Source: Candidatus Aenigmatarchaeota archaeon
GTDB lineage: Archaea; Aenigmatarchaeota; Aenigmatarchaeia; QMZP01; QMZT01
Assembly (NCBI GenBank): GCA_003663325.1
Contig: QMZT01000003.1
Span: 1 to 47,570, forward strand
Length of the DNA: 47,570 nt
Direction of reading: 5' to 3'
This document shows, in pieces, positions 1 to 47,570 of this stretch. Position 1 is the stretch's first letter, and every line of letters begins with the position of its first letter. The notes beneath the pieces are model-generated. The model worked only from the letters and a program-made list of their open reading frames with translations. It had not been told where the DNA came from and did no database searches. A program made the translations under genes and the position numbers.

Positions 1-2
1 TA

Positions 3-197
3 CTTTTCTTGGGAGAGGCAGAGTATATAGCAGGCAAGCCAGAGATAATAGTAACGGATAGCTTGCATGTATATCAAAAGGTCATAAGAAAGGTTTTTGG
101 AAGAAGAAAACCAAAGGTAAAGCATGTTATTGCCCATTTCAGGAAAGAGCTGGTTTTGCATAATGGCAAGCTCTTGCCTCATTCCAAAGGTTTCTAG
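3..197 (+). pseudogene. 3' fragment of a probable IS6-family-like DDE transposase, apparently truncated; the frame is open to the window's left edge
   Basis: KPEIIVTDSLHVYQKVIRKVF...VKHVIAHF resembles the P-x-x-I-x-T-D-x-x-x-x-Y...H region around the second catalytic Asp of IS6/IS240-type transposases. The expected downstream NN-x-x-E-R helix is absent before the stop at 195-197. Confidence 0.45.
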
Positions 198-285
198 ATA
201 TATTCTGGATATTATCTTAGAGTATGCATGGAAATTCTTGGAAAGGTTGTAAAATTTTCCAGAGTTAAGTTGGCAAGCCCACTTT

Positions 286-1239
286 CTATAACTTTTTATT
301 TTTACTTTTAATTTTGAACCATTCTATGAACTTTTTAACACCCTCTTCTATGCTTATTTTCGGCTCATACCCAAGCATTTCCTTTGCTTTTTCTATATTT
401 GCCCATGTATCGCTTACATCTCCAGCAGCCTTATCCACATATTCCCTCTTTATCCTTTTCCCAGAATATCTTTCTATTAAATCTACAAGCTCATTAACAC
501 TTATTCTCTTTCCATATCCGAGATTGAACACCTCGCCGTGTATATTTTTGTTTAATGCGAGAATAGTCCCAGAAACTATATCATCAATGTATGTGAAGTC
601 TCTGGTTTGATTACCATCACCATATATCTTTATGGGTTTGTCTTCAAATGCGAGCCGTGTAAATTTGTGTATAGCCTCATCCGGTCTCTGGCCTGGTCCA
701 TAAACAGTGAAAAACCTCAGGCATGTGCTTTTCAGCCCGTAGGTCTTATCAAAAAATAGGCAGTATTTCTCACCAGCAAGCTTTGTAATACCATATGGTG
801 ATATGGGATTTGTGGGATGCTTTTCATCTATGGGCAGATATATAGGATTGCCATAAACAGAGGAAGAAGAAGCATAAATGAATTTTTTTACCGATCCAAC
901 AGCTGCGCAGAGTAAATTCAAGGTTCCATTTATGTTAACATCATTGTATAGGTATGGATCCTTTATAGATGCTCTTACACCAGCCCTTGCAGCTATATGG
1001 ATTACTGCCTCTATACTATGCTCTTTAAATACCTTTCTTAAGAATCTCTCATTTCTTATATCCCCTTCATAAAAAATGAAGTTCTTGCTCTTGCTGAGAT
1101 GTGCTATGTTCTCCTTTTTAATCTCTTTGCTATAGTAAGGATCAAAATTATCTATTCCAACAATAACATTACCCTTCTCCAAAAGCTTACCTGCTAAATT
1201 GCTCCCTATAAATCCAGCTACACCGCTTATGAGTATCAT
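286..1239 (-). CDS. NAD-dependent nucleotide-sugar epimerase/dehydratase (UDP-glucose/UDP-glucuronate 4-epimerase family, extended SDR)
   Basis: GxxGxxG (SGVAGFIG), HIAARAGVR, SSSSVYG, YxxxK (YGITK), RFFTVYGP..RPD and RDFTYIDD motifs. Confidence 0.93.
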   Translation of the reverse strand: MILISGVAGFIGSNLAGKLLEKGNVIVGIDNFDPYYSKEIKKENIAHLSKSKNFIFYEGDIRNERFLRKVFKEHSIEAVIHIAARAGVRASIKDPYLYNDVNINGTLNLLCAAVGSVKKFIYASSSSVYGNPIYLPIDEKHPTNPISPYGITKLAGEKYCLFFDKTYGLKSTCLRFFTVYGPGQRPDEAIHKFTRLAFEDKPIKIYGDGNQTRDFTYIDDIVSGTILALNKNIHGEVFNLGYGKRISVNELVDLIERYSGKRIKREYVDKAAGDVSDTWANIEKAKEMLGYEPKISIEEGVKKFIEWFKIKSKNKKL

Positions 1240-1240
1240 G

Positions 1241-1735
1241 CTATCCCTGCTTATTGCTTTCGCTCTTTGTTTCCTCTAAGCTCTTCCTCATTTTTTCTAT
1301 TTCTTTTTTCTCTTCCTCTGTTAAAGGTCCCGCCTCAACGGTTATCCCTGCACTTCTTGCAGACCCTATAACTTGTCTTACGTAACTTTCATCATCACTG
1401 CCAAACTTTATCTTGGCTATTTTCCTTACTTGTTCCATTGTTAAATCCCCCACTCTCACCTTTCCCGCTAGCCCAGAGCCCTTATCTATGCCCAGCTCTT
1501 TTTTTATTAACGCGGAAACAGGCGGTGTGCCAACCTCTATCTCAAACTCCTTTGTTGCTGTATCAACTATCACCTTTACAGGAACCTTCATCCCAGCCAT
1601 ATCTTTTGTTCTTGCATTTATCTCATTAACAACCTTATTTATATCCACACCTAATGGACCCAAAGCAGGACCAAGAGGTGGTGCAGCTGTTGCCTTTCCA
1701 CCTTCAACCATTACCTCAACCTTTTCCTTTCCCAT
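1241..1735 (-). CDS. rpl11: 50S ribosomal protein L11 (uL11); an upstream in-frame ATG lies at 1750
   Basis: EGGKATAAPPLGPALGPLG, INARTK..GMKVPVK and IEVGTPPVSALIKKELG are archaeal L11 signatures. Confidence 0.96.
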   Translation of the reverse strand: MGKEKVEVMVEGGKATAAPPLGPALGPLGVDINKVVNEINARTKDMAGMKVPVKVIVDTATKEFEIEVGTPPVSALIKKELGIDKGSGLAGKVRVGDLTMEQVRKIAKIKFGSDDESYVRQVIGSARSAGITVEAGPLTEEEKKEIEKMRKSLEETKSESNKQG

Positions 1736-1787
1736 ATTTCTCTTATTCATGCCTATTTATTTAAAACTTTGCAATCAAACATAAAAC

Positions 1788-2327
1788 ATGACATTGCATT
1801 TGCAACCAAATGAGAAGATTTTGTATCAGGGTGAGCCAGATACCATGATACTGTTTATTTGGTTTTTTGGATGCATTCTGCTCTCTGCACCACTTGCATT
1901 TATGTTTATCCCCGTTTCTCTGCTGCTCAGCAAAGGCCTGTTTGCCTTTTTTAGTCCACTTTGGCTTGCAAGCACTTATTTAACATCTTTCATTATACTG
2001 GTCATAATTATCTTCTCATATCACATAGCGCTAAGAAAAACTTACAAATATTATATAACAAATGAGAGGGTGGTGTTTGAGGGTGGTATACTATTAAGAA
2101 GGGTTAAAAGTGTACCATATCACAAAATCACTGATGTTTCTGTTTCTCAGAATATATTGGAAAGAATCTTGGGTATATCAAAACTAAATATACATACCGC
2201 AGGTACAGGCATACCGAGCCCAGAGATACAATTTGTTGGTTTAACAGATCCGGAGATGCCACAATCTATAATTATGGAGCGCCTGAGAGCATTTAACCCA
2301 ATTAAATATCCTAACATTGGCGAATGA
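1788..2327 (+). CDS. Membrane-anchored bacterial-type PH domain protein (bPH_2/YdbS-like)
   Basis: Two TM helices, then YYITNERVVFEGGIL...VPYHKITDVSVSQNILERILGISKLNIHTAG. Confidence 0.85.
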   Translation: MTLHLQPNEKILYQGEPDTMILFIWFFGCILLSAPLAFMFIPVSLLLSKGLFAFFSPLWLASTYLTSFIILVIIIFSYHIALRKTYKYYITNERVVFEGGILLRRVKSVPYHKITDVSVSQNILERILGISKLNIHTAGTGIPSPEIQFVGLTDPEMPQSIIMERLRAFNPIKYPNIGE

Positions 2328-2533
2328 TTTTTTGAATGCAAGGTTAAAATATAGCTACACTGCACTTTTATCTGCAACGTTTAATCCAGAGCAGCACAGG
2401 TATTTGCACCTACACATCCCTTGGCAAGGAAAGAAGAAGATAAAACAATTTACCAGCTCAGAATTAAAGCCCTTTTAAATAGTTTTCCATAAATCATATT
2501 CCTTGCTTTCTAGATGTTTCTTCACCAAAGGTT

Positions 2534-3115
2534 TTATTTGCATAAACCATACCTCTTTAATACCTCTTCAATCCTTTTCTCAAGCTCTTCCACACTTCCA
2601 TCATTCTTTATAATCACATCATAGATACTTTTATCATTCATGTCAATCCTGTAAAGCTTTAGGTATATTCCTCTGTCCGTTTTATCCCTCTCCGTTATTT
2701 TTTTCAATGCCTCTTCCTTTGTTATCCCTTCTCTGTCAGCAACCCTCTCTGCTCTTAGGCTTAGGGGACATTCAACAAATATCTTTAAATCTGCATTGCT
2801 ATCAAGCACCCATGCCCCAAGTCTCGAATCTACTACTACATTGCCTCTTAGCCCTCTTTCTAATGTTTTCTTATCCACCATGTAATCTATCTCTTTGCCC
2901 CTTTTTTTAACAAATTCTTCCAAGCTAATGCTTCTTTTCTCCCTGAATACAGAGGCCGGATAAAAATATTCTACGCTAAGCTTTTTGGCTATGATCTTTG
3001 CTGCTGTGCTTTTTCCAGAACCAGAAAGGCCAGAAACGGTTATCGTAACACCTTGCTTTTTAAGCCTTTTTTTAAGCCTTTTTTCTGTCTCTTCCAAAAA
3101 TTTTATTCTGGTCAT
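2534..3115 (-). CDS. cmk: Archaeal-type cytidylate kinase
   Basis: ITVSGLSGSGKST P-loop, VVDSRLGAW, RAERVADREG, LYRID..D.SIYD. Confidence 0.9.
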   Translation of the reverse strand: MTRIKFLEETEKRLKKRLKKQGVTITVSGLSGSGKSTAAKIIAKKLSVEYFYPASVFREKRSISLEEFVKKRGKEIDYMVDKKTLERGLRGNVVVDSRLGAWVLDSNADLKIFVECPLSLRAERVADREGITKEEALKKITERDKTDRGIYLKLYRIDMNDKSIYDVIIKNDGSVEELEKRIEEVLKRYGLCK

Positions 3116-3134
3116 AAATATCTTTTAGGATTAA

Positions 3135-3608
3135 TTATTTTATTCCCTTGCTCTTAACGTATTCATAAACCTCTTTAGGTACGTACTTTTGCCAATCCTC
3201 ACCACTTTTCATCATTTCCCTTATATTTGTCCCACTTATTATATACCTTTCATAAAACTTATGCCTTATTACCTTTATCCCAGCTTCTTCAAAACATCTA
3301 ATAGTCCACGGATTTCTAGAGTATACCACATCAAATTTACATAGCTTCTTTATCGCTTCAACCCATTTTTTACAATCATTGAAGTCTTTTACAGCATAAA
3401 TCTCATAGCTTATGTTTTCCTTTGCTAAAACCTTTTCTATCATCTCCATCCGCTCAGCAACATTGAATGGATTATCGCTTGTTCCTGATTTGTCTGCACT
3501 CCCTATTATTATTATAACCTTTCCGTGCTTCTTTGCAATATCCCTTATAACCATTAAATGACCTTTATGAAATGGTTGAAATCTGCCGACAAATAAGGCA
3601 TCACTCAT
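3135..3608 (-). CDS. nadM: Nicotinamide-nucleotide adenylyltransferase (archaeal NadM)
   Basis: GRFQPFHKGH (HxGH), IGSA, NPF..ER, ISGTNIR and WQKYVP motifs. Confidence 0.92.
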   Translation of the reverse strand: MSDALFVGRFQPFHKGHLMVIRDIAKKHGKVIIIIGSADKSGTSDNPFNVAERMEMIEKVLAKENISYEIYAVKDFNDCKKWVEAIKKLCKFDVVYSRNPWTIRCFEEAGIKVIRHKFYERYIISGTNIREMMKSGEDWQKYVPKEVYEYVKSKGIK

Positions 3609-3849
3609 ATATAATCCTCTTTATAGCCGAAGCTATAGATATTGCTTTATCTTTATCGGTGGTGTGGATAAGCATCCTGCCAGATGGATATATGCTAACA
3701 TCAATCCCTTTGTACTTAACTATAATAACAATCCTTGTTTTTATCTTAATCTCATCAAAATAGTTTGCTATTTTATAAAGATCCAATTTCATTTCCCTTT
3801 CTGGGATAAATTCAAACGCATCCGAGCCTTTGCACGGTTTTATAATCAT
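3601..3849 (-). CDS. Small hypothetical protein (82 aa), translationally coupled between thiI and nadM
   Basis: Overlaps the thiI stop by 4 nt and the nadM start by 8 nt; ...VSIYPSGRMLIH..DKDKA pattern suggests a compact alpha/beta fold. Confidence 0.75.
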   Translation of the reverse strand: MIIKPCKGSDAFEFIPEREMKLDLYKIANYFDEIKIKTRIVIIVKYKGIDVSIYPSGRMLIHTTDKDKAISIASAIKRIIYE

Positions 3850-4979
3850 ATTTCAAGAACCTCCGCTTCTTTGATTGCATTATCTATTAATTCTTGCAAT
3901 CCTTTTATCTTATCTTCCTCTTCTTCCAAGGTTTTTGGTTCAGATTTTGTAGCAGGCCTTTTGTGTGTTAGCGGACATGGTGATGATATCTTGGATGATT
4001 TTTCATACACGCCAATCTGCTTAGCCATCTCTATTATTTCATTTTTATCAAACCCTACAAGCGGTCTTAAGATGAGCATAGTTGAAGCTTTACCAACGCT
4101 TGCCATATTTTCAAGTGTTTGGCTTGCTACTTGAGATAAATTTTCTCCGCTAACCAAAGCCTTTGCATTTCTCATGCGTGCTATCTTTTCTGCAATTCTT
4201 ATCATTATTCTTCTTCCTATGAGGCATGCATACTTAATATGGCAATAATTCATTACACCTTCTTCGATCTTAGCAAAAGGTATGATATAAAGTCTCAGGC
4301 TTTTTGGATAGTATTTTCTAAGAACCTTGGCTACAGCTATAACCCTTTCCCTATCCGATTTAGGGGAGAATGGATAATTATAAAAGTATACAAGCTCAAT
4401 GCTACAGCCTCTTTTCATCATCATGAAGCTTGCAACAGCAGAGTCAAAGCCACCAGAGAATAAGCTAATAACCCTTCCCGCTGTTGAGATGGGCATACCA
4501 CCTAGTCCCTTTTCCCTTTCCATGTATACATAGGAATTATCTTTTCTTATATCCACATATATAACCTTGTCTGGATTTTCCAAGTCTACCTTTCTTTTTA
4601 TTAAGGCTCCGAGCATGCGTTCCATTTCCTTGCTTGTATATTTAAAGCCTTTCCATGATCTGTTCACACTTATTGCAAAACTTTCTCCACACCTTATGCC
4701 TTTTGCCATTTTTCTGACAGCTTTGGCTATACTTTCATAGTCGGTTTCAACTTCTTCAGCAAAAGAAAAGGATGTTATACCAAAGACGTTTTTGAGTACC
4801 TTGCCAGCGCTTTTGTTTGCATATACAAAAATCTTGTCCCTTTCTTTTCTTATTTTAAACTTTATACCCCTTTCTATTAGCATGGATTTTATATTGTCTA
4901 CGAGCTTGTTTAGAAATATCCTTTTAACGGGCTCCGACTTCAGCCACAGCTCCCCAAGATTTACAACAAACAGCTTCAT
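3846..4979 (-). CDS. thiI: tRNA 4-thiouridine(8) synthase ThiI (no rhodanese domain)
   Basis: GELWLKS, THUMP region, GLGGMP..TAG, PP-loop SGGFDS, GENLSQVASQTLEN, RPLVGFDK.EI. Confidence 0.95.
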   Translation of the reverse strand: MKLFVVNLGELWLKSEPVKRIFLNKLVDNIKSMLIERGIKFKIRKERDKIFVYANKSAGKVLKNVFGITSFSFAEEVETDYESIAKAVRKMAKGIRCGESFAISVNRSWKGFKYTSKEMERMLGALIKRKVDLENPDKVIYVDIRKDNSYVYMEREKGLGGMPISTAGRVISLFSGGFDSAVASFMMMKRGCSIELVYFYNYPFSPKSDRERVIAVAKVLRKYYPKSLRLYIIPFAKIEEGVMNYCHIKYACLIGRRIMIRIAEKIARMRNAKALVSGENLSQVASQTLENMASVGKASTMLILRPLVGFDKNEIIEMAKQIGVYEKSSKISSPCPLTHKRPATKSEPKTLEEEEDKIKGLQELIDNAIKEAEVLEI

Positions 4980-4989
4980 ATGCCCACTG

Positions 4990-5811
4990 CTATATTATTT
5001 TAAATGTGGTTTCACCCTCTATAAAATATCCATATTTTGCAACCACATTAATATATTTCTCAGCCAGCTCAGAACCTTTAACCTTAAGTGTGCATGAGAC
5101 GCTACCTTCTTTTCCATCCCACAGATACACATCTTTGTTACACCCACTTGCTGAGCCATTGCCTTCTACTTTTATTCTAACTCTGTACCATTCCTCCTTG
5201 TTTTTGCAATTTTCTTTACACACTGTGCCACTGCCAACATTTCTTACGTTTATTGTGAGGGGTATCTCCACCATGTTGCTTTTACGTACCACAGCGCTCT
5301 TTGACTTTATATCGATCATTAGCGGGGAATTTGTATGCTTATACTCACCCAACGATATAGTTTCTTTGCCTTGTTTCATTCTTAAAAGCTCTTTTCTGCT
5401 CATGAGCATTATTTTCTTTGAAGCAATAGATAGGTATTTGTAATATATCCTGAGCCTGGGATTGTACACCATACCTTTATGTTCCTCCTTTGCCTTGCAT
5501 TTCCATGTACAATATGCTATCTCTCCATCAATATTATTCTCAACATCCACACCCTTCATGCTACTAACCATCTTGCATGTCTTCTCGCAACCAAGGCTAT
5601 CATCTATATTAAGAACAAAATCAACGTCCTTTGCTTCAACATCACCAACATTCTTTATTCTTGCATACATGCTGAACTCATCACCTGCCTCAATCATATC
5701 CGTGTCGCTCCTAAACTCTTGTATAACAATACCACCAATGTTATTGCTGCTGCTACTAATACATCCTGCCACCATTACTATAGCAAGAATGAAAAAGCTT
5801 ACCCTTTTCAT
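4990..5811 (-). CDS. Putative lipoprotein with two Ig-like beta-sandwich domains (paralog 4 of tandem array)
   Basis: Lipobox VAGC; IKNVGDVEAK; C..W.C; Y.Y motif mid-protein; NVGSG; C-terminal YGY. Confidence 0.8.
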   Translation of the reverse strand: MKRVSFFILAIVMVAGCISSSSNNIGGIVIQEFRSDTDMIEAGDEFSMYARIKNVGDVEAKDVDFVLNIDDSLGCEKTCKMVSSMKGVDVENNIDGEIAYCTWKCKAKEEHKGMVYNPRLRIYYKYLSIASKKIMLMSRKELLRMKQGKETISLGEYKHTNSPLMIDIKSKSAVVRKSNMVEIPLTINVRNVGSGTVCKENCKNKEEWYRVRIKVEGNGSASGCNKDVYLWDGKEGSVSCTLKVKGSELAEKYINVVAKYGYFIEGETTFKII

Positions 5812-6659
5812 CTTTCACCCAAAACCCTTATATAAGTTTCGCCCTCTATCACATATCCATACTCCGCCACAACCCTTATTTTTTTCTGCACAATTCCTTT
5901 AACATTACTTACAATAAGCTTGCATGTAACTGTTTGCTCCTTTGTATAACGTATCTTTACCTCCATACTACTTTCACAATTCTTTAAGGCCATACCATCA
6001 TCTACATCTATCGTAAGCTTTAATTTGTTCCATTCCTCTTCATTACAGCTCTCACTATCTAAGCACACCAAACCATTTCCAATATTCCTTATTTTTATCG
6101 AGAATGGAACCTCTACACTATCCTTGTAAACAATTATAGGGGTTTCCATATTGATAGATATATCAACGGGTGATCTTGTTTTGCTAATAGGCGATGCTGG
6201 TAGTGTTTTTCCCATGTTCTTAAGATTTATCATTTCTTTTCTTTCCATAATATTAACGCCTTGAACAAGGATTGTCTTGTAATTGTAGAAAACCTTTACC
6301 TTTGGTCTGTACTCTATTCCTAATCCCTTTTCCCTAACCTTATATTTCCATGTACATATTTGTTCTTCTCCTTCGATACCTTCCTTGCTTGGAAGTAAAA
6401 CATTGCCCTTGCCTTTTTTACATTCCTCCTCGTTTGGAGAAAGTTCTTCCTTAAGCCCCAATAATTCAGCGTGCACGTTCTTTGCCTCAACATCCCCCAC
6501 ATTCTTTATCCTCAGCATGAATGTCACATCCTCACCGCTATACACCTCGCTTATCTCTGGCTTAAAGTCTAGTATAATAACACCACCACTATTACCTTTA
6601 AAAGATACACAACCAGATATCAGCAAAACTATCGCCAGAATACAAAGATAGTGCTTCAT
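5808..6659 (-). CDS. Putative lipoprotein with two Ig-like domains (paralog 3)
   Basis: Lipobox ISGC; IKNVGDVEAK; CTWKY; YNYKT; NIGNG; C-terminal YGY. Confidence 0.8.
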   Translation of the reverse strand: MKHYLCILAIVLLISGCVSFKGNSGGVIILDFKPEISEVYSGEDVTFMLRIKNVGDVEAKNVHAELLGLKEELSPNEEECKKGKGNVLLPSKEGIEGEEQICTWKYKVREKGLGIEYRPKVKVFYNYKTILVQGVNIMERKEMINLKNMGKTLPASPISKTRSPVDISINMETPIIVYKDSVEVPFSIKIRNIGNGLVCLDSESCNEEEWNKLKLTIDVDDGMALKNCESSMEVKIRYTKEQTVTCKLIVSNVKGIVQKKIRVVAEYGYVIEGETYIRVLGER

Positions 6660-6679
6660 ATTTAAATTTTATGGGAATG

Positions 6680-7612
6680 TTATAAAAACTCTTCAGTACC
6701 CACAACCTCTATACTCGTCTTTGCATCAACATAATATATATATCCTATCTCAACCTCGAAGTTCCTCTTTTCTTTATTTGTTGGCGGTTCAATTATCCTG
6801 AATTCACATGTCAGATCAACATCCCTTCCATTCCATAACTTCACAACCCTTCCGAATGAAGGTCTTGTTAGGGATGCAGGAACATCTTTATAGAGCTCTC
6901 CAGCTGCCTCATAAGTTATTGTTGGACATTCACCAACTGGTGCAACGCCATTTGGCCATTTCACCTCTATAAACAAAGGATAATCCTTTCCAGCTACATA
7001 CCCATTACCAATATTTTCTATATGAATTTGAAGCTGAAACTTTGTATCACGCCAATCCGTTGATCTTACAAATCTTCCCGTCTTTATCTCAACATTTAGC
7101 GGGCCTGCCGTTACTGTTGTTGGTTCGCTCTCAAGCGTACCACCTACTCTCACAATCTTCTTGAGCTCTTCTGTTGTTACAAACCATACCGGCTTTGTTG
7201 CTATTGTTTTATATAGATAGTATACCCTTGCTATTGGTTCATATGTTAATCTTTGACCCCTTCTTAGAGAAGGTGCTGTAATGCGCCAATCAACACCGGC
7301 CCTGCCTCCCTCTGTCCCGGCATCTTTATCAGGGGCGAGCAAGCTACCAAGATTTTTATAACGATCTATAACATTCCATTCACTCAAATCAATGCCTGTG
7401 AGCTCTGCAACAACGGGAGCATCCGTATAATCCCCTGTATTTTGTACTTCTAAATGCAAGCTTACCTCCTCTCCGGATTCCACACTCTTTAACGCAGGCT
7501 CAAACGTATTTATAACAATACCGCTGCCTGTTGTTGTGCCTTGTTGGACACAACCAGAAATAAGGAGAACAGCAAGCAATGCAAAAACCAAATACTTACC
7601 CCTTTCCATCAT
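6680..7612 (-). CDS. Putative lipoprotein with two Ig-like domains (paralog 2)
   Basis: Lipobox ISGC; VQNTGD; VDWRI; YLYKT; GP; NIGNG; C-terminal YIY. Confidence 0.8.
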   Translation of the reverse strand: MMERGKYLVFALLAVLLISGCVQQGTTTGSGIVINTFEPALKSVESGEEVSLHLEVQNTGDYTDAPVVAELTGIDLSEWNVIDRYKNLGSLLAPDKDAGTEGGRAGVDWRITAPSLRRGQRLTYEPIARVYYLYKTIATKPVWFVTTEELKKIVRVGGTLESEPTTVTAGPLNVEIKTGRFVRSTDWRDTKFQLQIHIENIGNGYVAGKDYPLFIEVKWPNGVAPVGECPTITYEAAGELYKDVPASLTRPSFGRVVKLWNGRDVDLTCEFRIIEPPTNKEKRNFEVEIGYIYYVDAKTSIEVVGTEEFL

Positions 7613-7654
7613 CTCCCCTTATTTTATAATTGTGTTTAACTTTTTATATATATG

Positions 7655-8572
7655 TTACACACTGAGCGGTGGCTTAACATCAACCCTTATTGTTTTCCTA
7701 AAGCTATAGGTGTATTCTATTTTAGCATTGATCCAGTATGTCTTTTCAAGCTCAACCCTTTCCCCACCCCCTAGTTTAATCTCACAGACATAGAATGGTG
7801 ATTTTCTTCCTATAATTCTTATTTCTTTTGCTTTCTTTTTACAATCTTCTACCCCAGTTATTCCTTCTCCCTTTAATTCTCGCAGCTTTATCTTATCCCC
7901 ATAAAGCTCTCCTTTCCCCTTGTTTTCGATCCAAAACCTCATTAGTCCGCTGCCTTCGTTATCTTCAACAATGATCGGCTGGCCGCGAACCTCAACATAG
8001 GGCTTTATCGGACCCTCGCCAACAGAAATTCTCGCTGTTGAGCTTATCTTCTTTCCTTCCATCAATAATCTTTCATACTCCTTTTTATTCACAAATGTAA
8101 CAGAAGAGGTGGAATGCGTTATATATTCATATTTAACCATTATTCCAATATCGCATGTATTCTCAACACTAACCCTTTTTGCCTTCAATTTCCATTCTAT
8201 TATTCCTGTTGATTGCGGACCCAATGTACCAATATTACATGTTCTTTCACCCTCTTTCTTTCCTCCTTTGTCACCACTACAACTTATGAGGTTTATATCA
8301 AAGAGATTGCAATCGTTGTAAAGAGAAACCTTAACATTCTGAGGCTCTCTTTCTGAGCTTTCCATAACATTTTTTATATAAACCCTCAATGTCGCACTTT
8401 CCCCAGACCTTATCTCACTTGAAGGGGTTACTCTTATCATATCTATCACAACAACATCATCGCTATACTCTTTAACGCTTGCTCCTAAAAAGGGTAGCTC
8501 GATGTTCGTTCCCGGAATTGTGCAACCAGAGATCAAAACAATTAAAGCAACAACAGCGATATACTTTTTCAT
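7655..8572 (-). CDS. Putative lipoprotein with two Ig-like domains (paralog 1)
   Basis: Lipobox ISGC; IEWKL; YEYIT; GP; NKGKG; C-terminal YTY. Confidence 0.8.
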   Translation of the reverse strand: MKKYIAVVALIVLISGCTIPGTNIELPFLGASVKEYSDDVVVIDMIRVTPSSEIRSGESATLRVYIKNVMESSEREPQNVKVSLYNDCNLFDINLISCSGDKGGKKEGERTCNIGTLGPQSTGIIEWKLKAKRVSVENTCDIGIMVKYEYITHSTSSVTFVNKKEYERLLMEGKKISSTARISVGEGPIKPYVEVRGQPIIVEDNEGSGLMRFWIENKGKGELYGDKIKLRELKGEGITGVEDCKKKAKEIRIIGRKSPFYVCEIKLGGGERVELEKTYWINAKIEYTYSFRKTIRVDVKPPLSV

Positions 8573-8633
8573 ATTTAATATTTTTTTCTGAAAAAATAAA
8601 AATACATTTAACTCCTTTTGCGAATTAAATAGT

Positions 8634-9107
8634 ATGAAAGGTCAGATGGTGCTAGAGTTTATAGTAGCTGGAATTATATTTTTTGCCGCGCTAGTTTTCA
8701 TGTTTAATTATATAAATACAAATGTTAATGCCGTCAGGGGAAGCGCTTATATTGACACGCTAAATGCTAAGCTTGTTCAAATCTCCGATATATTGGTTAA
8801 TCCAACAAACAAAGACCTTTCCTTAACCAAAGAATGGTTTGTTTTTGATAATAACAAGATAACAACATTTAAGAATACATATTGCGCCGATGCAGCAGGC
8901 TATAAAAAACTTTCAAATAAGCTAGGACTGGCAAGAAAAAGTATAACGGGTAGTGAGATTATGAACCACATAAATATAACGCTTTCAACAAATAACATGG
9001 TGATTTTAACATGTGGTAAACAGCCACCCGGTATAATGGGATACAGCGTAAAGAGGTTTGGTGTGTTTGGGAATAGTATAGCGACACTAACAATAATATT
9101 ATGGTAG
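8634..9107 (+). CDS. Type IV pilin-like protein with class III signal peptide
   Basis: N-terminus MKG|QMVLEFIVAGIIFFAALVF: KG cleavage site, Q+1, E+5, then a hydrophobic helix. Confidence 0.8.
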   Translation: MKGQMVLEFIVAGIIFFAALVFMFNYINTNVNAVRGSAYIDTLNAKLVQISDILVNPTNKDLSLTKEWFVFDNNKITTFKNTYCADAAGYKKLSNKLGLARKSITGSEIMNHINITLSTNNMVILTCGKQPPGIMGYSVKRFGVFGNSIATLTIILW

Positions 9108-9773
9108 GTTATGCTTGCATGCTGAGCTTAGTGGGCATGCATCACATCTCGGAACCTTTTTGCAATATTGCTTGCATAACTCAACTATTAGTGCATGGAA
9201 CTCCTTATATATCTCAACATCCTTTCTTAATCTTTTCTCAATCCCTTTTCTAATTGATTCGTAATTGCCGTGTAAAGGTATCCCAAACCTTTTTAGAAAT
9301 CTAATTGTATATGCATCAACAATAAAAAAGGGTTTGTTGGCAGCATACAACAATATGCTATCTGCGGTCTCAAATCCTATGCCCTTTATAGAGATCAACT
9401 CTTCCCTTACCCTCTCGTCGCTTTGGGAAAAAATTTTATTTAAGTCGGCGTTATACTTTTCTTTTATATAACACATGAAATCTTTCAATCTTTTTGCCTT
9501 CTGCCTATAAAAACCACTTGATTTTATCAGGTGCTCAAGCTTTTCAATATCCAACTCACATATTCGTTTGATGTCAAGCATCCTTTTGGCCTTCATTTCC
9601 TCAATGCACTTTTCAACATTTCTCCATGCTGTATTTTGTGTTAATATGGCACCTACTATTATCTCCACCCTTTTATCACTACCCACCTTTTTATGATAAT
9701 CCTCATCTACAGGCCACCAATCTTGCTTTCCAAAGTGCTCAAGCAAGGTCCTGTAAATACTCATAAGATTCAT
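9099..9773 (-). CDS. Endonuclease III-related HhH-GPD DNA glycosylase (COG2231-like) with 4Fe-4S cluster motif
   Basis: GAILTQNTAW.NV, SGFY.QKA.RL, HhH IKGIGFETADSILLYA, VDAYT.R, C-terminal C..C.....C..CP....C. Confidence 0.9.
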   Translation of the reverse strand: MNLMSIYRTLLEHFGKQDWWPVDEDYHKKVGSDKRVEIIVGAILTQNTAWRNVEKCIEEMKAKRMLDIKRICELDIEKLEHLIKSSGFYRQKAKRLKDFMCYIKEKYNADLNKIFSQSDERVREELISIKGIGFETADSILLYAANKPFFIVDAYTIRFLKRFGIPLHGNYESIRKGIEKRLRKDVEIYKEFHALIVELCKQYCKKVPRCDACPLSSACKHNLP

Positions 9774-9810
9774 AAATTTAATTTAAAAATAATTAAAAAA
9801 GGTTTTAGTT

Positions 9811-10518
9811 ATGAAGGTAAATTATGTGTGCTTTGATTTTGGAAACACACTTTTGCATGACCCATTCGATAAAGTTATGCGCTATCAATCAAAACGATTT
9901 CAAAGCATATTAAAAGAACATGGTCATGCCTTTGGGAGGGATGAAATAGTGAAGGCATGGAAAGAAGCTAATGCAAAAATGCACTATCCATTCATATCCC
10001 ATTTTTTTCAAGAAAGGCCTATCGTTGCGAATATGCTTGAAAGGCTTCGCGTTAGCACCTCGCCCCCATTAATATCTGAGCTACTTATAGCGTACAGAGA
10101 TGGGCTGAAGGTAGCTATAGCTAGTGATAAAAGGTTGGCAAGCGTTAGCTATGTGTTGGGTGAGTTGAAAAGAAGGGGTAAAAAGCTAGCGGTATTAAGT
10201 AGTGAGCGGGCACAATCTTTAAGCACTATGCTGCTATGGGCCAAACTTTCGAGGTACTTTGTTAAGATCATGGCAACAGAAAGTATAGGGGTTGATAAGC
10301 CAGACCCGCAGGTATTCTGGTTTCTTATAAGGGCAATAAATGCGAAGAGAGAAGAGGTTGTATATGTAGGGGATAGCTATACAAATGATATAGTGCCCGC
10401 GAAGAAGTTTGGTATAAAGGCGATATGGTATAACAGAGCCAATGAACAATTTGAAATGAAATACAGGCCTGATAAGACAATAAGTGATCTTGTTACGTTG
10501 CTGGATATTATAGAATAG
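9811..10518 (+). CDS. HAD-superfamily hydrolase (subfamily IA)
   Basis: Motif I FDFGNTL, KPDP.VF, YVGDSYTNDI.PA...GI. Confidence 0.9.
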   Translation: MKVNYVCFDFGNTLLHDPFDKVMRYQSKRFQSILKEHGHAFGRDEIVKAWKEANAKMHYPFISHFFQERPIVANMLERLRVSTSPPLISELLIAYRDGLKVAIASDKRLASVSYVLGELKRRGKKLAVLSSERAQSLSTMLLWAKLSRYFVKIMATESIGVDKPDPQVFWFLIRAINAKREEVVYVGDSYTNDIVPAKKFGIKAIWYNRANEQFEMKYRPDKTISDLVTLLDIIE

Positions 10519-11902
10519 ACCTTCTCATGAACAGGTATCTTATAAAAACAAGCACAGGTATTATCTCAAGTCTCCCAAACAGCATATCTATAATGAGTAT
10601 GACCTTGCCGATCGCATGCATATTAGCAATATCTATTGTTGATAGCCCAACCGTCCCTTCTGCAGATGCTGAAATGAAGAAGGAATCAAGCGGGGCATAG
10701 CCGAGTGAGCTTATAACTATCGTTGAAAGAAGGAGTATGAGCAGGTATATAAAAGAGAATGTTGCAACCAATGTTAGTTCGCTATCCTCTACAACATTAC
10801 CATCAAACTTTACCCTAACAACAGCCGAAAGCGGAAGGGACGATTTTTTGACAAGCCAAAGGAGGGATTTTGAGAGTATTCCAACCCTTATCAGTTTTAG
10901 ACCTCCTGCCGTTGAACCAGCATAACCCCCTATTATCATTAACATGATAAGAAAGAGCTTTCCCATATCGCTATAGCCTGCACCGCTATTCTTAAATCCC
11001 GTTGTTGTTAGTGCTGAGAACGCGTGAAAGATGCCGTGTCTCATAGGTTCTGGAGAGTGCAAAAAGGATATTGTAAGGAGTATGGAGAATATTAACAGCA
11101 GGCTCCAAAAGATCTTTGTTTCAGGACTTTTTATGTAATATCTGAACTTTTTACTTAGCAATTTATTGTGGATGAAGAAGGATGTTGCACCTAAAACCAT
11201 AAAGATAATGAGAACGAGCTCTATAAGCATGTTATTATAGTAATAGATGGATTTGCTCGTTGCAGAAAAGCCTCCAGTAGATATGGTTGAGAACATGGTA
11301 ATGATGGAATCAAAGAAAGGCATACCTAGCAAGAAGAGCAATAAAATACCAACCAAGGTATAGCTTGTATATATCAAAAATATCCTTTTAACACTTGTAT
11401 AAACGCTCATTTCCACCTTGCTTGCGCCCCTTTCAGACTCATATATGTAGTATGAGGATATGCCTGGAGAAGAGAGCAAAAGCAGGAATATTATTAATAT
11501 GCCTATCCCACCTATCCACTGAGTAAATGAGCGCCAAAAAACCAAGGCTCTTGGTAACTTTTCGGGAAAAAGCACACTCAAACCTGTTGTTGTAAAGCCC
11601 GAGAATGATTCAAACACAGCATCAATTGGCAATGCGTAAGGCAAATAAGGTATTGAGCCCAGCAAGGATATGAGTATAAAGGTGATGGTAGAGAGTACCA
11701 TTGCAGACGGCAGATCTAGCTCTTCCCTCTCAAACCTTTTATCCAGCAGTATGCCGGCGATAAATGACATCACAGCAGAAATGAAAAATGGTAGGAATAC
11801 ATTCTCTCCAAAGATCCATGCCACGATATTCGGTATGAGGAGGAATATGCCAAAAATCTCCAGTACAAGTCCGAGGTGTGAAAGCACAGAGAATATCTTC
11901 AT
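10508..11902 (-). CDS. trkH: TrkH-family potassium uptake membrane protein
   Basis: FESFSGFTTTGLS, QWIGGIGI, STISTGGFS, LTTTGF, GGYAGSTAGGLK, TVGLS, GRLEI selectivity-filter repeats. Confidence 0.93.
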   Translation of the reverse strand: MKIFSVLSHLGLVLEIFGIFLLIPNIVAWIFGENVFLPFFISAVMSFIAGILLDKRFEREELDLPSAMVLSTITFILISLLGSIPYLPYALPIDAVFESFSGFTTTGLSVLFPEKLPRALVFWRSFTQWIGGIGILIIFLLLLSSPGISSYYIYESERGASKVEMSVYTSVKRIFLIYTSYTLVGILLLFLLGMPFFDSIITMFSTISTGGFSATSKSIYYYNNMLIELVLIIFMVLGATSFFIHNKLLSKKFRYYIKSPETKIFWSLLLIFSILLTISFLHSPEPMRHGIFHAFSALTTTGFKNSGAGYSDMGKLFLIMLMIIGGYAGSTAGGLKLIRVGILSKSLLWLVKKSSLPLSAVVRVKFDGNVVEDSELTLVATFSFIYLLILLLSTIVISSLGYAPLDSFFISASAEGTVGLSTIDIANMHAIGKVILIIDMLFGRLEIIPVLVFIRYLFMRRSIL

Positions 11903-11934
11903 ACTTTATATTTTCAAAATAAATTATAAATACC

Positions 11935-13482
11935 ATGAAAAGAAAGGGCTTTGTGCACATAGTTGAGATAATCTTGATAGTGATAGTTGTTTTTACATTT
12001 CTTTACCAATTTGCGTCTTTAAAAACCAAACCACAAGAGTGGGACAAGATAAAGGCAAGCCTTTTAGTTGGTGATATTATAAATTCCTTAAGGATATTGA
12101 ATACGAATTGGTTTAATGAGGAAGAGGTAAGGGCGAGGTGTGATGCTGTCTTTCCAAAAACTATGGTTTATGGGTTAAGTTTATATGGTATCGTGAAGCC
12201 GAAGATAAATATTTTGTGCTACGGGGAAAAATGCAACGATGTAGCTAACGCATTGGAAAGCTTTACAATAAATAACGTAACAATCAGCTTTACCATTCAT
12301 ACGGTAGATAGTCTTAGTGAGCTGTTCTCCCTTTACTACGACGTTGCGATTATAGCTAGGGATGTCCTGCCAGATTCTTTTTATAATGAAGAGAACAAAT
12401 ACGCATTAAAACAATTCCTTACAAATGACAAAGGCATTATAGAAATGGTAAACCTTGTTTCGGATGATTTAACCGATAGCAAAAAAAAGGATATACAGAA
12501 TGGTATATTTAGCCTTGAAAAAACAACCTCAAACGGTAATAGTATAGTGTTTAAGAAAAACATAAGTGTGAAAACAAAGGATGATTTCTTGCTCATTAAC
12601 TATCTTTACCATACACCAATCTTTCATGATGATTTTAATGATAAAAATAAATGGACAACCTCGGCAGGCTGGCAAGGGAATGATAAGTTTGAGCTTGAGC
12701 CTGGATTCTTAGGAACATCTCTCTATTTAAATAGCACATGTGAGGGTGAGAGGTATATATACACCCCAGCCTTTAATGAATTCGAGAATATGACCCTTGT
12801 GCTGTTTTTTAATTTCACACCAAATTCAAGGTTTGATGTCATGTTTAAAGGAGTAAATGATTTCTATGTGGTTAGTGTTGATCAATGGGGCATAGTAAAG
12901 CTCTATTATCTTTCTAATGGCCATCTTAATATAATAAAGAAGGGGGACTATGGTAGTATATTCCCTTATGAATGGCATAAGCTTGTAATAGATAGCGGTA
13001 ATGGCAAGCTGGAGGTGTTTATAGATTCTAAGCCCGCTCTATTCGCTGAAGGTGTATGGATTGGTAAACGTAGCCTAGCATTAGAGGCGTGTGGAAATGG
13101 TGTTAACATAGATAATCTCAGGGTCTATTTTAACGAGGATTATGTGTTTGAAAATTCCCTAGCTGGACAAGGCGTTAGAAGCAGTGAGAAAAGGAATATT
13201 ATACTCGAAGAAAGGGGTGGTGGTGCAGCAGCCATGGTTATAAATGATAATGCTGTAGGTGGTAAGGGAAGGGCTATATGGCTATCTCCTACCATAGCTA
13301 AAGGGGAAAGTGGAAAAGCCATTATTAGGTTTGCTGTGATCACGGCAGCAGGGTATTACTATGATGTAATAGGTAGTGATGTAGAAGAGGTAGAAAGTGC
13401 AAGATTGCATGCGTTAAAGAGCATAGATATGTTTCAGCCGTTTATTGTAGAGCTTAAATCTGGATATACATACGCAGGCTAG
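11935..13482 (+). CDS. Large class III-signal (pilin-like) protein with an internal ConA/LamG-like beta-sandwich
   Basis: MKRKG|FVHIVEIILIVIVVF N-terminus; FHDDF..KW...; WHKLVI...GKLEVFID; IDNLRVY. Confidence 0.65.
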   Translation: MKRKGFVHIVEIILIVIVVFTFLYQFASLKTKPQEWDKIKASLLVGDIINSLRILNTNWFNEEEVRARCDAVFPKTMVYGLSLYGIVKPKINILCYGEKCNDVANALESFTINNVTISFTIHTVDSLSELFSLYYDVAIIARDVLPDSFYNEENKYALKQFLTNDKGIIEMVNLVSDDLTDSKKKDIQNGIFSLEKTTSNGNSIVFKKNISVKTKDDFLLINYLYHTPIFHDDFNDKNKWTTSAGWQGNDKFELEPGFLGTSLYLNSTCEGERYIYTPAFNEFENMTLVLFFNFTPNSRFDVMFKGVNDFYVVSVDQWGIVKLYYLSNGHLNIIKKGDYGSIFPYEWHKLVIDSGNGKLEVFIDSKPALFAEGVWIGKRSLALEACGNGVNIDNLRVYFNEDYVFENSLAGQGVRSSEKRNIILEERGGGAAAMVINDNAVGGKGRAIWLSPTIAKGESGKAIIRFAVITAAGYYYDVIGSDVEEVESARLHALKSIDMFQPFIVELKSGYTYAG

Positions 13483-14370
13483 CTAAAACCATATTATTGT
13501 TAAAAGTGCTCCAAGCAGGCATCCCATAAATATGAAAGGCATGGCAGGATAGTATCTATCCTTCTTGGCAATCAAGAAAAGGAATAATAGCATTATGATT
13601 GTCATGATGGGTATAGGGGACACCCTTAGCAATGCCTCCTCCCTTTCCATACCCAACTTTATTAAATTGTTCATAACAACACCAGAAAATAAAAGTGGGA
13701 ATGCTATATCACCACCTCCAAGTATCGCTAATCTTTCACCCCTCGCTATTTTCTTTGCTTGCGGCTTGGTAAAGGCCTTATAGGGGACCATAAATCCGGA
13801 AAATATGCCCTCTTTTGTTAGGGATTCCGCGATCTTTACCATATGTTTTGTCTTGAATACGGCGATTATATCATATAGGGATGTAACAAAAAGTAACATT
13901 GTGACCCAGAGTATATCCAGCAAGGGAACAAATATGACAGCTATTCCAGCATATATTAAGATCTCTGTAATATTATAAACAATTGCGCTTTTTCTTGAGA
14001 TCTTTATCAACGATAGCAAGAAAGAGAGCAGAATGGCTATGAGGCTGTCAACAAACACACCCAAAGCAACGGACATGCTCATCCATACAGCAAGAAAGTA
14101 TAGCACTTTCCATATACCTAGTTTTCTTATAAATATTAAGAAAAGCAGCAGCAAGGTACCAAATAGAATGCCAGATGTCATATAGGTAAAGAGCTCTACA
14201 CCTTTTACCTCTGGCCTTTTTCCTATAGCCGTGTCCTTATATTCCACGACCACGCTCCCCTTTTCAAACTTGACAGCAGATATACTTTTTTGCAATGTAA
14301 AGAGACCAAAAAATTGCGCTAAAGTGAAAAGCACCAGCACTATTATTGTGCTTTTTATCGTATGCTTCAT
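13483..14370 (-). CDS. Presenilin/signal-peptide-peptidase family intramembrane aspartyl protease (A22)
   Basis: Multiple TM helices with YD (SLYDIIAV), GxGD (ILGGGDIAFP) and PAL-like PAMPF motifs. Confidence 0.9.
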   Translation of the reverse strand: MKHTIKSTIIVLVLFTLAQFFGLFTLQKSISAVKFEKGSVVVEYKDTAIGKRPEVKGVELFTYMTSGILFGTLLLLFLIFIRKLGIWKVLYFLAVWMSMSVALGVFVDSLIAILLSFLLSLIKISRKSAIVYNITEILIYAGIAVIFVPLLDILWVTMLLFVTSLYDIIAVFKTKHMVKIAESLTKEGIFSGFMVPYKAFTKPQAKKIARGERLAILGGGDIAFPLLFSGVVMNNLIKLGMEREEALLRVSPIPIMTIIMLLFLFLIAKKDRYYPAMPFIFMGCLLGALLTIIWF

Positions 14371-14408
14371 ATTAATTTTTTATTATAAGCCTATAAAAAT
14401 AAGATAAT

Positions 14409-16805
14409 ATGAAACTCAAAGAAAAGCGATGGAAAAAGGAATTTGAAGAGGAAATAAGAAGGATGTGGAGGGAGAAGAATGAGTACAGGTTTGATGAAAA
14501 TACAAAGAAGCCAGTATTTAGCATAGATACCCCGCCACCATATGTTAATGCCCCCGTCCACATAGGACAGGCCACAACCTATGTTTTAATGGACATGTTT
14601 GCACGTTTTAGACGTATGATAGGGTATGAAGTGCTCTTTCCTCTTGGCTTGGATAGGAACGGCTTGCCCATAGAGGTTGCAGCTGAGCGTAAATTTGGAG
14701 TTAAAATGAACGAAGTTAGCAGAGAGCGATTTGTTGAGCTGTGCAAAAAATTGCTGGAAGAGTATAGCATGAAATCCACGGAAACGTTTTATATTGCTGG
14801 TATAAGTTTCAATTCATGGGAAATTGGTACAAGGGCGGGAGATGTTTACCTCACCGATATGCCAGAGTATAGAAAGCTTACACAGGAAACATTTATAGAT
14901 TTGTGGAATAAGGGGCTTATTTACGAGGATGTAAGGATAAACAACTATTGCCCTGGGTGTAGAACAACAATTGCTGATGCGGAGATAGAGTACGATGAAC
15001 GCCCAACGGTATTTAATTATGTAAAGTTTAAAGTAAAGGAAACGGGAGAGGATATAGTGATAGCAACAACAAGACCAGAGCTTTTATGCACCTGCAAGAT
15101 GGTTGTTTTTAACCCAAGTGATGAGAGATACAAGCATTTGAATGGGAAGACGGCTATTGTCCCGCTTTATAACATAGAGGTACCTATAAGACCACATCCC
15201 ATCGCAAAGCCCGAGATGGGAACGGGGTTAGAGATGATGTGTAGCTTTGGTGATACACGAGATATCCAATTTTTTAGAGAAATGGATTTGCAGCCAGTAA
15301 TAGCTATAGATCAAAACGGTAAGATGAATAAGCATGCGGGCTTTCTTGAAGGGCTTGAGGTTTTGGAGGCCAGAGAGAAGATAGTAGAAATGCTTAAAGA
15401 AAAGGGTATGATTGTCAAGCAGGAAAAAATGATGCACCGCATCCCAATATGCGAGAGGTCAAAGGATGCCATAGAATTTATAGCTATGCCAGAATACTAT
15501 CTTAAGCAGATGGAATTTAAGGATAAGATAAGGGCAATTGCTGATAAAATGAATTTTTATAGCCCGAAGAGTAAACAGATATTGCTTGACTGGATAGATT
15601 CAATAAAGATAGACTGGGCAATATCACGCAGGCGTTATTATGCAACAGAGATCCCCGTGTGGTATTGTAAAAAATGCAACCATCCCTATGTTCCCCCAAA
15701 AGGTAAATACTACCAGCCTTGGCGCGAGCGGCCACCAATAGAGCGCTGTCCTAAATGTGGTCACAAAGAGTTTAGAGGCGAGGAAAGGGTTTTTGATACA
15801 TGGTTCGATTCATCCATAACCCCACTTTTCATACTTAAGTATAGCAGGGATAATAATTTCTTTGAGAAACATTTCCCCTGTACATTAAGGCCACAGGGAA
15901 AGGAAATAGTAAGAACGTGGCTTTATTATACCCTTCTTAAATGCTATCTTTTAACGAATAAGCAAGCATTTAGAGATGTATGGATAAACTATCACATCCT
16001 TGATGAGAAAGGGAAAAAGATGAGCAAGAGCTTGGGCAATATCATAGATCCACAAAAGGTTATGGAAAGATATGGTGCAGAGCCTTTCAGATTCTGGGCA
16101 GCCATAGAGGGCAATCTGGAGAAAACGGATTTTAAGTGCTCATTTAATAGGATAGAGGGTGCGAGCAAATTCCTCACAAAATACTGGAACATCGCAAGAT
16201 TTGTTTCTCTTTTTGATCCAATAAAAAAGCCCAAGCATCTTACGGAGTTGGATAAATGGGTAATTAAGGAGCTTAACATGCTTATCAAGTATACCAGAGA
16301 GAGATATGAAAGGTACGATTTTCATGGTCCGGCTGTAAAGATAAAGCATTTCCTTTGGGAAGTATTTGCATCCCATTATATAGAAATGGTAAAAAACAGG
16401 GCATACAATCAAGATAATAAGTTCAGCAAGGAAGAACAGGAGTCTGCTATCTATGCGTTGCATGAGGTATTGGAGAAAGTAACGAGGATGCTCGCACCCA
16501 TAATCCCTTTCATAACGTACAGGATATATAAGGATATATATGGGAAAAACGTACACAAGATGCAATTCCCAAGCATTGATAAGTTTGCGATTAAGGAGGA
16601 ATTAAGTATAAGCAGCAACGATATAATCGCCTTAAATTCAGCCATATGGAAGGTAAAGAAGGATGCTGGCATGTCTCTTAAGTCAAAAGTAAGATTACTG
16701 ACCCTTCCTGTTAAATTTAAGCCAATAGAAAAGGATATAATTTTTACTCATAATATAGAAAAAATAGAATATAAGGAAGGTATTTCTGTAAAATTGGAAC
16801 AATAA
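14409..16805 (+). CDS. valS: Valine--tRNA ligase (archaeal type)
   Basis: FSIDTPPPY, HIGQ, IATTRPELL, DWAISRRR, FDTWFDSS, RPQGKEIVRTW, KMSKSLGN. Confidence 0.96.
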   Translation: MKLKEKRWKKEFEEEIRRMWREKNEYRFDENTKKPVFSIDTPPPYVNAPVHIGQATTYVLMDMFARFRRMIGYEVLFPLGLDRNGLPIEVAAERKFGVKMNEVSRERFVELCKKLLEEYSMKSTETFYIAGISFNSWEIGTRAGDVYLTDMPEYRKLTQETFIDLWNKGLIYEDVRINNYCPGCRTTIADAEIEYDERPTVFNYVKFKVKETGEDIVIATTRPELLCTCKMVVFNPSDERYKHLNGKTAIVPLYNIEVPIRPHPIAKPEMGTGLEMMCSFGDTRDIQFFREMDLQPVIAIDQNGKMNKHAGFLEGLEVLEAREKIVEMLKEKGMIVKQEKMMHRIPICERSKDAIEFIAMPEYYLKQMEFKDKIRAIADKMNFYSPKSKQILLDWIDSIKIDWAISRRRYYATEIPVWYCKKCNHPYVPPKGKYYQPWRERPPIERCPKCGHKEFRGEERVFDTWFDSSITPLFILKYSRDNNFFEKHFPCTLRPQGKEIVRTWLYYTLLKCYLLTNKQAFRDVWINYHILDEKGKKMSKSLGNIIDPQKVMERYGAEPFRFWAAIEGNLEKTDFKCSFNRIEGASKFLTKYWNIARFVSLFDPIKKPKHLTELDKWVIKELNMLIKYTRERYERYDFHGPAVKIKHFLWEVFASHYIEMVKNRAYNQDNKFSKEEQESAIYALHEVLEKVTRMLAPIIPFITYRIYKDIYGKNVHKMQFPSIDKFAIKEELSISSNDIIALNSAIWKVKKDAGMSLKSKVRLLTLPVKFKPIEKDIIFTHNIEKIEYKEGISVKLEQ

Positions 16806-16820
16806 TATATATATTAAAGT

Positions 16821-16893
16821 AGAGAAATCTTTATAAATGGGTTACATAAAATTATATTAATATTTACCAATATGTTAATCACTACAAGGAGGT
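16821..16893 (+). promoter_or_regulatory. Putative archaeal promoter (BRE + TATA) and Shine-Dalgarno of tfb
   Basis: Purine-rich AGAGAAA followed by TTTATAAA (16830-16837); AGGAGGT at 16887-16893, 7 nt before the ATG. Confidence 0.6.
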
Positions 16894-16900
16894 AAAATAT

Positions 16901-17857
16901 ATGAAAGAAAAGAAGATAAAATGCCCGGAATGTAACTCAGAGGACATAATTTTCGATCCCATCAAGGGAGAGCATGTTTGCGCCCATTGTGGGCTTGTGA
17001 TAGAGGAATCTGTAATTGATACAAGCCAGGAATGGCGTGCATTTGACGATACACAGCGCTCCAAAAGGGTAAGGACTGGCGCACCCCTGACTATAACAAA
17101 GCATGATCAAGGTATAACAACAGAGATAGGTAAGGGCAAGGGTGAGCTTTTTAAGGTTGATGCAAAGAAGCGTGCTCAGTATTACAGGCTGAGTAAGTGG
17201 CATAAAAGGCTTATAAAATCAAAGGATCGCAATCTATCTTTTGCCTTTTCTGAGCTACAAAGGCTCGTTTCTTACCTAGAGCTTTCTCAGGCAATACACG
17301 AAAAGGTTGCAAAGCTTTACGAGCAGGCTGTAGAAAAGGGTCTTGTGAGGGGAAGGAGCACTGAAAGTATAATTGCCTCCCTGCTGTATACAACGTGTAG
17401 AGAAGAAGGGGCTCCGCGTACTTTGGATGAGATATCAAAGGCATCAGGTATAAGCAAGAGGGATATAGGAAAGACGTATCGTTATATAGCAAGGAAGCTA
17501 AATATAAGGATATTGCCAGCAAAGCCACAAGATTACATACCAAGGTTTGGTTCATTGCTTGGCTTGGATGAAAAGGTACAGGTCAGAGCTGTGCAAATCT
17601 TGGATGAGGCAATGAAGCATGATGTAACAAGTGGTAAGGGTCCAATAGGTGTTGCTGCTGCTGCCCTTTATATTGCTGCTGTGCTTGAAGGTAAGAAAAA
17701 GACACAAAGAGAAGTGGCAGATATTATAGGTGTTACAGAGGTGACAATAAGAAATAGGTACAAGGAGATTGTGGAGAAGCTAGGGATAAAGGAAGAGGTA
17801 GAGGAGAAGGTAAAAGAAGAAGAGCTGGAAGAGGAAAGAAGGGAGGAAAAGATTTAA
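16901..17857 (+). CDS. tfb: Transcription initiation factor IIB
   Basis: Zn ribbon CPEC...CAHCG, EWRAF B-reader, two cyclin repeats (RGRS, PRTLDEI, TQREVA...VTEVTIRNRYKE). Confidence 0.97.
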   Translation: MKEKKIKCPECNSEDIIFDPIKGEHVCAHCGLVIEESVIDTSQEWRAFDDTQRSKRVRTGAPLTITKHDQGITTEIGKGKGELFKVDAKKRAQYYRLSKWHKRLIKSKDRNLSFAFSELQRLVSYLELSQAIHEKVAKLYEQAVEKGLVRGRSTESIIASLLYTTCREEGAPRTLDEISKASGISKRDIGKTYRYIARKLNIRILPAKPQDYIPRFGSLLGLDEKVQVRAVQILDEAMKHDVTSGKGPIGVAAAALYIAAVLEGKKKTQREVADIIGVTEVTIRNRYKEIVEKLGIKEEVEEKVKEEELEEERREEKI

Positions 17858-18654
17858 AGCCATCTTTCTAAGCTCTTTCCTCCTGTTTCCTTTTTTGTAT
17901 CCAAGCTCATATTATCCCTAGCAGCTATTGTTCTGACCTTGGTTTCGCTCTCTATCCACCTTGCCTCCTTTTCGGGATTAGAAAAAAGCATACTCATACC
18001 AAAGTGCTGTATTATCGCAATGCCCGGTTTGGTTTTTGAGATGAGTTTAGCAGCATCATGTGTATTCATATGACCCTCTAAGAACTCATTTTTCGGTTTC
18101 ATTACATTCATAACAAGCACGTTGCAATTGCTAAAATAATCAACAAGCCCATCAAAGTATTTGGTATCTCCAGTATACCCAAACCTTTCTTTGCCATCAT
18201 CTATAACAAAACCAATTCCATGCTTTTCTTCATGCATGGTTTTTGTTGCCTCTATACGCAACTTGCCAATATTTATCTTATCGCCAGGCCTCAGTACAAA
18301 GTATTTCTCGAGCGTGCGTAAATGGTAAGGGGATACGAGCTGCCTGTGCTCATCATCATGCTCAATTATATATTTATTGCCAATCAGCACGCCTCTTTTC
18401 CTTTTCACACCAGCTGTCATAGCCTCTATAACAATCTCTGCATCTGTATAATGATCGGGGTGTGAGTGGCTTATTGCCAATATATCAACCTTTTCTATAT
18501 TAAATCCAAACTGCCTTGCCCTTACAATAGCCCCCGGCCCAGGGTCTATATGAATTATCTTCTCCCCAATCTCTACTATGAAGCCGCCACTTGCCCTCAT
18601 CTGTTTTATTACCGCAAACCTTCCGCCGCATGTGCCAAGAAACCTTATTTTCAT
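17854..18654 (-). CDS. MBL-fold metallo-hydrolase
   Basis: FLGTCGG, IDPGPG, SHSHPDH (HxHxDH), YTGDT, H..., QHFG. Confidence 0.9.
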   Translation of the reverse strand: MKIRFLGTCGGRFAVIKQMRASGGFIVEIGEKIIHIDPGPGAIVRARQFGFNIEKVDILAISHSHPDHYTDAEIVIEAMTAGVKRKRGVLIGNKYIIEHDDEHRQLVSPYHLRTLEKYFVLRPGDKINIGKLRIEATKTMHEEKHGIGFVIDDGKERFGYTGDTKYFDGLVDYFSNCNVLVMNVMKPKNEFLEGHMNTHDAAKLISKTKPGIAIIQHFGMSMLFSNPEKEARWIESETKVRTIAARDNMSLDTKKETGGKSLERWL

Positions 18655-18689
18655 AACAATCTATTAAAGTTTCCTTATAAATATTTTTT

Positions 18690-20366
18690 ATGGCCGCCAA
18701 TAATCTGAAGGAGATCGCAATAAAGTATGCCTTGCATAATGCTATTTTACATGATGGAAAGGCAAGCTTTGTCCATGTAATGGGCAAACTGATAGCATGG
18801 GATAAAGAATTGAAGAAGGATATAGCCAGGGTTAAAGAGGTTGTCAATCAAGCTATTGAGGAAGTTAACAGCATGCATAAAGAAGAGCAAGTGAAGATGC
18901 TTGAAAAGCTCGATCCAGAGATGCTCAAGAAAGAGGAGCATAAAAAGACGGAGCTGCCAGAGCTTGTAGGAGCAAAACCTGGGCATGTTGTTACAAGATT
19001 TGCACCATCCCCCACAGGACCGCTAACATTAGGCCAATTCCTAAGGGCCGTTGTGTTAAGCCATTATTATGCAAGACGCTATAATGGTAAATTTATACTA
19101 AGGTTTGAGGACACGGATCCGAGAAAAATAGAAAAAAGGTTTTATGAGTGGATAAAGGAGGATTTGAAGGCATGCGGCATTGATTATGATGCTGTTGTTT
19201 TGCAATCTGAAAGGCTAGAGCTGTATTACACTCACGCGAAGAAATTGATAAATAGCGGCAATGCCTATGTATGCACATGCTCTAAGGATTCATTTATTCG
19301 TTTCAAGAGCAAACTGGAAGAATGTCCATGCAGAGCTCTTTCTATAGAAGAGCATCTGGAAAGATGGGAAAGGATGTTTAAGGAATATAAAGAAGGGAGC
19401 GCTGTGGTCAGGCTGAAGCTAAGCATGAGGGATAAAAATCCAGTGCTGAGGGATCCGCCAATAATGAGAATAATAGACCACCCACACCCCTTGCAGGGGT
19501 GTAAATACAGGGTCTGGCCACTTTATAACTTTTGCTGTGCAATAGATGATCACCTGCTTGGTATAACGCATGTATTTAGAGGAAAAGAGCATGAACACAA
19601 TACTGCTATACAGAGAAAAATACATAGTATGTTTGGCTGGCATATGCCCATAATTATAAACTTCGGGATGATAAAGATGCCGGGCAAAATGATACATACA
19701 AGGGATATAAAGGTGATGATAAAAGAAGGTAAGGTTGAAGGTTGGGATGATCCGAGCTTGCCTACAATAAGGGCACTGCTCAGGCGTGGGTTTATGCCAC
19801 AAGCAATTAAAGAGTGTGGCTTGTCATGCGGGCTATCCAAGACCGATATAGAGTTTAGTTGGGAGAATTTGTACGGTTTTAATAGAAGACTTGTGGATAG
19901 TATCGCAAACAGGTACATGGTTGTGATAAAGCCTATAAAGATAGAAATTGACGGGGCACCTAAAATAAAAATGGCTAAAGAGCCTTATCACCCAAACCAT
20001 CCGGAGAGGGGAGAGAAGGTTTTGCCTGTCGATACAAAAAATATATATATAAGCCATGATGATTTTAAGCGCTTTAACGGAGGCGTGGTCAGATTAAAGG
20101 GCTTGTTTAATATTAAGCTTGGGAAAAAATCTACCTATAAGGGAAATGAGTTAGTGGAGGATATGCCAAAGATACAGTGGGTTTCAAAGCCAAATGTTGA
20201 GGTGGAAATAAAAAGGCCTGAAGGAAAAGAGCATGGACTGGGGGAGGTAAATTTAGTGAAAGAGGCACAGGGTAAAATTATACAGATGGAAAGGATAGGA
20301 TTTGGTAGGATAGATGGAATAGATGAAAAAAAGGGCAAGGTTTGCATATACTTTGCCCATAAATAG
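18690..20366 (+). CDS. gltX: Glutamate--tRNA ligase (archaeal type)
   Basis: VVTRFAPSPTG, LRFEDTDP, AYVCTC, WPLYNF..AIDDHLLGITHV.RGKEH, GWDDP.LPT.....RRG, QMERIGFGR, FAHK end. Confidence 0.95.
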   Translation: MAANNLKEIAIKYALHNAILHDGKASFVHVMGKLIAWDKELKKDIARVKEVVNQAIEEVNSMHKEEQVKMLEKLDPEMLKKEEHKKTELPELVGAKPGHVVTRFAPSPTGPLTLGQFLRAVVLSHYYARRYNGKFILRFEDTDPRKIEKRFYEWIKEDLKACGIDYDAVVLQSERLELYYTHAKKLINSGNAYVCTCSKDSFIRFKSKLEECPCRALSIEEHLERWERMFKEYKEGSAVVRLKLSMRDKNPVLRDPPIMRIIDHPHPLQGCKYRVWPLYNFCCAIDDHLLGITHVFRGKEHEHNTAIQRKIHSMFGWHMPIIINFGMIKMPGKMIHTRDIKVMIKEGKVEGWDDPSLPTIRALLRRGFMPQAIKECGLSCGLSKTDIEFSWENLYGFNRRLVDSIANRYMVVIKPIKIEIDGAPKIKMAKEPYHPNHPERGEKVLPVDTKNIYISHDDFKRFNGGVVRLKGLFNIKLGKKSTYKGNELVEDMPKIQWVSKPNVEVEIKRPEGKEHGLGEVNLVKEAQGKIIQMERIGFGRIDGIDEKKGKVCIYFAHK

Positions 20367-20404
20367 TTTGAAAAAATATATTAAAGGTGCGATAAGAATT
20401 AAAT

Positions 20405-20758
20405 ATGGGTATAAGAGCTTTTGTGGCGATCTTCACACTATTCATTATCTTACTTAGCGGTTGTGTTACAACAGAGAAAACAGAGAATAAAGAGATTAGT
20501 GCGAGAGAGAAATGCATAGAGCTTTGTAAGGCAGAGCTTAAGAGGGGTAGTGATCTCTCTTCTGGCCCTTGCTTAAGTGATAATAATCCTGAGTGGGATG
20601 TAGACGGCTGGGTGTGTGATGTTGCACACTGGCCAAGAGAGGATGTGGATAATTTGAGAGAAAACCAATGTGATGGGTGGTGGGAAGCAAAAAATGCTGG
20701 CAAGGAAGTGCATTTCGTTGAGGTCACGCCTGAGTGTAAATTTATAAGGGCGATATGA
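20405..20758 (+). CDS. Small Cys-rich lipoprotein of unknown function
   Basis: Lipobox LLSGC; C...C, GPCL, WVCDVAH.PR, NQC, HFVEV..EC. Confidence 0.8.
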   Translation: MGIRAFVAIFTLFIILLSGCVTTEKTENKEISAREKCIELCKAELKRGSDLSSGPCLSDNNPEWDVDGWVCDVAHWPREDVDNLRENQCDGWWEAKNAGKEVHFVEVTPECKFIRAI

Positions 20759-21060
20759 TGTCAGCTATCTTGCTTAAGATCATTAAAGAGCTTGTAACCA
20801 AAACAGGCAGACCTGTTTATACAAAAGAGATATTGAGAGCTGTAGAGAAAGCCAATCATATAGAAATGGAGAATATCGGAAGAAATCTTGCATTGCTCGA
20901 GAGGAAGGGCTTTTTAAACAGCGTATTTGATGAGAGCACTAAAGACTATGTATGGATGATATCCTTTGATAATTACTACAAAAACCTCATAAAGGAGTTT
21001 GAAGAATTGATGAGCTATTCCCTCTATTCTGTTGATATCCTAACCAATAAAGAAGGATAA
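20755..21060 (+). CDS. Small winged-helix-like hypothetical protein
   Basis: GRPVYTKEI...IGRNLALLERKGFL helix-turn-helix/wing pattern; overlaps the upstream stop (ATGA). Confidence 0.6.
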   Translation: MMSAILLKIIKELVTKTGRPVYTKEILRAVEKANHIEMENIGRNLALLERKGFLNSVFDESTKDYVWMISFDNYYKNLIKEFEELMSYSLYSVDILTNKEG

Positions 21061-21061
21061 G

Positions 21062-21544
21062 ATGCTAATAATTGTTGCCGGGCTCCCAGGAAGTGGCAAG
21101 ACAACACTTGCAAATGCGCTCAAGAATAAAATAAACGCTGTTGTTCTCTCGAGCGATCGCATAAGAAAGAGGCTATTTAAAAACCCATCCTATAGTGAGG
21201 AAGAAAAGAGGCTTGTATACGAGGTTATGTTTTTGATCGCAGAGATTGTTTTAGCTAATAAGCTAAATTGTATACTTGATGCAACATTTTATAAAAAAGA
21301 ACTAAGAGCACGTGCTTTTAACATTGCTAACAAGTTTAAAACAAAGTTTTTTATCATAGAATGCGTAATGCCTGCTATGCTGATCAAAAAGAGAATAGAA
21401 AACAGGCCTGAATCTGATGCCGATTTCGAGGTTTATAAAAAGATCAAAGCCGAGTTTGAGAGTATAGATGAAGTACACATAGTGGCTGATATGAGTAAAG
21501 GCATAGAAGATGTTATAGCAGAGGTGCTTAAAAATATAAAATAA
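21062..21544 (+). CDS. AAA_33-type P-loop kinase (predicted nucleotide/gluconate kinase-like)
   Basis: GLPGSGKT, SSDRIRK, ILDATF, SDA...VY. Confidence 0.88.
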   Translation: MLIIVAGLPGSGKTTLANALKNKINAVVLSSDRIRKRLFKNPSYSEEEKRLVYEVMFLIAEIVLANKLNCILDATFYKKELRARAFNIANKFKTKFFIIECVMPAMLIKKRIENRPESDADFEVYKKIKAEFESIDEVHIVADMSKGIEDVIAEVLKNIK

Positions 21545-21557
21545 AACAAAAAATCAA

Positions 21558-21890
21558 TTACTTTTTCTTCTTCCTCTTTTTTGCCCTTCCCTTCTTTTGT
21601 GTTTTCTTTGTCTCCTTCTCTGACTCCTCTTCTATCTCTTTAAGCTCTTTTTCCAACTCTTCTTCTTCAAGCTCCTTTTCCATCTTTAGCTCATCCAGCT
21701 CTAGCCAGACAATGAATAACCCTATCAGGATTAAAAATGCGGGTATTGACCCACTTACTATCACTATCAAATTTCCTAGCCAGTCTATGCCTGTAACTGG
21801 TGTCCAAAAGAGTCCAACAGAGTCTGCATATAGGAAGAGCCCGACCACCAAGAGGATAATCCCTATTATTATTTTTCCAATAATGCCCAT
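21558..21890 (-). CDS. Small two-TM membrane protein with acidic then Lys-rich tail
   Basis: Two hydrophobic helices followed by ELDELKMEKELEEEE...KKRKKKK. Confidence 0.75.
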   Translation of the reverse strand: MGIIGKIIIGIILLVVGLFLYADSVGLFWTPVTGIDWLGNLIVIVSGSIPAFLILIGLFIVWLELDELKMEKELEEEELEKELKEIEEESEKETKKTQKKGRAKKRKKKK

Positions 21891-21986
21891 TGAATCACCT
21901 GATTTTATAATTTTATATATTTATTTGCTTTTATATATGTTTAATTAAACGATAGAGTTAAATATTTAACCTGTTATAATGGTAAT

Positions 21987-22487
21987 ATGCAACTGTGTAA
22001 CATTTGGAAGAATAGCGAAGCAAGGGATATAGTTAAGGGCAGGCTTGTTTTGTGGAGAAAAGAGGGTACAGTTGTAAGAGTGGAGAAACCAACAAGGCTT
22101 GAGAGAGCAAGGAGGCTTGGGTATAAAGCGAAACATGGCTTTGTTGTTGTTAGGGTAAGGGTTAAGAAGGGGAAAAGGAAAAGGCCAAAGGTGAGTGGTG
22201 GAAGGGTTCCCAAAAAAGCTGGAAGGTTTTTCACGCTTGGAAAGAGCAAGCAGGTTGTTGCAGAGGAAAAGGCAGCGAGGAAATATCCTAACATGGAGGT
22301 ATTGAATTCGTACTATGTTGGAGAAGATGGTCAATATAAGTGGTACGAGGTTATAATGGTGGATCCTGCCCACCCAGAAATAAAGGCTGATAAGGATATT
22401 AATTGGATATGCAAGCCGGTGCATAAAGGAAGGGCATTTAGGGGTTTAACCTCGGCAGGAAAGAAGAGCAGAGGGTTGAGGGCTTAA
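21987..22487 (+). CDS. rpl15e: 50S ribosomal protein L15e
   Basis: [65 protein letters not shown]. Confidence 0.97.
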
Positions 22488-22494
22488 AATTAAA

Positions 22495-22779
22495 TCATTT
22501 CCTTTTTAGCTTTATCTTCTCTTCGTACTTATCGGGCACTATGTTAGCTCTTTGCAATTTTATAAGTATATAGCTTGTTATAACAGCTATTGCTGTAATG
22601 ATTATTGCCGAGATGTACTTCCATAACAAGCCCTCGCTTTTTGGGAGAAACAGCTCTATGGTCTCTTTTATCGCATCCCGCCATGAAAAGGCAACAAGGA
22701 AGCCAAGAGCTGAAAGCACCATCGTTATTATAATACCCTTTATGTTGAGTTTCTCAACCTCTTCCTCAAACTTTGCCAT
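22495..22779 (-). CDS. Small membrane protein (DUF5654-like)
   Basis: SALGFLVAFSWRDAI...YISAIIITAIAV two-helix pattern; ATG at 22779 chosen as likely start. Confidence 0.7.
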   Translation of the reverse strand: MAKFEEEVEKLNIKGIIITMVLSALGFLVAFSWRDAIKETIELFLPKSEGLLWKYISAIIITAIAVITSYILIKLQRANIVPDKYEEKIKLKRK

Positions 22780-22879
22780 AATAACACCAGATAAGAATTT
22801 GGTTGCGTAAAGATTTTTAAAGTTTTTGGTCATTTTATAAAATAATTACTTAAAAATAGTAAAATTAGGTGGTGAGGAT

Positions 22880-24610
22880 ATGGGAAAGGAAGGTTATTTG
22901 TTTGATTGGCTTGGCTGGGATGCGTTTCCGTATGTTGAAGCCTTACAAAAACAAAGATCAAACATAGGGAATGTAGATAAAGAAGATGAGAGATATGTGC
23001 TTGGAGGCGAAGCATTGCCTGCAGTGCTCATAAACCTTGCACCAGAAGGAAGGGATGCATTGGTATCACTTCTTTCTAGGCCAACAATTGATGAAATTAG
23101 AGAGGCAAGAGAAGAGGTTGGCAATGGCTTTGATCCTGACGAATTTGTAAAGCAAAGCTCCCCATTTTATGATCCTGAGGAAGATTACGAAAAGCCTGAT
23201 GCAGAAAACCTTAATTTTGGACCAAAAGGGAAGGTAAGCAGAAATAGCGGAATTATAGGAGGTTTTGCAGCTTTAATGTTGCCTTTTGTTCCTTTAGCTG
23301 GGCAAATAGATATGGGCAGTGCTGGTAAGGCAATATATAATAGCTTAATACCAAGCGCTAGTGCTGCAGAACCTGTTGCAGATAGTACTGCCAGTGCTAT
23401 AGATTCTACTACCGTGCAAGCGGGAAGAGGTATATATGAAAGCATGGAGGGAATGTGCGAAGAGATAGGTGCAATGAGCGATTCCCTAAATGCAATGATA
23501 GCAATAGCAGACACAACCTCTCTAAAGTTAGCGGAGCAATATGATGAGCAAATAGCAAAAATTGATAGCTCATTTTCAAGCCTCGCTAAAAATCTGAAAA
23601 GGTATTTACAAACAAAGGTTAGTGCCGATTCCACTGAGCTTAATTACCTTTTAAGAGTAGAGTGGAGATTAAAAAGATACAGCGATGAGCTAAAGAGAGC
23701 AAAAAATTGTGAGGAGTTAAGATATAAGTTTAATATTGATGAAAAATTAGAAGAGGTCAAGGATTTATTAAAGGAAATAGAAGCAAGAAAGAAAGAGCTT
23801 AAAAAAAGAATCAAAGAAAACAGAAAATTGTACAGAGATGGGGGAGTTGAGGCTCCAAGGATAGAACATTACGATCTTGGATTCGGTTTGTATGGGATTA
23901 ATTCTGAACTAGAAAGTGACAGGGTAACAAGAGTGGAAGAAAGAGGAAGCGTAGCGAGGGGTGAGGCTGTTTTATCTTCTCAACGTTCACCGCCTATACT
24001 ATTAGGTTTTGATCTGGAAACAGCAGAGACGGGGAGAGGTGAAACAAGTACAGGAGAATATGTAATAAGGAGTAAAGCTGAGGGTAATATAATTGTAGGG
24101 AATACAGCTCTGCGTTGGGGTGATGAGGGTGTAAGGTTTGGAGCTGGTATTAATTTATTATGGGACAGGGTGAGATTTGGATATGAGGCAAGAAATGGAA
24201 CCAAAATGGAGGATGTTAGGAAAAGAAGTGGAGCGAGCATAGAATTGCTTGCTGGTTACGTAAAGGATATAGATAAGCATAGAATAGGTGTTATAGGTGG
24301 TTTACAAACAAGCTTTTATAGGAGCGATGGGAGCAATGAAAAGGCTGTGACAATAAGACCATGCCTTTTTGTTTCAAGAAGGGAAAGCGGGATCTATGCT
24401 GTATCGATAATACCAGAACTTACTTATAGGGAAATGGTAAGGGGTGATATAGAAAGGTCTGGATGGGAATACGCACTCAGCGTAGAGGTTCCCTTTATAG
24501 TACCAGGAATGTATATACATGGTGAATGCTCTCAGTATTGTGGTGATTATTCCGGTAATAAATGGGAAAGATCAAGTTCTGGAAAACTCTATCTAGGAAT
24601 AAGAAAATAA
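22880..24610 (+). CDS. Hypothetical exported protein: acidic N-terminal region, internal signal-like segment, coiled coil, C-terminal predicted beta-barrel
   Basis: SD GGTGGTGAGG before the ATG; hydrophobic IIGGFAALMLPFVPLA and PSASA|AEP; heptad-rich helix; about 12 alternating amphipathic strands. The ORF is well supported; the fold is inferred. Confidence 0.7.
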   Translation: MGKEGYLFDWLGWDAFPYVEALQKQRSNIGNVDKEDERYVLGGEALPAVLINLAPEGRDALVSLLSRPTIDEIREAREEVGNGFDPDEFVKQSSPFYDPEEDYEKPDAENLNFGPKGKVSRNSGIIGGFAALMLPFVPLAGQIDMGSAGKAIYNSLIPSASAAEPVADSTASAIDSTTVQAGRGIYESMEGMCEEIGAMSDSLNAMIAIADTTSLKLAEQYDEQIAKIDSSFSSLAKNLKRYLQTKVSADSTELNYLLRVEWRLKRYSDELKRAKNCEELRYKFNIDEKLEEVKDLLKEIEARKKELKKRIKENRKLYRDGGVEAPRIEHYDLGFGLYGINSELESDRVTRVEERGSVARGEAVLSSQRSPPILLGFDLETAETGRGETSTGEYVIRSKAEGNIIVGNTALRWGDEGVRFGAGINLLWDRVRFGYEARNGTKMEDVRKRSGASIELLAGYVKDIDKHRIGVIGGLQTSFYRSDGSNEKAVTIRPCLFVSRRESGIYAVSIIPELTYREMVRGDIERSGWEYALSVEVPFIVPGMYIHGECSQYCGDYSGNKWERSSSGKLYLGIRK

Positions 24611-24611
24611 G

Positions 24612-27600
24612 GTGATAGAAATAAGATTGAAAGAATCGGTAATGGTTTTATGTATATTGTTTGCTATGTTTCCCTTAGTTTCAGCTTTAGATGTAGACAT
24701 AGCGCCAGCTAAGCCTCATACGAGCGATGATTTAAAATGCAATATAAATGGGTATGCAGAAGATTATCTCTTCAGATGGTATAGAAATGGAAAATACTAT
24801 ACAGAGGGATACGGCAAAGATGTTATAAGCCATGAGGAAACAAAAAAGGGTGATAAATGGGAATGTAGAGTTTATAGCTATCTTGGTTCTTTTGGGCTAA
24901 CGGAAGCGGGCAGGGCAAGCACAAGCATAGTAAATGCCGTGCCATCAATAAGCCTTTTAGAGCCAGAAAATAATGCAATTGTTGATGATGAGTGGGTTTC
25001 ATTTAGATGGCAAGGCTATGATGAAGATGATGATGAGCTAAGCTATACACTCTTTGTTGGCAATAGCTTAGAAACCATGCAAGAGGTAGTAGAAATAAAA
25101 AGCAAGAGCTATACAATGCATGTTGAAAGAGGAGAGCAATATTATTGGAAGGTTAGAGTGTGTGATGGGCAGGAGTGTAAAGAAAGTAGAGCATGGAGCT
25201 TTAGTGTTAAAGAAGAAGTAGAGCAATGCGAGCCTGAGCTTTATGTTACCACGAACCAAATAAACTTTGGAGAAATAGAAAAGGGTTTAACGGCAGAAAG
25301 GAGCTTTTATATTGGAAATAGGGGGTGTGGAAAGCTAAGTTATAATATAGAATATGATATAGATATAGTGGTTAGCCCATCTTTTGGTATTATTGATCGG
25401 GAACAAAGTGAAAAGATAATTGTTAGAATAGATACAAACAAACTAAACCCAGGGTATTATGAAGCATACCTAAGGATAAGCTCAAATGGTGGTGCAGCAA
25501 ATGTGAAACTCATAGCCATGGTAAAAGCCAAGCCAATTCCTCAAAAGGAGCATATGCCTAAGGCATTAAATGTTCACATTGAGCCTTTGCGCCCAAAAAC
25601 AACAGACAGGCTAACATGCGAATATGATTTTTATGATGAAGATGATGATGATGAAGGCAAAAGTGTGGTAAAATGGTATAAAAATGGTATTTTTTGGAAA
25701 GCAGGGAAGGTGCTGGATAGCTCATATACAAAAAAAGGAGATGTATGGAAATGTAGTGTTGAGCCTGTTGATTCAAAAGGCAACCATGGAACTATTTCCT
25801 ATTCTCCACCTATAACAATTGAGAACTCCCCACCCAAGTTAAAGAAAAATATAGAGGATCAAATAGGGAAAGAGAGCATGGCATTTGTTATTAATCTTAG
25901 AGATTATTTTTATGATCCAGATGTAGAAGATGGAGTAGAGACGCTTACTTATTATATCCCCCCTCTCTCCCATTTTCAATCTAAATTAATAGGAGATATT
26001 GTCACTTTTACACCTCATAGCAAGCATGGAATCGAGCACATTGTTATTGTAGCAAGCGATAGCCATGCAAGCGTATCATCGAATAGATTTAAGCTTGAAA
26101 TTACCCATGAGAACATACCACCTGTTGCAAGACTTTCTGCAAACAGATATGAAATAGAGGAGCATGAAGAGGTAGTTTTTGATGCAAGCCAGAGCTATGA
26201 TGATGACGGCTATATAGTTGCGTACAAATTTAATTTTGGTGACACCGCCACGGAATGGCTTTCCGCAAGCGTAATTAGGCACGCATATAATAGGGAAGGT
26301 ATATACTATGCCTATGTTGAGGTTAAGGATAATGACGGCAAGGTTTCGAGAAGCGAAAAGCTTATGATAAATGTGCTCAAAGCTGAGCCTGAGCCAGAAA
26401 CCGTTACAGAAAATCATATACCTGTGATACATTCTCTTTCACTTCAACCATCTACGCCAGCTCCAGATGATAACCTCGTATGTTATGCTGCAGTTAGCGA
26501 TGCCGATGGGAATTTGAATAATATAGAATTTAGCTGGCTCATTAATGGTAATACTGTTAAGACGGCAAATAAAATAATAGCAGGCAGCAATGCTGAGAGG
26601 AGTGATACACTTCTAATTGACGCTCATGCGGGGGATAAAATAACGTGCAAGGTCAAGGTAGTGGATAAAAAAGGCGCATACTCAATAAGGCACGTTGAGG
26701 TAACAGTAGCAGCCCGTACACAGCCATCCATACTTTCCATTTCAATCTCCCCCTCCCATCCATCACCTACCGACACGCTTACATGTTCTGCACTCATAGA
26801 AGATGAAGATGCTGACCTAAGCACAGCAAAATTTGAATGGTATAAAAATAACCAATTCATTGCAAAAAGGGAAAAGAGCATAGAGGGTGGGAGATTAAGT
26901 GTTTCAGATAGCATATATATCCCAAAAAGTGATAGGGATATCATAACGTGTGTTTTGACAGTATATGATTCATCAACGCTTTCCTCTTCAAAGAGCGCAA
27001 GCGTTAGTATAACACAGCTGGCATTGCCAACTTTAAACGAACCACCCGTCTTTGACAGCATATCTATATACCCTTCCATACCCTTAGCTAATAATGATAT
27101 AACCTGCACCGTAAGTGTAAGTGACAGGGATGGCAATCTCAACTATGTTGTCTTTTACTGGTATGTGGATAATATCTTAGTTAAGAGTATTACAAAAGGC
27201 ATTAATGGCTACTCTGCTATAACAAGCGATACACTGCGCTCGAGCTATATAGAAAAGGATAGTATAGTAAGGTGTATGGCAAAGGTATATGATGGTAAAA
27301 ATGCGTGGAGTAAGGCTGAGAAAAGTGTAACAGTAAGCATAGTTAGCACAGCTAAAACACCGCCAAGTATAGATATTCCAGATTACCATACAATGCCTGG
27401 AAAAAGTATAGTGATTGATCTATGGGAGTATGCAAGCGATGAGGAAGATAGCGACGCAATGTTGAAATTCTTTATCCTGAGCCAGTCAGATACATCCAGT
27501 GCTTATTGTGTTATAGAGCACATGCACTATATTAAGTGCTATGCAAAGAAAGATGGAAGTAGTGTGGTATCTGTGAGGGTTTTTGATAGCTCTGGTTTAT

Positions 27601-29012
27601 TTGCGGAGGACTCCTTTACCATTCATGTAGAATCTGCAAAGCCTGTGATCAACTCAATATCCCTGCTCCCAGAGCAACCAACGACAAATGATGATATAAT
27701 ATGCACAGTTATGGTAAGTGATGCTAACAGCGATCTTAATTACGTACTTTTCGAGTGGTATATAAATGGCATAAAGGTTAAGAGTGAGACGAAAAATGTT
27801 TATTCATACTCAGACACGGCAAAAAGTACTCTTCCACGCTCATATACAGCAAGCGGTGATACAGTGAGGTGCGTAGCAAGTGTTGTAGATATGCGCAACA
27901 ATATAGCCAGGTCTGAGAAATCAATTGCTATAATGCAGGAGATATCACTCGCGCCTGTAGCTATTATAAGTGCAAGCCATTACAGAGTAAAGCCTGCTGT
28001 GCCTGTTTATTTCTCGGGGGCAAATAGTTATGATAGGGATGGGTACATAACAAGCTACTATTTTGATTTTGGAGATGGGCATAGTAGTGGTTGGACCATG
28101 CATAGTGGTGTCTATCATTCCTATGCCAGACCAGGGGTTTATAACGTAAAGCTGAAGGTGATGGATAATACAGGAAAGATAAGCGCATGGTCTCAAGTAA
28201 CAATAGTTGTTGAAAGTGAAGATGTGTGCGGGGTTGAGATAACAAAGATAGAGCATCCAACAAGTGTTGTTAAAAATGCCTGGACCAAGGTGTGGGTTAA
28301 AAATACGGGAAGCGTGACAACAAAGATTGTATTGAGATTGTATATAGATGGGGTTATAAAGAGTACATACACAGCGATACTTTCTGCAGGAGAAGAGAGA
28401 CTAAATAAATTCGATTTTGTGTTAGATAATGGCACATATAACATAAAAATAGAAGCATTCGCCTATTGCAACAGCTATGACTATGAATGTTTCACAATAA
28501 GCTCCGTTCCTGAGCCTGGTGTAGAAAAGGTAAGCATGGCTCCCTCTGAACCACAGAAGGTTGCAGAATTTGTTAAAGTATACCCAGATTCTATCGATAT
28601 GGAGGTGCATACAGGAAGCGTTATTACAATAGAGCTGCAGAGCAGGGAGAAAGCGGTATATAATATAGAGGTTGAGGGTATGCCGAGAGATTGGCTTAGC
28701 TATCCCGATACCGTTGAGGTTGAAGGGAACAAAAAGGTTTACGTATATGTAACGCCTCATGAAATTGGGAGATATAGTCTTTTAGTAAGGGTATCAAGTA
28801 ATGAGACGAGTATAAGCAAACCCATTGGCGTGTATGCGGCCCCTTCCCTAGCCAGAAAGGTAAGCAAGGATGTTACTGGGTTGTTTTTGCAGAAAAATGC
28901 AATATATTTTGCAGGAGGCATAGTATTTATAGTCTTCATATCCCTTCTTTATTATCTAATAAAGGCGAGGAGGAAAAGTTATACCGAAGAGGTATATGGG
29001 AGTTATTACTAA
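24612..29012 (+). CDS. Large cell-surface protein with disulfide-type Ig repeats, two PKD domains and a C-terminal TM anchor (start may be TTG 24627 or ATG 24642)
   Basis: Signal peptide ..PLVSA; six P..P...D.L/I.C...W...C repeats; PKD motifs FDASQSYDDDG..YKFNFGD and FSGANSYDRDG..YYFDFGDG; C-terminal TM followed by KARRK. Confidence 0.85.
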   Translation: MIEIRLKESVMVLCILFAMFPLVSALDVDIAPAKPHTSDDLKCNINGYAEDYLFRWYRNGKYYTEGYGKDVISHEETKKGDKWECRVYSYLGSFGLTEAGRASTSIVNAVPSISLLEPENNAIVDDEWVSFRWQGYDEDDDELSYTLFVGNSLETMQEVVEIKSKSYTMHVERGEQYYWKVRVCDGQECKESRAWSFSVKEEVEQCEPELYVTTNQINFGEIEKGLTAERSFYIGNRGCGKLSYNIEYDIDIVVSPSFGIIDREQSEKIIVRIDTNKLNPGYYEAYLRISSNGGAANVKLIAMVKAKPIPQKEHMPKALNVHIEPLRPKTTDRLTCEYDFYDEDDDDEGKSVVKWYKNGIFWKAGKVLDSSYTKKGDVWKCSVEPVDSKGNHGTISYSPPITIENSPPKLKKNIEDQIGKESMAFVINLRDYFYDPDVEDGVETLTYYIPPLSHFQSKLIGDIVTFTPHSKHGIEHIVIVASDSHASVSSNRFKLEITHENIPPVARLSANRYEIEEHEEVVFDASQSYDDDGYIVAYKFNFGDTATEWLSASVIRHAYNREGIYYAYVEVKDNDGKVSRSEKLMINVLKAEPEPETVTENHIPVIHSLSLQPSTPAPDDNLVCYAAVSDADGNLNNIEFSWLINGNTVKTANKIIAGSNAERSDTLLIDAHAGDKITCKVKVVDKKGAYSIRHVEVTVAARTQPSILSISISPSHPSPTDTLTCSALIEDEDADLSTAKFEWYKNNQFIAKREKSIEGGRLSVSDSIYIPKSDRDIITCVLTVYDSSTLSSSKSASVSITQLALPTLNEPPVFDSISIYPSIPLANNDITCTVSVSDRDGNLNYVVFYWYVDNILVKSITKGINGYSAITSDTLRSSYIEKDSIVRCMAKVYDGKNAWSKAEKSVTVSIVSTAKTPPSIDIPDYHTMPGKSIVIDLWEYASDEEDSDAMLKFFILSQSDTSSAYCVIEHMHYIKCYAKKDGSSVVSVRVFDSSGLFAEDSFTIHVESAKPVINSISLLPEQPTTNDDIICTVMVSDANSDLNYVLFEWYINGIKVKSETKNVYSYSDTAKSTLPRSYTASGDTVRCVASVVDMRNNIARSEKSIAIMQEISLAPVAIISASHYRVKPAVPVYFSGANSYDRDGYITSYYFDFGDGHSSGWTMHSGVYHSYARPGVYNVKLKVMDNTGKISAWSQVTIVVESEDVCGVEITKIEHPTSVVKNAWTKVWVKNTGSVTTKIVLRLYIDGVIKSTYTAILSAGEERLNKFDFVLDNGTYNIKIEAFAYCNSYDYECFTISSVPEPGVEKVSMAPSEPQKVAEFVKVYPDSIDMEVHTGSVITIELQSREKAVYNIEVEGMPRDWLSYPDTVEVEGNKKVYVYVTPHEIGRYSLLVRVSSNETSISKPIGVYAAPSLARKVSKDVTGLFLQKNAIYFAGGIVFIVFISLLYYLIKARRKSYTEEVYGSYY

Positions 29013-29013
29013 A

Positions 29014-29061
29014 CAGAAAATATTTATAAATTTAACTACCAATAAATAAGTAAGTTTGGTG
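29014..29061 (+). promoter_or_regulatory. Putative archaeal promoter (BRE + TATA) and SD upstream of the second surface protein
   Basis: CAGAAAA followed by TATTTATAAA (29021-29030); TGGTGA SD just before ATG 29068. Confidence 0.55.
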
Positions 29062-29067
29062 AAAAAT

Positions 29068-31266
29068 ATGAAATATGCAATCATAGCAGCATGCATCGTT
29101 GTGTTAATATTAGCGCCTGGTGCTTTTGCATACTCAAATTTGGAAATGGTAATAACGCCGAGCTATGTTTCAGTATGCCCATGTAGTGCAGCCTCTAATA
29201 TAAATCTCATGCTCACAAATCTCGATGATGAAACAGATACGTACAAGCTAAGGTTAGGGCTTCCATCCGGCTGGTCTGGTTTCATAGAACCTGAGGTTAC
29301 ACTTGCCTCTGGTGAAAGCAGAAGTGTAAGCATTTATGTAACGCCTGATTGTGTCTCTGAGCCAGCTGTTTATATTGTAAAGGTCATTGCTACCTCTAGC
29401 CTAACAGGTGAGGTATTTTCAAAGGATCTTAAGGTAGAGGTTTTGAGATGCCATCATGTTAAATTGTATGTTGAACCTCAAATCTCTATGTGTAAGGGGG
29501 AAAGTATAGATTATGGCATAGATGTAAAGAATATGGGGAAGTTTGATGAGGAATTTAATGTCAATATAGCTACGCCATGGGGGCAACATATAACCCATAC
29601 CATTAAGCTCTTATCTCAACAAACGAAAAGGATCGTTGTAAAATTAACACCGCCAGCAGATAAAACAGGTGAGTACTATATAGAGGTTGATGCCAACTCT
29701 TTAACGAGCTATGCAAGCGATACGGCTGTAAGCGAGCTTACAATAGAAAACTGTTATGATTTTGACGCATACCTGAGCCCATTCTCCCAAGATGTGTGTT
29801 TAGGTAGGCTTGCAAGGTTTGATTTGGTAATAGTAAATAAAGGCACCAAGGACGATAACTATACTATTTCAATGCCGTCATGGGTTATCTCCGATAAGGA
29901 AAGTGTCTACCTAAAAGGTGGCAGGCAAGGGAATGTAAAAATATACGTAAAGCCAAGAGTAGCGTTTGAAAAGGAATTTGATATAACGATAGCATCTTCA
30001 AAAAAGCCGGGGTTAAGGTATGTAGTAAAGGGTAAGGTTAGCGCAAGGGATTGTAGGAAGGTTGCAGTAATAATAACACCTGCAGACTCAGAGGTATGTT
30101 ATGGGTTGGAGAAGGTATATGATGTTATTATAAAGAACACGGGAACCATAGAAGAGACCTACAATATTGTATCTACGCATGGTAAACTTTCACAGAGCAA
30201 GGTATTTCTCAATCCAGGTGAGACTAAAAAGGTAAAACTAACTGTTGGTGCTGAGGAAATGGAGCTTGGAAAGGTTATGGTAATTGTGGTAAAGGCGTTT
30301 GCAAAAGGCATAGCGGATGAAAACATAGCAACGCTTGCTGTTAAGAATTGTTATTCTGCTGAAATGAGCGTGGAGCCAGAGTATAAAAAAGCATGTAGAA
30401 AAGAGGTAATAAACTACTCTATTAACGTAAAGAATACAGGCAGATTTACAGATAGCTACACATTATACATGGATAATAAAGAGATTGCCAAATTCATACT
30501 CAGAAGTGGCGAGGAGACCGTATTTACAAAAAGCCTTTACCTCTTCCAGCCATATGCACAAACCAAAGAAATTACCTTTAAGCTTAATTCATCCTTTGTA
30601 GCTGTTGAAAAACATGTAAAGGTGGATATTAGACCAATAGAAGAATGTTATAGTGTTGAGATTAACATAGAGGGTAATGGGAAAAGGGTGAAGGTTATAG
30701 GTATGCCAACAGGTGCTGGTGTTGCAACGGGCTTTATAAAAGAAAGGGCGGCAAAGGTAAATGTTGATGTGTGTAAGACGGCTGTGTTAAACGTTAGGAT
30801 AAGGAACATAGGGGAAATGAGTGATGTGTATAACGTAGCGATTGAGGGGCCAGAATGGGTCTATATAAGCCAACAAAAATTCCTGTTGAAGAAGGGTGAA
30901 GCAAAGAATGCGTATATATACATCTCGCCACCATACAATGTAAAAGGAAGCTATGTAGCAAAGTTAATTGTTTCGTCGGAGAATATCAAAAAGGTTGTAG
31001 AAATTTTAATAAATGTAAATCAGTGGGATGCGTGTGTAATTGAAGGGAGAGAGGTTAATATAACCACGCCGGCGCAGCCAAAAGAGAATGTAACAAATAT
31101 AAGTGGCATAGAAGTGCCAACAAGGAACGTAACAGCTAATATAAGCAATGAGACGATAACAGGCGCTGTTCCCGTAAAGATAGGTTTGAAGAGTATACTG
31201 GCAGTAGTAATAATAATATCAATAGTTTGTATATTGGCTGCAAAGATTATAATGGTAGTGAAGTAG
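29068..31266 (+). CDS. Cell-surface protein with six Cys-bracketed Ig-like (COG1470/NEW3-like) repeats and C-terminal TM anchor
   Basis: Signal peptide ..PGAFA; repeated N.G...D/E.Y/F motif; N-glycosylation-rich stalk; C-terminal hydrophobic helix. Confidence 0.85.
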   Translation: MKYAIIAACIVVLILAPGAFAYSNLEMVITPSYVSVCPCSAASNINLMLTNLDDETDTYKLRLGLPSGWSGFIEPEVTLASGESRSVSIYVTPDCVSEPAVYIVKVIATSSLTGEVFSKDLKVEVLRCHHVKLYVEPQISMCKGESIDYGIDVKNMGKFDEEFNVNIATPWGQHITHTIKLLSQQTKRIVVKLTPPADKTGEYYIEVDANSLTSYASDTAVSELTIENCYDFDAYLSPFSQDVCLGRLARFDLVIVNKGTKDDNYTISMPSWVISDKESVYLKGGRQGNVKIYVKPRVAFEKEFDITIASSKKPGLRYVVKGKVSARDCRKVAVIITPADSEVCYGLEKVYDVIIKNTGTIEETYNIVSTHGKLSQSKVFLNPGETKKVKLTVGAEEMELGKVMVIVVKAFAKGIADENIATLAVKNCYSAEMSVEPEYKKACRKEVINYSINVKNTGRFTDSYTLYMDNKEIAKFILRSGEETVFTKSLYLFQPYAQTKEITFKLNSSFVAVEKHVKVDIRPIEECYSVEINIEGNGKRVKVIGMPTGAGVATGFIKERAAKVNVDVCKTAVLNVRIRNIGEMSDVYNVAIEGPEWVYISQQKFLLKKGEAKNAYIYISPPYNVKGSYVAKLIVSSENIKKVVEILINVNQWDACVIEGREVNITTPAQPKENVTNISGIEVPTRNVTANISNETITGAVPVKIGLKSILAVVIIISIVCILAAKIIMVVK

Positions 31267-31318
31267 TAATGGCCGTTGATTTTTAAAAAGCATAATAAAT
31301 CTATCTCTAAATTTTAAT

Positions 31319-32257
31319 ATGGTAAAAATAGCGTTTTTTGAGATTAGCGAGCAGGATAAAGCATTTTTTAGAAAAAATGTAAACGGTAGTATGGTGTTTT
31401 ATAAAGAGAGGCTAAGCCTAAAAAATATAGAAAAGGCACGGGGTTGTGAGGTTGTATGCATATCTATATATTCAAAAATCAATAAGGCTGTGATTGATAA
31501 GCTTCCGTCACTCAAATTCATAGCGACACGCTCTACTGGATACGATCATATAGATACAAGGGAATGTAGAAAGAGGGGCATAGCTGTTTCCAATGTTCCT
31601 GATTATAGCAACAATGCCGTAGCGGAGCATACATTTGCTTTAATTCTTGCGCTCTTTCGGAATATGAAAAGTGTTTTAAAGGGTGTGCAAGAAAGGTCCA
31701 AGCTTAGTGGTGCTGAGCTAAAAGGTAAAACGATTGGTGTAATTGGTACAGGTAAAATTGGGATGAATGTTATAAGGATAGCAAAGGGATTTGGAATGAA
31801 GGTTATAGCTTATGATATAAATAAAAATATTAAAGCATCTCATACTATTGGCTTTAAATATACTTCTTTGGATTATTTATTTAGGCATGCTGACATAATA
31901 ACATTGCATGTGCCTTATACAGAAAAGACACACCACCTCATAAACAAGGAAAATATAAATAATATCAAAAAAGGCAGTGTGATTATAAATACCTCAAGGG
32001 GCAGGGTTATCGAGACACAAGCATTGATTGAAGCTTTAGATAAAGGTATTTTGGCTGGCGCTGGCTTAGATGTGCTGGAGTATGAAGAAAAGCCAGAGGA
32101 GTGTAGAAGGAGATTTAAAAGGCTGTTTAGGATGGCTAACGTTATAGTTACGCCTCATATAGCTGCCTGTACAAGAGAGGCTATGAAAAGGCTTAGAGAA
32201 GTTACAGCAAAAAATATTAATGCATTTATTAGAGGCAAGGCGATAAATTTGGTTTAG
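31319..32257 (+). CDS. D-isomer-specific 2-hydroxyacid dehydrogenase (D-lactate dehydrogenase-like)
   Basis: TRSTGYDHID, NVPDYS..AVAEH, GVIGTGKIG, INTSRG, GLDVLE.E, TPHIA. Confidence 0.92.
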   Translation: MVKIAFFEISEQDKAFFRKNVNGSMVFYKERLSLKNIEKARGCEVVCISIYSKINKAVIDKLPSLKFIATRSTGYDHIDTRECRKRGIAVSNVPDYSNNAVAEHTFALILALFRNMKSVLKGVQERSKLSGAELKGKTIGVIGTGKIGMNVIRIAKGFGMKVIAYDINKNIKASHTIGFKYTSLDYLFRHADIITLHVPYTEKTHHLINKENINNIKKGSVIINTSRGRVIETQALIEALDKGILAGAGLDVLEYEEKPEECRRRFKRLFRMANVIVTPHIAACTREAMKRLREVTAKNINAFIRGKAINLV

Positions 32258-32270
32258 CCTGCATTAATTT

Positions 32271-32702
32271 CTATTTAATCTCACTTAAATCACCCTTGAG
32301 TACTATTGGCTGCATAGCTTTAATTTCATCTTTGTAGATCATATCGGGAATTTCGTTAAGCAAAAATATCTTTTTGTTTAGTATGTAGGCAAATCCCATC
32401 TCTAAAAAAACACTCCCACCAATATAATTCTTAATTCCCTTTTTATCGAAATTTAGGACAAGAATCGCATCTGACTTTTTGATCTTTCTAAAATGCTCTC
32501 TTATAGCGTCTTGCCTTATTGCCCTATTTGAAATCTCACCGGTTTCTTTTTCTCTCATTATTTGTTCAAATGCAAGCTTACCGTTTAATATCATCTCAGC
32601 AGTTTTAGGTATTAGTACTTCATGACCTTGCTTGATCAACCTCTTCCTTATATCTCCAATCTTATATGTGAAATCCAGGCTTGAACAGATTGTAATTCTC
32701 AT
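32271..32702 (-). CDS. Nucleoside 2-deoxyribosyltransferase-like (flavodoxin-like fold) hypothetical protein
   Basis: MRITICSS, IKKSDAILVLN...YIGGSVFLEMGFAY.LNK.IF; ATG 32702 avoids overlap with hypF. Confidence 0.65.
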   Translation of the reverse strand: MRITICSSLDFTYKIGDIRKRLIKQGHEVLIPKTAEMILNGKLAFEQIMREKETGEISNRAIRQDAIREHFRKIKKSDAILVLNFDKKGIKNYIGGSVFLEMGFAYILNKKIFLLNEIPDMIYKDEIKAMQPIVLKGDLSEIK

Positions 32703-32716
32703 ATTTTTTAAATGAG

Positions 32717-34942
32717 CTAAGGTCTTAAATATTTCACACATGCAAGCTGACCAAAGCTTATACCACCATCCCCACATGGCACGTGTTTATTTCTATATAC
32801 ATTCCCTAACTCCCTCTCCAGTGTTTTACTTATTATTTCATTGTAAGCAACACCACCACTAAAGCATACCTCCATGCCAAATCTTTTTGCTATCTTTGCA
32901 AGCCCCTTTCCTATTGCATAATGTACGGACAGCGCAATATCGCTTACAGGCTCATCTAAATGCTCCATAATACCCTTGAATATCTCTGTCGTACTTAGCA
33001 CATAACATCCGTTTATTTCCTTAACCTTAACAGGTAGCTCCAAATCCCTTTTCCCCTTTAAAGCTATACTTTCAAGCTTCATTGCAGGTTCTCCTTCATA
33101 GCTTCTCCTTTTACATATGCCAAGAAATGCTGAAACAGCATCCAAAAACCTTCCACAACTTGTAGTTTCTACTATGTTAAATTTATTTTCCAGTTGTCTT
33201 AACCACACACCAACATGGCTTTCCTCGCTTTCCTTAATCAGCTTTGCGATCTCTTCTTCATTCAAAAACTTGCTCATTATGGCAACACTAAGCCTTAGCG
33301 GTTCCTTTGTTGCGTAATCCCCGCCAATCATGGCTTGTGTTTCAAGCATGCCAACCCTTTCTAACCTGCCATTTTTGTATAAAAACACCTCCCCTCCCCA
33401 TGCTTTTCCATCACTTCCGTAGCCAAACCCATCGCACACAATGCCAACTCCCTTTTCTAGATTGTTTTCTTGCATGCAAGAAAAGAAATGGGCGATGTGG
33501 TGTTGCTGCCTCAAGAGAACGGCATTAAACCTTTTTGCAAGTTTTGATGCAAGGTTTGATGTGTTAAATCTTGGGTGCAAATCGCATACAACATACTTAA
33601 TACTCTTTATCTTTAGCATATCAAGGAACTTCATCACCTCTTTCTCAAGCCCATCCAGCGCATTGATACTTTCAATATCCCCATTGTATGAGGATATGTA
33701 AGCTTTACCAGCCTTATATATACAAAATGTATTTGAGTAGTCTGAGCCCATGCAGATTATCGCATGCTTTCCAGCATCTATTTTCAATGGGAGCGGAACG
33801 AATCCTCTTGCCCTTCTTATAAAACTAACCTTTCTATTAACTACTCTTATAACAGAGTCATCACATCTGTTAGCTATATCTCTATCATGTATTAAAAAGC
33901 AATCAACAATATCTTTAAGCTCGGTCAGAGCTTTTTTATCATCTATTATTGTTGGCTCTCCAGATAGGTTTGCAGATGTCATTATAACAGGCTCCTTTAT
34001 ATAATCAAAAAGAAGATAATGCATACCCGTGTATGGTAAAAAAACACCGACATTGTGCAGGCCGGGTGCAACAAATTTAGAAAGATTATAGTGCTCGGAT
34101 TTCCTTAAAAGAACTATTGGTCTTGCATAGCTTTCAAGCAAACCCTTTTCTTTTTTACTAATTACACAAAATCTCTTTGCCATTTCAACATCCCTTACCA
34201 TAACTGCAAATGGCTTATTGGCTCTCATTTTCCCCTTTCTCAATCTCTTAACTGCGCTATCTGAGGTTGCAAGACATGCAAGATGCCATCCACCTACACC
34301 TTTCATAGCAATTATTCCCCCTTTTTTAATAATTTTTGCTGCAATTTCGATGCAATTGCCTGCTATTTTATTATTTGTACAGATAAGCGCAAGCCTAGGC
34401 CCACATTCATAGCACGCTATGGTTTGTGCATGATAACGCCTATTCGCTATGGTGCTGTATTCTTCCTCGCATCTCCTGCACATCCCGAACTTGCCCATGG
34501 TTGTATTCTCCCTATCATAGGGTAGGTTTTTAATTATACTAAACCTTGGTCCACAATTGGTACATGTTATAAACCAATACCTATACCTCCTGTTCTCTCT
34601 GCTATAAAGCTCTTTTATGCATTCCTTGCATATAGCTATATCTGGCGGTATAGTTATGTCTGCATGGCCGTGCTCTGTACTCTTTTCTATCTTAAATCCC
34701 CTGCACTTTTTTGCTCTTGTTGCCTTTATTTGAATAGATTCTATGTGAAAGGGTTCTGGGAGAGCTTTAATATCACTTATGAAAGCCTTTAGCTCTTCTC
34801 CTTTTCCACATGCCAGAATCTCAATACCTTGCGGTGTATTCCTAACATACCCCTTTATATTATTTTTTACCGCTATCCTATGTATAGAAGGTCTTATACC
34901 CAGCCCCTGCACTATCCCTCTTATCAGAATAATCCTTTGCAT
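32717..34942 (-). CDS. hypF: [NiFe]-hydrogenase maturation carbamoyltransferase HypF
   Basis: Acylphosphatase domain GIVQGLGIRP; two Zn fingers (CKEC...CTNCGPRF, CRRC...CYECGP); YrdC-like KGVGGWHLAC; DLHP, QHHIAH, DGFGYG.DG, SGGV, GDGGISFGQ. Confidence 0.96.
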   Translation of the reverse strand: MQRIILIRGIVQGLGIRPSIHRIAVKNNIKGYVRNTPQGIEILACGKGEELKAFISDIKALPEPFHIESIQIKATRAKKCRGFKIEKSTEHGHADITIPPDIAICKECIKELYSRENRRYRYWFITCTNCGPRFSIIKNLPYDRENTTMGKFGMCRRCEEEYSTIANRRYHAQTIACYECGPRLALICTNNKIAGNCIEIAAKIIKKGGIIAMKGVGGWHLACLATSDSAVKRLRKGKMRANKPFAVMVRDVEMAKRFCVISKKEKGLLESYARPIVLLRKSEHYNLSKFVAPGLHNVGVFLPYTGMHYLLFDYIKEPVIMTSANLSGEPTIIDDKKALTELKDIVDCFLIHDRDIANRCDDSVIRVVNRKVSFIRRARGFVPLPLKIDAGKHAIICMGSDYSNTFCIYKAGKAYISSYNGDIESINALDGLEKEVMKFLDMLKIKSIKYVVCDLHPRFNTSNLASKLAKRFNAVLLRQQHHIAHFFSCMQENNLEKGVGIVCDGFGYGSDGKAWGGEVFLYKNGRLERVGMLETQAMIGGDYATKEPLRLSVAIMSKFLNEEEIAKLIKESEESHVGVWLRQLENKFNIVETTSCGRFLDAVSAFLGICKRRSYEGEPAMKLESIALKGKRDLELPVKVKEINGCYVLSTTEIFKGIMEHLDEPVSDIALSVHYAIGKGLAKIAKRFGMEVCFSGGVAYNEIISKTLERELGNVYRNKHVPCGDGGISFGQLACVKYLRP

Positions 34943-34997
34943 ATAAAAGTTTTTATATTTTTTAAGCTAATAATACTCATTCAGAGAGGTAGATATT

Positions 34998-35282
34998 ATG
35001 AAGTTTCCAAAGGAGGTAAATACATACTGCCCGTATTGCAGAAAGCACACCATGCATGTAGTTAAACAAATAAAGAAAAAGGCTAGAGGCTCTGCGCATC
35101 CCATGAGCCAAGCAAACAGGCGCTTTGAAAGAAAGCTCAAAGGTTATGGTTCATTTCCAAGACCAAATCCAAAAGGCGAGGGGAAGCCAACAAAGAAGGT
35201 GGATTTGAGATTTACGTGCAAAGAATGCGGGAAGAAGCATGCAAAAACAGGATTTAGGGTTAAAAAATTTGAGCTGGTGTGA
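34998..35282 (+). CDS. rpl44e: 50S ribosomal protein L44e (eL42)
   Basis: [35 protein letters not shown]; SD GAGGT. Confidence 0.96.
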
Positions 35283-35285
35283 GCT

Positions 35286-35462
35286 ATGGTGTCAAGGTTT
35301 ATAAAAGTAAGATGTAAGAGGTGTAAGAACGAGCAGATAGTGTTTGAAAAGCCCGCAATGAATGTTAAGTGCTTGGTATGTGATGGTGAGCTTATTAAAT
35401 CAACCGGCGGGAAAGGCAAGCTCACAGAACATGCCGAAATAGTCGCAATTGTCCAAGGTTAA
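35286..35462 (+). CDS. rps27e: 30S ribosomal protein S27e (58 aa; not in the ORF track)
   Basis: Hand translation MVSRFIKVRCKRCKNEQIVFEKPAMNVKCLVCDGELIKSTGGKGKLTEHAEIVAIVQG: SRF.KV.C..C.NEQIVF, C..C, TGGK; canonical position after L44e. Confidence 0.95.
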   Translation: MVSRFIKVRCKRCKNEQIVFEKPAMNVKCLVCDGELIKSTGGKGKLTEHAEIVAIVQG

Positions 35463-35529
35463 TTTTCGATTTTGCTCATAGTCACTGTTTCGTATATTGT
35501 AACCAAGATTTATATATGGTTTCATATTA

Positions 35530-36978
35530 ATGATATTTATGAGAGCGGGAAATGTCCTATTGGTGCTGATAGTATTTGCGTTGCTGTGTTTTCCTGTGAG
35601 GGCTGCGGAGACCACATGCATTGTCTATTTTACTGGAATAGGATGTCCTCACTGTGCAAAGACAGACCCTGTTATATTCGAGCAAATTCTGAAGGAATAT
35701 CCCGATGTTGTTGTCATAGAATACGAGATATACCAGAGCAGAGAAAATGCTCCGTTAATGAGCGAATACAACACCCACTATAACTCCGGCTTTGGGATTC
35801 CCCTCGTTATATTCAATAAAGGTGAACACATAATAGGTGACATTCCGATACTTCAGAATATAAGAAGTAAAATAGAGTCGATGAAGGGAAATCCGTGCCC
35901 GCTCATAGACGGTTCCTCGATCCCTTTTGAGAGCCTTGATATAACCTCTCTTCCGGGAAGGCCAAAGATATGGAAGGGTGAAAGGGTTATAACACTTGTA
36001 GGAGAAAAAAACCTGAACGATATCATGGTGAAGGGACTTTTGGAAAACAATCTTTCCGAGGTCTTTGCGAACACGGAATTCGAGACCATAGAGCCCGAGG
36101 ATGTTGCCCTTTCTGGCAAGAGCCTGAAATTCGATAATGCAGTAAAGATAGATGGCTGGGTTATTCAGTGGAATGGAAATCCCCTGGAACATGCAGATAC
36201 CAGTACAGAGCAGGAACCGGAGGAGAATCAAACCAAAGAACAGATAGATGAGCATCAAAACCAGAGAGGTAGTGAGCCTATTCAAGACCTGACCATAGCA
36301 AAGATACTCTCCTTGGCTGTTGTGGATTCAATCAACCCGTGTGCTATAGCCGTTTTAACGCTGATGTTAATAGCGATAATGACATACTCTCCGGAGAGGA
36401 AAAGAAACGTTCTCCTTGCAGGCATATCCTTTATCACATCGGTCTACATAATCTATATGTTTTACGGGCTTGTGATAATAAGATTTTTCCAGATAATTCA
36501 GGCCCTCACCTCTGTAAGGCTTCTCCTTTACAAGGTTCTGGGTATAGCTGCGATAATCCTCGGCGTGCTCAACATAAAGGACTTCCTCAGATACAAACCC
36601 GGGGGTATCCTGACAGAAATGCCATTGAGCCTCAGACCCAAGGTTAAAAAAATAATAAGCGGTGTTACAAGCCCCAGAGGGGCTTTTGCTGTGGGGGCAT
36701 TTGTCAGCGTTTTCCTTCTGCCCTGCACAATCGGTCCATATATCATAGCAGGGGGAATACTCTCAGCAATTGAGCTTCTGAAGACCATTCCATGGTTGCT
36801 AATTTATAATATCATCTTTGTGTTCCCCATGGTTTGCATCACCTTTCTGGTCTATGCTGGAATCTCAACGGTGGAAAATGTTTCTGAGTGGAAGGAAAAA
36901 AACATAAAAAAACTCCACCTCATAGCTGGCTTTATAATGTTTTTACTCGGGATAGCAATGGTTTTCGGGCTTGTTTGA
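35530..36978 (+). CDS. Exported thioredoxin-like (CPHC) domain fused to a CcdA/DsbD-type transmembrane domain
   Basis: Signal peptide, YFTGIGCPHCAK, cis-Pro loop GIPLV, then six TM helices with VDSINPCAI and LPCTIGPY. Confidence 0.88.
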   Translation: MIFMRAGNVLLVLIVFALLCFPVRAAETTCIVYFTGIGCPHCAKTDPVIFEQILKEYPDVVVIEYEIYQSRENAPLMSEYNTHYNSGFGIPLVIFNKGEHIIGDIPILQNIRSKIESMKGNPCPLIDGSSIPFESLDITSLPGRPKIWKGERVITLVGEKNLNDIMVKGLLENNLSEVFANTEFETIEPEDVALSGKSLKFDNAVKIDGWVIQWNGNPLEHADTSTEQEPEENQTKEQIDEHQNQRGSEPIQDLTIAKILSLAVVDSINPCAIAVLTLMLIAIMTYSPERKRNVLLAGISFITSVYIIYMFYGLVIIRFFQIIQALTSVRLLLYKVLGIAAIILGVLNIKDFLRYKPGGILTEMPLSLRPKVKKIISGVTSPRGAFAVGAFVSVFLLPCTIGPYIIAGGILSAIELLKTIPWLLIYNIIFVFPMVCITFLVYAGISTVENVSEWKEKNIKKLHLIAGFIMFLLGIAMVFGLV

Positions 36979-37009
36979 GTTCATGTCCAATTATGGTGGT
37001 AAATCTTAA

Positions 37010-37882
37010 TTAATCTTTAAAAATAGTTATATAATCAAATTGTTCCACGAGCTCTCTAATTGCTCTTGCATTCTTTTTTAGGTATTGCTTATAACCTTTA
37101 CTTAGCCATTTTTCATTCCCGAAGGTTGTGAAAAATTCCTCTAAGCTGTATATCTTTGAAAATTTATGTTTATCCATGCCACTATTTTTGTAAAGCTCAA
37201 CAAGCTCGGCTTGCGTTACGGGGGAGACAAATCTTAGCTTGGTATTGATTCCTAACAATTTTGCTATTTTACCCCTCTCATATCTTGTATTGTTTTTTCT
37301 CAGCACACGCTCAATCTCATCAAAATCTATAGTATATTCCTCATGACCAAATACGCTTATTCTCTTTGCCTTGCCTCCAACCTCTATAAAAACAGCCTTT
37401 CCGTTTTTCCTTAACAGCCTGATACATTCCCTTATTGCCTTGATTGCGCCATCATTTATCATTTTTCCATTAACTCTCTTTATGGGCAAATCAGCAAGCA
37501 CCTCATTACATATAATAAGATCTATACTTCCCTTTTTGAACGGTAATAGCATAGCATCCCCAATCACACTCATGCCATTTACCCTTTTCTTAACATGCTT
37601 TATTAGGTCTTTTGATATATCCAAGAATACATAGTGTTTCACTTTACCTTGGGCATGTTCCATAAACTTTATTGCAAGGTCTCCCAAACCTGGACCTATT
37701 TCAAGGACATAGTCCGTGTTGTTTTTTACTACAGCTCTTGCAATAGCCGCTCCATATGGTAAGCCAGCCTCTATAAATTCATTTCTATCTCTTAAAAGAT
37801 GTGAAAGAGTAAGCTCATCGAGCATAAAATATCTTGCCTTCTTGCCGTATTTGTAAAACTCTCTGGTTGCATGCTCTTTCAT
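37010..37882 (-). CDS. Class I SAM-dependent methyltransferase
   Basis: Motif I VLEIGPGLG, FLDIS, GDA..LPF, DLIICNEVLADLP. Confidence 0.85.
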   Translation of the reverse strand: MKEHATREFYKYGKKARYFMLDELTLSHLLRDRNEFIEAGLPYGAAIARAVVKNNTDYVLEIGPGLGDLAIKFMEHAQGKVKHYVFLDISKDLIKHVKKRVNGMSVIGDAMLLPFKKGSIDLIICNEVLADLPIKRVNGKMINDGAIKAIRECIRLLRKNGKAVFIEVGGKAKRISVFGHEEYTIDFDEIERVLRKNNTRYERGKIAKLLGINTKLRFVSPVTQAELVELYKNSGMDKHKFSKIYSLEEFFTTFGNEKWLSKGYKQYLKKNARAIRELVEQFDYITIFKD

Positions 37883-37894
37883 ATTTACTCTATC

Positions 37895-40800
37895 TTATAA
37901 ATAATTTTCTTTGCACTTCCCTGCTATATAAAGGTTGCCATTGCTATCTATATATGCAACAACCTCCCCCTCTCTATTTTCTATTATAAAGTTCCCTCTT
38001 CTTGCTTTTGCAGCGGCTAGAGCAGCTTTATTGATGTTTGTTTGGAGACTCCCGCTCAAGTATACATTCCCTGAGCTATCAACCAATGCAACACTCCTGC
38101 CCATTTCATCTTCTATAACGAAATCATTGCCATCGGCAGCAGGCATGATTGGTTGGTGTTCATTTACATTACCTTTTATGAACATATTCCCAATATTATC
38201 TATTATAAAGATAGTATCTCCGTTTTCATTCTCTATACCGAAATATGGTGGTTGTATCTCTATGGGGATTGATGGTGATTGTGTGGCATACGTTGCTAAG
38301 CTATAATCAAACTTTTCCACCATTCCAGAGCCGTGGAAGTAGATGGTTGCGTTGTTATCAAACTCCATTGCAACGAGCCTGCCTTCATAATTATATAGAT
38401 ATCTTGCAACCTTCCCGTTAGGCAGTACAACCTTCTTTAGCTTGCCAGCCTCATCATAAAAGTAGTACGTTACTCCCCCAGTACTTTTATCCTTCCTTCT
38501 TATCATATTTCCAGCCTTATCATATTCATAGATATATCTGGCATCTTCAGCGAGCCTGCTCGTTTCCCCCTTGCTCCCAGGCATGCTTACGCTCCCATCT
38601 GTGTTGTAATATCTGTATTCCTGTGTTTGCTCCCCGATCACATACCTTAATCTATTGCCTGTTTTATCGTATTCGTAACTTATATCCCCAATCCCAAGAT
38701 AGTACCCGTTGTTCTCTACCGATACCAGTCTATTGTACGGGTCATAGACGAGATTCATATCTTGTCCAGGTCCCACCGAAATCCTTTTCACATTCCCATT
38801 CTTATAGTACTCATAATATTCATTGAAAACCTTATTGCCAGAGGGATTAACACTTTCTACGGATTTTATCCAACCCCTTGGGTAGTATTCATAACTCGTT
38901 ACCACACCGTTCCCCATTGTAATCTTTTTGAACGCATTCGTTGGTGTATATTCAAAGGCTGCTATCGGCACAAAACGGATAAATACCGAATTAACCTGCA
39001 TCTTATCGTTTATTCCAAATTGTATGTACCTTCCGCTTGGATACCTAATAGCTATTATATTATCCCCAAAATCATAGAAATATTCCACATCAAATATGTT
39101 ATTTTCAAACTCCGTCATATTTACATAGTAAAGCTGTACATCATCAAGATAAAGCTCACCGCCACTAGCCCCTGTACCAATATACAATTCCATTTTTACA
39201 GCATTATCTGGAGCCTTAAATACATAATAGTATCTTTCATACCTTGCTGTGGTAGAGGTACTACCGGAATAGAAGCAGTTACCACCACAGCCATCACTCC
39301 AGCTATAGCCCAAGCTATCTATACTAACGCTGGCAGGCTGTATCAAGTTACCATCTTTATCATAAAACTTTAAGGCAATCCCTAAATCTGAATTGGCAGG
39401 GGATTTCGCATACGCTGATACAGCGTAGATTTCATTTCCATAAATTGGCAGTGTTTGCATAATGTATTCATAAGGTGAAGCATCAGTTATTTTGAGGGCT
39501 TTGTCTCCAGAATGAGCATCGCTGGTATAGCTTACACTACCGAAAGTTGTCCACATCCACCCCTCTTTCTCAAATCCACCATTGATCACAAAGCTTTTTC
39601 TAACAAGCTGTACCTCATCTATATACAACTCCTCATTGCCACCAGCATTTCCTATACCTATCCCAATCTCCACCGTTTTTGCTCCTGTTGGGGCCCTGAA
39701 GAAAAATAGATAGGGTTTGTAAATCTCCGCAGTCTTTATATTGCCAGAGTAAAAGCAGCCTCCACCACAACCAACACTCCAAACACTTTGGAACGCATCT
39801 ATTGCATTATCTGAAGGTGTTATTCTCCTTTCATTGCTATCATAAAATGTTAATGTAACACCAAGATTTGATGAGGTTGGTGACTTTGCGTATAAAGATA
39901 AAAGATAGACCTCATTCTCCTCAATGGGAAGCAGTTGATAGATGTATACATATTCCTCCCCCTCTTTTACAGAAATACTTACAGCCTTACCACCAGAGTG
40001 TGAATCTGTTACGATGCTTGCCTGAGTTGGCATATTCCATAACCACTTACCTCTTTCAAACCCACCATTCAATATGAGGTTTCTTCCTCTTATAGCACTT
40101 ATCTTCTTCTTTATCCTTCCCCTTATATCATACTCTATTCTCGTTGCCCCAGATTCATCGCGCACCTCACAAAGCCTGCCCTTGCCATTCTTACATTCCT
40201 CCCCATTTGCATACGTATCGTAGAAGTATGTAGTATCGAATGATCTCGGATAATCAATCTTTTTTATCCTGTTAGCTCTGTCATAGTAATACACCACCTT
40301 ATCTCCATTTGCATTTGTTATACTTTTCCTTAGATCATTCCTATAGTACTCATACTCTATTGTTCCAAGATCAGGATCACTAACGTTTTTTACCTTCCCA
40401 GATGGATCATAGCTGAGCTTGGTTACCCTCCCTTCCGCATCCCTGAATTCCTCTATCTGGCCAAGCACATTGTATTTGTATGTGGTTACCGCCTCAAACC
40501 TATTACCACCACAGCTCTGCCCAGGATCCACTATTTTACCAGCAAGCGAACAGCTATCAGGACATACGCAAGCCTCGCTTCCCTTATTTTCACCGCAAGT
40601 TGCGCATTGATCAGTAACAGGAAGAAAACCCGGTATTTCACGAAACATGACATATTTTTTCTTGCACCCAAGAGCTATGCAACCATCTATATCATAGCAT
40701 GTATCAATACAATCCTCAAGAAAACTTTTTATTCCATCCCCTGAGATTATGATTTTGCCTAGTATTTCGCTCTCAAAACATTTTTTACTACATTTTGCAG

Positions 40801-41506
40801 GAGCAGAGGCAACACAGAAAGGATCACATTTTTTAAATAGACTGCTATAATATGGATCACACTCATGCCTCCCACAGTAACAGGGTTCGGTTTCACAGTC
40901 CTCATAATAGCAAGAATAACGGCAAATATCATACATACAGTTATCAAAACAATTCTTCGCATCTGATCCAAAACTCTTTCTTTCATGCAAAATATTAGAT
41001 TTACTGTAAAGAGTAGTTGTTTTAACATTCTTTATCCTTATTCTTGGATATCTTGGATACTCTCCACAAATATATGAAAATGTCATATTTGTGGGTTCTA
41101 CTTGCAATAAAGAGAGGTATTCATAAGGTTTTAATTCACCCTCACCGGTGAATCCACCGATACTATAGTTACACAACAACTTGAACATTACATTCTTTAT
41201 AACTGTCGATATTTTACCACATCCAATAGAATCGCATTGAATATCTGAGCTTAGGCAATCCTCAGGACAATTTTGTGTATTTTCATCTTTATCTTCTTCG
41301 CACAAACCATTTCCACAATGGTGAAGACATTCACAATTTACTCCAGACTTATGTACCTCGTACCCTTCTGGGCAGGTATAATCTGGGTATGAGCCTTCAC
41401 ATTTCAACACCTCTGGATATTCTGCTGTCTCGGCAGAAAGAGCCGAGTATGAAAACAACACCAAAAATACTATTACTATTCCCATCGTTAGCTTTATTCT
41501 TTCCAT
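37895..41506 (-). CDS. Secreted RHS/YD-repeat protein (C-terminal half of the shell) with Cys-rich N-terminus, two CBM4/9-like inserts and a triple-repeat tail
   Basis: Signal peptide; DPDLGTIEYEY, YDRANRI, GRLCEVRDESG, YDKTGNR, YDKAGNM, YDEAGKL YD repeats; two NGGFE...DxVQL modules. Confidence 0.88.
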   Translation of the reverse strand: MERIKLTMGIVIVFLVLFSYSALSAETAEYPEVLKCEGSYPDYTCPEGYEVHKSGVNCECLHHCGNGLCEEDKDENTQNCPEDCLSSDIQCDSIGCGKISTVIKNVMFKLLCNYSIGGFTGEGELKPYEYLSLLQVEPTNMTFSYICGEYPRYPRIRIKNVKTTTLYSKSNILHERKSFGSDAKNCFDNCMYDICRYSCYYEDCETEPCYCGRHECDPYYSSLFKKCDPFCVASAPAKCSKKCFESEILGKIIISGDGIKSFLEDCIDTCYDIDGCIALGCKKKYVMFREIPGFLPVTDQCATCGENKGSEACVCPDSCSLAGKIVDPGQSCGGNRFEAVTTYKYNVLGQIEEFRDAEGRVTKLSYDPSGKVKNVSDPDLGTIEYEYYRNDLRKSITNANGDKVVYYYDRANRIKKIDYPRSFDTTYFYDTYANGEECKNGKGRLCEVRDESGATRIEYDIRGRIKKKISAIRGRNLILNGGFERGKWLWNMPTQASIVTDSHSGGKAVSISVKEGEEYVYIYQLLPIEENEVYLLSLYAKSPTSSNLGVTLTFYDSNERRITPSDNAIDAFQSVWSVGCGGGCFYSGNIKTAEIYKPYLFFFRAPTGAKTVEIGIGIGNAGGNEELYIDEVQLVRKSFVINGGFEKEGWMWTTFGSVSYTSDAHSGDKALKITDASPYEYIMQTLPIYGNEIYAVSAYAKSPANSDLGIALKFYDKDGNLIQPASVSIDSLGYSWSDGCGGNCFYSGSTSTTARYERYYYVFKAPDNAVKMELYIGTGASGGELYLDDVQLYYVNMTEFENNIFDVEYFYDFGDNIIAIRYPSGRYIQFGINDKMQVNSVFIRFVPIAAFEYTPTNAFKKITMGNGVVTSYEYYPRGWIKSVESVNPSGNKVFNEYYEYYKNGNVKRISVGPGQDMNLVYDPYNRLVSVENNGYYLGIGDISYEYDKTGNRLRYVIGEQTQEYRYYNTDGSVSMPGSKGETSRLAEDARYIYEYDKAGNMIRRKDKSTGGVTYYFYDEAGKLKKVVLPNGKVARYLYNYEGRLVAMEFDNNATIYFHGSGMVEKFDYSLATYATQSPSIPIEIQPPYFGIENENGDTIFIIDNIGNMFIKGNVNEHQPIMPAADGNDFVIEDEMGRSVALVDSSGNVYLSGSLQTNINKAALAAAKARRGNFIIENREGEVVAYIDSNGNLYIAGKCKENYL
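37898..38251 (-). repeat. Three ~40-aa protein repeats at the C-terminus of the RHS gene
   Basis: FGIENENGDTIFIIDNIGNMFIKG / FVIEDEMGRSVALVDSSGNVYLSG / FIIENREGEVVAYIDSNGNLYIAG. Confidence 0.85.
39125..40085 (-). repeat. Tandem duplication of a ~155-aa carbohydrate-binding-like module inside the RHS gene
   Basis: Both copies share NGGFE..W.W, DxHSGxKA, YIxQxLPIxxNExY, YAKSP..S.LG..L.FYD, CGGxCFYSG, FxAP..A, ELY.DxVQL. Confidence 0.85.
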
Positions 41507-44500
41507 CTTCCTTCCTCCACCTTTACGAGTCTGGTTAGTTTATCAAACAAATGCCTTATTTGATTTCCTTCCTCATCCTCTGTTGTTACATAAAGCATGC
41601 CATCCTTTATACCATAATAGTACTTGATAGTTCCTAGCAGATTTCCATCTTTATCATAGGTCTTTGCAGCCTTTAGCCTCGCAAGTGGATTTGGATAATA
41701 CTCATACTCTATATATGCCCCCCTTCCCTCTTCCTCAAAATATGGCTTATACCTTCTCTTTATCAATCCCCTGCTTCCGAGAATAACATCATAGCTAACA
41801 ATATTACCATCACTGCTATGCACAACGGATTTTATCTTTCTGTTTAATCCATCATAGTATACCCTTTCTGTATAATACCTTGTGTTGTCTATCTTTTTCT
41901 TAAGGGTTAAAGATATTGGAAATTCCCCATCTGGGTTAAAGGTATACTCATATATTAGCGATGGCTTGCTTGTATCGTCACCAGGGAACCATACCTTGCT
42001 AAGTCTCCAAAAGTTATCATATTCGTACCTTGTTTCCTGTCCATTTTCATTTATTAATTTTATTGGCAATAAAGAAGTTCCATCATATACCTTTTGCCAT
42101 GCAGGCTCTGCTTCGCTTCCATACTCATCATTCCACCCTTTGATGGGCATTACACCATATTCATTATCATACCTTGTATACTCAGATTTTCCCTCACCAT
42201 CTGTTGATTTTATAATATTTCCATAGCTATCATATTCAAGTGTTTTCTTCACCACATATTCATCGCCTGCATCTATCTTTCCATTTTTATTCGTATCATA
42301 CCATTGCTTGATTTTGTAAGGATATATCCTGCCACCAAAGGATTTATACTCCGTTACCATGCTCTTTAATGCTTTCCATTTTTCAAAAGGATCGAGAGCC
42401 TCTTCTTCTCCAATTGTATAGCTCGGCCTCGCCTCAACCTTTTCTAGCCTGTCCGCAGTACCACCACTTCCACGCACCAAAACTTCCTTTTTCACAATTT
42501 TTCTCGTGTACAGCTTATCCAAACCCTTGCTAACATCTGTTATCTGCAAATAAGCATAATCTTTGCCATTATGTCCTCTGCCTGCGAATATAAATCTACC
42601 TTCTGGTATAATTGCCTTGTACTTTTTAGGATTGCTATGACTACCAGTTCCATCGCAATCTCCCACATTACCACCAATAATATATGTTACGTTAGTAGAA
42701 TATATCGCTGTCCATGCCTCATCATCATCTGCAATAGTAGAAAATATAAGCTCAAACTCATTAGGCGCTACGAATTCTTTCCTTACAAACCATACAAACC
42801 ATGTTGCTTCCCCCTCATCGACATAATCAGTAGATATATCTACACCCCTACCCTTCCAATTATAGCCAGAAGGCTTTTCAAAACTTGTTAAAGCTGAATC
42901 TTCTAGTTTTGTCTTGCATCCCCCACTAGGTAGTGTTGCATCCCATCCTTGCTTGAAATTATCAAAGCTTCCAACTTTATCAAATACCTGCGTTCCGTCA
43001 GAGGCGGAGCTTGCCTTTCTATTTCCGTAATATACATAGATTTTTGTTTCGCCGTTAGCAGGTATATGTGGCACTCTTACCCAGAACTTCCCATAGGATT
43101 CCATCCAGTACGGCAATTCTTTACCTTGCTCGTCTGTAAATCTTATATCAGCATAGTTTGGTTTAAGCTTTGCCTCAAACCGCTGTCGTATTTCTTCTTG
43201 GGTTAGCTCCCTTTTGTATATTTTTACCTCATCTATAGAGCCATTATAATCTTTAATATACTTTCTAGGATCTTTACCTATTACCAAAGATGCTTCTCCT
43301 GCGCCCACATCTTCCAATAAATTACCCGTCTCAACATCTCTCGAACCTACAAAATTTCCATCAATATATAATTTTACTTTTCTTGTGGATTTATTATAAG
43401 TACCTACAACATGGTGCCATTTATTTAAGGTTATAGGAGCTGTAACACCATAAAAAAAATGCTGAGTTCCACGAGATGTTTCTGTTTCTGTTGTTACACC
43501 AAACATCAATTCGGAGTATCGTGTAATATATACTTTATATATGAAAAGATCTTCTTCTTTACTCTTTTTACCAAGGATAAAGATATAAGAAAACGTGCCT
43601 TCGTTATAAGAATTTGGTTTGATCCACATCTCCACACTTAAACCATCGTAATTGCTTACATTCAAACTATCTGAATATGGAATTTCAAGATGCCCATTAC
43701 CTTCAAATAACAATGCAGAATTAAACACACCCTCAACGGTTTTTACGTTATTAACTATTGTACCATCATTCATAAATCCACTTGAATCGTATACCTTCCC
43801 TTCTTTTATTTTCTCGAAACTCCATGCACCAACCAAACCCGTTTCATCATATACGGGGTTTTCTATGAGTAATTGATAATTATCTAAATCCTCTTCGAGA
43901 CCTGTAATTGCTATTGGTCTTCTATAATTCATATTTAACATAAGATAATGCCCAACACCATTATCATCCTCTATGCAAAAGTCCAGCTCTTTTGATGGTG
44001 TAGTGCTACACTCACCATCGATATACATTCTACAATACCCATTTATACACCCACAATTATGCGGACATATATTGCTCTCGTACACATTTCTATCAACTTC
44101 GTATGTTGTTGCGTTGCTAATTGGTGATATTATATGCTTAGAAAGCATTTCAGGATAGTAGTTATATACATAATCCATGGTAGATACCTTGAACTTATCA
44201 TTACCCTCTTCTATTATAAACCTGGGCAAGCCAGTAAACTCATCGTATCCAGAATATTTATGTATCTTTACCATATCTCTACCGTCATAAATTGTTGTAA
44301 TCATGGATCTCATTCTAGACCAACCAGAAGAAAAGCCATCAAGATAGTCTCCATCCTTTGTCCCAATTTTTGCACCCGCTAGCTCACCACCGCCGTAATA
44401 AACCTTGAAGTGTTCTTTCATTTCGTATTTCCTTTCAAACGTCATAAGAAGTCCGTCCAACCCTTCACTCTTGTTACTACTATAATACTCAACTTTATAA

Positions 44501-47570: not shown

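Follow-up and report, generated by a model that had tools for sequence, protein, structure and literature searches.

A stalked envelope protein with a candidate outer-membrane-type β-barrel in a small-genome archaeon

Transmembrane β-barrels of the outer-membrane protein (OMP) type are regarded as a hallmark of diderm bacteria and of the organelles descended from them, and Omp85 insertases are required for them. The open reading frame P0001 raises the question of whether such a barrel may also be carried at the tip of a stalked archaeal protein, and which membrane it would serve. The fold would be unexpected in archaea, and the barrel of P0001 is a candidate modelled by one predictor. The gene was analysed within a window of 47,570 nucleotides, i.e. 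the whole stretch of DNA under study, and is harboured by a 735-kb genome with a completeness of 82%.

The gene, its locus and its relatives

P0001 is a real gene and the contig is archaeal. It is flanked by the archaeal markers TFIIB, ribosomal protein L15e and class-I aaRS genes, which confirms the archaeal context given in the initial annotation, and the GC content around it is even (0.37–0.41). Upstream of the start codon, TTTATAAAA may function as promoter element and GGTGGTGAGG as Shine-Dalgarno site, both judged by the archaeal consensus (Table 1). With the Shine-Dalgarno-like site and a bias of the substitutions between strains towards third codon positions, the gene is expressed-looking by its sequence. 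Scans for sigma-70 promoters and terminators between 22400 and 32400, which are unsuited to archaea, returned 33 promoter sites against 32.1 expected (shuffle level) and 4 terminator-like structures against 6.4 expected. As proposed before, P0001 heads a run of surface-protein genes, with two giant PKD/Ig proteins encoded downstream. From its stop codon it is 1 nt to the start of the first of these if GTG is used and 31 nt if translation begins at the ATG at 24642, and the junction of the two genes is spanned by a contig of a related strain (run X4, 24540–24811).

Table 1. Positions of P0001, its predicted parts and neighbouring features in the window.
Feature	Residues	Position	Strand	Remarks
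TATA-like, A/T-rich TTTATAAAA		22834-22842		within 46-nt divergent intergenic region
Shine-Dalgarno-like GGTGGTGAGG		22868-22877	+	directly 5' of ATG; read from sequence
P0001 ORF	576 aa	22880..24610	+	gene under study
Acidic N-terminal domain	1-115	22880..23224	+	net charge -15 (26 D/E vs 11 K/R)
Single hydrophobic segment	123-143	23246..23308	+	K/K/R on N-terminal flank
Ser/Ala/Thr-rich linker	144-175	23309..23404	+	low AF2 confidence
Charged coiled-coil/helical stalk	176-320	23405..23839	+	heptad periodicity, AF2 helices
β-rich C-terminal domain	327-576	23858..24607	+	candidate 12-stranded OMP/autotransporter-like barrel
Strain-variable loop	codons 436-453	24185..24237	+	between strands S6/S7 of eye-drawn map; related-strain contig
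PKD/Ig-repeat surface protein	1466 aa	24612..29012	+	signal-peptide-like N-terminus, C-terminal TM anchor
Second surface protein	736 aa	29056..31266	+	Ig-like/NPCBM-associated domains, N-terminal signal-like segment, C-terminal TM anchor

P0001 is nearly an orphan. As to the distribution of its homologues, which had been suggested as a check, one distant relative (P0002) was retrieved among 1.84 billion representatives; 371 genomes of the phylum and 60 closer relatives yielded none. Both proteins form clusters with a single member. Homologue searches with P0001, with P0002 and with an alignment as query returned nothing beyond the query; no related loci were found in the genome and metagenome contig collections, and none for P0002 in viral contigs. 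A match of P0001 to a viral contig (L003) was rejected, as it comprised 38 residues of low-complexity coiled coil only. In 17 relatives of the family, the L15e locus is occupied by other genes.

The best-conserved motif of P0001 and P0002 comprises residues 72–130 (nt 23093–23269) of the former and 8–66 of the latter (library E 1.6e-5, pairwise E 1e-11). P0002 keeps the domain order of P0001 and, in the aligned stretch 454–539, its strand phases. The two proteins are approx. 23–25% identical and have the motifs SI[IV]PEL and C...CG...W.R as well as a Cys pair of the C-terminal domain in common. Domain order, strand phases and motifs argue for a conserved fold; covariation is not available from a family of two members.

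Small contigs of related strains (runs X3–X6) cover parts of P0001 with the reading frame kept, while stretches that they do not cover are not informative. Outside one loop, 4 substitutions are among the differences listed and all of them affect codon position 3. The variation is centred on this predicted long loop, with indels in-frame: one contig (run X4, depth 5.1) has a net deletion of 12 nt and at least 9 substitutions there, at least 7 of them non-synonymous.

Predicted membrane anchor and stalk

The order of acidic N-domain, hydrophobic segment, coiled coil and β-rich C-terminus, as first described, was confirmed (Table 1). Only one strongly hydrophobic 19-mer is present in P0001 (residues 125–143, mean Kyte-Doolittle value 1.79). 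Judged by the positive-inside rule, residues 123–143 resemble a signal anchor of N-in topology that stays uncleaved; the acidic domain in front of them is predicted to be cytoplasmic. The segment had been annotated as a signal peptide behind an acidic 'leader', cleaved at ASA↓AEP, and is better read as an anchor. The proposed site is located about 20 residues beyond the end of the hydrophobic core, and signal-peptidase sites lie close behind this core. Thus, the distance is too large for a suitable site. An uncleaved anchor would tether P0001 to the cytoplasmic membrane and, therefore, P0001 would not be an autotransporter.

The hydrophobic residues of the stalk follow a heptad (3.5-residue) periodicity with z = 5.3, a value reached by none of 500 shuffles. 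AF2 modelled the stalk as four helices (residues 176–210, 215–244, 250–274 and 286–319; pLDDT 44–77) and it was helical in both runs. A complex prediction with three copies of residues 176–330, carried out without controls, scored 0.20 and 0.15 against a mark of 0.32 and carries no weight for or against an oligomeric stalk.

The β-rich C-terminal domain

About 12 amphipathic strands had been proposed for the C-terminus. They were counted as non-overlapping 9-mers with one face free of polar and charged residues and at least three strong hydrophobics. Residues 327–576 contain 7 such segments compared to 3.9 ± 1.5 in shuffled sequences, 44 of 1000 of which had 7 or more. The proposed pattern is therefore present, but it exceeds chance only marginally, and the period-2 hydrophobic power of the domain was not significant (z 1.1–1.35; 60 and 45 of 500 shuffles). 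The barrels of E. coli autotransporters gave 5–7 segments by the same rule and thus did no better than P0001. The PKD/Ig neighbours from the same genome averaged 2.5 segments per 250 residues and did not exceed 4–5, and the count of P0001 was equalled in 34 of the 558 ORFs of the genome. A naive count of Kyte-Doolittle dyads was discarded, as E. coli OMPs were not separated from the background at any of five thresholds.

A strand map drawn by eye, which is a description and not a test, divides the C-terminus into 13 segments. Charged residues account for 2 of 68 positions on their hydrophobic faces, for 19 of 70 on the other faces and for 48 of 112 in the connectors. From S2 on, short turns (2, 2, 5, 4 and 2 residues) alternate with longer loops (11, 3, 14, 8, 11 and 15 residues). 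Altogether, 69 of the 250 residues of the domain are charged (27.6%) and three are Cys. The C-terminal β-signal of OMPs ends in an aromatic residue; such a signal is absent from P0001, which terminates with Lys (...LYLGIRK), while the end of P0002 (...GVKFKW) resembles it.

The main basis of the barrel reading of P0001 is the ESM Atlas, whose own model of residues 327–576 matched autotransporter β-domains (PF03797) of six cluster types with TM values of 0.74–0.76 (by query), with 224–237 of 250 residues aligned, and the match was rated by the tool as sufficient 'for a name'. The same families were found with the whole protein as query at TM 0.35–0.38. The named feature clusters listed as nearest to the domain belonged to bacterial outer-membrane barrel families only (DUF6850, NfrA_C, Phage_OMP, Tsx, OmpG, BcsS and CymA) and scored 0.91–0.93, in a range (≥0.9) that 4–10% of shuffled proteins also reach; ten matches within one clan occur in a third of them. 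The confidence of the model was modest (pTM 0.41, mean pLDDT 0.56). AlphaFold, which had been named as a check, did not bear out the barrel: two AF2 runs gave no confident fold, with a mean pLDDT of 33.5 for the full length, 30.4 for residues 286–576 and 19–34 in the β region. The outer-membrane-like character assigned to the C-terminus in the initial annotation is hence supported by the ESM Atlas model and its feature neighbours, but not by AF2, whose models were unusable, nor by the classifiers, on which P0001 was non-OMP.

These two classifiers, based on composition and on dyads, were trained on 35 barrel domains of E. coli and reached AUC values of 0.98–1.00 when one family at a time was left out. 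The C-terminus of P0001 scored -2.7 to -6.7 by composition (non-OMP). Its dyad score of 14.8 was below the 95th percentile of the E. coli negatives (18.7) and took rank 70 among the 558 ORFs of its own genome. P0002 was OMP-like on both, with +3.3 to +4.4 by composition and 37.6 by dyads (99th percentile of the negatives: 31.7). The highest ranks of the genome were taken by large secreted β-rich proteins, RHS and LamG/concanavalin-type proteins among them. Thus, in this archaeon an OMP-like composition does not by itself point to a membrane barrel.

No Pfam family matched the whole of P0001 (E up to 0.1), in which an SLH domain is consequently absent by this search, or residues 327–576 (E up to 10), and searches of P0001 against NCBIfam, PHROGs and PDB sequences had no match. 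PF03797 gave no match over the whole genome (E up to 1), while the control was positive above the cut-off in E. coli and Caulobacter. The lack of a BamA-type insertase expected of an archaeon agrees with the search for Omp85 (PF01103) and POTRA (PF07244), for which the 82%-complete genome had no match (E up to 1), their absence being unproven; the generic family OMP_b-brl was likewise not found in it. The C-terminus was aligned with hhalign to E. coli autotransporters, porins and small OMPs with probabilities below 2%, but this comparison has no power, since known OMP families miss each other too (below 1%).

A possible role in the envelope

Our tentative reading, in which doubt still slightly outweighs belief, is that P0001 is a trans-envelope stalk whose OMP-type barrel serves a second membrane. 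It would be an envelope protein confined to the lineage of a DPANN-like archaeon with a small genome. With residues 123–143 serving as uncleaved N-in signal anchor, approx. 430 residues would be exported by Sec and the conserved acidic N-domain would remain in the cytoplasm. The coiled coil would be the stalk, either extended (up to about 20 nm) or packed into a bundle by folding back, and the last 250 residues or so would form a closed meander barrel of about 12 strands of the bacterial outer-membrane/autotransporter type, whose short turns would face the cell while the long, strain-variable and Cys-bearing loops would point outward. As the apolar outer face would render such a barrel insoluble, it would be placed in a second lipid layer, which may belong either to the archaeon itself, as an outer membrane of its envelope, or to a partner cell. 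P0001 would then tether one membrane to another and might also be a small pore. It would act in a similar way to OmpM and SlpA, but with a TM helix as its anchor in place of the SLH domain and with no BamA for its insertion; pore function and target membrane are what we infer here. The clustering of strain differences in one predicted long loop speaks for this reading, as does the tether design of OmpM and SlpA. We know of no evidence for a second membrane in this lineage. That P0001 is indeed a BAM-free barrel of bacterial type on a stalk rooted in the cytoplasmic membrane and joined to a cytoplasmic domain, inserted into an unrecognised outer or partner-cell membrane and acting as tether and perhaps conduit of the symbiotic contact, appears rather unlikely.

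A second membrane would be unnecessary if P0001 were an S-layer anchor or a stalked adhesin, with an N-terminal TM anchor, an oligomeric coiled coil as stalk and, at its C-terminus, a soluble β head (sandwich or jelly-roll) that binds the neighbouring PKD/Ig proteins, the S-layer or the surface of a partner cell. This is a substantial possibility, though on balance not the expected one. In archaea, one membrane with a lattice of protein is the general case and a double membrane the exception, as stated in parts of PMC4243693. Families for OMP biogenesis were not found in the genome, the composition of the C-terminus is non-OMP and the models trained on E. coli rank secreted β-rich proteins at the top. 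A charge content of 27.6% and a conserved Cys pair are typical of extracellular soluble domains; the gene shares an operon-like run with those of two PKD/Ig surface proteins that carry anchors, AF2 yields no barrel, and the design fits SlaB-type stalks of archaea, SUN-domain proteins and fibre-knob adhesins. However, the ESM Atlas modelled residues 327–576 as an apparently closed barrel close to autotransporter β-domains (TM 0.74–0.76) and soluble β families are absent among its named feature neighbours. The 12–13 successive strands of 8–14 residues, with one face nearly free of charges (2/68) and alternating turns and loops, are unusual for a sandwich, the strand count exceeds that of Ig/PKD domains of the same genome, and P0002, with its aromatic last residue, is OMP-like on both classifiers.

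It is improbable that P0001 is a fast-evolving orphan surface protein without a stable conserved fold at its C-terminus, the barrel being an over-interpretation of an alternating, Gly/aromatic-rich composition by the language model. The single distant relative among 1.84 billion representatives, with none in the 371 phylum genomes and 60 closer relatives, the occupation of the L15e locus by other genes in 17 relatives from the family, the low confidence of both structure predictors and the marginal pattern statistics are in agreement with it; the domain order, strand phases and motifs that P0002 has in common with P0001 at approx. 23–25% identity speak against it, as do the kept frame, the third-position changes and the in-frame indels of the related strains. 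A recently transferred autotransporter/OMP gene of bacteria, or contamination of the contig by bacterial DNA, is hardly credible. All structural neighbours in the ESM Atlas are bacterial autotransporters, but no bacterial sequence relative (E up to 0.001) was found in the 1.84 billion representatives and PF03797 did not match. Moreover, archaeal L15e/TFIIB genes and genes of archaeal-style surface proteins enclose it, the GC content is uniform (0.37–0.41), and P0001 has neither an N-terminal signal peptide nor a passenger domain.

If the tip of P0001 were a genuine archaeal OMP barrel, it would raise the questions of how such barrels fold without BamA and of whether a second lipid layer exists in some small-genome archaea or proteins are inserted by them into the membranes of partners. 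A BAM-free tether or conduit would mean that the OMP fold arose, or was put to use, independently in Archaea. Few of the molecules that make DPANN-host contacts are known, and P0001 is a concrete and expressible candidate; nanotubes and a barrel-shaped docking complex were seen by cryo-ET and neither is assigned a protein in the parts of PMC11329633 cited here. With a soluble head, P0001 would be a further lineage-specific stalked adhesin, which is ordinary in such genomes.

Comparison with known systems

Type Va autotransporters (PF03797) resemble P0001 in having a helix directly before a C-terminal domain of about 250 residues, with the ESM Atlas TM values of 0.74–0.76 given above. Unlike them, P0001 has no PF03797 HMM match, no cleavable signal peptide and no β-helical passenger, a coiled coil lies between its hydrophobic segment and the β domain, its last residue is Lys and not aromatic, and no Omp85 was found in the genome. 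With the N-terminus fixed in the cytoplasmic membrane, export of a passenger through the barrel would be impossible.

In the SlaB-type S-layer stalks of Sulfolobales, as in SUN-domain/LINC proteins, a long coiled coil goes together with one membrane anchor and a β-rich domain at the far end, and a defined gap of the envelope is spanned. P0001 would be similar to both in these three parts. SlaB has N-terminal β domains and a C-terminal TM anchor, i.e. the opposite polarity to P0001. The distal domains of SlaB and SUN proteins are soluble β-sandwiches whose binding partners are proteins and not lipid.

No description of a stalked barrel of the OMP type in DPANN was found in the literature searched. 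The nearest report is a remark in PMC12228718 on a possible relative of the PopA superfamily in Candidatus Altiarchaeales, an archaeon grouped with DPANN. Few other relatives of bacterial-type outer-membrane β-barrels have been suggested in print for such archaea. PopA differs from P0001, since it belongs to another family and is described there as a porin-like, lipid-trapping oligomer (PMC12228718).

According to excerpts of PMC10628300 and PMC9388160, an anchor, a coiled coil and a C-terminal outer-membrane barrel constitute a working tether in OmpM of diderm Firmicutes and in SlpA of Deinococcus. The parts of P0001 follow the same order, namely, envelope anchor, coiled-coil stalk and C-terminal (candidate) barrel. 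In contrast to both proteins, P0001 has no SLH domain, and it would be anchored by a TM helix of the cytoplasmic membrane together with a cytoplasmic acidic domain. Its barrel is predicted to have about 12 strands compared to 30 in SlpA; OmpM, a porin, forms trimers. Neither protein showed detectable sequence similarity to P0001, and P0001 comes from an archaeal genome without detectable BamA. The stalk of OmpM may be compact or extended in the description excerpted from PMC10628300, which parallels the segmentation of the P0001 stalk into four helices.

Domain architecture and putative membrane anchor of P0001

P0001 is encoded by one ORF of 576 aa at 22880..24610 (+). It is preceded by a GGTGGTGAGG run at 22868-22877 and by a divergent intergenic region of 46 nt with an A/T-rich, TATA-like stretch, which it shares with the gene of a small membrane protein (DUF5654).

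Features of P0001 and of other genes in the window
Feature	Position	Strand	Characteristics
P0001, acidic domain	aa 1-115		net charge -15
P0001, sole strongly hydrophobic stretch	aa 123-143		KD19 1.79; K, K, R on N-terminal flank
P0001, Ser/Ala/Thr-rich linker	aa 144-175
P0001, helix with heptad periodicity	aa 176-320		z 5.3; reached by 0/500 shuffles
P0001, beta-rich domain	aa 327-576
DUF5654 small membrane protein	22495-22833	-	divergent neighbour of P0001
PKD/Ig-repeat protein, 1466 aa	start 1 nt (GTG) or 31 nt (ATG) past P0001 stop
Ig-like protein, 736 aa	next after PKD/Ig-repeat protein
Giant ORF, 1203 aa	within 37895-47499	-	RHS repeats, CBM_4_9 domain
Giant ORF, at least 2001 aa	within 37895-47499, reaches window edge	-	Laminin_G_3, DUF2341, sialidase-like segments
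HypF-type carbamoyltransferase	32717-34942	-	complete; acylphosphatase, zf-HYPF, Sua5/YrdC, Kae1-like domains
117-aa ORF	20405-20758	+	hydrophobic N-terminus, then lipobox-like LLSGC; several Cys and Trp

The initial annotation had proposed cleavage between ASA and AEP, which was not borne out. Because this site lies about 20 residues past the end of the hydrophobic core, segment 123-143 would rather represent an uncleaved N-in signal anchor, a reading that leans on the positive-inside and signal-peptidase rules. Such an anchor would root P0001 in the cytoplasmic membrane, with the N-domain in the cytoplasm and the ~430 residues beyond the anchor outside the cell. AlphaFold2 predicted four helices for residues 176-319 (pLDDT 44-77).

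A phmmer search against 1.84 billion representatives returned a single distant relative, P0002 (511 aa, E 1.6e-5). Further relatives of P0001 were found neither in three word-indexed searches, both contig collections and the viral collection nor in 60 close relatives or 371 genomes from the same phylum, and searches of Pfam, NCBIfam, PHROGs and PDB sequences gave no match for either protein. By these searches, P0001 is nearly an orphan. The two proteins have in common an N-terminal motif (72-130), the pre-barrel helix, phase-conserved C-terminal strands and the motifs SI[IV]PEL and C...CG...W.R. The Gly-rich hydrophobic segment of P0002 was counted as a common feature as well, being weaker (KD19 1.36) than that of P0001. 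P0001 ends with Lys and P0002 with ...GVKFKW, which resembles the OMP beta-signal.

Strand pattern and outer-membrane protein statistics

Thirteen alternating segments were mapped by eye in the beta-rich domain, as a description and not a test. Charged residues made up 2/68 on their hydrophobic faces, 19/70 on the opposite faces and 48/112 in the connectors. From segment 2 on, short connectors (2, 2, 5, 4 and 2 aa) alternate with longer ones (11, 3, 14, 8, 11 and 15 aa) on this map, as in outer-membrane proteins. Under a strict strand rule, the C-terminus contained 7 segments compared to 3.9 ± 1.5 in shuffles, 44 of 1000 of which reached 7, and the period-2 hydrophobic power of the domain was not significant. 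The strand pattern is thus only marginally above chance. On the same rule, E. coli autotransporter barrels gave 5-7, equal to P0001, while PKD/Ig proteins of the same genome stayed below it (mean 2.5, maximum 4-5); 34 of its 558 ORFs reached 7.

For two simple models, 35 barrel domains of E. coli K-12 served as positives (autotransporters, small OMPs, porins, TonB-dependent receptors and ushers) and 322 background ORFs as negatives; the leave-one-family-out AUC was 0.98-1.00. In the composition model, the C-terminus of P0001 scored -2.7 to -6.7 and that of P0002 +3.3 to +4.4, the 95th and 99th percentiles of held-out E. coli negatives in five folds being -4.6 to -1.0 and 0.0 to 3.9. In the dyad model the values were 14.8 (rank 70 of 558 own-genome ORFs) and 37.6, respectively, with E. 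coli negatives at 18.7 (95th percentile) and 31.7 (99th percentile). Top ranks in both models went to giant secreted beta-rich proteins of this archaeon, so within this genome neither model singles out membrane barrels. The highest dyad scores belonged to C5:121-9321 (+), C1:19389-27560 (+) and C14:11488-15432 (+) with 3067, 2724 and 1315 aa, all probably secreted beta-rich proteins; the C5 and C1 ORFs were also among the top six of the composition model. An hhalign comparison and a naive hydropathy count were without power.

The genome (735 kb, 28 contigs, the window being contig C3) had no match to PF01103 (Omp85), PF07244 (POTRA), PF03797 (Autotransporter) or PF13505 (OMP_b-brl) at E up to 1, with positive bacterial controls. 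As its estimated completeness is 82%, these families are described as not found rather than absent.

Proposed membrane-barrel tether and alternative readings

The C-terminus had been annotated as an outer-membrane-type barrel on a coiled-coil stalk. The underlying observation was real and the architecture is unusual, but an OMP-type barrel was contradicted or left open by other predictors. With two-sequence alignments, AlphaFold2 yielded no usable model (mean pLDDT 33.5 over all 576 residues and 30.4 over 286-576; 19-34 in the beta region). The exact P0001 sequence is in the ESM Atlas, modelled there with pTM 0.41 and mean pLDDT 0.56. Residues 327-576 of this model matched PF03797 autotransporter beta-domain clusters of six kinds with TM 0.74-0.76 over 224-237 aligned residues, predictions standing on both sides. 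By language-model features, the closest named clusters were all bacterial outer-membrane barrel families with scores of 0.91-0.93; 4-10% of shuffled proteins score at least 0.9, and ten hits in one clan occur for a third of shuffled proteins. An OMP-type barrel in this archaeon is a candidate drawn from one family of predictors.

We tentatively read P0001 as a membrane-barrel tether, at a probability close to but under even. Should the Atlas fold be correct, the strands with their apolar faces would have to lie in lipid, either in a second membrane of the own cell or in the membrane of a partner cell. The closest working analogy is with the OmpM/SlpA outer-membrane tethers, in which a coiled-coil stalk joins an anchor in the envelope to a C-terminal barrel (PMC10628300, PMC9388160); P0001 would carry a TM helix together with a cytoplasmic domain where these tethers have an SLH domain. 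A few archaea have double membranes (PMC4243693), a possible OMP relative is mentioned in Altiarchaeales (PMC12228718) and molecular identities are still missing for DPANN-host contact structures (PMC11329633). A stalk adhesin with a soluble head, or an S-layer anchor, is a possible alternative of somewhat lower probability; it would have the same anchor and helix, and the top-ranking secreted beta-rich proteins speak for it, the strict-rule counts against it. An orphan without conserved fold, for which the near lack of relatives speaks and the strands phase-conserved in P0002 do not, is unlikely. A bacterial import, suggested by the barrel families, is highly improbable: the genes near P0001 are clearly those of an archaeon, with TFIIB, ribosomal protein L15e and class-I tRNA synthetases of the Glu/Gln and Val/Ile/Leu types among them, and GC is uniform across the window (0.35-0.41). 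An autotransporter was rejected since four of its hallmarks are missing: HMM match, signal peptide, passenger domain and, as far as the 82%-complete genome shows, BamA. The membrane-barrel tether is a candidate deserving a bench test rather than an established archaeal outer-membrane protein.

Genomic setting and strain variation

That P0001 heads a run of surface proteins was confirmed, as the 1466-aa and 736-aa proteins directly downstream each have a signal-like N-terminus and a C-terminal TM anchor. In 17/17 family relatives whose L15e neighbourhood was fetched, the genes downstream of L15e differ from the P0001 locus, and the anchor-coil-beta layout occurred there in none; the cluster is therefore specific to this lineage. 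Most of these relatives keep an order of a ~227-aa ORF (starting MRIVFDIGGS), a ~103-aa, a ~565-aa and a ~272-aa lipoprotein-like ORF. This order is missing 3' of L15e in the genome under study, so the surface-protein cluster occupies a site that is either rearranged or accessory.

Of the region's sampled words, 25-30% were present in two sequencing runs that stem from two other studies and are labelled as hydrothermal vent metagenomes. Their small low-depth contigs cover parts of the P0001 gene, one bridging into the downstream gene. The strain differences come from single contigs of depth 4-5 and are the listed ones, beyond which another 63 differences and 2 indels exist. Thirteen listed substitutions fall within the ORF. 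The four outside codons 436-453 all affect third codon positions, two being synonymous and two exchanging Ile and Met, and nine lie in codons 441-453 (7 non-synonymous) beside a net 12-nt deletion, in a long loop of the hand-drawn strand map. One X4 contig (depth 4.3) has a 12-nt in-frame insertion at 22936/22937 (codon 19/20) duplicating EALQ of codons 20-23; a 1-nt deletion listed for a depth-2 X5 contig may be an error. The pattern is consistent with a constrained, translated gene that has a single exposed variable loop.

The 117-aa ORF upstream had no Pfam match. The HypF-type carbamoyltransferase is complete in this 735-kb genome, and the two giant ORFs lying side by side at the window edge probably code for additional surface or contact proteins.
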